Below are positions 1 through 62,000 of a stretch of 62,000 bases of DNA, piece after piece (positions within the stretch are counted from its first letter, which is position 1; each line of letters opens with the position of its first letter). A program made the position numbers and the translations under genes. This stretch comes from Octopus vulgaris (taxonomy: Eukaryota): contig OX597815.1 in the NCBI GenBank assembly GCA_951406725.2, positions 35,608,001 through 35,670,000 of the forward strand. The letters are read 5' to 3'. Under the pieces are notes generated by a model. The model made no database searches and had not been told where the DNA came from. It saw nothing but the letters and a program-made list of their open reading frames with translations.

Positions 1-59
1 TTTTATATATTCCTCACGAAAGTTTGCCAACCATCTATTTATTTGTATATAGATATTTA

Positions 60-300
60 GATGAACTTGCTAGTGAGATGAACCATATGTTAATCTAGGT
101 AAGATGTTTTCCATTCGTTCCGAAGAAGTTCTTACGTTTGCTCGGACATCTCCAGATGTGTTGCCACCAGCATACATAATAGATGACATGTCACACGATT
201 TATAGATTCTTGTTTTAATCTCTAGTTTGAAACTGTTAATCCCAATCTTTAATGGTTTTCCTATCCATACCAGCGACTGCTTTGATTCTTACGAGGTGAA
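60..300 (-). mobile_element. Highly degenerate RTE-type LINE ORF2 C-terminal fragment
   Basis: A minus frame reads LEIKTRIYKSCDMSSIMYAG, resembling the post-RT motif of RTE elements (L.TKIR.YKACV.S.LLYG); the rest is decayed. Confidence 0.35.
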
Positions 301-760
301 ATAAATATCGAAGATGCTTATAGTACCACGAAGAAACTACAGGAGCTACTCGGAAGGTTTGGAAGCTCTTCTCTTAAATCCATTGCCATGTTGGAAACCC
401 TTCTGTATCATCAGCACGTATATCAGGGTCACAACCATTTCGCTTGTACACTTCGCATGAGTTAGACAGCGAGAACTAAGTTAGACGTCGCCTGTGGAAG
501 GGTTCTACCCGCGGTCTCTTGAGCTGGTTTCAGCTGTCATGACTATCTCCTTGGTGTTAACGATTTTGTCATATATTTTGGTAGACATATTTATCGATGG
601 CGGTAAAACGTAGTAAAAACTGTTTCAGTATACAAAAGGAAGGGAAAGTACTCAATACATGCTGTAGAGTAGGTTCCCAGATGATTATTTCGCTCCGACT
701 ATACCCTAGTCAGCATATCTCGCAACGTGCAATATTAAACAAAACAAAACTGTGTACGCG

Positions 761-762
<2 letters not shown>

Positions 763-796
<34 letters not shown>

Positions 797-825
797 CTCT
801 TGCTCTCTCTCTCTCTCTCTCTCCC
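763..825. repeat. Compound (CA)n(CT)n microsatellite
   Basis: Directly visible. Confidence 0.95.
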
Positions 826-1619
826 TCCAAGCTTCCATACATAATTACGTACATGTCTACCTACATACATATGATCATACATCCGTATGTACATACACAT
901 TTATGATACTAATAAATTGATATAAAAGTAGACACATACACACATTCATGCACTCACTCACATGATTGCTCATATCCGTAAAATACACATCGTTTAAAAA
1001 CTTAGATAAGGAAATTTTGACCTCCCAATTACATATATACACATATACATTCAACACTCTTAACTATTTCATACATGACATACAGGCATACATACCCCAC
1101 ACACACACACTCACATAGCGTGCACGCATACACAGATTCTGGATTCCATAATTGCTCTCTGTCTGTCGCATAGATATCTACCATGAAACCAGTTCCAATA
1201 TGGCGAGGTTAAGCATTAGCCATTAGCGTTTAAGCTACCGTGTAGACAATCTTGTTTACATCTTAATGAATAATTTTCTGTTATTGTTGCGCGTCATCTT
1301 GGCAGGAAGAGGCGAACGACCTTCGATGAGTTGTTAAAAAGCAAAGAAATTGATTAGTTGCATTTTGATCCCAAGCTGCCGGAAGTCTCTCGAAAGGTCT
1401 AATTTATAATGGAACTAAATACATTAGAGTATAAGACTACATATTTATTTACTATTTAGAAATATAATCACTGCCAGGCTTCCATATGAAAGAAGCCTTG
1501 CAGTGATTATACGTAAGCGCTGCTTCCGCTCACACACACATACACACGCATACATTCACACGGTGACTGAGATTAACAGTTAATAGGCTGATTATTTTTG
1601 TTTGATTTGTATATTGTAT

Positions 1620-1847
1620 CTCTTTTATCTTTTTATTTGTTTCAGTCGTTAAACTGCGGCCATGCTGGGGCACCGCCTTGGAAAATTTTGAGAACAATGA
1701 ATCGATCCCAGTACTTATATCTGATTTTATTTTAAGCTTGGTTCTTATTCTATCAGTCATTTTGCCGAACTGCTAGATTACGGGACGTAAACACACCAAC
1801 ACTGGTTGTCAAGCGACAGGGGAGATAAACACAGATACGCGCGCGCG

Positions 1848-1886
<39 letters not shown>

Positions 1887-1975
1887 ATATATACATATAC
1901 AACAGGACTGTTTAAATTTTCGTCTCCCAATTTCACTTAGAAACCCGGAACCATTTGGCTGGGAAGTAAACTTCT
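1620..1975 (-). mobile_element. SINE family A (tRNA-derived, internal microsatellite), degenerate copy
   Basis: Matches the 3' half (ctgcggccatgctgg..., gacgtaaacacacc) and part of the 5' half of the better copies at 41708 and 51129. Confidence 0.8.
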
Positions 1976-2292
1976 TATCACACAGCTTGTGTTTATTTTA
2001 GCAGAATACTTTGTTATAATTATTGCTGGCATCACTAATCGTTTATTCTAAATTGATGCATTTGGGATTTGAAAACAAAAAGGTATTAATTTCATACTCG
2101 AGAGAACTATCATGGGTATGGAACCGCCTTATGAGTGTGAGCACATACCTTCGCCATTAGAGTCTGACGAGTCAGCCGTAGGGCTGAGCCTTTATATATA
2201 CGAAACCATTGGTCACGCTATGGCCGGATATATACTTAATTGCATATAAATAAATTACTGTTCTATGCTTTAGAGTGTGCCTATTTTTCGGA

Positions 2293-2329
<37 letters not shown>

Positions 2330-2360
2330 ATATATATATATATATATTATACACTGGCGG

Positions 2361-2409
<49 letters not shown>

Positions 2410-2539
2410 CTCTCTCATGCACCAAATAGCAGTTGCTAAAAAGCCTCCATGAAGTGAAACCAAGTAGCAACACCAAATGGCGGTGCCCCAGCATGGCCAC
2501 AGCTCATAAGCTGAAACTAGAATCAATCAATCAATCAAT

Positions 2540-2608
<69 letters not shown>

Positions 2609-2612
<4 letters not shown>

Positions 2613-3130
2613 GTGAAGGGAAGAAGTGGAGCCGAACGAAGATTCTACAAAATTCCTTTTTATTATTTTCTACACATGTTTCAAAGGCTGCAAATTCCCA
2701 AATTCGGATTGTATAAGGAGACCATTCTGCAGCTTTCTCTTCAAGAAAATCCAGGTGCCATTTTTACCATGGGCTCCTAGGGAGCGTTTTGTTCGAAAAG
2801 CTTGCTGCGCATTTGTTTTGAGATTTTAAATTCCTGGATTTTCCTGAAGAGAATGCTGCAGAATGGTCTCCTTATTCAATCCGAATTTGGGAATTTGCAG
2901 CCTTTGAAACATGTGTAGAAAATAATAAAAAGGAATTTTGTAGAATCTTCGTTCGGCTCCATTTCTTCCCTTCACTAAATATATAAAACTTCAATTATCC
3001 GCGCTAAAGCACGGGGGCGAAACCCCATGGTCGTAACCTCAACCGTGTCTTTTCTGGTGTGATTTTTGCTACACAGGTATCGGTTAAATTTTGAATAATC
3101 CATAACAAGATAATTCATTTATCCATTTCA
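2609..3130. repeat. Asymmetric fold-back element (~150-bp inverted arms, ~75-bp spacer, ~145-bp unpaired tail) inside (TA)n
   Basis: tttagtgaagggaag...aaaatccagg (about 2609-2755) is the near-exact reverse complement of cctggatttt...cccttcactaaa (about 2833-2980); TA tracts lie on both sides. Confidence 0.9.
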
Positions 3131-3131
3131 T

Positions 3132-3187
<56 letters not shown>

Positions 3188-3895
3188 ATTATATATGTTT
3201 TGGGCATTATTGGCTCAGACTTTGACTAATTTAATACAATCGATTAAGTAAATATCCTAGTAAATAGTTGTTGTTGACTAAGATATATTCAGGTATACGT
3301 AGTTTGTCCAGATATCGTTTGAAAGTTATGAGATCTTTATATTTGACTTTGTTTTCGAGGGAGGGGGAAAACGAATGCATCGACCCCAGTACTCAACTGG
3401 TGCTTATTTTATCGACGCCGAAACGATAAAGATTGTTACCGCTAAGCATTTCGCCCGGCGTGCTATAAGGAGACCATTCTGCAGCTTTCTCTTCAAGAAA
3501 ATCCAGGTGCCATTTTTACCATGGGCTCTAGACCCCGAAAGGATGGAGCGTTTTGTTCGAAAAGCTTGCTGCGCATTTGTTTTGAGATTTTAAATTCCTG
3601 GATTTTCCTGAAGAGAATGCTGCAGAATGGTCTCCTTATTCAATCCGAATTTGGGAATTTGCAGCCTTTGAAACATGTGTAGAAAATAATAAAAAGGAAT
3701 TTTGTAGAATCTTCGTTCGGCTCCATTTCTTCCCTTCACTAAATATATAAAACTTCAATTATCCGCGCTAAAGCACGGGGGCGAAACCCCATGGTCGTAA
3801 CCTCAACCGTGTCTTTTCTGGTGTGATTTTTGCTACACAGGTATCGGTTAAATTTTGAATAATCCATAACAAGATAATTCATTTATCCATTTCAT

Positions 3896-3951
<56 letters not shown>

Positions 3952-4198
3952 ATTATATATGTTTATGTTTGGCATTATTGGCTCAGACTTTGACTAATTT
4001 AATACAATCGATTAAGTAAATATCCTAGTAAATAGTTGTTGTTGACTAAGATATATTCAGGTATACGTAGTTTGTCCAGATATCGTTTGAAAGTTATGAG
4101 ATCTTTATATTTGACTTTGTTTTCGAGGGAGGGGGAAAACGAATGCATCGACCCCAGTACTCAACTGGTGCTTATTTTATCGACGCCGAAACGATAAA
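2713..4198. repeat. Near-identical ~720-bp tandem duplication (2713-3432 and 3465-4198)
   Basis: Both copies run from ataaggagaccattct to gaaacgataaag and differ by short indels. Confidence 0.9.
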
Positions 4199-4344
4199 GG
4201 ACAAAGTCGACCTCGGCGGAATTTGAACTCAGAACGTGACGAGGGACGAAATACCGCTAAGCATTTCGCCCGGCGTGCTAACGATTCTACCAGCTCGTTG
4301 CCTTGTTTCCGAATAACATTCTTTTCTATTCTAGGTACATGGCC

Positions 4345-4898
4345 CGAATTTCTGGGTATGGAGGCCAGTCGATTAGATCGATCCAGTATGCAACTGGTAC
4401 TTAATTTATCGACCCCGAAAGGATGAAAAGCAAAGTCGATCTCGGCGGGATTTGAACTCAGAACGTAAAGACAGACGAAATACCTATTCCTTTACTACCC
4501 ACAAGGGGCTACACACAGAGGGGACAAACAAGGACAGACAAACGGATTAAGTCGATTACATCAACCCCAGTGCGTAGCTGGTACTTAATTTAACGACCCC
4601 GAAAGGATGAAAAGCAAAGTCGATCTCGGCGGAATTTGAACTCAGAACGTAAAGACAGACGAAATACCTATTTCTTTATTACCCACAAGGGGCTAAACAC
4701 AGAGGGGACAAACAAGGACAGACATAGGTATTAAGTCAATAACATCGACCCCGGTGCGTAACTGGTACTTAATTTATCGACCCCGAAAGGATGAAAGGCA
4801 AAGTCGACCTCGGCGGAATTTGAACTCACAACGTAACGCAGACAAAATACCGCTAAGCATTTCGCCCGGCGTGCTAAAGTGTCTGCCAGCTCGCTGCT
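4345..4898 (-). mobile_element. SINE family B head plus three head-to-tail body units (period 184 bp)
   Basis: The junction gacgaaatacc|tattYcttta occurs at 4484 and 4668; there is a single 5' head (gcatttcgcccggcgtgc...gccagctcg) near 4856-4895. Confidence 0.9.
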
Positions 4899-5040
4899 TT
4901 GTTTCTGAGTAATATTAAGAAGGGAATAAAAACGCATGGCCTGTTGAGGAAAAGTAATTGTGTTGCAATGCGATTATGTTTGGTGAACCTGGATTGCGTA
5001 TAGAGGAGAATCCGAGCCTTTCCTGACCATTTGTGTAGAC

Positions 5041-5274
5041 CAGTGGTTCTTATATATATAAGATTTTATTGTTCGAATTTATGTGCAATGAATTGTTTAT
5101 ACTTCTACAATACGCAAGATACTGTAATTTTGGTGGGACAGTTCCTAATAATATTTAATTTATAAAAATACAGTTAGATAATTTTTTTATATACAGTAAA
5201 TAACTATGGAGGTCCAGTAAAGTTAATAAAGGAATCACAGGGGTCCATAGGCAAAATATGGTTGAAAAACACTG
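5041..5274. mobile_element. hAT (Charlie-like) non-autonomous element, decayed
   Basis: Termini CAGTGGTTCT and GGTTGAAAAACACTG; the 8-bp flanks gtgtagac and ctgcagat resemble the Charlie NTCTAGAN target. Confidence 0.55.
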
Positions 5275-5384
5275 CTGCAGATAGTCAACGGCCGATGAGT
5301 TTGACGTGGCTATAAGTTCTTAGGACTCTACCCAGATACATACATACATGCATACATACATACACACGTACGTACGTACGTAGT

Positions 5385-5640
5385 GAATAGCTTCCTAGAT
5401 TCTTAGTCAAGATTCGAACCCCTACGAGGTCCTTCCTATTCTTCTCGGCACTTGCGCTAATTTTTCGTTTCTTAGCTGCCTTGACCTAAGTTTGACTTGA
5501 ATGGTTAATGAAAGAAGAGAAACTAATATGTATGTGGCAGTAGACTCTCAAAAACTCGTTCTTGAAGAAAAAATGCCGAGAATAATAGAAAAGAATTCGT
5601 AGAAAAATCTAGACTGAGTTTCGAATCTAGGAAGCTATTC
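5385..5640. mobile_element. Unclassified MITE with perfect 18-bp TIRs
   Basis: gaatagcttcctagattc (5385-5402) and gaatctaggaagctattc (5623-5640); no clear TSD. Confidence 0.6.
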
Positions 5641-5817
5641 GAGGTTGGTAGGTAGTGTAATCTTTGTTTTTAATGTTCGGTAATAATAAAAACAATTTTA
5701 CTGTAATCTTATGGGTTACTATATACATTTGTAGAGTACAAATTTATTATTCTTATACAAGAATGTTGTTGACAGTGACTTCGAAGTTTCGGCCAGCTAA
5801 GCAATCGTCGAACTGCA

Positions 5818-5819
<2 letters not shown>

Positions 5820-5900
<81 letters not shown>

Positions 5901-5975
5901 TGTATGTATGTATGTATGTATGTATGTATGTATGTATGTATGGATGGATGGATGGATGTATGTATGTATGTATGT
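5820..5975. repeat. (TA)n(TATG)n(TGGA)n compound microsatellite
   Basis: Directly visible. Confidence 0.95.
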
Positions 5976-6412
5976 ATTATTATTTTTTTTAAGAAAAAAG
6001 ATAGAGTAGGAGTGTGCGATTGTTAATGAGCACATTACATGTGCTCAGTGGTGGACAACATTGACATAAGTACAATCCACTGCGTTAAGGGTGTATTGCA
6101 TTCCTGAGTTTGCCGCAGGGCGAAATCGTGTAATGAGGAATTAATTTTCTCATTGATTTTACAAACGGTTTTGAAAAAAGAAGAAAAGCTTCAGAACCTC
6201 TTTTAATTATGAAAATATTTTCAAGATGTAGATAGTACAATATATTTATATAAAAACATTTGAAAATAAATACATTAGAGACTAGGCATGACTCATAATA
6301 TTCTAAAGGGGTACGTTTTTACTTCGAAAGATGTTGACTAAAGTGTGAGGATGCGGGACACTATCTTCTTCCGTACAGTTTAATCATCATTAATATCTAG
6401 TTGATTAGTAAG

Positions 6413-6620
6413 GTGGCGAGCTGGCAAAATCGTTAGCACGCCGGATAAAATGCTTAGCGGCATTTCATTCATCCTTACGTTCTGAGTTCAAATTCCCCCG
6501 AGGTTGACTTGCCTTTTATCCTTTCGAACTCGATAAAATAAGTACCAGTTGAGCACTGGGGTCGGTGTAAATCGACTTCTCAACTCCTCCAAAATTGCTG
6601 GCCTTATGCCAAAATTTAAA
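6413..6620 (+). mobile_element. SINE family B, older subfamily
   Basis: Head ggtggcgagctggc...ttagcacgccgg and B-box-like gagttcaaattcc; tail aaattgctggcc. Confidence 0.85.
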
Positions 6621-6785
6621 ATCAATATTTAGATAGGGCGTGAAGAACTTATCCATAGTTGTTTGATATTTATGGTGCATCATCCTCAATGGTGGAACTA
6701 TCCACTTTGTAGACACCACATATAATCTTTTTTTCCTTCCCGATTGCGGTCGTTATCAGCAAAAACTTAAATGCCCTCTGGTGCT

Positions 6786-8032
6786 ACTATAGTGTGATAT
6801 CTACCTTACTATTTGTGATCTACCGTAAATGGCAATGCACTCTACCAAACAACCCACTTACGGCCTTCAGCAATTAATTCTAAGCTATTTAGTTGTTCAC
6901 ACTAGCACCATGCTGGCCAGAGACTTTTACTCAAGTGATGATGAAACGGTGTCTTTTTTTGAGAGAGCACAATCTTATTGACCAGGTAGGAAATGTGTCT
7001 CCTTGTCATAAATGCGGGACACAAATGAAAAAAAAAAAAGAAAGAGGATTAGAACCGGAGAATTCTGGCCAATATTGAGATGTCCAAATAAAAGGCGCCA
7101 AGCTCAGTTCGGGAAGGAAATCAGTTTTTGCACTATACCGTCTTAAATGGGAAGATGAATAGCAGATTGAATGTGTTAAAATTTTAGAATTATTGTCCTA
7201 TTTTATTCACGAAATCCTGATGAGTACTTTACTGGAAAGTTGCCTACTACTATTACAGACTGGTTTAATATGTGTCGTGAAGTTTGTAGCGTGATAATAT
7301 CACACCAAACGAGGAGTGAAATGATTGGTACACAGGAAAATCCTATACAGATCGACGAGGCATGGTTTGCTGGTTGTTGTAAATATAACTGTGGTCGTAT
7401 GTTGACTGGTGATCAACCTCCGAACTCAAAGGAATCTGATGACGAACTTAGAAGAACCATGGGGCATAAATGGCCCCTGAGTTTTTGGTCTGTAAAATGG
7501 GCTTGATTGTCGGTACTTTTATGTTCAACGAAGAGATAGGGTCACTTTGATTCCTATCATAGAACGTGAATGTAAGCTTAGCTCTATGAGTAGCCGTCCT
7601 ACCGTTGCTTAAAGAATATCGGCTATCAGCACAAAACCGTCAATCATCAAGTGTATTATATGGACCCGACATCAGGACCTCACATACAAGCTTTTGAGCG
7701 ATCGTGGCTTGAGGCCAAGATTGAAATATTCAAGAAAAAAAAGAAGCGTACCTACTCAACATTTTCAATCACTTTCGGATCATTATTGTTGGAAAATACT
7801 TAGGAAGAACGATGACCTGTTTACTGCTTTTTTTTAATGATATCAGATCAGTTAACAAACACTAAAATCAATATCTGATGATTTAAAAAAAATTATATAT
7901 AATGTGTTACTGATTTTGAATAAATTTTACACAAGCTGTTTGTTATACTCCTTTCTTCTTCTAGTATAAATGTTTAATGATTTTTAACATATTTCACATT
8001 ACCAACATTTGGTAGATATCATATCATGGTAG
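6786..8032 (+). mobile_element. Merlin / IS1595 (ISXO2)-like DNA transposon with disrupted transposase
   Basis: Translated pieces MIGTQENPIQIDEAWFAG..KYN.GRML, RRDRVTLIPIIEREC and YQHKTVNH..Y.DPTSG.HIQAFERSW match ISXO2 DDE motifs; imperfect 22-bp TIRs (ctactatagtgtgatatctacc vs reverse complement of ggtagatatcatatcatggtag, 18/22). Confidence 0.85.
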
Positions 8033-8039
8033 AAAATTA

Positions 8040-9164
8040 ATGGCGCGCTTAAAGTAGAATTTCGCCGACTTAGGATCTTACCACACTTGTGTGTTACTGA
8101 AATGTTTAACAAAATACTTAACTATTTAACATAGTGAGATGAATATTAGATGACTCACTAAAACCTTCATATAAATGAATAATTTTGACGTCAGTTTCCT
8201 ATCAGGGAACACATTTCAGTTGATCGTCAACAACGTCTCTCTTCTGTCTGCCATCCCTTCTCTCTTTTATGTGTGTGTTTGACATAAATACAGAAACGAA
8301 TACCTCACTAAACTAGAACATCAAAAGTCATGATTCTCACGATCCTCCAGTAAATTTCCCATAATTTTATAGGTTCCGAAATACCGCCAGAAAAACTAGC
8401 TGTGATAATAGGCCATCGATGTACACAGTCGTAAAGGTGCTTGACCTCTGCTTAGGATATTGCATTCATGATCACAAAATCTTGATTTCGATTCTACCAA
8501 CTTCACTTAAATTGATTGCAAAGAATATTACAAACGTTTTGGCATTTATAGAGGAAGGTGGGTGCTACTATTGTATATCCAACATCCATTATGTAGATAT
8601 ACTATAGTAGAAAATGGATGTTGGATATACAATAGTAGCACCCACCTTCCTCTACAAGTGCCAAAACGTTTGTAATATTCTTTGCAATCAATTTAAGTGA
8701 AGTTGGTAGAATCGAAATCAAGATTTTGTGATCATGAATGCAATATCCTAAGCAGAGGTCAAGCACCTTCACGAGTGTGTACATCGATGGCCTATTATCG
8801 CAGCTAGTTTTTCTGGCGGTATTTCGAAACCTATAAAATTATGGGAAATTTACTGGAGGATCGTGAGAATCATGACTTTTGATGTTCTAGTTTAGTGAGG
8901 TATTCGTTTCTGTATTTATGTCAAACACACACATAAAAGAGAGAAGGGATGGCAGACAGAAGAGAGACGTTGTTGACGATCAACTGAAATGTGTTCACTG
9001 ATAGGAAACTGACGTCAAAATTTATTCATTTATATGAAGGTTTTAGTGAGTCATCTAATATTCATCTCACTATGTTAAATAGTTAAGTATTTTGTTAAAC
9101 ATTTCAGTAACACACAAGTGTGGTAAGATCCTAAGTCGGCGAAATTCTACTTTAAGCGCGCCAT
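8040..9164. repeat. 1.12-kb near-perfect palindrome (arms 8040-8590 and 8613-9164, 22-nt loop)
   Basis: The arms are reverse complements with about 7 substitutions and 1 indel by eye; the mirrored ORFs 8419-8607(+) and 8602-8784(-) are a by-product. Confidence 0.97.
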
Positions 9165-9249
9165 ATAAGCCCGCATAATTTTTTAATTCTTGGTTTCAGA
9201 AAACTTGTGTACTCAGAATTTGTGTACTCCACACGGGAATTCACACAAC

Positions 9250-9826
9250 TATATATGAATATAAGTATACATATATATATATATATATATACATACACAT
9301 ATATATATATACACACGCGTATATTCACACATATATGTATACACACACGCACACACATATATATACACAAACAAACACACATATATATACACATATATAT
9401 ACATATATATACACATATATATATACATATATATATATACACATATATATACACATGTATATATACACATATATATATACATATATATACACATATATAA
9501 ACATATATACATATATATACATATATATACACACACATAAATATATATACACATACATATATATATATACATACATATATATATATATATATATACATAC
9601 ATACATATATATATACACATACATATATATATATATATACATATATACATATATACATATATACACATACATATATATATAAACATATATACACATACAT
9701 ATATATACACACACACATATATATACATATATATATACACATATATCTATACATATATCTATATATGTATGTATATATATACATATATATATAAATACAT
9801 ACATATATATACACATTTATACATAC

Positions 9827-9857
<31 letters not shown>
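9250..9857. repeat. Long degenerate (TA/CA)n microsatellite
   Basis: Directly visible; source of several spurious ORFs. Confidence 0.97.
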
Positions 9858-9858
<1 letters not shown>

Positions 9859-9869
9859 TGATGTGAATA

Positions 9870-12372
9870 AACTTTAAATTCCGTCAGTACGCAGTGAGTT
9901 TATGAGTGGGATAAATAATTTGTCCTGTGATGCAAGCTGGAGGTTTTTCAAAGAAAGAGTGTACGAGATTTGTAGTAACATTCTTGGCTTTGTTGTAAAA
10001 AAAAAAACACCAAGTTTGGTTTGACGATAATGATGAAGTTAATCTTATCTTAGAGGAGAAGCGAAAGGCAGTGGCTACATATTTCAAGGCTGTAAAAGCA
10101 ACAGTGCAGAGGAATTGGTGGTGTGATAGATGCGATAAAATCCAAGAAGCCTCAAATGCTAACAATTCTAAACTTTTTTACTCTCTTGAAAAATGTTTAT
10201 GGACCAGTTTCATCAAAGGTTGTGCCACTTCGGTGCAAGGATGGCACAGAATTATTAACAAATCCTAAAGATATTGTTGGGAGGTGGAAAGAACATTTTG
10301 ATGAGTTGCTCAATAGACCCACTGAAGTTGATCTCTCTTTTCTTGATAATATACCCGAGAGACCAATAAAACGTCTTATAGCAGAAGTTCCAAACCTGGC
10401 TGAAATAAAAGCAGCAATTAGGAAATTGAACAATGGAAAAGCCCCTGGTATGGATGGACTAGATGCAGTGATATATAAATATGGTTGTGATCATCTTTGT
10501 GCAATGCTGACGGATGTGATTCCTCCGGATTGGCGTGATGCAACTATTGAGATACTATATAAATCTAAAGGTGGAAAGGATGTTTGTGATAATTATCGCG
10601 GCACCTGTCTGTTACCTGTTGCTGGAAAGGTCCTTTGTAGGTTAATGCTGGATAGATTGCTTCTGCACATTGCTGATGAGGTTCTACCAGAATCGCAATG
10701 TGGGTTTAGGGATAGTAGTAGTACTATTGATATGATATTTTCGGCTAGACACTTGCAAGAGAAGTGCATCGAACAGGATATGGACTAATACCTGGTTTTC
10801 ATTGACCTAACAAAAGCGTTTGACTCTATCAATAGAATTGCACTTTGGGAGACCCTAAAAAGCTAGGATGCCCTGAAAAATTTGTGAGAATTTCATAACA
10901 AGATGGAAGTGAGAGTTAATGTTAGGGGTACCTTATCAGATCCAATTTCTGTAGAAAATGTTCTAAAGCAAGGTGATATTCCTGCTCCTGCACTGTTTGC
11001 TATACATTTCGCAATAGTCTATCAAATAGCTTTTAAAGATTGCCTTGAAGGGGTCTACATAAGATATAGGACAACAGGAAAACTGTTTAATCTCAAAAGA
11101 CTCTGTGCCAAAACGAAAGTTCTGCATTCTCACCATGTTGAGTTTCTGTGTGCAGATAATTGTGACCTGTTGGCACATTCTCAGAAAAATATGCAGCACA
11201 AAGTGAATGCGATTTCTGCAGCATGTGCAGTATTGGGTCTAACAATCAATCTAAAAAAAACTGTTGTAATGTACCAGCCCGCTCCCTCCAAGATGTATGT
11301 GGAACCTTTTATAACTGTGAATGGTCAAAGGTTGGAGACTGTACCTAGATTTAGTTATTTAGGAAGTACCTGGAGCACTGCTGGTCTTGATGATGAAATT
11401 TCATACAGAATCAGCAGGGCTAGTAATGCTTTTCGTAGGATTGATAGGCGTCTGTAGAAACAACATAATATATCTTCACGGATTAAAGTGAAGGTATGTA
11501 ACACATGCGTCTTCCCATCAATGTTATATGGAAGTGAGGCAAGGGTTGTTTATTGTAGGCAGGTAAGGTAATTGGAACGATTTCATCAATACTGTCTGAG
11601 AAAAATTTTGGGGATAAACTGAAAAATGTCCATTAATAATGTGGAGGTGCTTGAGAGGAGTGGCAGTAGAAGTATAGAGTCAATGATTTTGCAAAGACGT
11701 TTGAGGTGGGGGGAGAACATTCGGTAAGGATGAGTGATGAGCGACTGCCCAAGCAGCTATTGTATGGTGAGCTGGAAGATCGTAGGTGACCAGCGCATAA
11801 GCCTAAACTAAGGTTTAAGGATTGCGTTAAAATTGCTCTAATAAAGAGAGGAATTGCAGCTTGTAATTGGGAGAGGGAGGCACAAGACCGTGATGGATGG
11901 GGGAAGATAGTGCATGATAGTTGTTCAAGGTTTGAGAGGGAGAGAGTGAAGTATGAGAGAATAAGGAGGGGGCTTAGAAGGGGGGAACCTGTGGAAAGAG
12001 AGAGAGTTTTGCTTTTTATATGTGTGGCTTGTGGGCGGAGGTGTTTGAGTCGTGCAGGCCTGGTGAGCCACGAAAATTCTTATAGAAATCGACCCATGAT
12101 AAACAATGATGTGGCTATTAAAATTCATAGCAAAACGTGTCTAAAATGTGGAAAGGTGTGCCTCTCAGTTGGAGGTTTAAAAAGATATGTTAAGAGAGTG
12201 CATATGGTGGCACCTGTTACTCCTGCCAGCCAGCACAGTTGTCTAGTATGTAATAAAATGTGTAAAACACTGGCTGGGCTTAAAAGTCATATAAGAGCAT
12301 CACATGGCAACAATCATGAATCATGTCAGTAAGTCTTCTTGGCAATGGTTTTTCTCGTGCAACGAGGATGCA
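9870..12372 (+). mobile_element. 5'-truncated RTE-clade LINE (BovB-like) with disrupted RT ORF2
   Basis: KKHQVWFDDND, GKAPGMDG, NYRGTCLLPVAGKVL, LPESQCGFR, TIDMIFSAR.LQEKC, FIDLTKAFDS, LKQGDIPAP, FLCADNCDL (decayed YADD), FSYLGS and KQLLYGEL; several frameshifts and stops. Confidence 0.95.
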
Positions 12373-12473
12373 GCTGTTATATGTATATATGTATGTATAT
12401 GTATGTATGTAAATATATATATATGTACGTGTGTATATATGTATGTATATGTATGTATGTACAAATATATATG

Positions 12474-12529
<56 letters not shown>

Positions 12530-12568
12530 AGTATATATGTTTATATATATATATATATATACACACAA

Positions 12569-13084
12569 AAAAGATAGATGGCATGACAGGCCTCGACTAT
12601 TGGGGTCGACTAGAAAAGCTAAAACTCTATTCTCTCCAACGTCGTCGTGAGCGCTACATCATCTGCATGATGTGGAAAATATTCCATCAGCATTGCCCAA
12701 ATGATGTTGGCATCACCTTTAAGGTACATCCAAGGCTTGGGCCCCGTGCCATCCGCCCAAAACAAAAATCGCACTCTCATCTCATAACAACAATACGGCA
12801 CAATTATTTCACCTCAATTGGCCCCGCTCCCTTTAACATTACACCAAAACACATTAAAACAGAAACTGACCCTATAGGGTTCAAGAAGTCTTTGGACAGA
12901 TTCCTTCAAGAAATCCCGGATAAACCCCCTACACCCGGATATGTCTCTGTAAACAATAACTCTCTACTTGAGTGGGCCATAGTGCCCAAATTCTGACTTG
13001 AAAGACTTCACCAGGTGGTGCTATTAAGTTAGACATGGCCTGGGCCAATAATGGCCGAAACCTATCAAAGTATCAAAGTAAAGT
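12569..13084 (+). mobile_element. CR1/L2-group LINE 3' end
   Basis: [22 protein letters not shown]...FKKSLDRFLQEIPDKP is typical of the CR1/L2 ORF2 C-terminus; short tandem tail (tatcaaag)2. Confidence 0.85.
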
Positions 13085-13121
13085 ATATGTGTGTGTGTGT
13101 GTATGTATGTGGGGGGGTGTA

Positions 13122-13465
13122 GAGGCGCAATGGCCCAGTGGTAAGGGCAGCGGACTCGACGTTGTAGGATCGTGGATTCGATTCCCAGACCGAGTGTTGT
13201 GAGTGTTTATTGAGCGAAAACACCTAAAGCTCCACGAGACTCCGGCAGGGGAGGGGGGCACCCCTGCTGTACTCTTTCACCACAACTTTCTCTCACTCTT
13301 TCTTTCTGTTTCTGCTGTACCTGTATTTCAAAGGGCCAGCCTTGTCACACTCTGTGTCACGCCGAATCTCCCCGAGAACTACGTTAAGAGTACACGTGTC
13401 TGTGGAGTGCTCAGCCACTTGCACGTTAATTTCACGAGCAGGCTGTTCCGTTGTAACAGACGGAG
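13122..13465 (+). mobile_element. SINE family C (tRNA-derived)
   Basis: A box tggcccagtggt and B box ggattcgattccc; homologous to the copies at 20575, 26950 and 27925. Confidence 0.85.
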
Positions 13466-13474
13466 TGCCAGGTA

Positions 13475-15083
<1,609 letters not shown>

Positions 15084-15086
15084 TAT

Positions 15087-15173
<87 letters not shown>

Positions 15174-15174
<1 letters not shown>

Positions 15175-15450
15175 CAGCTCATCCCATATGTTCTGTCCGA
15201 TTTTACCTTTTTTAAAATTGAATGAAATTTAATAGTATTTTAGAATGTCTAATGGAATTAAAATTATTTTTATGCATTTGTGTACATTTAAACTAATTAG
15301 ATATTATAATACAGAATAATAAAATTAAAATTTCTTTGAATAAAACCCTTTCTAACATGTAAGTATCCAAATAACATTTAAGGCACATAATGCTTTATGA
15401 GTACAAAAAAGGAAAGTCTGCAGCCGAAGCGACTCGAAACATACACTCAG
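15174..15450 (+). mobile_element. Mariner 5' fragment (same family as 45016-46272)
   Basis: TA plus TIR tcagctcatcccatatgttctgtccga, and the start of the transposase (RHIMLYEYKKGKSAAEATRNIHS). Confidence 0.9.
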
Positions 15451-16200
15451 AGATCTTCGATGCTGCCATCCCGAACTACAACCGGGCTCTGGCTGCCAGC
15501 GATTTTAAGGATAGTATTAGTTACATACCAGACCCTATCCCCACCAAGGGAAAGCGCCACCGGAAAGTACTGTGGTTCACACTGCCATTCTCTTTAAGCA
15601 GTAGATAAGAACTTCCTTTGTTTAATTGATAGACACTTTCCTCGTACCAATATAGTTTACGAAATATTTAATAGACATACTCTGAGACTATCTTTTAGCT
15701 GTGCACCTAGATTAAAAAAAGATTTTAGTAGGTAGACCCAGACCCAAGACTGAAGCATGATGCTCATGTAGGGTTAACACAACTTGTCCACTAAACGGCC
15801 AATGCAATACAGAAACAGTTGTTTCCGAGGCAGAAGTACAGCTTCAGGACCCAATGGACAACCGATCGTGCAGAAATATGTGGAGGCAACGGAAGGCCCC
15901 TTCAGAACCCGCTATAATAACCACAAGTCCTCATTTAACATTCTAGAGAGACTAACGCCACGACCCAAGCCAAGCACAACTGGGCTTTAGAAGAAAGCAC
16001 CACGGAGTACAGCATAAAGAGGAAGATCATGGAAAGATGCAATCCGTACTTCAATAGTAGCAGGAAGTGCAGACTATACGTGGCTGAGAAGAGATCGATT
16101 TTAAAAGGTACCTAACACCCAGATGTTTACCTCAGTAACAGGAGCGAGGTGTTTAGTCCTTTTCTGCATGAAAAAAAGTATATTCTGTCGTACCTACGCG
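15451..16200 (+). mobile_element. Penelope-like element fragment (RT C-terminal linker plus GIY-YIG endonuclease), disrupted
   Basis: AAIPNYNRALAAS, RKVLWFTLPFS, LIDRHFP...IFNRHTLRLSFSC, KYVEATEGPFRTRYNNHKSSF and KCRLYVAEK. Confidence 0.85.
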
Positions 16201-16704
16201 ACCCACCATGACTGCAACCACAGGTCCCGTGCCTCGACCTTCCGTAAACGACCTCCCGCCAATGCCCTTGGGCCCACCAAAAAGATTTTGACCAAGACAC
16301 ACACCAACGCACCCATGTACACACGCCCATCCCCATAAGGCGGACACCCCGCATATAATTATCCTCCAGCACATACACCCTCACGTAAATTGTACCCCCA
16401 CATATAAACAGACACCCCCCCACACACACACACACACATACACATATATTACACACCGTACCTAATATATAAAAAACACCAAAGTGTTGTCCTTTACAGA
16501 AAGAAAACAGAGCAACGAACACAGCGCTATATATATCTACACCCCGCGAAAAATTTATACATATGACACCGCTACACATACTATACACCACGCAGAAACA
16601 CCACATTATTAATACAAACTCTTGCCGACTTCACAACATACCTAACCAAGGGACATAACTCCCAGCTAAATCCCTGGGCCTTTTTTTCATTTCACCGACA
16701 CACG

Positions 16705-16855
16705 ACGGGCTTCTTTCAGTTTTCCGTCAACTAAATCCACTCACTTTGATCAGCCCGAGGCTATCGTAGAAGACACTTGCCCAAGGTGCCATGCAGTGGA
16801 ACTGAACCCGGAACCATGTGGTTGGGAAGCAAGCTTCTTACCACACAGCCACGAC
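16705..16855 (-). mobile_element. SINE family A 5' half
   Basis: Reverse complement of the tggctgtgtggtaagaagcttgc...gaaagaagcccgtcg consensus. Confidence 0.9.
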
Positions 16856-16892
16856 CACATATAAATCTCTGAACGAGGTATAGGGCACAGAA

Positions 16893-17123
16893 GGCGGCGA
16901 GCTGGCAGAAACGTTAGCTGGCCGGGCGAAATGCGTAGTCGTATTTTGTCTGCCGTTACGTTCTGAGTTCAAATTCCGCCGAGGTCGACTTTGCTTTTTA
17001 TCCTTTCGGGGTCGATAAATTAAGTACCAGTTACGCACTGGGGTCGATGTAATCGACTTAATCCGTTTGTCTGTCCTTGTTTGTCCTCTCTGTGTTTAGC
17101 CCCTTGTGGGTAGTACAGAAATA
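16893..17123 (+). mobile_element. SINE family B, full-length, with TSD
   Basis: Complete ggcggcgagc...gaaata; atagggcacagaa duplicated at 16880-16892 and 17127-17139. Confidence 0.95.
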
Positions 17124-17245
17124 GGCATAGGGCACAGAAAGTGTGTCAATAGCCAGCTGGAGATGATGTTCTCCCGGAGCTACAAGCTACAGTAGCATCC
17201 ACCCTTAGTGGTTAGCCACATTTAAGTGGCAAATATACTTCAAAA

Positions 17246-17344
<99 letters not shown>

Positions 17345-17691
17345 TATTGTGTGTCTTGCTTATAGGAAAATAACGAGATGGACACAGTTGAAATACTTTC
17401 AATCATAGGTTTACTTAATCAGGACCATCCCGAGATTAAACAACAACGACAATCAAATATTTATCCGCTGATATTCATTTTATCAATTAAACTATTACTC
17501 ATTCTCTGAATGTGAATCTCCCATAATTAACATCTAACTGATTTTTTTGACAGTTTTATCCCAAACTAACATTACTGATTTAAGTAGGTAGCTGTGTGCG
17601 TCAAATTCATAAGCACTGAGTACTCAACTATAACCACGGGTTAATAAATTTCAAGTGCAATGATATAGCCTCTAGGATGTCTATAATGTGT

Positions 17692-17744
<53 letters not shown>

Positions 17745-18499
17745 TGTGTGTGTGTGTGTTTCACTGTAGAAGTTCCATTCCCAAATTAAATGCAACTGAA
17801 TACAAGTAAGGCTTATCTATTCCTTTATTTAAAATACGATACGTCACAAAGTCTCTTTATTTTTGAAGTCAGAAAAGTCTCCAGAATACATCAGCTTACA
17901 AAAAAACCTGTCTATCTTTAGTAATCACTAGTGTATCTTTCAGAAACAAAATATTTGTATCTAGAAAACTTTTCGTTCTTGCGACCTTAGACTACACTCA
18001 AAAACATTTATGCACACGTACACTTATCAGCGTTTGTATAACTATTTTTGTTTGTGGATAACTGCGTAGTGAGTGCAAATTTTGTTGTGTAGATGTCACG
18101 TATGCACTCATAACACCGACCTGTGTCTACCTATTGAACTACAGCAGTACAAGATAATATATTAAACAAATGTTATCAGGGAAGATAACACTCATCTGCC
18201 ATAAATATAGTAAGATCCTGTTAGTATTAGAATATTTGGTTACAAATTTCTAGAATGAGAAAGCTAAGTATGGCAATACTGAATTCATGAACTGAAACTA
18301 GATTAAACTAAACAACGATGGTCCAACGGCAACACCTACAAAACATAGGCAGGACCATTATTGAAATAAATAATCTGCTTGCGTCAGATATGATAGAGAA
18401 ACCGTGTTTCATGAGCTGGAATCAAAATAGAAATCCACTACGCAGTCGTTTGATGTGCTGGAGATAGTAACCAAATCTCTATCGAATTACTCTCACAAA

Positions 18500-18653
<154 letters not shown>

Positions 18654-19099
18654 AACGGTGGTTATCATAGCAGCATTGCCTTTGACCATCGTCCACTCGA
18701 TTCAGTTGGAATCGTCGGGAAAAACAACCTAATCTGCTAGAGTGTATTTTAGTCATATTTACTAGTTATTCCTATCAGCACTACATACAGCACCTAACAG
18801 CCAATACTGTTTCTAGCATCTCCAAAACAATGCCATAACAATCGTTACCACCACTACTGTCACCATCACCACCAAAAGGAATCAGGGAACTTCTGTCTGA
18901 TCAATCGACCTGTTAGAAACTGAAACCAAGTTTCCCTCAAACCATACCCGCCTTTCTTGAAATTCTAAGAAGGAGAAATTAGATAATGCAATCTTAGATA
19001 CACTATATTCGATAAAAAACGGTATGGTCAAGTTTGGGACACCTTTGATCATAGGTTTAACGCCACCGAGGCTGACTTGGAGCAAAACAGTAAGAACAA

Positions 19100-19683
19100 C
19101 ATTAACAAAGCAACAACAACCCAACTACAATCATTACAAATGCCATTGCGACACCTTCTACCACAACCGCTAACCCACCATGACCATCAACATCACCATC
19201 ACCACTGTCATAACCACCATAACTACCTAGCAACAACCCAAACACCACCACCACCACCATCACTGTATTCATCATCATCATCGCTATCAACACTATGAAA
19301 ATGTCCTATAACTTGTATCGGATCGTTATAATTCGAACCCCGTCTTCGTGGCATTTCCTATGGGTCAATCATGCCCTTATCGACTAAGGAGGGGAAAATC
19401 TCAAATACGAGATGCAGCTGAAACCAAATGGCTTAATCAGGTATCGAAACTGCATCACATTTACTCCAAAGGACTTTACTAATGTGTGGTTGGTAATATT
19501 AGTGCATTTGTTGCCCAGTTTAACACCAACATCTGGTCCTTGGAGGGCTTTAACAGTGTCCGATTACCTGACTGGGGCTAAACAACAATAACTATTAAAA
19601 GTACCAGCAATACACTTTCTATCCAACAACACTGCACTATCACTATTAATATTAGTCTTCAATCCCAATACACCACCAATCAA

Positions 19684-19763
<80 letters not shown>

Positions 19764-19990
19764 ATACTACTACTAATACCATGAAAACAATGATCCAATC
19801 ACTGTCATCATCATCATCATTGTTATAATCGCGACCACACGCCCCATAACTCCCTAACAACAATACACCACCATCACTCACCAATGAAATTTCACAACCA
19901 ACACCACTCCCCGCCCACAATAATGCCCCTACTTTTACTACTACTACTACTACCACCACCACCACCACCACCACCACCATCACCATTCCT
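19100..19990. repeat. Trinucleotide low-complexity region: (CAC/CAT)n and (TAC)n at 19685-19775
   Basis: Directly visible. Confidence 0.9.
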
Positions 19991-20186
19991 CATCAGATAT
20001 TCGGATTGCATGTATTAGAACTGAGTTTCAGCTTTGAAGATAACTCAATGTATCGAGGCATTGCTTCTAGGAAACGTTCACTGGTCCTACAAAAAATAGC
20101 GTTCAAATCTCTTTCAAATCACACCCTAGAGGATCAAGAGAAGAAGGATATATTGAGAAATGTAGTCCTAGATACACCATATCTGA

Positions 20187-20217
<31 letters not shown>

Positions 20218-20574
20218 CCACAGTATGATCAAGGCTACAGCCTAATTTGATCATGGCTCATCAAACAGAGGTAAAACAAGAGCGACAAGGATAACTATCT
20301 AAGGAGGAGGAAGAGGAGGAGGACAGCAACAATAACAATTACAACAGCTAAAAGTCACAAGTCATGATTTCTACCTCCAGTCGCAGGGAAGCTTTGCAAA
20401 GGTCGTGGGTGGTGCTCTTCCTCCTCTGACTAGGCCATAAAATATAAATTTAATTAAAAATGTCCTTGTTTAATAATACATTTACATGTGCGTGTGTATG
20501 CACGCGCGCGCGTGTATTTATATATGTGTATATCTATATAAATATGTATACATATATACATGTATGCATATATT

Positions 20575-20872
20575 GTTTGTTCCTTCTCGAGCCACCCCTG
20601 GCTCATAAGGGCAGGTTTCCCGGTTTCCTTAGCGTATAAGTACCCCACCTAGACGGGACGCCGGTCCGTCGCAGATGAACTGCAAGATGCAGGAGGAAAG
20701 ATGAGAGAAAGTTGTGGCGAAAGAGTCAGCAGAGGTTCACCATTACCTTCTGCCGGATCTGCGTGGAGCTTAGGTGTTTCGCTCATAAACACACACGTCG
20801 CCCGGTCTGAGATTCGAACCCGCGATCCCTCGACCGCGAGTCCGCTGCTCTAACCACTAGGCCATGTGCCTC
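20575..20872 (-). mobile_element. SINE family C
   Basis: Reverse-complement head tggaggcacatggcctagtggttagagcagcgg...gggttcgaatctc; the 3' part differs from the 13122 copy. Confidence 0.85.
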
Positions 20873-20978
20873 CACATGCATATATGTATGTATGCATGTA
20901 TGTATGTATGTATGTATGTATGTATGTATGTATGTATGTATGTATGTATGTATGTATGTATGTATGTATGTGCATGTA

Positions 20979-21019
<41 letters not shown>

Positions 21020-21039
21020 CATGATAGACCGCTAACCAT

Positions 21040-21200
21040 TATACATTCTTCATTTTCTCTCCTTGTTTCTTTTTGTGGAAGAGCGCAGGCTCGAAACGTT
21101 AAAAACTTTTTCACTTCCCGAGCGTTATACTAATACATCTGTTTGTTGTCTACACCACCTGCCTTCGTCTTAAATTTGTTTGTTTTTTGTGAATTCACCC
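21040..21200 (+). mobile_element. Short Penelope-like terminal fragment
   Basis: gaagagcgcaggctcgaaacgtt motif shared with the PLE-like module at 55386; bounded by TA tracts. Confidence 0.45.
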
Positions 21201-21231
<31 letters not shown>

Positions 21232-21934
21232 GACACACACACAAACACATACACGCAAACATACACACACACACATACACGCACACATATACATATGTAT
21301 ATAATCACCACCATCGAGATGGCTATCAAGGCCGCCGTCACTACTTCCACCAACACCAATATCATCTTCAAAACCACCAACAGCGAAGTCAAGGTTTTAT
21401 TGTTTCTTTACAACAGTCGTTGAAACTAAAATCGCAAGACACTTGTGTCACTCTCTTTCTCTCTACTATTATATCTTGTTCACCTTCCTTTCTTCCTCTC
21501 TCTCAATTACTTCTTATTACTTGACCTTTCTTTATATTCATTCTTTTTAAGTGAAATTATACTTCATTTACGTCATCGGATGCCATATGTTGCCAAATGT
21601 CTGCATGCGTGCGCCTGTATGACTGTGAATATGTATATGAAAATAATGTGTACGAGTATATGTGTGCATGTGTACATGTGCACGTACGTGTCTGTGTGTG
21701 TAGGTTAAAGATGCACACGTGCTTCATAGTAAGCCTTTTGATTCATTTAGAAAAGGAAAACGAGGAATTTTTTTTTTGAAGTGTCCAATAATTAATTAGA
21801 ATTTAACGAAAACTATAACAATAAATATCTGTGTAGGAAATAAAATGAGATGGTGGGGTATCTCGAACATCATTTAGGAGACACACGGACGCACACGCAC
21901 AGTTATGGCAAAACATAAGTCTGTATGTATGCAA

Positions 21935-22064
21935 ATAGTGATAAATCTTATTGCTTCCCAAGCACATATTTCCAGGTTCAGTACCACTGCATGCCACCTA
22001 CAATCTCGGGTCGACAAAAGTCTTGCGAGTGGATTTGGTGGACAGAAATTGAAAGAAGCCCGTC

Positions 22065-22101
<37 letters not shown>

Positions 22102-22870
22102 CAAAATAAGCAACAAGGATATCCATAGTTAATGCAATACGATCGTTTCATGCGACTCCATTTAACTGATCAATGTAATCATTTCATTACATCAATTTAA
22201 AATGTAGAGCAATCTTCAGCTGCACAAAGACATAGAATTTAATTAAATTAGAAGGACACATTAGTATAATTTTACCTAAAATCTCCAACAGGATAAGGAG
22301 ATAGACAAAAAACATGTTTTACCAACATCATAGTTGTAACTTATCATAGTTGTAACTACACATTAGGTATAATTATACTAATGTGTCCATCTGTTCTAAT
22401 TTAATTAAATTCTATGTCTTTGTGCAGCTGAAGATTGCTCTACATTGTAATTTGATGTAATGAAATGATTGCATTGATCAGTTAAATGGAGTCGCATGAA
22501 ACGATCGTATTGCATTACCTCTGGATATCCTTGTTGCTTATTTTGATTTAAATCACTTTATTTTGAAATTGTATGGATAATACCGTACTAAATTCTGGTG
22601 CCTCAACCTAAGTACCATATTCATCTGAATCTAAATTTATATATATATATATATATATAATGTGTGTGTTTGTCACCCACCACCGCTTTCCAACCGGTGT
22701 TGGTGTGTTTACGTCCCCGTAACTTAGTGGTTCGAGAAAGGGATTAATAGAATAAGTACCAGGCTTTAAAAAAATTGTACTGAGGTCGACTCATTCGACT
22801 AAAAATTCTACAAGTCGGTGCCCCAGCATGGCTGCAGTCTAATAACTGAAGCAAGTAATAGATAAAAAGA
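21935..22870 (+). mobile_element. SINE family A split by a fold-back insertion in its internal (TA)n
   Basis: The 5' half ends gaaagaagcccgtcg near 22065; the 3' half resumes tgtttgtc...ggtgtgtttacgtcccc near 22660. Confidence 0.8.
22099..22637. repeat. Asymmetric fold-back element (~175-bp arms, 100-bp spacer, ~90-bp tail) in (TA)n
   Basis: 22099-22271 is the reverse complement of 22371-22548; a single-arm homologue lies at about 40950-41190. Confidence 0.9.
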
Positions 22871-23234
22871 ATAGATGATTTGCCATAAACATCCCCAAGA
22901 AATAACGATAAAATAAATCAAATATTAATCAATGGCATAGTTAGTGTGTGCGGCCCGAAACAGCCCTTGTTTCCCCACCTGCTCACGGCCCCACCAATCT
23001 TATACAGGCTTATACAACAAACTCAAAATACCGCCCCACCATAATAGCGTCGCCCGGACGAACCGTCTCCAAGTACCCGCTCCCTAACTATTCTATTGAT
23101 ATTAATTCATGAGGTTCATGCAGAACCGTGAGACTCCAAACAATAATTTGTCTGTCCATTCTAAATACGTTCTGGAAGATTCTGGTCGCAGTTATTTTTC
23201 ATCATTGGAGAACATTTCCTTTTCGATAACGTCA

Positions 23235-23620
23235 ATGACCAGTGTAAAAGAACTTAGCGACATCGTGGTGTTTCAACCTTTTTGAGTGTCTCCTCAGATA
23301 AAGCTACCCGGACCGATAATTCTAAAAGGAGTACAGGCCCTTGTTTATAGAAATCAGCAAACAAATTATTTACTGGTATATGTTTATGTCTGCGAAACAG
23401 ATGATAATTCATGAGGCACACACAAAAAGCGAGAATCCAAACAAAAAAGTATGTATTCATTCTCAAGGCATTTTGAACACAAACATCTTGTTCTTTTTGT
23501 TATTGGAGAAGAGCCTGTATTCTTGTTAGATTCATCGGGCTGACGGAGTAGCTTCGACTGAGATGCTCAATAAGGTCGAAACACCGTGGTTTCTCATGTT
23601 CCCTTACATTTGTGAATTGC
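23235..23620. repeat. Old diverged inverted repeat (arms about 23235-23345 and 23505-23620)
   Basis: gcctgta.tc.t.ttaga.t.atcgg...gtagctt...ctgag...aaggt.gaaacacc is present on both strands. Confidence 0.65.
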
Positions 23621-24413
23621 ATGTGTTTTGAACAGACATCGACTAAAGAGAGATATTCTCAGACAAAAAAGAAAAAAAACCACAAAGATCAGATATTCTC
23701 ATTAGAAACTTCTAGGATATAGGGTGCACTGAGTATGAATAAATACATCATTGTAAATCAAATATCTTAAATGAATCTATGAATGGATGACATCTTAACT
23801 ACGATGTAAATGATGGTTTTAATAAGAAAAGCTACAAGAAAAATATAGACAACAAAATAGAGTAAGAACATAAGTAAGAAATTAGTGGTGACGAATAAAA
23901 GCTAAACAGAAATTATTCATCACAACGGCTTTCATTCAACATGTTCAGTCTATGTATCTAAGATCTGAATGAAAGACATCGTTTTCTACAGAGGCATGCC
24001 ACCTACATCATCGCATGTCTGTTGACTCTGTCTATGAAGAATAGATGGTGCTGTTGTTTGCTTCCATATCAGCGCATTTGTTTGTGTGTGAATGTATGCA
24101 TGTGTATTTGTATATGTAAGCGTGTGCGTCAAGAATCGTGTCTGTTTGTCTCTTACGAAGAGAGAAAATATGGCAATCGCTGATTCCAGTCATTGTTTGA
24201 ATACACTTAATCTGGTTCTTTGCGTTCTGAGTTCAAATCCTGTTATAGCCTAGATGTGTGGTAGACTTCATTCGTCGCCCAGTTTAATACCATCACTTAA
24301 TTCTTGGCTACCTTTAATTGAGTCTATTCTATTGCAAGAATTCAGGCCACAGTGTCTCCTGCTTGATGATAACAGTATGTCTGTTTGTCTGTCTGTCTCT
24401 GTCTCTGTCTGTC

Positions 24414-24487
<74 letters not shown>

Positions 24488-24872
24488 GTCCCGTAGATCC
24501 TATAAAGATTCTTTCCTGACAGAAAGATTTAAAAAAAAAACCGCCTTCGAATGTCGTATCATTTCCTTTTGATGGTAACTACTAGCGTCGAATTACACAA
24601 ATCATTAGAATCATGAGAGCGGAGCAAGAGCTCCTTGCAAACTATTCCTTGGTTGATAACCAGGGAAAGATACACATCCAGAGAAGTTGCGCAGCTTTAG
24701 AGCAAAAGATCATCAGACGAAAAACTTTGGCTTATCAGCAGAAGGTCCATGCATGGCTATGTTGTCAGAAAACTTCAACGTGAGATAGAGAGAGGTGGGG
24801 AGCCAAAGAGACAGAGATAACTAGAACACTCTATTTATCAAGCAACTGTTATATTAGCTCTTTGAACGGTAT

Positions 24873-25027
24873 AAGTAGCGTAGCTGGGGGAGGGGGTCAG
24901 CCCCGGGCGACGCTTTTATGGGCAACATTTTTGGATCTACTGTAAAAGCTTGAATAGGCTTGGGAGCTCGGAAGGTTTGCACATTCTAGGCTTGCCTTGG
25001 GAGGCACACACTCAAGCTACTCCACTG
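24873..25027. mobile_element. hAT-like MITE (CAGTGGCGTAGC-type termini)
   Basis: agtagcgtagct and agctactccactg are imperfect TIRs; the TSD is not preserved. Confidence 0.45.
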
Positions 25028-25754
25028 AGTGCATTTACAGGATCTAGTTTTTTCCTTTGCAAAATATGCATTTTGTTTTTAAAAAGAAGTAAAAAATCTT
25101 AAAATCGCCTATATTAATGTAGCCTACCAGTCTCACTGCTTTGAAGGTATGATGATGTGGAGAATAAAGTTACAGAGGTTTAAAAATCGAAAAAAAAAAA
25201 CTGTATTTATAGCTAATAGCGAGACAGAATTTCTTTTTTTTCTTTTTTTTTTCTTTTTTTTTTTTTTGCGTTTAGCGGAGCGGTGTCGACTTCAAGGTTG
25301 TACCCTGTGAAATTTATAGTTTAGCGTCTGACCTGTACATTGTAGGTTTCTAAATAAACAGAAATACCTAATAAAATCAACATGTATCATCTTACTATTT
25401 CTTTTGTCTCTTCATTCATTGTATTTTTTATTATTTTTTAAAAATTTGCTATATTAATATATTTGTCTGAATACCCTAACCACTAAGCCACGCGCTTTCA
25501 CATGTTCCTGTTGAAGCCTGTCTAAAACTTTATTTGTCCATTTGTGTACCAATCATGTAAAGTTGGACTTCATGAAACCTGAAAAGTCACGACTAATTAT
25601 GAAATTAATTTACAATTCACTAATAGAAAAGTGAAAATATGTAAAGCATTCCAAAAAATTTAGACCTTTGTAGATACATATTCATGCGCAGAGACCTAAA
25701 AGCATATACGGTAAAACATACAGAACCACACATGCAATAACACCATGCGTGCAC

Positions 25755-25785
<31 letters not shown>

Positions 25786-26949
25786 TGTATGTATGTATGT
25801 ATGTATGTATGTATGTATGTATGTATGCATACATACATACATACATGCATACATACATACATGTGTATATGTATATACACACATACATGTGTATGTGTGA
25901 AAAAAATATATATAAATACACACATACATTTATATATGCATACATGGCTAGCTAGTTAATGTTTTCTAAATTCCATTGAAAACAGACTTTTTTCAGTTTG
26001 CAAACCGGCTCTTTTTCTATTGGTGAGAAATTTTAATGATAAAGCCAGGCGATCATACATACATACATACATACATACATACATACATACATACATACAT
26101 ACATACCTTATGCGTATTTCAGTATTATGTATACATGTCATGTATTTGCGTACATCGTTAATGTATGTGTGCGTGTGTGTGTGTGTGTGAAAGGGGCATT
26201 TGTCTTCAAAACTCCAAAGTTGAGTAACGTTTTTCATACTTGGATTTGTAAACTACGGTAAGAGTAACACTGGTCAACAAAGAATTTGTCCCAAAGAAAA
26301 GAATACCTGTAACTCGTGTGTTTTTGCATGCAGAATTCAAAAATAATGTCAAATTATCTGTATCACCAACAGTTTCTCTGTTCCCCGATGTCCCTCTCAG
26401 TTCCTGTTACGTAGGCTAAATTTCAGTTAAGCTGTTGAAACGTGAAGCTAACGGTTTAAGAAATACTCTTAATTTAGATTTTTATGAATAGAATTAACCT
26501 AGTGAAATCATAAATCCAGCTGAGTCAATGAGTCCCGAAAGAAGAATCAAGTGTGAAAAATCAACACAGACAACAGTGAACCACAATACAGCGTGCGGTT
26601 GTCATGGTAACAAGCTGCTAATGTCACGCCGTCTGTTGATTGGCTAAAATTACCCAAATTTCCCAACTTTAATTCCAAATAACGTCAGATTTTAAAATTT
26701 ACGTGATATAGTAATTGGTTGATCGTAATCAACATTCAAAATTGCATCGATACGCCCAAACTGAAAGCAATCTGAGCAAAATTATTTTCCTAACACAGAA
26801 AATAACAAAATACATGATGCAGAAAAAGGATAGAGACGCAGATTAAAAAACACCTGAATACACTTTCGTGGGAATTGATACTTTATATGTCACACATATC
26901 ATAAGTAATTATCTAGAGAGGCCTCCTGATGCTATCTACGTATGAAGCA

Positions 26950-27376
26950 TAATGAGGTGGCTAAACACGGCACGTTGCGAAAATGACAGTCCTGGAGAGG
27001 AAAGGAATTTCAGTGATGTAAAGAGCGATATCCATAAAAAGGAATACGCGTGGAATATTTCTGTTTCTGGCACTCAGTCGATTACGACGACGAGGGCTCA
27101 ACGGAACCGCCAGCTCGTGGAATTAACGTGCAAGTGACTGAGCACTCCATAGACACGTGTGCCCTTAACGTAGTTTTCGGGGAGATGCAGCATGACACAG
27201 AATGTGACAAGGCTGGCCCTTTCAAATACAGGTACTACTCATTTTTGCCAGCTGAGTGGACTGGGGCAACGTGAAATAAAGTATCTTGCTCAAGGACACA
27301 ATGCGGCGCCGGGCGGGAATCGAACTCACGACCTTACAACCGTGAGCCGAATACCCTAACCACTAAGACACACGCT
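26950..27376 (-). mobile_element. SINE family C
   Basis: Body homologous to the 13122 copy (gaattaacgtgcaagtgactgagcactcc...ggccctttcaaatacaggtac); tRNA-like head at 27310-27376. Confidence 0.8.
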
Positions 27377-27924
27377 TTCACATGTTCCTGTTGAACCTCT
27401 GCAAAATGAAGGCACAGCAAATTTGACAATGATCCGGAACGAAGAAAAAGTGCACATTAGTCGCATTCAATTGTCGGTTGTCTTGCAGATTTAAAGAAAA
27501 AAAGGAAAGCCTGTCTAAAACTTTATCTGTCCACCTGTGAATATATTGGCCTGCCTCAGTACCAATCATGTAAAGGTGGAATTCATGAAACCAGAAAAGT
27601 TACGACTAATTATGAAATTAATTTACAATTCACTAATAGAAAAGTGAAAATATGTAAAACATTCGAAAAATTTAGACCTTTGTAGATACATTATATTCAC
27701 GCGCAGAGACCTGAAAGCATATACGGTAAAATATACAGAACCACACATGCAATAACATCCATGCGTGCACACATATATGTGTGTATATATACATACATAC
27801 ATACATACATACATACATACATACATACGTGTGTATGTGTATATAAACACACATACATGTGTATGTGTGAAAAAATATATATGCATATATATATATATAT
27901 ATATCACCGTGATCACCGTGATCA

Positions 27925-28217
27925 CCGTGACCGACCAGGCTATCAGATGTAGTTACACATCGCTGGTCACAATGTGTTCGCATTGTTTTAGCCTTCGAAT
28001 GACGCCACCCCGCTGGCTATGCGAGCAGGCCAACAGAAGAAAGAGTGAGAGAAAGTTGTGGTGAAAGAGTACAGCAGGGATCACCACCCCCTGCCGGAGC
28101 CTCGTGGAGCTTTTAGGTGTTTTTGCTCAATAAACACTCACAACGCCCGGTCTAGGATATCGAAACCGCGATCCTACGACCGCGAGTCTGCTGCCCTAAC
28201 CACTAGGCCATTGTGCC
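27925..28217 (-). mobile_element. SINE family C
   Basis: Reverse-complement head ggcacaatggcctagtggttagggcagcagactcgcgg. Confidence 0.85.
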
Positions 28218-28850
28218 TTTGCAAACTGAAAAAAGTCTTTTTTCAATGGAATTTAGAAAACATTAACTAGCTAGCCATGTGTGCATGTATAAATGTGTGC
28301 TTGTATTCATATGTATATGCATACATATTGATATATATATATATATTTATATATATGTATTATATATACATATATATAAATATATATATTTATCAATATG
28401 TATGCATATACATATAAATACAAGCACACATTTATACATGCACACATGGCTAGCTTGTTAATGTTTTCTAAATTCCATTGAAAAAAGACTATTTTTTTCA
28501 GTTTGCAAACCGGCTCTTTTTCTATTGGTGAGAAATTTTAATGATAAAGCCAGGCGATCGTACATACATACATACATACATACATACATACATACATACA
28601 TGCATGCATGCATGCATACATACATACATACATACATACATACATACATACATACATACATACATACATACATACATACACTAATTACACGAGTGCGAAC
28701 AACATCCACACATCCACCCACATATACGCACACCATATATTCACACATACCCACGAATCCTAAGAACTGTCTTGATTCAAACAAACAAGCCTTATCAGTT
28801 TCTTAGTAATCGGCTTCATTTCTCCAAAATAGAACTTAACTATTACTTAA

Positions 28851-28916
<66 letters not shown>

Positions 28917-29384
28917 TACAGTCGAATAAAGAAAATTTGGACCTCGGAACTCTACATTCAATAAAGCAGAGGCCCACAATGTGTTTACAGTGCCAGTGCT
29001 CATGCCGACATTCGGGCCGCTTAATGAGATCCGAGCCATTGATGTGAAAACCCGAAAAAATACTAACCAGCACACATAATTTCCACTTCGACAGTGACTC
29101 AGTCCGCCTCTAACGAAAACGAGGCGGCAAAAGATTCACATCGATCCAGACTGCCTTTGAATGTTGTTTCATATCCCATCGGCAACTCTTGTCGAAGTGC
29201 ATCACTTGACAAAGTTTGTATTCATGACGCTGATAACATCATAAGACACGGAAAGCAGCTCATTGAGCAGCACTCCTTGTCTGATAACCTTCAATACTTG
29301 CCCAAAGAAGTCACACGACTCTACTGCTATGTATCATCAGATGAAAATATGAAAGTATGTCAGCAGGATATGTTAATATATTTA

Positions 29385-29605
29385 TTTCTTTACTACCCTC
29401 AGTGGGCTTAACACAGAGGTGACAAACAAGGACAAACGGACCAAGTCGATTAGATCGACCCCAGTGCGTAACTGGTACTTATTTAATCGACCCCGAAAGG
29501 ATGAAAGGTAAAGTCGACCTCGGCGGAATTTTAACTCAGGACGTAACGGTAGACAAGATACCGCGAAGCATTTCGCCCGGTGTGCTAACGATTCTGCCAA
29601 GCTCT
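29385..29605 (-). mobile_element. SINE family B
   Basis: Consensus match. Confidence 0.9.
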
Positions 29606-29609
29606 GAGA

Positions 29610-30425
29610 TGATAGTAACATTGATCGTCAAAGCAGTCTATCATGGACCGACTAAATTACTACCTCACACTTTGAAGAGTATGCGTTTGCAATCTAGGAA
29701 CAGGGAATATCAACCAAATACCTGATGCACAAAAGGAGCAGAGATACAGGAAAAGCTGCAAAATGTGACAACCGATGCAGACTTTGTGGAGTTAACACCG
29801 AACATATCACCCACATCATAAGCATTTGTCGGAAAATGTAATCACGGTATTATCTACCGATGAGACATGATGTTGTAGCTCGGACACTGTATAATGAAAT
29901 CCGTCGGAAGGATAACCGCGAGGACAAAGAAATAAGAACCCACAGTATGGAGGAAGCCAACGCTACTCATCATAAAAAGGAGACTCGTAGAATGTCCCAG
30001 AGAAAACCTCAATAAAACCTAAACAAATAGACCTGACACAATGATTTGGGATAGAGAAGAGAAACTGTACAGTTCTGGAAATCAGCAGCCCAGCGGATGC
30101 TAACATAAAGCTAAAGATCAGCGAAAAACAAAATACCTACGTTGAAATATTGAGAAATTTGACGCTACTCTATCCAGATTACAAGTTGAGGCTTGTACCT
30201 GTAATTATTGGGACATTGGGATATGTGACACACTACCTAAATGCCAATTTGAGAAATTAGGCTTCTCAAAACTAGAAAAGAAAAAGCTGACTCGAAGACT
30301 GCAGATCCAATCCATCACTGGAACTGTAAAAATCTGTAAAACTTTCCAGAAGTTTATCATTTAAATATACATGAGCATGTCTAGATATGCAACTATAAGC
30401 ACAAGAAAACACACAAATCTGCGCA
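29610..30425 (+). mobile_element. R4/Dong-like non-LTR retrotransposon 3' end (CCHC knuckle plus restriction-like endonuclease), disrupted
   Basis: CRLCGVNTEHITHIISIC...YLPMRHDVVA, RPD.MIWDREEK and VPVIIGTLGYV...RRLQIQSITGTVKICKTFQKFII. Confidence 0.85.
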
Positions 30426-31547
30426 TATACATACATATAAAAATATCCTGTTGATGTTTGTTGAAATTCCAATGAAAGAACCTTGGATCTAGGTTAGAAG
30501 CCGGTTCTTTCTCTATTGGCAAAAAAAAATTTGAAATAAAACTGAATAATGACATTCATACATACACATATGAATACATATACACATACACACATGCATA
30601 CATACATACATATGTTAGCAACCGGGTTGAACATACATACACACACATATGCATACACCTACATACGTATATACGTACGTACGTACGTATGTATGTATGT
30701 ATGTATGTATGTATGTATGTATCTACGTATATACGTACGTACGTACGTACGTATGTATTGTCTGTCTGTCTGTCTGTATGTATGTATGTATGTATGTTAG
30801 CAACTGGTTTGAACCCTCTCAAGAACTTCAATTAAACTGAAAAATCATACTACGCATATACATGCAAACATGCATGCCTACACGATGGCTGTCTACCATC
30901 CGTGTCAATCTCGTTTACAACTCATGAACCGTAAAGTATTGCTTCAAGTCCGCTAGCGAGTGTTAGTCTTTATTGCATACCGCGCATACCGATCAGTAGC
31001 ATTTATATGAAAAACTGCTTGGTTACCCACAATTCAATCGAATCATACCCGTTCTTCGAGTAGACAACTGAAGCTTGATCAAAATTATTTTACAGGCTCC
31101 TTACGCGTGGGTTGGGTTTTACCTGCTTACTTCTAATTGGTAAACTTATACACGTCACCAAATATCTAACCGTCAATAGACTTTCAAATATTTATATCAA
31201 TGGAAATCGCCTGACAATGTAACGTTAACAAAAGATAACTGTATGGGAACTTTTTATAATGAACTGAGATTGCACTTCACATAATTTACTTTTTTAATTT
31301 TCGGCGGAATAAAAGATTAGGTTTTATATCACACAGTAATTCAACTTTTAATCCTCTCCAAACAAAGAGACCCAGCAGGCGTTTGAATTCAGAATTCTCC
31401 CGCTTTCAAATACTTCCCACAACCACCACTACTACCACCACCACCAAAAGCAAAGAGCTCTATTTACTCCTCTGATAGATACATTTATTCTTGGAGTGCA
31501 AACATAAACAATTGTTGTTGTTTTTTTATCGAACGAGCCTAAATACA

Positions 31548-31778
31548 TATTTCGTTATTACCCACAAGGGGCTAAACATAGAGGGGACAAACAAGGACAG
31601 ACATAGGTATTAAGTCGATTACATCGACCCCAGTGCGTAACTGGTACTTAATTTATCGACCCCGAAAGGATGAAAGGCAAAGTCGACCTCGGCGGAATTT
31701 GAACTCACAACGTAACGTCAAACGAAGTACCGCAAAGCATTTCGCCCGGCGTGCTAACGCTTCTGCCAGCTCGCCGCC
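31548..31778 (-). mobile_element. SINE family B, full-length, with TSD
   Basis: cctaaataca duplicated at 31538-31547 and 31777-31786. Confidence 0.95.
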
Positions 31779-31892
31779 TAAATACAGTTGAAGGAAAGGT
31801 TGGGTATGTAATACAGATTCAACCAGAGCTAGCTGAAGGCATTGGCAACTTAGGCAGTCTCCTAGGGCCATGCGTGCTAGGGGACTCTAAAT

Positions 31893-32270
31893 CATATTCT
31901 TTTCTTTTCTTTATTTCTTTTATTTGTTTCAGTCATTTTACTGTGGCCATGCTGGAGCACCGCCTTTAGTCGAGCAAATCGACCCCAGGACTTATTCTTC
32001 GTAAGTCTAGTACTTATTCTATCACTCTCTCTTGCCGAACCGCTAAGTGACGGGGACGTAAACACACCAGCGTCGTTTGTCAAGCGAAGTCGGGGGGACA
32101 AACACAGACACACAAACTTATACACACACACACACACACACATACGACGGGCTTCTTTCAGTTTTCGTCTACCAAATCCGCTCACAAGGCTTTGGTCAGC
32201 CCGAGGTTATAGTAGAAGACACTTGCCCAAGGTGCCACGCAGTGGGACTGAACCCAGAACCATGTGGTTG
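31893..32270 (-). mobile_element. SINE family A
   Basis: Near full-length consensus match with an internal (CA)n. Confidence 0.9.
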
Positions 32271-33778
32271 GAAGAGAAAAGAGTTACATGTGTTGTAATT
32301 GACATGTATCCGAGGATAGTGGAAATAATGGTTTCTAACATTGATACAAAATCTTATTTTTGAGGTGGTGGGAAGGAAACGTAGTTATTAAATTGATCCC
32401 AGTATTTGGTTCATACTAATTTTGTCTTTCCAGGAAGAATGCAATGCAAAGTTGATCAAAGCGAGGAAAAGACAAAGTATGGTTTTCCACAATAGACATC
32501 CGCCACACAGGTGGTGGCACACAAACCACCATACAATGACCCCCAAGAACTATGCCAATTGGGCGCAAACTCCTTGTAGAGCTTCCTATGCTGGATAGGT
32601 TAAAGGATGGGGGCCAAACTAATATTGGTTTCAAATTTTTAGTACAATGCCAGAAAGTTCGGGAGAAGGGTTAAGTCGATTACATCGATCTCAGTGCTCA
32701 ACTGGTGCTTATTTTATAGACCCCGAAAGTATTAGAGGCAAAGATGGCCTCAGCAAAACAAAGAAACCAGAACGTAAAGACGGATGAAATGCCGCTAAGC
32801 ATTTTGCCCGGCGTGCTAACGATTCTACCAGCTCACTGTCTTACGCCAAACTTATATTGACCACCAAATGGATTTGCTTAAGGCCAACAACACTAACTAG
32901 AAAAAAAAAAAGCAAAGTTACAGAAGTATCGATGTTAGCTCAAAACCAAACTACAGAAAAACCGTCGATGGCCTATGCTTCATAGGAAGCGAATGACTTA
33001 AGTTAAATATGTAACGATAAATATGAATACGATCACAAATTTTGGGGAAGCGAACGGTCGATTAAATCAACCTCAGTAACTGATACAAACTTAAGGCTGG
33101 CGGGATTTAAATTCAAAAAATGTAAAAGGACGTAGCTAAATACCGCCCGATATTCTATCCGATGCTCTAGTATAAAGAGATTTGAACGCATCAGTACAAA
33201 TTAAGAACATTTACGTTTATATCTGCACTTACTTGTTTAGTAACCTCGCCTCCCGTTCAGCTCTACTCATCACACCTAATAAACTGAAAAGCGTTTCAAG
33301 CGTGACTATCCCATCTTTCACTCAAACGTAGTGTATCTAGAATTACATTACGTAATGTGTTCTTCCTACTTAAAGACGGTGGTTGTATGATTAGACGGTA
33401 ATTGGACTGCCAGTGGAGCAGATACGTAAAGACTCCCGCGAGCATCATGTTTGCCAGAAAATTACTACGATAGAGGAAATCTGAACTGACATAAATCTTA
33501 AATAAACATACACTGTATAGAGGTGCCTGTGTGTACTGCGTGTTGAGGCATGTCCACGGTTCTTTATAACGAATATATATTATACTGTTCCCAATAAAGG
33601 TAGATATAAATATATATGTTCAATGGACAGCTAGGTCGGTAAATTAAGAATCATTTCAAACGGTTTATATGTATTAACACGTCATTCGGTTATTCGAGCT
33701 CTGTGAGTCAGTAATATTTTATCACCAACACACACGTACTTACACACGCGCACACGGAAGTATACGTTACAGTGGGTG

Positions 33779-33856
<78 letters not shown>

Positions 33857-34127
33857 GTGTGTGTGTGTGAAAACCTAATTAAAAATTATCTAATTAAAAC
33901 TTAAAACTTAGAGAACAAATTCACCTAAACCGGAAAGAAATATGTTAATTTAGGTTAGAAAACACTTTACGAAGATATATGAGTAAGTTTTAATTTTTAT
34001 AACACTGTGGCTGTATAGAACTTAATCAGAATTTCCGCTAGGTATGTTCTGTTAGTATTGACAAACCACTCATACAGGAAGCCGACTAGATAATGATAAT
34101 CTACGTCAATCTCTAACTGTACACACA

Positions 34128-34200
<73 letters not shown>

Positions 34201-34529
34201 CGCACGTGTGTGTAGGTAATTATTCAGTTTTATTTCAAGGTTTCTTGCCAATAAAGAGCCGCCCTCTAACCTAAATCCAAGGCTCTTTCGTTGGAATTTC
34301 AACAACAACGAGGTACTTTAGTGTCTGTATATGCAGTATTTTGAATCGTATGTATGTATATATGCATACATGCATACAAACACTCGCATACTAATACAGT
34401 GAACCCACGTTAAACCGTACTAATAGGGTGGATGATAATATTTTTTAGCTGATTCTCTGATTAAACCAAAACTATTGGGATAATAATTTAATTGGGTGTC
34501 TTTCAGTCAGGAAGAAAATTTAGTACCCA

Positions 34530-34928
34530 CTAGCAGTATCGCCCGGCGTTGCTCGGGTTTGTAAGAGAAATAACTATATAAGCATTTTTAGAGAGTTATA
34601 GCCAAAAAATAGCAAAAAAATGCATTAAAAATGGAAAAAAATTAAGGTAAATTTTTGTTATAAATCGTTGACACATCGTAGATATTTTTAGAGAGTTACT
34701 TCCCTTATATAATAGCGAAAAAAAATGCATTAAAATGGAAAAATATGATGGTAAATTTTTTTTAAATCGTAGACTCATCGTAGACGCGCGCTAATACCCA
34801 GAAGGGCTCGATATGACTCACGACTTTAAGATACCCGCTTTTGGTTAAACTGCACCGCAAAATGTGGGAGTAGTTACGAATCTAAATCGTAGGAGACAGA
34901 CACACAACTTCACTTTTATATATAAAGA
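34530..34928 (-). mobile_element. Complete non-autonomous Helitron (399 bp)
   Basis: On the minus strand A|TCTTTATATATAAAAG...CCGAGCAACGCCGGGCG atactg CTAG|T: TC start, subterminal GC hairpin, CTAG end, AT target, no TSD. Confidence 0.9.
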
Positions 34929-35036
34929 TATAAGCCACGTAGTTATATACACATACTTTGTTATATACACATTCTTAAAAGAAAATGTTATTTTGAACAC
35001 AACATTTATAAAGAATAAAATATTTTTTGGTTTTTC

Positions 35037-35745
35037 TTAACCCTTTCGTTACTATATTTCTGACCAAAATACACCCCTTATGTGTTTCAATTAATTTCTA
35101 ACGTAATCATAAATTCAGTCTGGTTTCATTAAACATTTATAACTTTTTTATTTATCAATGTATTAACGTGAATTTTGGAAGATAATTTAATGAAATGTTC
35201 TCAACCAATTCTATACTATAATTTTTGTCACAAAGTGACTCTAATTGCAGGTAGATACAGGTAAATTCAACAAAATATAAAATTATTAAAATTTTGTTCA
35301 AACATCGCTATAGAAAATGGGTTATTAGCTAATATTCAATTGGGTATACAACAAAATTTTACGATAGAATTTGTTATTCTGGGTAACTTTCTGATACCCA
35401 TAATAATATTTATGGCAAAATAGGCCTTAATTTCATTTAATGTTGTGGGAAATAACAAACTATCCTTTCTTTCGCTTTGTTTACGTTTAGCGTAACGGTT
35501 CGTTTCCGCCATAATGATTTCAAATGGGCTCATTCGAAAAAGTAAAAAGAAATAGTCGAAGGCTTTACTCTTCTGGGAAAGTCTGTGGCTTGGTCCAGTT
35601 TCTTCAGAAAAATCACCGAAAGAAACAGTTTTTAAATTTTCACTCCATTCAGGTGCCAATTCATTTTCTTTATCGCTGTCGGAGCTCTCGGATTCACTGT
35701 TTTCACTTTAATCGTTGCACACTTGCAAAGAGACAGGAGGAGATA
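35037..35745 (-). mobile_element. piggyBac-like (PGBD4-type) element, internally deleted and truncated
   Basis: TTAA|CCCTTTCG terminus at 35037-35048; ORF 35336-35659 with FSEETGP, FDYFFLLF, AETNRYA and TTLNEIKAYFAINIIMGIRKLP. Confidence 0.85.
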
Positions 35746-35749
35746 TTAG

Positions 35750-36028
35750 GGTGATAGCATCAGTGAAGCAGATCGCTCCCTTTTTGTGTGTGTGTGTGTG
35801 CGTGTGCTATAGCCCACACTAAGAAAAGCACTTGACTAACACACCAGAATGTGAGTTTTCTCTAAATTTTGCTTAATTGGGGTTGAAATTTTAAAAACTG
35901 GACCTGGCACGACCCGATTTATTCTACTCTTAAAAATGCTAGGTAAATTGTAATTGAAGAAATCCTATATTGTAGATTTCTATAAGAGACAAAGGGAGGC
36001 AGATAAAATCTGCCTTTTATAATAACAG
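35750..36028 (-). mobile_element. Probable Helitron 5' fragment (second family)
   Basis: The minus strand begins A|TCTGTTATTATAAAAGGCAG, a typical Helitron 5' signature; no 3' end found. Confidence 0.45.
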
Positions 36029-36130
36029 ATGACTCTACATGGCCGGCGAGACCCCGACTTTCCGCCGCCGCCCAGCCCGCCCCAACCAGGCCTTTCGCGA
36101 TACCCTTAAAGTCGTGAACGTTCAGCACCT

Positions 36131-36209
<79 letters not shown>

Positions 36210-36594
36210 TGTGTGTATTCTTTTACTTTTATTTTTTTACTTGTTTCAGTCATTTGACTGCGGCCATGCTGTAGCACAACCAACTGGGCCTCTGCAACTA
36301 CTAATAGTAAGGAGGAGGCAGAGAGGCAGAGAGGAAAATATTCTCAAGCTGAGAAGGTGACCTGAATAATTGCAATCGTGGATTGTGTAAAGACATACAA
36401 GATTCCAGGAGTGGTTTTTAACTGGGAGACAAATTACGTATAACCACCCATGTGTCAATATCATCACCTGCAGGTTTTACAAGGTTCAGATGATTAGGAC
36501 GAAGTTGAAGAATGAATCGGACCTTTGCGATGTTTCTGCTCGTTGGTGCCAATCCTGGGTAATGTGGTACTTTTAAGGTTCTGAGATACTCTTT

Positions 36595-36824
36595 ACTCAT
36601 TTACTCTTTTACCTGTTTCAGTCATTTGACTGTGGCCATGCTGGAGCACCGCCTTTAGTCGAGCAAATCGACCCCAGGACTTATTCTTTGTAAACCTAGT
36701 ACTTATTCTATCGGTATCTTTTTGCCGAACCGCTAAGTTACAGGTACGTAAACACACCAGCGTCGGTTGTCAAGCGATGTTGGGGAGGGGGACAAACACA
36801 GACACACAAACATATACACACACA

Positions 36825-36866
<42 letters not shown>

Positions 36867-37025
36867 TACGAAGGGCTTCTTTCAGTTTCCATCTACCAAA
36901 TCCACTCACAAGGCTTTGGTCGGCCCGAGGCTATAGTAGAAGACACTTGCCCAAGGTGCCACGCAGTGGGACTGAACCCAGAACCATCTGGTTTGGTAAG
37001 CAAGCTACTTACCACACAGCCACTC
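36595..37025 (-). mobile_element. SINE family A, near full-length
   Basis: Consensus match with an internal (TA/CA)n. Confidence 0.9.
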
Positions 37026-37141
37026 TTGGAACATCTGAAGTTTCCACTAAGATATTGTTAACCAAGGGATTCTCGTTTGACAGAAAGGGTGGTGAGATTG
37101 ACGACATCGATATCCAGCGTGAATACTTATTGGTTAATACC

Positions 37142-37365
37142 TATTTCTTTATTACCCACAAGGGGCTAAACACAGAGGGGACAAACAAGGACAGACATAG
37201 GTATTGAGTCGATAAAATCGACCCCAGTGCGTAACTGGTACTTAATTTATTGAACCCGAAAGGATGAAAGGCAAAGTCGACCTCGGCAGAATTTGAACTC
37301 ACAACGTAACGACAGACGAAATACGGCTACGCTAAGCATTTCGCCCGACGTGCTAACGTTTCTCG
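37142..37365 (-). mobile_element. SINE family B
   Basis: Consensus match; the tail is followed by GGTATT. Confidence 0.9.
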
Positions 37366-37658
37366 GCAAAAAATAAATACATGGTGAAGGATTCGTGGTC
37401 TTGTTCGAATACATGCCATAGAATGAACTCCATTGTATACATCTAAAAACCGATTAGCGGTGGTAAACCAGGTGGCATATTGGGATATTCATTGACATAA
37501 CACTGGGTTGCCTCTCGCACATACACTTCACCATCTGATGATAGATGTTTTATCATATATATATTTTGGGAACAATGGCATCATCGATTATATATTTTCT
37601 CTGGTTCACTTACATTTCGGAGAATAAGAGTGAGATGGGAATGTATGTTTCGACTCTA

Positions 37659-38296
37659 GGTCAACACAAATCGAGAAGACTCTATGGCAACACTAATCGA
37701 GAAGACTCTATGGCAATACTAATCGAGAAGACTCTAGGGCAACACTAATCGAGAAGACTCTATGGCAACACTAATCGAGAAGACTCTAGGGCAACACTAA
37801 TAGAGGACACTCTAGGGCAACACTAATCGAAAATACTCTAGGGCAACACTAATAGAGAAAACTCTTGGGCAACACTAATCGAGAAGACTCTAGGGCAACA
37901 CTAACAGAGAAGACTCGAGGGCAACACTAATCGAGAAGACTCTAGGCCAACACTAATCGAGAAGACTCCAGGGCAACACTAATCGAGAAGACTCTATGGC
38001 AACACTAATCGAGAAGACTCTAGGGCAACACTAATAGAGGAGACTCTAGGGCAACACTAATCGAAAAGACTCTAGGGCAACACTAATCGAAAATACTCTA
38101 GGGCAACACTAATAGAGAAGACTCTAGGGCAACACTAATCGAAAAGACTCTAGGGCAACACTAATCGAGAAGACTCTAGGGCCACACTAATCGAGAAGAC
38201 TCCAGGGCATCACTAATCGAGAAGACTCTAGGGCAACACTAATCGAAAAGACTCTTGGGCAACACTAATCGAGAAGACTCCAGGGTAACACTAATC
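37659..38296. repeat. 26-bp minisatellite, 24.5 units (GGGCAACACTAATCGAGAAGACTCTA)
   Basis: Units counted at exact 26-bp phase with no indels. Confidence 0.98.
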
Positions 38297-39013
38297 AAAG
38301 GTTTTCTAATCATGACTACTCCGGTTTTTAATTATTTATTTATTTATTTATTTATTGTTGTCTTTACAGTCGTATCTAAGACTACATGAATAATGTCCGA
38401 ATCTTATTTAAAGTTGGGATTTGAAGGAGATTTGGCTACTATTTCTAATAGATCGAACAACCACCTTAGAGGCTTCCTCGTTGGCTCTGGTGAATAATAC
38501 TTGCGTGGTGCTCTCCCAGCATGTGATAGGAAGGCTGGTATTGAGAGTAGGGTTAGCGGGGGCTGCGAGTGCATTGCTTGCACCTGGAGCATTGACGCGG
38601 AATTGGTAATGCAGATTGACTACTCAGAGCATCCTGATTAAGTTTAAAAATACACTCATACGGAGAAAAGATGACGAGGAGGAAGAAGCGAAAGAAGGGA
38701 ATAAGGAGGAGAACAACAAAGAGGAATAGGAGGGTAGTGCTGATATATTTCGCTCACCAATTTTGGTATACATTTCACCATCGAATAATGGATGTTTTAT
38801 CATATATATATTTTTGGAACTATGGCATCATTGATTAGATATTTCCTCTGGTTCACTGACATTTCGGAGAATAAGAGTGATATGGGAGTGTGTGTGGATT
38901 GACCCAACAATTTACTGAAATTTCAATGATGATGATAAAGATGATGAAGATAATAATGGTGACGGCGACGTCGCCGGCGACGATGACGATTATAATGATG
39001 ATGATAGCGTGGA

Positions 39014-39500
39014 GGGCGGAGAGCTGGCAGAAACGTTAGCACGCCGGGCGAAATGCGTAGTCGTATTTCGTCTGTCGTTACGTTGTGAGTTCAAATTCCG
39101 CCGAGGTCGACTTTGCCTTTCATCCTTTCGGGGTCGATAAATTAAGTACCAGTTACGCACTGGGGTCGATGTAATTGACTTAATACCTATGTCTGTCTTT
39201 GTTTGTCCCCTCTATGTTTAGCCCCTTGTGGGTAATAAAGAAACATATAATGATGATGATAGCGTGGAGGGCGGCGAGCTGGCAGAAACATTAGCAGGCC
39301 AGGCGAAATGCGTAGCCGTATTTCGTCTGTCGTTACGTTGTGAGTTCAAATTCCGCCGAGGTCGACTTTGCCTTTCATTCTTTCGGCGTCGATAAATTAA
39401 GCACCAGTTACGCACTGGGGTCGATGTAATTGACTTAATACCTATGTCTGTCTTTGTTTGTCCCCTCTATGTTTAGCCCCTTGTGGGTAATAAGGAAAGA
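39014..39500 (+). mobile_element. Two tandem full-length SINE family B copies
   Basis: Each is preceded by the same 24-bp tataatgatgatgatagcgtggag. Confidence 0.95.
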
Positions 39501-40010
39501 AAAAATGGTGGTGACAATGATGATTATCTTGACAACGACCGCAACTACGGCGACAACAACGACGTCACCAAAGACTGCGAGGACGACGATGATATATTTC
39601 TTGTACGTTTAACGATGGTAATAACCATGACCCGACGACGACGACGACGACGATGGTGAGGATTATTAGCGTTTAACATGACAGGAATAGTAGCAGTAGT
39701 TAGTTTCAGCAAGTGAAAAAGAAAACAAGTGTATGACCTACTCACAACATCCTAATACGTCACACATTAGTTAGTGTATGCGCGCGCTTGTATGTACGGG
39801 ATCTTTTACTCGTTTTAGTCAACGGACTAACGTCCATGCTGGGGCATTGCCATAAAGGATTTTAGTCGAAGAAATCGCCCCCAATTTTTTCTTTTGGAAG
39901 GGCGGGGTTGTCTTTTTAAAGTTTGCTATTATATATCGGCCTCTTTAGGCTAAGTTACAAGGACACCCGATGGCAAACCGTGGTGGATAACAAACACAAA
40001 GACACAGGCA

Positions 40011-40088
<78 letters not shown>

Positions 40089-40301
40089 AGAGGTGGGGGC
40101 GAAAAGTTCCTGGCTTTGGGTAAAAGAAAATGCAGGATAATCAGTTAATTATGATTTTATTCAACACGTTCCCCACTCAGATACACACACTTATTGCAGC
40201 GGTCCTTCTGATCCTTTTAAGCCCTGAAAAAGAACTCAGAAGGCTGGACCTCCAGCCAGGCCTTTCGCGACACCCTTAAAGTCGGGAACTTTTCAGCCCC
40301 T

Positions 40302-40306
<5 letters not shown>
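40089..40306. mobile_element. Non-autonomous mariner-type MITE (right end repeated at about 36085-36136)
   Basis: TIRs agaggtgggggcgaaaagttcctggcttt and aaagtcgggaacttttcagcccctcctcg; TA on the left. Confidence 0.75.
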
Positions 40307-40364
<58 letters not shown>

Positions 40365-40589
40365 CATGTGTGTGTATTCTTTTACTTTTATTCTGTTACT
40401 TGTTTCAGTCATTTGACTGCGGCCATGCTGTAGCATCATCTTTAGTGGAACGAATCGACCCCAGGACTTATTCTTTGAAAGCCTAGTACTTATTCTATCG
40501 ATCTCTTTTGCCGAACCGTTAAGTTGCATGAACGTAAACACACCAATATCGGTTGTCAAGCGATGGTTGGGACAAACACAGACACACAA

Positions 40590-40679
<90 letters not shown>

Positions 40680-40862
40680 GTGGGGTCATAGGGTTGTGAG
40701 GGTTGTAATATAATATTTATGGCCATACCTAGTCATGAGCTGTCAACTCACTCTATTCTTTTATTTAAGATAGACACAGTCGTCTAGGCTCAGATTTATT
40801 AGCTGATAAAGAGATATATGAATTAGAAATGAATTACAACCCTTACAATCCAATGGCTCCAC
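40680..40862. mobile_element. Small MITE with ~30-bp imperfect TIRs
   Basis: gtggggtcatagggttgtgagggttgtaat vs reverse complement of attacaacccttacaatccaatggctccac; TAT on both flanks. Confidence 0.55.
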
Positions 40863-41198
40863 TATACTCCATGTGATTCCTATAAGTTGTAGTCTATTCC
40901 TAGCTACAACAACAACAACATGAATTTCCTCCATCTTTTTACTCTGTTAAATTATTTAAGAAAAATTATATTAATGTGTCCTACTTGATAAAATTCCACT
41001 TATTTGGGCAACTGAAGATAGCACTGCATTTAAACTGATGTAATGAATGCATTGTTCAATTAAATGGAGACGCTAGAAACGGTCGTACTGCATTTGATAT
41101 TCTGTTGCTTATTTTGATTTTACTCACCTTACTTCGAGGTATGCGGATAATACCGGACTGACTTAGTGCTTTAACTTAAGTATCTAATTCAACTAAAT

Positions 41199-41263
<65 letters not shown>

Positions 41264-41707
41264 CAAAAGATGGGGTGTATTTCCACGCAGGAAAAAATAA
41301 AGGCAAATTTGTTGTTGAAAATGCACCTAAATTTGAAAAACTTGTAATTGCTTGAAATAAATTTATTTACATATATACCAAATAAGTTTCAACAATACGT
41401 TTTGTTTATCAATGGTAAAAGTTTTAAATTATGAATCAGAAAAACAGCATTAAAAGTTTCAATGTTGACAAATTAAAATGTTCGTAACAGACAAATTTAG
41501 AACATTGAATTAGGAAAACATGTTCAGAAATTTCGATGTCGACAAGTCTAAATGTTCATAACAGTCAATAATATTAGACCTGTGCATCAATTTATTTGAA
41601 TGTACAAAGCTCATTAGTGTTAGTAGTAATCGACAAGAAATGAATATCATAAAACTTTTAATCATACTGAGTTAAGAGGGAAAAAGACAAGGGAAAAAAT
41701 GGAGATA

Positions 41708-42118
41708 GGCGCAGGAGTGGCTGTGTGGTAAGTAGCTTGCTAACCAACCACATGGTTCCGGGTTCAGTCCCACTGCGTGGCACCTTGGGCAAGTGTCTTC
41801 TGCTATAGCCCCGGGCCGACCAATGCCTTGTGAGTGGATTTGGTAGACGGAAACTGAAAGAAGCCTGTCGTATATATGTATATATATATATATGCATGTG
41901 TGTGTGTGTTTGTGTGTCTATGTTTGTCCCCCTAGCATTGCTTGACAGCCGATGCTGGTGTGTTTACGTCCCCGTCACTTAGCGGTTCGGCAAAAGAGAC
42001 CGATAGAATAAGTACTGGGCTTACAAAGAATAAGTCCCGGGGTCGATTTGCTCGTCTAAAGGCGGTGCTCCAGCATGGCCGCAGTCAAATGACTGAAACA
42101 AGTAAAAGAGTAAAAGAG
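41708..42118 (+). mobile_element. SINE family A, full-length
   Basis: A box tggctgtgtggta and B box ggttcagtccc; internal (TA)(TG)n; tail (gtaaaaga)n. Confidence 0.95.
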
Positions 42119-42189
42119 ATAGTAAAAAAGGGGATTTGGTTTACTTTCTCTGATCCTCTTTTCGTCGTGCGTAGGAACTTTCGCTTGTA

Positions 42190-44015
42190 GCGATGTGCTT
42201 TGGAATCCGGTGTATTTATAATTTATTCCGCGAGCGGATCTGATTTTTTATTCATTAAAGTACAGGTGCGTCTTGTTTTTCTGGTTGTCAAGTTTGTCGT
42301 TCTGCCTGGTTGGCTTCCTTGTGGGGTACGGGCATCAGTCTTTCCGGTTGATTGATTCTCTTAAAGTGTCATTTTGTTGTATTTGCTGATGTTCGGTTTC
42401 GATTTGTCTAGAGTTAGGCGACGTCAGCAACTAGCGTTTGTAAAATTTCATTGGTCTAGACATAGGTGACGTCGGCAATTGGTGTTTGTATGGTGATTTG
42501 GAGTTGCAGTTTCGAAACCCGGGTGGAAGACTTTTACTAAAGTATTTAAAATTGTTTGTTGTTCCTAGTTATTATTTTTGTTTTTGTGGAGAAATTGAAC
42601 CTTTTTCCCTTTTTCTCTTTAGTGTTTTTTCTTCTTTCTAAAGCTGTGCTTTATATTTTTTAATGAACACACTTTCCTTATTTAAACGGAATTGGGTTGA
42701 TAGAGAGGGAAGATATGGTATTTCAGGTTTATATTTACAGGGCATTGGTCTAGATGTTTGCTTACGGGAATTAGTCTGTCCCTCAAGGTTAAACTAATTT
42801 GACCTATGTAGTCTCCACCACACTCTCCACATTTGGGAACATAGACTAAGTTCTTCAAAGCACAGGGGAAGTGATTTTTTAATGGTAAAACTTTGACCTG
42901 ACCTAAATTTGTATGTTGAGCCCTCTAAGAGGAAGATGCAAGTTCTGCAGTTAGGGCGGTTGCGTATTTGGCTAATGAGGTTGTATTTTTGGTGGGTAAT
43001 TTGGCGCTGGTGAATAACTTTTTTTAGGGATTGCGGTTGTCTTTTGCTTTTAATAATCCAGTATTTCCAGTGCCTTTTCTATTCGTGGGTCCTTCATATG
43101 GAGGGGTATATTTTGGTGGGTGATGTTTTATGCTTCCATGTTCCTCAGAGTGTGTGTTGATATGAAAGATAAAGTTTTCAGTGTGTCATGGTGCCTTCTT
43201 GTTTTCCGTAATTCTTGGTTGTCTATCATTTTTGCGCATTCTATTCCGTTTTTTATTAGATTGGCCGGGTATTTTCTATCTAGTAATGTGTTTTTAAGTT
43301 CTTGGAGTCGCTTTTCTCGGGTTTCAGGATATGATGCAATCGTGCAAATTCTTCCAGCTAAGTTAAACGATATATTTATTTTAGTATGTTTTGGGTGGCA
43401 GGAGGAGAATAGAAGATATTGTTTTGAGACCGATGGTTTGAAGAAGATGTCGGTTTCAATCTTAGTATCTCTCTTTATTATTAAGATGGCCGGGAAGGGT
43501 AGTTGTTGGTGGTTGTATTCCATAGTGAATTGGATACTGTGATCAATGCTGTTGATTAAGTTTTTAAATTCTGTGAGTTGTTCAATGTTATGCGGCCAAA
43601 GGATGAAACAGTCATCCAGATAGCGTTTCCAGTTGGTAAGTAGGTATTTTTGGAAATTTTCCCCAAATTTTAATCTTGCGTGTTCGTATATTTGGACTTC
43701 CAAGTATGCCATGACAAGGTTGGCAAAAGTAGGTGCTACTCTCGTTCCCATCACCGTGCCCGATTTTTGTCTATAAGGGTTTTCGTTGAAATTGAAGAAG
43801 TTGTTCTGTAGAATGAACCTTATTCCTTCAACGATGAATTCTTTTCCAATTTGGTCAGGAAAGTCATTTGAGAATTTTTCAAGTCAGTATTGCTTGGCTA
43901 TTATTCCGAATTCGTGAGGAATCGAGGTGTAGAGGTTTATTACATCGAATGAAACCAGAAGGGAGTCCTTGCTGGTTTTGCTCGGGAGATACTTTAAAAA
44001 GTCCAGATCATCTCT
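42190..44015 (-). mobile_element. Penelope-like element, 5'-truncated RT plus GIY-YIG pseudogene
   Basis: SFDVINLYTSIP, GTVMGTRVAPTFANLVM, WKRYLDDCF, YLLFSSCHP and NLVYV..CGECGGDYIGQ...LRDR. Confidence 0.93.
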
Positions 44016-44089
44016 TATAAAGCTTCGTATATGTTGGAGAATAGGTTTAAGGTGAAGATGCATATATATATATATATATTATTATTATA

Positions 44090-44982
<893 letters not shown>

Positions 44983-45015
44983 GTGTATGTATGTATGATT
45001 GTATGCATAAGTATA

Positions 45016-46272
45016 ACAGATCCTCTCATAAGTTCAGTTCGATTTTATCTTTTTTTTAATTGAATAAAATTTAATAGAATTTTAGAATATCTAATGGAAT
45101 TTAAAATTATTTTTATGCATTTGTGTACATTTAAACTAATTAAAAATTATTTTACAGAATAACAGAATTAAAATTTCTTTGATTAAAACCCTTTCTAACA
45201 TGGAAGTATCCAAAGAGCATTTGAGGCACATAATGCTTTATGAGTACAATAAAAGGAAACTCTGCAGCCGAGCAACTCGAAATATACACTCAGATTATGG
45301 GAAAGAATGCTTGAATCAAAGATGGTTTGCAAAATTCAGAAGTGGAGATTTCAACCTCAAAGATGAAGATCCAACAGGACTTCCCGTTGAGTTTGATGAT
45401 AAGCTCCTTAAGGTATTACTTGAAGAAAATCCTGCATTATCAGTTGAAGAATTTGGCAATAAAGCTTAGTTCAAACCACACAACTGTTCATCGTCATCTT
45501 CAACAACTTGGAAAGGTTCCTAAACTTGGAAAATGGGTGCCTCATGAATTGTCCGAAAACAACCGCAAATCCCGACTTGACATCTGCTCTTCTTTCCATT
45601 CCCGCGAACTCATTTCACCCTTTTTGGATAGACTTGTGACTGGTGACGAAAAGTGGATCTTCCATCGAAATGTTAAACGTTGTAAACAGTGGCTTGGTAA
45701 AAAGGAAAAAGTTCAACCACAACCGAGAAGGGAACTTTATGGGGAAAAGGTTCTTCTCTCTATCCGGTGGGATTGTAAAGGAGTAACTCACTTTGAATTG
45801 TTACCACCTAATGCAACAATCAAAGCCCAAGTCTACTGTCAGCAATTAGAGTATTTCAACCAAACTTTGAAGGAAAAGAGACCTGCTTTAGTGAATCGGA
45901 ATGGAGTGATGTTTCATGAGAACAATGCGCAACCCACACACAGAAGGTCGAAGAACTTGGGAAAAAATTCCTCATCCACCTTATTCTCCCGACCTTGCTC
46001 CTTCAGACTACCATTTGTTTCGTAGTTTACAGAATCATTTAGGGGACATAACTTTCGCAAGCCAGGAGGAGGTCGAAACTGACATTTCAGAGTTGTTCGC
46101 TTAGAAACCAAAAGAGTTTTACATTGATTGGCTTAAAAAGCTTGTAAGTAGATGGAAGGAAGTCATAGATAATCAGGGAAAGTACATTGATGATTAAATT
46201 TCGATTAAGTATAACATTTGACCACTTGTTTTCTTTATTCAAAATTCGGACAGAACTTATGGGATGACCTGA
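45016..46272 (+). mobile_element. Full-length mariner (1257 bp, TA TSD) with disrupted transposase
   Basis: 27-bp TIRs (left one decayed); WVPHEL, VTGDEKW, FHENNA and YSPDLAPSDYHLF motifs. Confidence 0.95.
45200..46197 (+). pseudogene. Mariner transposase pseudogene
   Basis: ATG at 45200 (MEVSKEHLRHIML) to TAA at 46197; at least two frameshifts. Confidence 0.9.
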
Positions 46273-46410
46273 TATATATATAGCGGACTTATTCATTTGC
46301 CACCCACCAGATCCGCTCACAAGGTTTTTGGTCAGCCCAGGGTTATAGTAGAACACATTTGGCCAGAGTGCCACACTGAGACTGAATTCAGAACTATATA
46401 GTTGGGTATA

Positions 46411-46636
46411 GGCGGCGAGCTGGCAGAAACGTTAGCAGGCCGGGCGAAATGCGTAGCCGTATTTCGTCTGCCGTTACATTCTCAGTTCAAATTCCGCCGA
46501 GGTCGACTTTGCCTTTCATCCTTTCGAGGTCGATAAATTAAGTACCAGTGACGCATTGATGTAGATATAATCGACTTAATACTTTGTCCTTGTTTGTCCC
46601 CTCTATGTTTTGCTTCTTGTGGGTAATAAAGAAATA
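46411..46636 (+). mobile_element. SINE family B nested in a minus-strand family A copy
   Basis: Flanking tatatagYtggg duplication; family A sequence on both sides (46285-46400 and 46640-46680). Confidence 0.85.
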
Positions 46637-46806
46637 TATATAGCTGGGAAGCAAATTTCCTTCCATATAGACACTCCAGCGTCTTTAATATATTTTTAAT
46701 GTGTTTATCTTTTATTTTTCACTTGTTTGACATTAGACCGCAGCCATGTTGTGCAACACTAGCATCACTTGTCAAACGGTGAAGGGGGACAAATAGACAG
46801 AAACAG

Positions 46807-46851
<45 letters not shown>

Positions 46852-47029
46852 AATACATACGACTGGCTTCTTCCAGCTTCCCTCTACTGAATCCCCTTAC
46901 AACCATGTGGTCGGGAAGCAAGCTACTTACCACACAGCCACGCCTTCTTTATTTATTAGTAACCAAGAAGGAATTTTTTTTATTTAAAAACTTAACTTAT
47001 TTATTATTTCTTATCATTAGTCATAGTCT

Positions 47030-47266
47030 TATTATTTTATTTGTTTCAGTCATATGACTGCAGCCACGCTGGAGCACCGCCTTTTAGTCGAGCAAATCGA
47101 GCCCAACACTTATTCGACTCCAGTACTTATTCTATCGGGCTCTTTTGCCGAACCGCTAAGTTACGGGTGACGTAAACTCACCAGCATTGGTTGTCAAGTG
47201 ATGTTGTGGGGGACCAACGCAGATACCACAAACATATACACACACGCACGCACACACACGCACACA

Positions 47267-47330
<64 letters not shown>

Positions 47331-47450
47331 GGGGCTTCTTTCAATTTCCGTCAACCAAATCCACTCACAAGGCTTTGGTCGGCTGCCCAAAGTGCCACGC
47401 AGTAGGACTAAACCCGGAACTATGTGGTTGGTAAGCCACTCCTGCGCTTA
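47030..47450 (-). mobile_element. SINE family A
   Basis: Consensus match. Confidence 0.9.
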
Positions 47451-47809
47451 TGTTAACTAATTTCAATCAGTTTCGGATGTGGATTCCACGTGATAGAAGT
47501 TTACAAACTTCACAAGTTCAAACCTAGAAGAGGTCAACTTTGACGTTTATTCTTCCAGGCTGGATATTATTAGTACCAGTTGCTGTTGCTACTGTTTAGC
47601 CCATGGTCAATCTTGAGCAAGTACACCTGTGTATCCCAGTCTTCCTGTATCTAAAATTACACAATGGAAATGTGTCTCTATTTTAAAGTATGGTTTGGGA
47701 GAGATTTGACTGCTATTTCTAATCGATGGAAAGGCTATGTAGTGGTTTCCTTTTTGGTTCGACACGTACCAGTAAAATATTCGGATAAGTTTGATTATGG
47801 TCTCTAGAA

Positions 47810-48007
47810 GAATCGTTAGAGCGACGGTCAAAATGCTTAGCAGTATTTCTTCCGACTTTATGTCCTGGGTTCAAATGCCTCCGAAACCGACTTTAGTTTT
47901 CATCCTTTCGGGGTCGATAAAGTAAGTACCAGTTGAACATTGGGGTCGAGCTAATTGATTTATTCCCCCTCACCTAAAATTGCTAGTCTTGTACCAAAAT
48001 TTAAAAC

Positions 48008-48083
<76 letters not shown>

Positions 48084-48527
48084 ATTATTATGTAAAAGGT
48101 GGCGAGCTGATAGAATCGTTAGCACGCAGGGCGAAATGCTTTGCGGCACTTGGTCTGTCTGCACGTTCTGAGTTCAAATTACGCCGAAATCGACTTTACC
48201 TTTCATCCTTTCGGGGTCGATAAAATAAGTACCAGTTACGCACTGATTCGATGTAATCGTCTTAATCCCTTCCCCCAAATTTGAGGCCTTGTGCTTCCAG
48301 AAGAAATAATTATTATTATTATTAAGATAGTCAGGTGGCAGAACTGGTAGCACGCCGGGTAAAATGCTTAGCGGCATTTCGTCCGTTTTTGCGTTCTCAG
48401 TTGAAATTCCACCAAAGTCGACTTTACCTTTCATGCTTTCGGAGTCGATAAAATAAGTACCAGTTGAGCACTAGTTTCGATGTAATCGACTTAGCTCCAC
48501 CCCCACCTTGTGTCTTTAATAGAAAAG

Positions 48528-48584
<57 letters not shown>

Positions 48585-48585
48585 G
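47810..48585 (+). mobile_element. Three older family B SINEs, each followed by (TTA)n
   Basis: Copies at about 47810, 48098 and 48333. Confidence 0.85.
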
Positions 48586-49329
48586 AGTGCCACGTAGTAT
48601 TACTGGCTCATTCGTCTCAAAAATTAGTCGTAGACCGTTTAGAGAATAACTAACGTTTTGGGTGGATCACGTTATAAATAGATTCTCCTACTCTTATACA
48701 GAAGTAGTGGAGTTATAAAAATATATATTTATAGCAACATAAACTGAGACAGCGAGACAAGTTAATTGATCAAGCCATACAAGTGGATCGGTGTTGGTAA
48801 CAACAGGATGTCATTCGTCGTTCCGTCATCTCGTAATCCAAACAACCAACCGCATCTGTCAACAGTAGCTATGTTTTTGAATCCTTGTCACAAAAATCTA
48901 AACACGTACATTTAAAAATGATCAAATTTCAGGTTCTGTGACCGAAACAGTTATTCTCTAACAAAATACCTTGCTGTATTTGATTGAAATTTCTTCACGT
49001 TTTGATTTCAAATCTCACCGAGGTCTTTCATCCCTCTGAGGTCGATAGAATAAGTTTCCAGTCAAGTACTGGAATCAATGTAATCGACTCCCCCACCCAC
49101 ACACACAGCCTCAAAAACTGCTGAAATTATTGGAGAGGTGGATGAAATGTCCGAATCGTTGGAACGTCGAAGAAAATGCTTTTCCGTATTTGTTCCAGCT
49201 TCGTATGCTCAGAGTTCATATGTCACCTTTTGGAATCGATAAAGTAAGGTACCAGTCAAGTATTTATAATTTTTCGTTATAATCGAATATTGCAGCCTCC
49301 CTCAAAATTGCGCTTGAATTGGTTTCAAA

Positions 49330-49937
49330 TGTGTGGCACAAGGCCAGCAATTTCGATGGCGGAGTTAAGACGATTACTTCGACTCCAATGTTCAACTGGT
49401 ACTTATGTTATCGACCTTGAAAGAATGAACGGCAAAGTCGACCTCGGCGGAATTTGAACTCGGAACGTAAAGATGGACGAAATACCTATTTCTTTATTAC
49501 CCACAAGGGGCTAAACACAGAGGGGACAAACAAGGACAGACACACGGATTAAGCCGATTACATCGACTCCAGTGCGTAACTGGTACTTATTTAATCGACC
49601 CCCGAAAGGACGAAAGGCAAAGTCGACCTCGGCGGAATTTGAACTCACAACATAACGGCAAACGAAATACCTATTTCTTTACTACCCACAAGGGGCTAAA
49701 CACAGACGGGACAAACAAGGACAGACAAACGGATTAAGTCGATTACATCGACCCCAGTGCGTAACTAGTACTTATTTAATCGACCCCGAAATGATGAAAG
49801 GCAAAGTCGACCTCGGCGGAATTTGAACTCAGAACGTAACAGCAGACGAAATACCGCAAAGCATTTCGCCCGGCGTGCTAACGTTCTCACAACGTAACGG
49901 CAGACGAAATACCGCTAAGCATTTCGCCCGGTGTGAA
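49330..49937 (-). mobile_element. Nested/tandem SINE family B cluster (period 185 bp)
   Basis: Junctions at 49486 and 49671; duplicated head at 49885-49937. Confidence 0.92.
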
Positions 49938-50200
49938 AACTTGCTGCCTTAAAAGATTGTGTCTAAATTAAAGATAATTAAGGGCAGCGAATTAGCAGAA
50001 TCGTTGGCGCATTGGGCAAAATGTCTTGCAGTATTTTGTTGCATCATTCTGTTTTGAGACCAAATCCATTTTGTGCGTGATGTAACATTACGACGACTGA
50101 TGACAACATTTCGACAACGAAACATTCAACGATGGAAGTTTTAACGAGTTTTAAAGAATAAAGTCATGTGAAATGTTCGGACAGGCATGTAATGCGAAAA

Positions 50201-50245
<45 letters not shown>

Positions 50246-50354
50246 ACACACACGCACACACAAATACATAAACTGAAATTAAACGTTAAATTACAAAAAA
50301 ACTTTTTTTTTTTTTTTTAGTAATTCAACTCTTGGAGTTTGTCAAACAAATTAC

Positions 50355-50890
50355 AATTTTCGGCGGAATTCTGGTTTAAGCACCCCCATAAGCCCCCAGA
50401 ACTATTTTAGTTTTTGGAATCTACAGAAAATTTTCGCGAATTTCTATTCTAGACACAGGAATTCATACAATTATGCAAAAAAAATAATAATAATTTCTTT
50501 AACCATCAACCCAATAAACTCTTCAAATTCCACTGTTTTCGAAATTTTTAAAAATCAGGGTTTAAAATAAGGACACTCCGAATTGTTTGCTTAAATCCCA
50601 GCTGTAGACCACACTTGAGTGCATCATCGTTCAGTTTAATGATATTATAGAGAAAAGGGTATTGAAAACATCAATACATGTCGGAGTGACAAAGAAACGA
50701 GGAAGGTATCAGGTGGTCGTGAGTTGTGCTAAAGCAACAACTAAATCACCTTTAAATCACACACTTTTTTTTTTCATAATCGTATAAATTCCCGTGTGTA
50801 GAACATAAAATTCGCAAAAATTTTCTGTAGATTCCAAAACTTTTTTAAAAAAAGTTATGAGTGCTTAAGTCAGCATTCTGCCCAATTTTC
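50355..50890. mobile_element. Old fold-back/MITE with ~130-bp diverged TIRs
   Basis: ttttggaatctacagaaaattttcgcgaattt vs reverse complement of aaaattcgcaaaaattttctgtagattccaaaa, with homology extending on both sides. Confidence 0.75.
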
Positions 50891-51128
50891 ATATCTCATG
50901 AGCCATATCAACTCGCAGAAATATGAATCAACCATAGAAGGGTGGATCCCACAGCGACAGTAATAGACGGGTACAAGCAGGAAACCACAATGCTACTGAC
51001 GAGTCAGCAAGCTACAAAACAGCTTGGCTTGGAAACAGGCACCAATATATCTGTGGTTTTCGACAAGCTAAAATTACCCCAAATCTGCTAACTTCAAAAG
51101 CTATTAACTTTTTATTAATTAATTTATA

Positions 51129-51533
51129 GGCGCAGGAGTGGCTGTGTGGTAAGAAGCTTGCTTACTAGTCACATGGTTCCGGGTTCATGCCCACTGCGTG
51201 GCACCTTGGGCGTTTTCTACTATAACCTCGGGCCGACCAAAGCCTTGTGAGTGGATTTGGTAGACGGAAACAGAAAAAAGCCCGTCGTATATATGTGTAT
51301 ATGTATATATATGTATGTATGTGTGTGTATGTTTGTGTGTCTGTGTTTGTCCCCCCAACATCGCTTGACAACCGATGCTGGTGTGTTTACGTACCCGTAA
51401 CTTAGAGGTTCGTTAAAAGAGGCCGATAGAATAAGTACTAGGCTTACAAAGAATAAGTCGTGGGATCGATTTGCTCGACTAAAGGCAGTGCTCCAGCATG
51501 GCCACAGTCACATGACTGAAACAAGTAAAAGAG
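51129..51533 (+). mobile_element. SINE family A, full-length
   Basis: Consensus match. Confidence 0.95.
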
Positions 51534-52079
51534 TTCTGATGGAAATGAATTTCATTTCCATAATTAGCATACAAAACTAAATCAATACTCCAAATTTGAA
51601 ATCAATTGGAACAAAATTGAAGGAATTGAAAAGTGAAAGCCAAACAGAGAAGATTCGAAATGGATGATTTTGTTGCACACTTCATGAGTAATACTAGCAT
51701 TTCAAAGCAGAAAGAGCATTCACCGAAGGCGATCGCTAATCCTTCCACGAAGGCTAAACCTTTCACTACAACGGACAACGACAACATTGAGAAAGAGAAA
51801 ATTGTTGCGTGAAGTTCCCATGAAGATCGTGCCACATGACTTTGAGAGAAAAATTAAGGTTAATTGTTTTGCCGTAAAAATGTGCAGACAGAAAGAGCAC
51901 TGAGTCATAGTCAGTCGGAAGCTTTCGAAATATGATAAAAACTTTTCTGAAAATGTGAGAGAACAAATGGTGGAACGTGGGTGGATGGCTACGACGTTGA
52001 GACAAAATGACAGTCGGTCATCGACATTAGTTGGGTCATCATCGCTGTGGGGAAAGGAAAAGCTTGTCAACACAACAGC

Positions 52080-52256
52080 CGTTACCTCCACCGCTACCAC
52101 CATAATCACAGCCACCACCAGCAGCTCCACCGACATCATCACATCGCCACCAGTTCCACCACCATCACCATCACCACCACCACCACCACCACCACCACCA
52201 CTCGAATCACTATTAACATTATCACCAGCACCACCATCGATACCATTAAAATCAAC

Positions 52257-52290
<34 letters not shown>

Positions 52291-52640
52291 ACAGTGCCGC
52301 CACTACCACCACCATCACCACCACCACCACCACCCGAATCACAATTAACATTATCACCAGCACCACCATCGATACCATTAAAATCAACACCACCACCACC
52401 ACCACCACCATCATGATCATCAACAGTGCCGCCACTACCACCGTCATCACCAGCAAGACGAAGCATCGCAGAAGCAACTCCACAGGCTGGCATTAAATTA
52501 CTCACAGGCACGCTTCAGCACTACAAGCAGCGACACCACCAACACCACATCCTACGGTACTGCTACCAGCTCCACCAACACTATCGCCACCATGAAACAC
52601 CATAAAACACCACCACGCCTGTCACCACTTACTTGTCGGT
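52080..52640. repeat. (CAC/CAT)-rich low-complexity tract with a 132-bp tandem duplication
   Basis: cgaatcac.attaacattatcaccagc... starts at 52203 and at 52335. Confidence 0.9.
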
Positions 52641-53014
52641 AGGAAGCGGCGGCTCACTGTTAGGCAACGTTGGCCTTGACAGACACACCACATTGTTTGA
52701 TTATGTAAGAGGCCAGTGAATCAGATGTTTGTCACACTAACGTCACGATTGTCCTCACCACACGCACTCGTATGCGACGTATGTGGTTGGTTGTGAGCAC
52801 TTTATACACGCGCGCGCACTTCTAGGGCCTCATTGAAGCAGAACAAGTAATCTTCGAAGATAATTAAACTACGCTAGGTTCTCACAAAAGTTGACATATG
52901 TGAGAACGTACTGAATAAGTTATTTAGTTTGGAGAACACTCCTCTGTGAGATTTTTCCCTAACCACATTGTTCATGACTGAATACAGTCTGATTTGATGT
53001 GGGTGGATAATTTA

Positions 53015-53103
<89 letters not shown>

Positions 53104-53684
53104 ACACACAGAGTATACACATCACATGCGCGCACGCACACATAACATTACACACACACAGGTATTCTTTCTCAAACACAAGCATAAACTTACATAAATT
53201 GGTGCATACAAGCACCTATACACACACACACACATACACTAACATTTTCTTGTGTCCATAGAATGCATACACACCAAGACATGCCTATATGCACATATAA
53301 ATAATTATATTCACATAAGAAAAATTATATGCATAAGCTGATATTACCAGGCATTTAGTAGATAAAAACTTTCGCCAGAGAGTATTTTAATATCTAAGAA
53401 CAAGCAGGGATTACAATTCCAATAATTTGAGATAACTGAAATTTTTAGGCAATATCAATAATGTAGACGTGATCTTTAAAGCAACTTGTGAAAGTAACAG
53501 ACAGGTTTTGGTCTTATTAGACGTCCTTGGCATACCATATTCTATTCATTTTGCAAGTCTTAGACTGATTAGTATAGAGAGAAAAATACAAGGATTATAA
53601 TGATACAGTTTGGGTTGGTTACTGGAGTTCTGAATGTGTAATTCAAATACAACGGGGTCTTACATATAAAATGTAATGTTGAAA

Positions 53685-54190
53685 ACGCAGGCATAGCCAT
53701 AGCCGTGTTGTAAGAAGTTTGCTTTCCAACCACATGGTTCTGGGTTCAGTCCCACTACAAGGCACCCTGGGCAAGTGACTTCTACTATAGATCCGGGCCG
53801 AACAAAGCCTTGCGAGTGGATTTAACGGGCTGAAACTGAAAGAACCCCAACCTCATTATGTGTATGTGTGTGTGTGTGTGTGTGTGCGTGTGTGTGTGTC
53901 TGTGTGTGTGTGTCTGTGTGTGTGTCTATGTGTGTGTGTGTGTGTGTCTGTGTATGTGTATGTGTGTGTGTGTGTGTGTGTGTGCCTTTGTGCTCTTGTT
54001 TGTCCTCCACCACCTCTTTACAACCGGTGTTGGTTTGTTTACGTCCCCCGTAATTCAGCACTTCTACAAAAGAAACTGAAAGAAAAAGCACCAAGTTTAA
54101 GAGACTTCTGGAGTCGGTTTGTTCAGTTAAACCCTTCAAGGCGATACTCCAGCATGGCCGTAATCCAATGACTTAAACAAGCGAAAGAGA
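53685..54190 (+). mobile_element. SINE family A, diverged
   Basis: Consensus match with a long internal (TG)n. Confidence 0.85.
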
Positions 54191-54255
54191 TGCAAGTAGT
54201 AGACAAAATCTCGTTCTCATCTCCTGTCTTTGTCATTTGTTTTTTTGTAAATTCC

Positions 54256-54317
<62 letters not shown>

Positions 54318-54539
54318 GGAGATGTACTTGCATAGCGAGTGACTTGATCTGAGATCGTGTGCTGGAACGAAAACAATTAAGCGTGGAAGGTGTTTATAAG
54401 CCATTTAAGAAACACACAAAAACCGTTAGATTCACTTCAACATTTAAATTTAATTTGTCAAAATATTTTCGTCGCTTTGAGACCGCAACCTGTTCACTGA
54501 CAAAACTTCGTTCTGCATCTCAGAGTGCAGTGAATATAT

Positions 54540-55330
54540 TGTCGTCTAAATTACGCAAAAATGAAAATAACACGGACATCTCATTTTAACAGATGTATTT
54601 ACCAAAATTATATAAAAATATCTTGAAATACTAAAGAGTAAATTTATTCAATAAAATCACCATTGGCTTCAACCACAGCCTCTAGACCACTTCAGAATTT
54701 CCTGCAACTCCACTGGACGGTTTCCTTGTTTAAATTGGTCAATGCTGCCGTAATCCTTACCGACAGTTCATCATTTGTGTTACAAAAAGTTTAATTGGTC
54801 TCTCGCTCAACTGCGCTCCACACATAATAATCAAGGGAGTTGCATTCTGGGGAGTTAGGTTGCCAGATGTTAGGGGTGATGTGGTCGAAGAAATTGTCTG
54901 ACAGCCATGACTGGCTTCTCTAGTTTGTGTAGCTTGGTGCAGTGTCCTGTTGCCACTCCTCCAGGCACTTAATGTCCGCCTCGGTATTGAATCTGAGGCC
55001 GTGAGGGAAGATGAATGGAGGCATAACGTCGCCATCACTAGTGATCACTCAAAACACCATCATGTTGACTGTATGTTTGATTTTTATCACTCTCAGTACA
55101 CGCACTGTCCTCAGATCGACATCCAATCACTCTGAAATGTTCATATTGAAGCTTCCGGTGCGAATGCCAAGCAGTACAGTATGTTGTTTCCAAATTTCTG
55201 GAAGAGTTAATTTCGTCATGGTGCTGTTTTTCTCACAGACAGTCCAACTGACCCTACTATACTGTGTAGTCAACAAAATCAAAAGCTAACAATGCGCATG
55301 CGTGAAATTAAAAATACAACAACGCGAGGA
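54540..55330 (-). mobile_element. Tc1/mariner (maT-like) element, internally deleted
   Basis: MVFGVITSDGDVMPPFIF, WQQDTAPSYT and WQPNSPECNSLDYYVWSAVERE...LEAVVEANGDFIE. Confidence 0.8.
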
Positions 55331-55339
55331 CGTGGAACA

Positions 55340-56285
55340 AGTATAGTGTTACTGGGCGCTCATGAAAGGAAAGAAAGAAGGATTTAACGTTTCGAGCGGA
55401 GCTCTTCGTCATATATATAATGAAAGAATGGATATTACTAATGAGTGAAACGTAAACACACAAGAGATAAGTACAAGACAAAATTCCAAAAACATACGCA
55501 ATAAGTACAGGACATCACCAACGAGTGAAAAATACGTAGACACACGCGAGAAAAGTACAATGCAAAATACTAAAAGAAGATAATTCCTCATCAGTTGTCG
55601 GACTGTTTATTACTCCTATTTCATGCTTTTAATGACAATATAGGGACCTTCATAAGACAGCAGCATCCAGAAATTTAAAAAAAATTTTAATTTAAAAATT
55701 CATGGAAAGCCAGAGCTTCGAACGAATAAATAACGAAAGAGTGGACGTACAGAGTAAACAATCGACAAAGGGCTGTTAGGCCAAGACGAATCGTAATGAG
55801 TAATGCCTGGGAGAAATTTTATCAAGGAAATAGGATAACAGAAGGGAAGAAAATAGTAGAAGAGAATAATTAGAAGAGAAGAAAATAGTAGAAGAAAAAA
55901 ATTTCGAGAGTCGAGAAGAATTACATCCAACCCGATGAACGACCAGTCCAGAAAAGAAAGGGACAATAGAAATAGCCTGTAGTCACGTGTGAGTAACAGA
56001 GGTAGAGTGGAAGATGAACAAAAGAAATGATGAGGGAAAGAAACAAAAGAAGTGAGGAGAAGGGAGAAGGAACGACAGATAGTAGGGAGTGGAAGAAAGA
56101 CAGATAGGGGAAGCAAAGGTTATAGTGGGATAGAGAGAAAGAAAGAAAACAGTATGAAATCGCAGAAATTATGAATAAAAGTAAGAACTTGCTGTGGTCA
56201 AGGCTGCGTTGTTCTGTACACAATGTGTACTTTTCGTTTTATATATTCATAATTGAACGCCACGCAGTTTTGACCACAGTAAATT
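55340..56285 (-). mobile_element. Non-coding PLE-like module (homologous to 44152-44876)
   Basis: Shared aattgaacgccacgca end, ctgtct..gaag...gacaactgatga block, pyrimidine-rich tract and gtcacgtg. Confidence 0.6.
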
Positions 56286-56288
56286 CTC

Positions 56289-56342
<54 letters not shown>

Positions 56343-57041
56343 GCATACCTCGTTTTACGTAACCCCGATTTACGAAACCTCAACTTTACGAATTGTTGAC
56401 GAGAAACAAAAACAAATGGTTAGTTACCATGGCAACGAGCGTCACTTCCGGCCTGGCAGCACTTGTTATCTCCAGCGATCGTCTGCAACTACTTTTTGGA
56501 TTTGAAGTGTGTCAGTGCCTGCCCGACTGGCTTCGCGCTAGCCTGCATTTTATCTTCCTTCATTCTATTCACTTCTTTATTTTTATTTTTATTTTTTACG
56601 CATTTTATTCTTTTGACTACCCTTGTGGTGGCTTCGAAAAGAAAGAATTCTGGAATGCAAAGCAAATATAAGAAGAAACGTAAAACAATTAATCTAGAAA
56701 TATAATACGGATTGATTAAACAACACGAAAAAGGTGCAACTTTTAAAGATTTATCAAAAAATTTGATATGGCTCCTTCATCTGTTTGTACCATCTTCAAG
56801 CCAAAAGAAAATTATTTCGATAAAGTTAAAGGATGTCATTCTCTAAATTCAACTTGGTTACGAAGAAGAGATAATGAAAGTTTAGTCTCACGCACAGAAA
56901 AACTTTTGACAGCTTGGATTAACGATCAAATTCATAGACGTCATATGCCACTTAGTCAGGCAATAATTGGTAGTAAAGCAATTTCACTTTTTAACTTGCT
57001 TAAGGATAAATCAGATGGATTAAATGAAGCCTTTTTAACAA

Positions 57042-58891
57042 GCAATGGTTGGTTCGATGGTTTCAAAAAAACAAGCAAATCTACACTTTTGCAATGGTTG
57101 GTTTGATGGTTTCAAAAAAACAAGCAAATCTACACTTTTGCAATGGTTGGTTTGATGGTTTCAAAAAAACAAGCAAATCTACACTTTTGCAATGGTTGGT
57201 TTGATGGTTTCAAAAAAACAAGCAAATCTACACTTTTGCAATGGTTGGTTTGATGGTTTCAAAAAAACAAGCAAATCTACACTTTTGCAATGGTTGGTTT
57301 GATGGTTTCAAAAAAACAAGCAAATCTACACTTTTGCAATGGTTGGTTTGATGGTTTCAAAAAAACAAGCAAATCTACACTTTTGCAATGGTTGGTTTGA
57401 TGGTTTCAAAAAAACAAGCAAATCTACACTTTTGCAATGGTTGGTTTGATGGTTTCAAAAAAACAAGCAAATCTACACTTTTGCAATGGTTGGTTTGATG
57501 GTTTCAAAAAAACAAGCAAATCTACACTTTTGCAATGGTTGGTTTGATGGTTTCAAAAAACAAGCAAATCTACACTTTTGCAATGGTTGGTTTGATGGTT
57601 TCAAAAAAACAAGCAAATCTACACTTTTGCAATGGTTGGTTCGATGGTTTCAAAAAACAAGCAAATCTACACTTTTGCAATGGTTGGTTTGATGGTTTCA
57701 AAAAAACAAGCAAATCTACACTTTTGCAATGGTTGGTTCGATGGTTTCAAAAAAACAAGCAAATCTACACTTTTGCAATGGTTGGTTTGATGGTTTCAAA
57801 AAAACAAGCAAATCTACACTTTTGCAATGGTTGGTTCGATGGTTTCAAAAAAACAAGCAAATCTACACTTTTGCAATGGTTGGTTCGATGGTTTCAAAAA
57901 ACAAGCAAATCTACACTTTTGCAATGGTTGGTTCGATGGTTTCAAAAAAACAAGCAAATCTACACTTTTGCAATGGTTGGTTTGATGGTTTCAAAAAAAC
58001 AAGCAAATCTACACTTTTGCAATGGTTGGTTCGATGGTTTCAAAAAAACAAGCAAATCTACACTTTTGCAATGGTTGGTTTGATGGTTTCAAAAAAACAA
58101 GCAAATCTACACTTTTGCAATGGTTGGTTCGATGGTTTCAAAAAAACAAGCAAATCTACACTTTTGCAATGGTTGGTTTGATGGTTTCAAAAAAACAAGC
58201 AAATCTACACTTTTGCAATGGTTGGTTCGATGGTTTCAAAAAAACAAGCAAATCTACACTTTTGCAATGGTTGGTTCGATGGTTTCAAAAAAACAAGCAA
58301 ATCTACACTTTTGCAATGGTTGGTTCGATGGTTTCAAAAAAACAAGCAAATCTACACTTTTGCAATGGTTGGTTTGATGGTTTCAAAAAAACAAGCAAAT
58401 CTACACTTTTGCAATGGTTGGTTTGATGGTTTCAAAAAAACAAGCAAATCTACACTTTTGCAATGGTTGGTTTGATGGTTTCAAAAAAACAAGCAAATCT
58501 ACACTTTTGCAATGGTTGGTTTGATGGTTTCAAAAAAACAAGCAAATCTACACTTTTGCAATGGTTGGTTTGATGGTTTCAAAAAAACAAGCAAATCTAC
58601 ACTTTGCAATGGTTGGTTTGATGGTTTCAAAAAAACAAGCAAATCTACACTTTTGCAATGGTTGGTTTGATGGTTTCAAAAAAACAAGCAAATCTACACT
58701 TTTGCAATGGTTGGTTTGATGGTTTCAAAAAAACAAGCAAATCTACACTTTTGCAATGGTTGGTTCGATGGTTTCAAAAAACAAGCAAATCTACACTTTT
58801 GCAATGGTTGGTTTGATGGTTTCAAAAAAACAAGCAAATCTACACTTTTGCAATGGTTGGTTTGATGGTTTCAAAAAAACAAGCAAATCTA
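57042..58891. repeat. 49-bp tandem array (~38 units) inside the Tigger coding sequence
   Basis: Unit gcaatggttggttYgatggtttcaaaaaaacaagcaaatctacactttt; variation limited to C/T, A6/A7 and one T deletion. Confidence 0.98.
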
Positions 58892-59842
58892 AACAATGTA
58901 AAGATCCAAGGAGAATCGTCTAGCGGAGATCAAAAAGCCGCAGAAACAATTCCTCGCCAATTAGAAGATTTGGTTGAAGAAGAAGGCTGTCTCAAATATT
59001 TAATGTGGATAAAACGGGTCCATTTTGGAAACGAATGTCTTCAAGGATTTTTATTGCGAGAGAAAAATCTTCAAGGCCAGGATTCAAAGCTGCAAAAAAT
59101 GGGATAACATTGCTTCTGGGAGGAAATTTTGAAGAGGACTGCAAACTCAAGCTCATACTTAATTATCGATCTGAAAACACCCGTACTTTAGAAGGAATAG
59201 ACAAGACGAAACTTCCTATAATCTGGAAGCATAACAAAACAGTTTGGATGGCAGGAACTCTATTTGAAGATTGGTTTTCTTATCACTTTGTTCCCAAAAT
59301 GGAAAAAAATATTGTAAGGATAAATAATTCCTTTCAAGATTCTTTTGATAATGGATAGTGCTCCCAACCATGCTGCATTTTTAAAGCATCACCATCAAAA
59401 TATTAATGTTTTTTTTTTATACCTCCTAATACAACATCTTTATTGCAGCCTATGAATCAAGGAGTCATTTCATCGTTTAAATATTACTAATTCCTTTTCA
59501 CCTTTGAAAGACTCATCGGAGTGACTTATAAAGAAAATGGTTCTACGATTCAAGAATTTTGGAAGCGCTTCAACATCCTTGATGCAATAAAATTGATAAA
59601 GAAAGCATTGGATAAGATCGCCGTAAAGAACATGAAAGGAAATTGGAAAAATCTCTGTCCCAAATTAATTGACAATTTTGAAGGATTTGATAATCTTCAT
59701 GAAGGTCTTCAAAAAGAAACTGACACGCAAAGGAATCGAACTTAGAAATTTCACCTGAAGATATAAAAGAAGCTCTTTATGCTCACAGTGATGAAATTAC
59801 AAATGAAGAATTGCTAGAAATGAAGAAGTTTAAACGTGACAG

Positions 59843-59984
59843 AGAAGAAGAAGAAGAAGAAGAAGAAGAAGAAGAAGAAGAAGAAGAAGAAGAAGAAGAA
59901 GAAGAAGAAGAAGAAGAAGAAGAAGAAGAAGAAGAAGAAGAAGAAGAAGAAGAAGAAGAAGAAGAAGAAGAAGAAGAAGAAGAA
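59843..59984. repeat. Pure (GAA)n, about 47 units
   Basis: Directly visible, within the Tigger acidic C-terminal region. Confidence 0.98.
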
Positions 59985-60485
59985 TGCCGGAGTGCATGAA
60001 ATCTTTGAGCAGCAAGGTGCCGATTTTGAAAGAAGCTCAACTGTTACTGCAAATTTAATGAGAGGTCATGCTTGTTATCGTGATATCTACTGTGAAATGA
60101 TGAAGAAATCTTTTCAACAAACAACTTTAGATAAGCTTTTAACGAAGAAAACTAATTCGGACCAAACAACAAAACAAAAAGAAACTCAACAAATGGAATT
60201 GACATGCTCTCAAGAGGCCCCAGTGACGTTAGACCCAATGGATACGAATTAAATTTCATGGGTTGAATATTTTGTTTTATAGGTTTTTCTATTTTTCATT
60301 CTGTAGTTTGTGATTATTTATATCTTAACCTTTTTTTTTTCAATTTTAGAAAGTTTAAGAATCAACTTCTTTAGTGGGAACTAATTAAAGGTATATTCAT
60401 TGTTTTCCATGGACGATAATACCCCAACAATACGAATTTTTGACTTTACGAATCTAGTCAGGAACGACTATATGTATATATGTAC

Positions 60486-60518
<33 letters not shown>

Positions 60519-60520
60519 CA

Positions 60521-62000
60521 CTAGCAGAGATACCCGGCGTTGCCCGGTTACATTCAATAGAAGAATTAGACTTTTCTGTTATATATATATATATGGATAC
60601 ACAAACACATACACACACAAATATATGTATATTAATATAAATACATGAAAGTACATGAATTTTGTTAAAAAAAAGGGGATCTTGTATATACCTCCTGGCT
60701 GTTGAGATTATAACACCTCGTTGTAAACAATGTTCCTTGTTTTTCCTTGTGGAGCATATACAAGAAGGTTTCTTTTGGTTCCTACTCTTGAGCAGCCAAC
60801 ATACAGTTGCCTATGCGAGAAGCAGGGCTCTTCCAAGAGAAGACCAGCTACAGAGAGGGTTTGACCCTGAGATTTGTTAATGGACATGGCAAAGCTGACA
60901 CGAAGGGGGAATTGCAGTCTTCTGAATGTAAATGGAATTTCTGCTCCTGATGGAGTAAGAGGAAATCTTGGAATAAAGACGTCATCACCTTTTCCACATC
61001 CAGAAAGAATGATCGCCTCGATAACGTGTGATATCATTTTCTTTATCACCAGTCGTGTTCCATTGCAAAGTCTTGGTGGTTCCAGATTGCGGAGTAGCAT
61101 TACAGGAGTTCCAACTTTAAGTGGTAATATGTGTGGAGGTAGTCGAAGAGGCTCCAGTGAATTGAGAAATTCAGGAGGATAGTTCACAACTTCATTTATA
61201 TCTGGAATTGTATCAACAGACTTGTAAGTGTGTCTAGTGCCGGGAAGAGAATGCATTAGCTGTTGATTAATTTTGTTAACAGCGACGTTTTTTGGAGCTA
61301 ATATGGCTCTTTCACACCGCCAATTGTGATTTTGGTAGTTTTGTGTGAAGTTGGGAAAGACTTTGTTTTTGAGGTCATCTACAGAATGAACAACAGAGGA
61401 AAATGACCACATGTTCCATTTGTCCTGCAGCATCGAGAGGCATCTTGCCTTCACCAAGTGTCAAAATGTCGTGTGCAAACTTTGTGGACATTTTGTCGCC
61501 TTGTAGCTGAGCTCTCATGTTAGTGGTGAGACTAAAGATTGCAACATGATGACATAGGGTAGAGGACTTTAGGCATGCTTGAACTTCATCAGCTCTAGTG
61601 CCTTTCGGAATGATAGGAAGAGTTTGCCTGAAATCACCTGACAACAGAAGCGTTACACCTCCCATTGGAGCCTGACAGTCACGGATGTCTTTCAGGGTTC
61701 TATCTAATGCTTCCAAAGCTCCCTTGTGAGCCATAGTGCACTCAGCCAGACAATTACATAACACATTTTAAGTACTTGTCCCTGATCTGAGCTTTTGTTG
61801 ATGTTGCATGAGAGGGAGTTTAAAAGTTGAGTGTGCTGTCCTGCCACCGGGTAACAAAGTAGCTGCAATGCCAGAGGAGGCTACAGCTACTGCAATGTCC
61901 TGATGCTACCTAACTTCTGCAAGGAGAAGCTTTGTAATAAATGTTTTTTCTGTCCCTCCAGGAGCACCGAGGAAGAAGATTGGTCCCTCGCGTTGGCGTA
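60521..62000 (-). mobile_element. Helitron 3' portion with PIF1-family helicase pseudogene; runs off the window
   Basis: LGAPGGTEKT (decayed Walker A), ASSGIAATLLPGGRTAHSTFKLP, SGDFRQTLP, LRNLEPPRLCNGTRL and FAMSINKSQGQT; 3' hairpin ccgggcaacgccggg and CTAG|T at 60521-60547. Confidence 0.95.

What the first reader, a model, noticed from the sequence alone, without database searches (positions are those of the whole stretch)
57042..58891. New satellite born inside a Tigger transposase DNA-binding domain
The ORF enters at ...FLTSNGWFDGFKK and resumes 1.85 kb later at QANLNNVKIQGE, so the array is an amplification of 42 bp coding the CENP-B-type HTH helix plus a 7-bp filler (cactttt). About 38 units are nearly identical while the surrounding transposon is riddled with lesions, so the expansion is far younger than the element. 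C variants cluster in the middle (about 57640-58330), showing stepwise spread. The 48-bp (A6) variant preserves frame; the dominant 49-bp one does not. TE-derived satellites are known, but a single-locus array with both junctions intact in a coding exon is a clean snapshot of satellite origin.
Basis: partly seen in the sequence, partly recalled or inferred. Interest (0 to 1): 0.75.

Follow-up and report, generated by a model that had tools for sequence, protein, structure and literature searches.

The report
Young minisatellite inside dead Tigger transposon
A 49-base piece of a long-dead Tigger-type jumping gene has been copied head-to-tail 38 times at one spot in this 2.8-Gb genome; transposon-born minisatellites like this are common, but a two-copy version of the same locus survives in very close relatives, so the steps of its birth can be read.

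Summary
The array is real: window 57042-58891, period 49, 37.9 copies, 98% matches. It sits in the HTH_Tnp_Tc5 coding remnant of one decayed pogo/Tigger copy (about 56340-60465), which has stops, frameshifts and a lost right terminus.

In the 2.8-Gb genome the tandem form exists only here. Seventeen other family copies that were aligned each carry one unit.

The anatomy needs correcting. The family sequence reads CTACAC-AATG, so the unit is 45 nt of transposon plus a 4-nt TTTT filler, not 42+7. C at unit position 14 is ancestral and T is a CpG-to-TpG derivative.

All units share three copy-private changes. The copy is 8.2% from the family majority, while the units differ by 0.9%. The amplification therefore post-dates most of the decay.

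Public-run contigs show array words at about 15-25 times flank depth in organism A. In organism C one single-copy-depth contig runs left flank, two units, right flank. Organism B also looks low-copy.

Best reading: a neutral, copy-number-polymorphic minisatellite (VNTR). It began as one duplication with a repair filler and grew by unequal exchange or slippage, including 98-bp dimers.

It is a new member of a known kind and is not a satellite. Interest is modest.

The parts
56340..60465 (+). One decayed copy of a low-copy pogo/Tigger-type DNA transposon, host of the array. The right terminus is missing.
   Evidence: Pfam HTH_Tnp_Tc5 and DDE_1. About 25-35 other copies in the genome at 74-87% identity. 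Other copies continue about 29 nt beyond 60465 before their flanking TA.
56340..56375 (+). Left terminal inverted repeat. It reads CAAGCATACCTCG... here; the family reads TA|CAGGCATACCTCG...
   Evidence: Alignment of the left ends of six other copies with their flanks.
56768..57079 (+). Remnant ORF encoding the HTH_Tnp_Tc5 DNA-binding domain. Its last ~13 codons lie in the first array unit.
   Evidence: Pfam PF03221, E 7.1e-10, residues 44-101 on profile positions 5-58 of 66. Translation.
56985..56991 (+). CACTTTT 7-mer, 57 nt upstream of the array. Candidate cis template for the filler (CAC microhomology plus TTTT).
   Evidence: Only 3 plus-strand copies of this 7-mer in 60 kb outside the array; one is here. 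Inference only.
57042..58891 (+). The 49-bp minisatellite: 38 units, each 45 nt of transposon (GCAATGG...CTACAC) plus TTTT.
   Evidence: Ancestral sequence from 17 family copies.
57042..57090 (+). First unit (type B). It keeps the ancestral C14 and is continuous with the left flank. The first TTTT filler is at 57087-57090.
57629..58361 (+). Central block (units 13-27), rich in the ancestral C14 variant. C/T alternate with period 2, which suggests amplification of a 98-bp dimer.
   Evidence: Scan p = 0.005. Same-state fraction 0.77 at lag 2 against 0.29 at lag 1; alternation p = 0.04.
58850..58894 (+). Last unit, continuous with the right flank. It carries a private C-to-A change (CTAAAC, where the other units and the family have CTACAC).
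   Evidence: The same A is present in the right-flank contigs of runs X2 and X4.
59005..59358 (+). DDE_1 catalytic-domain remnant, N-terminal part. A 7-nt deletion and frameshift lie just upstream, near 58990.
   Evidence: Pfam PF03184, E 2.5e-11. Alignment and translation.
59521..59745 (+). DDE_1 remnant, C-terminal part, separated from the first part by stops and frameshifts.
   Evidence: Pfam E 9e-4, below the curated cutoff. Three-frame translation.
59843..59984 (+). (AGA)47 microsatellite in the acidic tail of the transposase remnant. This is a family-wide variable feature and is not part of the 49-bp array.
   Evidence: TRF. Other copies carry (GAA) runs of up to 46 units.

Best explanation
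This is a locus-specific, selectively neutral minisatellite (VNTR) born inside one fossil pogo/Tigger transposon copy, in two steps.

Step 1 (inferred). After the copy had already decayed, a single repair event duplicated 45 nt of its HTH_Tnp_Tc5 coding remnant head-to-tail and left a 4-nt TTTT filler at the joint. Error-prone end joining of a staggered or resected break is the likeliest cause. The filler may have been copied from the CACTTTT site 57 nt upstream, using CAC as microhomology. This gave a 2-unit allele.

Step 2 (pattern shown, process inferred). The two 49-nt units then allowed misaligned pairing. Unequal sister-chromatid or homologue exchange, or replication slippage, expanded the array to about 38 units in the lineage of this assembly. 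Part of the growth was in 98-bp (two-unit) steps.

The C/T variation is decay of the unit's only CpG. Exchange between the first unit (C14, C43) and the last unit (T14, A43) yields exactly the dominant interior type (T14, C43).

The array codes for nothing and has no detectable function. Its copy number differs between near-identical genomes.
For: Array and variants.

Host element is a dead Tigger/pogo copy:
- Pfam HTH_Tnp_Tc5 E 7e-10 and DDE_1 E 2.5e-11
- TA|CAGGCATACCTCG terminus and a lost right end
- stops and frameshifts throughout

Not a family feature. All 17 aligned paralogues have one unit and read CTACAC-AATG. Left and right matches overlap by only 42-45 nt in the other copies.

Single locus. 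The tandem form and 36 exact junction 20-mers occur only here in 2.8 Gb.

Amplification after decay:
- All units share three copy-private changes: GATCG to GATGG (0 of 17 other copies), A6 to A7 (0 of 17), CGAGC to CAAGC (4 of 17).
- The copy is 8.2% from the family majority (24 of 291 sites), against 0.9% mean pairwise difference among units, all at one CpG.

Read evidence:
- Run X1 (organism A): contigs of array words at depth 760-830, against 31-54 for exact-matching flank contigs.
- Run X4 (organism C): one 399-nt contig at depth 5.6, the single-copy depth in that run. It lies on 56894-57132 with one mismatch and then continues for 160 nt as this locus's own right flank (AACAATGTAAAGATCC...). 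That is left flank, unit, TTTT, unit, right flank.
- Run X2 (organism B): one contig holds a unit tail with TTTT, the last unit and the right flank. There is no high-depth cycle.
- Flanks of A, B and C match the window with 0-1 mismatches.

Internal structure: clustering p = 0.005 and period-2 alternation.

Initiation was not simple slippage. The flanking CAATG direct repeat would predict a 43-nt unit with no filler (sequence).

Literature: TE-derived minisatellites are common, mostly of 2 units, and expand locally (PMC3389668). Templated inserts copied from the immediate vicinity mark polymerase-theta end joining (PMC7368036).
Against: - All read evidence comes from Logan contigs (k-mer assemblies). 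None of it is raw long reads. Depth ratios are only a rough copy number, and the exact figure of 38 rests on the assembly.
- The polarity 2 to 38 is not proven. The 2-unit alleles could be contractions of a longer array.
- I could not see whether position 14 of the second unit in X4 is T.
- The filler is only 4 nt. That is below the 5 nt at which PMC7368036 judged template mapping reliable. The CACTTTT match has a chance probability of about 0.005-0.03.
- Organism labels are coded, so I cannot say whether A, B and C are species or populations.
- Absence of function is an inference from context; no RNA data could be laid.
Confidence: 0.8

Rival explanations
1. The long array is ancestral, and the 2-unit alleles in organisms B and C are secondary contractions by the same unequal-exchange process. 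The locus would then show minisatellite turnover and not a preserved birth stage.
For: Unequal exchange contracts as readily as it expands. Any exchange between the first and last units yields exactly the [first][last] 2-unit allele seen in X4. X2 and X4 share a flank variant (56667 G) that the window and X1 lack, so the 2-unit state might have arisen once in their common ancestor.
Against: Most TE-derived tandem repeats have only two units, and longer arrays are rarer and later (PMC3389668). The units are 99% identical and the interior types are simple recombinants of the two edge units. That fits recent growth from two units.
Confidence: 0.2
2. The copy number in the assembly is an artefact or is inflated, and the true locus has only a few units.
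For: No raw long reads could be laid. Read laying cannot lay stretches in which the unit's words occur more than 12 times. X1's depth ratio of about 15-25 is at or below what 38 homozygous copies would give.
Against: Array-specific words are about 15-25 times deeper than the flanks in X1. The assembly has 2.8 Gb in 227 contigs, so I infer it was built from long reads, which would span a 1.85-kb array. The array carries ordered, non-random variants, which collapse or expansion artefacts rarely produce.
Confidence: 0.05
3. The unit-to-unit junction was templated in trans from an unrelated repeat on contig C20 that natively contains the exact 20-mer AATCTACAC-TTTT-GCAATGG. In other words, a template switch between loci created the first duplication.
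For: The exact 20-mer occurs at C20:23613226 and C20:23939866, with a 1-mismatch version at C20:23681582. The reversed-pattern control found 0. The flanks there are unrelated to the transposon. My composition-based expectation for one exact match in the genome is about 0.01.
Against: The three C20 sites are copies of one sequence, so they count as one coincidence. Homology stops exactly at the 20-mer. Templated inserts are usually copied from the immediate vicinity (PMC7368036), and a cis candidate exists at 56985. I have no independent support for a trans switch.
Confidence: 0.08
4. The array is a functional element, for example a small-RNA source, a protein-binding platform or a nascent centromeric or heterochromatic satellite.
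For: None direct. Arrays of TE-derived units can seed satellites (PMC4079207, PMC6947457).
Against: It is a single 1.85-kb locus in a TE-rich stretch containing reverse transcriptase, mariner and Helitron-type PIF1 remnants. It shows no unusual secondary structure: z = -1.07 and +0.36. Copy number ranges from 2 to about 38 between near-identical genomes. No run on record as RNA holds it, which is weak evidence.
Confidence: 0.03

Closest known systems
TE-derived minisatellites formed after insertion within individual TE copies (Ahmed and Liang 2012, PMC3389668)
   Same: Part of one TE copy is tandemly repeated at its own locus. Initiation is a one-off duplication, most often seen as 2 units. 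Expansion is by local duplication of units, and the array is only partly present in related genomes. The initiation is not explained by the two classical models.
   Different: The host is a DNA transposon of the pogo/Tigger group in a non-human genome, and the piece comes from the transposase DNA-binding-domain coding region. At 38 units it is unusually long for the class. Two-unit and expanded forms both occur among near-identical genomes.
Haber-Louis model of minisatellite origin (slippage or unequal exchange between 5-10-nt direct repeats; summarised in PMC6947457)
   Same: A 5-nt direct repeat (CAATG) does flank the duplicated segment. The later expansion phase is as in the model.
   Different: The model predicts a 43-nt unit with a seamless joint. 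The observed joint has about 6 extra nt relative to that prediction, or a 4-nt TTTT filler relative to the maximal TE match. So initiation was not simple slippage.
Small tandem duplications with junction inserts from error-prone break repair (polymerase-theta end joining, PMC7368036; patch-mediated duplications in rice and paired-nick repair, cited there as Vaughn and Bennetzen 2014 and Schiml et al. 2016)
   Same: It is a head-to-tail duplication with a short non-duplicated insert at the joint. A matching sequence (CACTTTT) lies in the immediate vicinity.
   Different: The duplications reported in PMC7368036 are 1 kb to 1 Mb. Here the segment is 45 nt and the insert only 4 nt, too short for confident template assignment. 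This is a resemblance of scar, and the pathway is not demonstrated.
Satellite DNAs built from TE-internal tandem repeats (e.g. Tetris in Drosophila virilis, PMC4079207; DTC84 MITE in Donax trunculus, PMC3879986)
   Same: Tandem units share sequence with a DNA transposon.
   Different: In those cases the repeats are part of the mobile element's own structure, are spread by transposition and reach many loci or long arrays. Here the repeat is absent from the family, immobile (the right terminus is lost) and confined to one 1.85-kb locus.

Membership tests
pogo/Tigger DNA transposon (host element) | DDE_1 (PF03184) transposase catalytic domain | tested here: met
   Window 59005-59358, E 2.5e-11, 43.9 bits against cutoff 22. 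A second piece at 59521-59745, E 9e-4, is below the cutoff. The domain is broken by stops and frameshifts.
pogo/Tigger DNA transposon (host element) | CENP-B-type HTH_Tnp_Tc5 (PF03221) DNA-binding domain upstream of the DDE domain | tested here: met
   Window 56768-57079, E 7.1e-10, 39.2 bits against cutoff 22.2.
pogo/Tigger DNA transposon (host element) | Terminal inverted repeats beginning CAGG... and TA target-site duplication | tested here: met
   Six other copies start A|CAGGCATACCTCG... (TA in four of them, CA in two), and right ends finish ...GGTCTGCCT before TA-rich flanks. The reverse complement of the right end resembles the left end. In the window copy the left end reads CAAGC and the right end is missing. 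The likeness to human Tigger1 termini is from my memory and was not tested.
pogo/Tigger DNA transposon (host element) | N-terminal first HTH (CENP-B_N / psq type) | not tested
   The N-terminal remnant (about 56652-56760) is split by a stop and a frameshift into pieces too short to scan separately.
Minisatellite / VNTR | Unit of about 10-100 nt in a head-to-tail array of about 0.5-30 kb at a discrete locus | tested here: met
   49-nt unit, 1,850 nt, one locus in 2.8 Gb.
Minisatellite / VNTR | Copy number varies between individuals or close lineages | tested here: met
   Array words at about 15-25 times flank depth in X1. A 2-unit contig at single-copy depth in X4, and X2 looks low-copy. Flanks differ by 0-1 mismatches. 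The evidence is contig-level, with no raw reads.
Satellite DNA | Long arrays (tens of kb to Mb), high genomic abundance, usually many loci or heterochromatic blocks | tested here: not met
   Only 1.85 kb at a single locus. Elsewhere in the genome there are only single 42-45-nt units inside other TE copies.
TE-borne internal tandem repeat (spread by transposition) | The array, or at least 2 units, is present in other copies or the consensus of the TE family | tested here: not met
   All 17 aligned copies have one unit with the ancestral CTACAC-AATG continuity.
Haber-Louis slippage origin | Unit equals the segment between short direct repeats plus one repeat, with a seamless joint and no filler | tested here: not met
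   A flanking CAATG repeat exists, but the joint reads CTACAC-TTTT-GCAATGG, which is 6 nt more than predicted (sequence).

The most novel reading that the evidence does not exclude
Both stages of minisatellite birth may coexist among near-identical genomes. One is a 2-unit proto-allele that still carries the repair scar of the founding duplication: a TTTT filler, possibly templated from CACTTTT 57 nt upstream, which is a polymerase-theta-type signature. The other is an allele expanded to about 38 units. If the 2-unit allele is ancestral, this locus would be a natural system for measuring how and how fast a minisatellite starts and grows. It would also document a repair-scar route of initiation for some of the 94% of TE-derived tandem repeats whose origin the classical models do not explain (PMC3389668).
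Probability: 0.35. Interest if true: 0.45.

Novelty: new member of a known kind. Interest (0 to 1): 0.27.

Why it matters
On its own this is ordinary repeat turnover in junk DNA. Arrays born inside single TE copies make up about a quarter of human minisatellites and satellites (PMC3389668).

Its modest value is as a clean worked example:
- The ancestral sequence can be recovered from about 30 paralogues.
- Both edges of the array are intact.
- The founding joint carries a short filler that rules out simple slippage.
- A two-unit form and an expanded form both occur in genomes whose flanks are almost identical.

That combination lets the poorly understood initiation step be separated from the expansion step. 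It also gives a ready-made, highly variable marker for the species complex.

It does not seed a satellite and shows no sign of function.

Tried and rejected
1. Array as part of the family consensus: rejected. All 17 aligned paralogues have one unit.

2. Dispersed satellite: rejected. The extra junction 20-mer hits on C20 and C5 are unrelated sequences that share only the 20-mer.

3. 42+7 anatomy: replaced by 45+4. It survives only if the C-to-A change at unit position 43 predates the duplication.

4. Simple slippage between the flanking CAATG repeats: rejected, because the joint is 6 nt too long.

5. Hairpin-driven slippage: no support. DNA folds of a two-unit stretch give z = -1.07 and +0.36.

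I laid the left flank plus five units instead, which used the single call.

7. All listed runs are Logan contigs, and none of the runs that hold the stretch is on record as RNA. Expression and small RNAs were therefore not tested.

I had intended to use it to pull other alleles through the junction-crossing ORFs.

9. The search of earlier findings was not open on three tries, so no earlier findings were used.

10. The first attempt to map the element ends by BLAST was swamped by TA microsatellites. I redid it by direct extraction.

11. I did not run the large protein searches. Pfam already classifies the remnants, and full-length relatives would fall outside the length window for such short pieces.

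12. Organism names are coded in the run table and I did not try to identify the species. ARAGORN found no tRNA genes in the window.
Full report
**1. Observation**

Tandem Repeats Finder reports one array at window 57042-58891: period 49, 37.9 copies, 98% matches, no indels, score 3581. The raw sequence shows it plainly.

Cutting at each GCAATGG gives 38 units:
- 23 of type A (T at unit position 14, A7 run)
- 9 of type B (C14, A7), including the very first unit
- 3 of type C (C14, A6; 48 nt)
- 1 of type D (T14, A6; 48 nt)
- 1 of type E (TTT in place of TTTT; 48 nt)
- a last unit that runs into the right flank and reads CTAAAC where all the others read CTACAC

In order the units read B A9 D A C A B A B C B A B A B A B B B A4 E A3 C A F.

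**2. Host element**

The flanks belong to one copy of a pogo/Tigger-type DNA transposon.
- Pfam finds HTH_Tnp_Tc5 in 56768-57079 (E 7.1e-10).
- Pfam finds DDE_1 in 59005-59358 (E 2.5e-11), plus a weaker DDE_1 tail in 59521-59745.
- The window's own genome is 2.8 Gb in 227 contigs, and the window is C2:35608001-35670000. It holds about 25-35 other copies at 74-87% identity.
- Their left ends read TA|CAGGCATACCTCG..., where the window has CAAGC, starting at 56340.
- Their right ends continue about 29 nt beyond window 60465 before a TA-rich flank. So this copy has lost its right terminus.

Three-frame translation shows an in-frame stop and a frameshift in the N-terminal HTH. It also shows a 7-nt deletion near 58990, and several stops and frameshifts inside and after the DDE domain.

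The copy is a fossil, so 'coding exon' overstates it. The wider window is TE-rich: reverse-transcriptase remnants at 10.1-11.5 kb, a mariner Transposase_1 at 45.3-46.0 kb, and a Helitron-type PIF1 helicase at 60.7-61.8 kb on the minus strand.

**3. Uniqueness**

A 245-nt array query finds tandem matches only at this locus. Elsewhere there are only isolated 42-45-nt matches at 89-93% identity inside other copies of the family.

In the other copies, the matches to the left and right halves of the element overlap by just one unit.

An alignment of 17 paralogues across the site shows a single unit in every one. The array is therefore not part of the family and was not spread by transposition.

**4. 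Corrected anatomy**

The family majority reads ...GCAATGGTTGGTTCGATCGTTTCAAAAAACGAGCAAATCTACAC-AATGTGAAG....

So the unit is 45 nt of transposon plus a 4-nt TTTT filler. The right-hand junction differs by one later C-to-A change.

The 42+7 partition would hold only if that C-to-A change preceded the duplication. In that case the filler's first three bases would have to recreate the ancestral sequence by chance.

C at unit position 14 is the family state and sits in the unit's only CpG. T is the derived state. The central 'C cluster' is therefore retained or re-amplified ancestral sequence and is not a new variant spreading.

**5. Relative age**

Every unit carries three changes private to this copy:
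- GATCG to GATGG (0 of 17 other copies)
- A6 to A7 (0 of 17)
- CGAGC to CAAGC (4 of 17)

Around the junction the copy differs from the family majority at 24 of 291 sites, or 8.2%; the family range is 5-13%. The units differ from one another by 0.9% on average, all at the one CpG.

The amplification therefore post-dates most of the copy's decay. Because arrays homogenise, 0.9% is not a clock.

**6. Internal structure**

Ten of the 12 C14 units lie in units 13-27 (57629-58361); scan-statistic permutation p = 0.005. Inside that block the states alternate: the same-state fraction is 0.77 at lag 2 against 0.29 at lag 1, and the alternation p is 0.04.

This is the footprint of growth in two-unit (98-nt) steps. 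The unit has no unusual hairpin potential on either strand.

**7. Independent reads**

Twenty public runs under four coded organism labels hold parts of the stretch. All are kept as Logan contigs, and none of the holders is on record as RNA.

I laid 56600-57286, which is the left flank plus five units.

- **X1 (organism A).** Contigs of array words have depth 760-830. Exact-matching flank contigs have depth 31-54. That is about 15-25-fold amplification.
- **X4 (organism C).** One 399-nt contig has depth 5.6, the single-copy depth of that run. It lies on 56894-57132 with one mismatch and then continues for 160 nt as AACAATGTAAAGATCC..., which is this locus's own right flank including its private A. 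So it runs left flank, unit, TTTT, unit, right flank. The first unit (C14, C43) and the last unit (T14, A43) share no 31-mer, so such a contig is linear only if there are exactly two units. Its depth excludes hidden amplification.
- **X2 (organism B).** One contig holds a unit tail with TTTT, the last unit and the right flank. There is no high-depth cycle, so it too is low-copy.
- **X11 (organism D, 90-95% alike).** Contigs run CTACAC straight into AATGTGAAG, with no duplication. I cannot tell whether this is the orthologue or a paralogue.

The flanks of A, B and C differ from the window by 0-1 mismatches. X2 and X4 share one flank variant (56667 G).

So the founding duplication with its filler exists as a 2-unit allele, and the expansion is polymorphic among near-identical genomes.

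**8. Mechanism**

*Shown.* There is a head-to-tail duplication with a 4-nt non-duplicated joint. The interior unit types are simple recombinants of the two edge units. Growth was partly in dimers, and copy number varies.

*Inferred: initiation.* It was not simple slippage. The 5-nt CAATG repeat that flanks the segment would give a seamless 43-nt unit, and the real joint is 6 nt longer.

A duplication with a short insert is the scar expected from error-prone end joining of a staggered or resected break. The 7-mer CACTTTT is rare here, with 3 plus-strand copies in 60 kb outside the array. One lies at 56985, 57 nt upstream. So the 3' end ...CTACAC could have paired through CAC and copied TTTT.

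Templated inserts copied from the immediate vicinity are described as a hallmark of polymerase-theta end joining (PMC7368036). But that paper judged only inserts of 5 nt or more to be mappable, and its tandem duplications were 1 kb to 1 Mb. This is a lead, and I put it at roughly 0.3.

*Inferred: expansion.* Unequal exchange between a misaligned first unit (C14, C43) and last unit (T14, A43) gives [C14,C43][T14,C43][T14,A43]. That is exactly the observed edge units plus the dominant interior type. Repeated exchange or slippage does the rest.

*Polarity.* The 2-to-38 direction is likelier than contraction (about 0.6-0.7) but is not proven.

**9. An unexplained coincidence**

The exact junction 20-mer also occurs at C20:23613226 and C20:23939866. 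A 1-mismatch version lies at C20:23681582 and another at C5:119929952. The reversed-pattern control found none.

The C20 sites are three copies of an unrelated repeat that shares only these 20 nt. From base composition I expect about 0.01 exact matches genome-wide.

It may be chance. It may instead be a trans template for the joint, with 9 nt and 7 nt of homology either side of TTTT. I give the trans-template idea about 0.08.

**10. Comparison with what is known**

Ahmed and Liang (PMC3389668) found that at least 23% of human minisatellites and satellites derive from TEs. Most have two units, they expand locally over time, and the classical models explain the initiation of only 6%. The review PMC6947457 lists many TE-to-tandem-repeat conversions and the Haber-Louis and Wong-Choo models.

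This locus fits that class. It meets the minisatellite/VNTR definition: 49-nt unit, 1.85 kb, one locus, variable copy number. It fails the satellite definition, having no long arrays, no abundance and only one locus.

It also differs from TE-borne internal repeats such as Tetris (PMC4079207) or DTC84 (PMC3879986), because the family lacks the repeat.

The same window holds another minisatellite (26 nt x 24.8 copies, 90% matches, at 37652-38296). So such arrays are not rare in this genome.

**11. Verdict**

It is a TE-derived, locus-specific, young or actively homogenised array. It is a neutral minisatellite in a pseudogene and not a new satellite, and it belongs to a well-known class.

The added value found here is the 2-unit allele in close relatives and the filler-bearing founding joint. 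Interest 0.27; novelty: new member of a known kind.

**12. Limits**

- There were no raw reads, so the exact copy number, the right junction in other runs and expression are untested.
- The search of earlier findings never opened.
- Organism names are coded and I did not try to decode them.

Noticed in passing
G000:C20:23613226-23613245 (-), C20:23939866-23939885 (+), C20:23681582-23681601 (+, 1 mismatch); loci L051-L053 around position 3001-3020: Three copies of an unrelated repeat on contig C20 contain the exact array junction 20-mer (AATCTACAC-TTTT-GCAATGG) and share nothing else with the transposon. About 0.01 exact matches are expected by chance, so this is either coincidence or a possible trans template.
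   Followed up: partly
window 37652-38296: A second minisatellite: period 26, 24.8 copies, 90% matches. Origin not examined.
   Followed up: no
window 4392-4851, 38991-39498, 48120-48549, 49360-49855: Four short tandem arrangements (2-2.7 copies) of about 184-255-nt units with similar consensus sequences. They include a ...TTCAAATTCCGCCGAGGTCGA... motif that looks tRNA/SINE-like to me. ARAGORN calls no tRNA in the window.
   Followed up: partly
window 59843-59984; loci L032-L040: (AGA)47 in the acidic tail of the transposase remnant. Other copies of the family carry (GAA) runs of 4 to 46 units, or none. So this microsatellite is a family-wide, length-variable feature.
   Followed up: yes
window 56292-56338 and 60469-60518; flanks of L014, L016, L018, L024, L044, L046: Many copies of this Tigger family, including the window's, sit directly against (TA)n microsatellites on one or both sides. 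This may reflect TA-target insertion into TA runs, or TA-run growth from the target-site duplication.
   Followed up: no
window 60708-61764 (-): Remnant of a Helitron-type PIF1 helicase (PF05970, E 8.6e-26; Pif1_2B, E 3.7e-16) immediately downstream of the Tigger copy.
   Followed up: partly
window 45327-46022 (+) and 10123-11454 (+): A mariner-type Transposase_1 remnant (E 1e-21), and reverse-transcriptase (RVT_1) fragments just below the Pfam cutoff. The window is a TE-rich stretch.
   Followed up: no
window 52156-52452 / ORF 51720-52511 (-): A CCA-rich region with a 132-nt unit repeated 2.1 times (94% matches), inside a 263-aa ORF on the minus strand that has no Pfam match.
   Followed up: no
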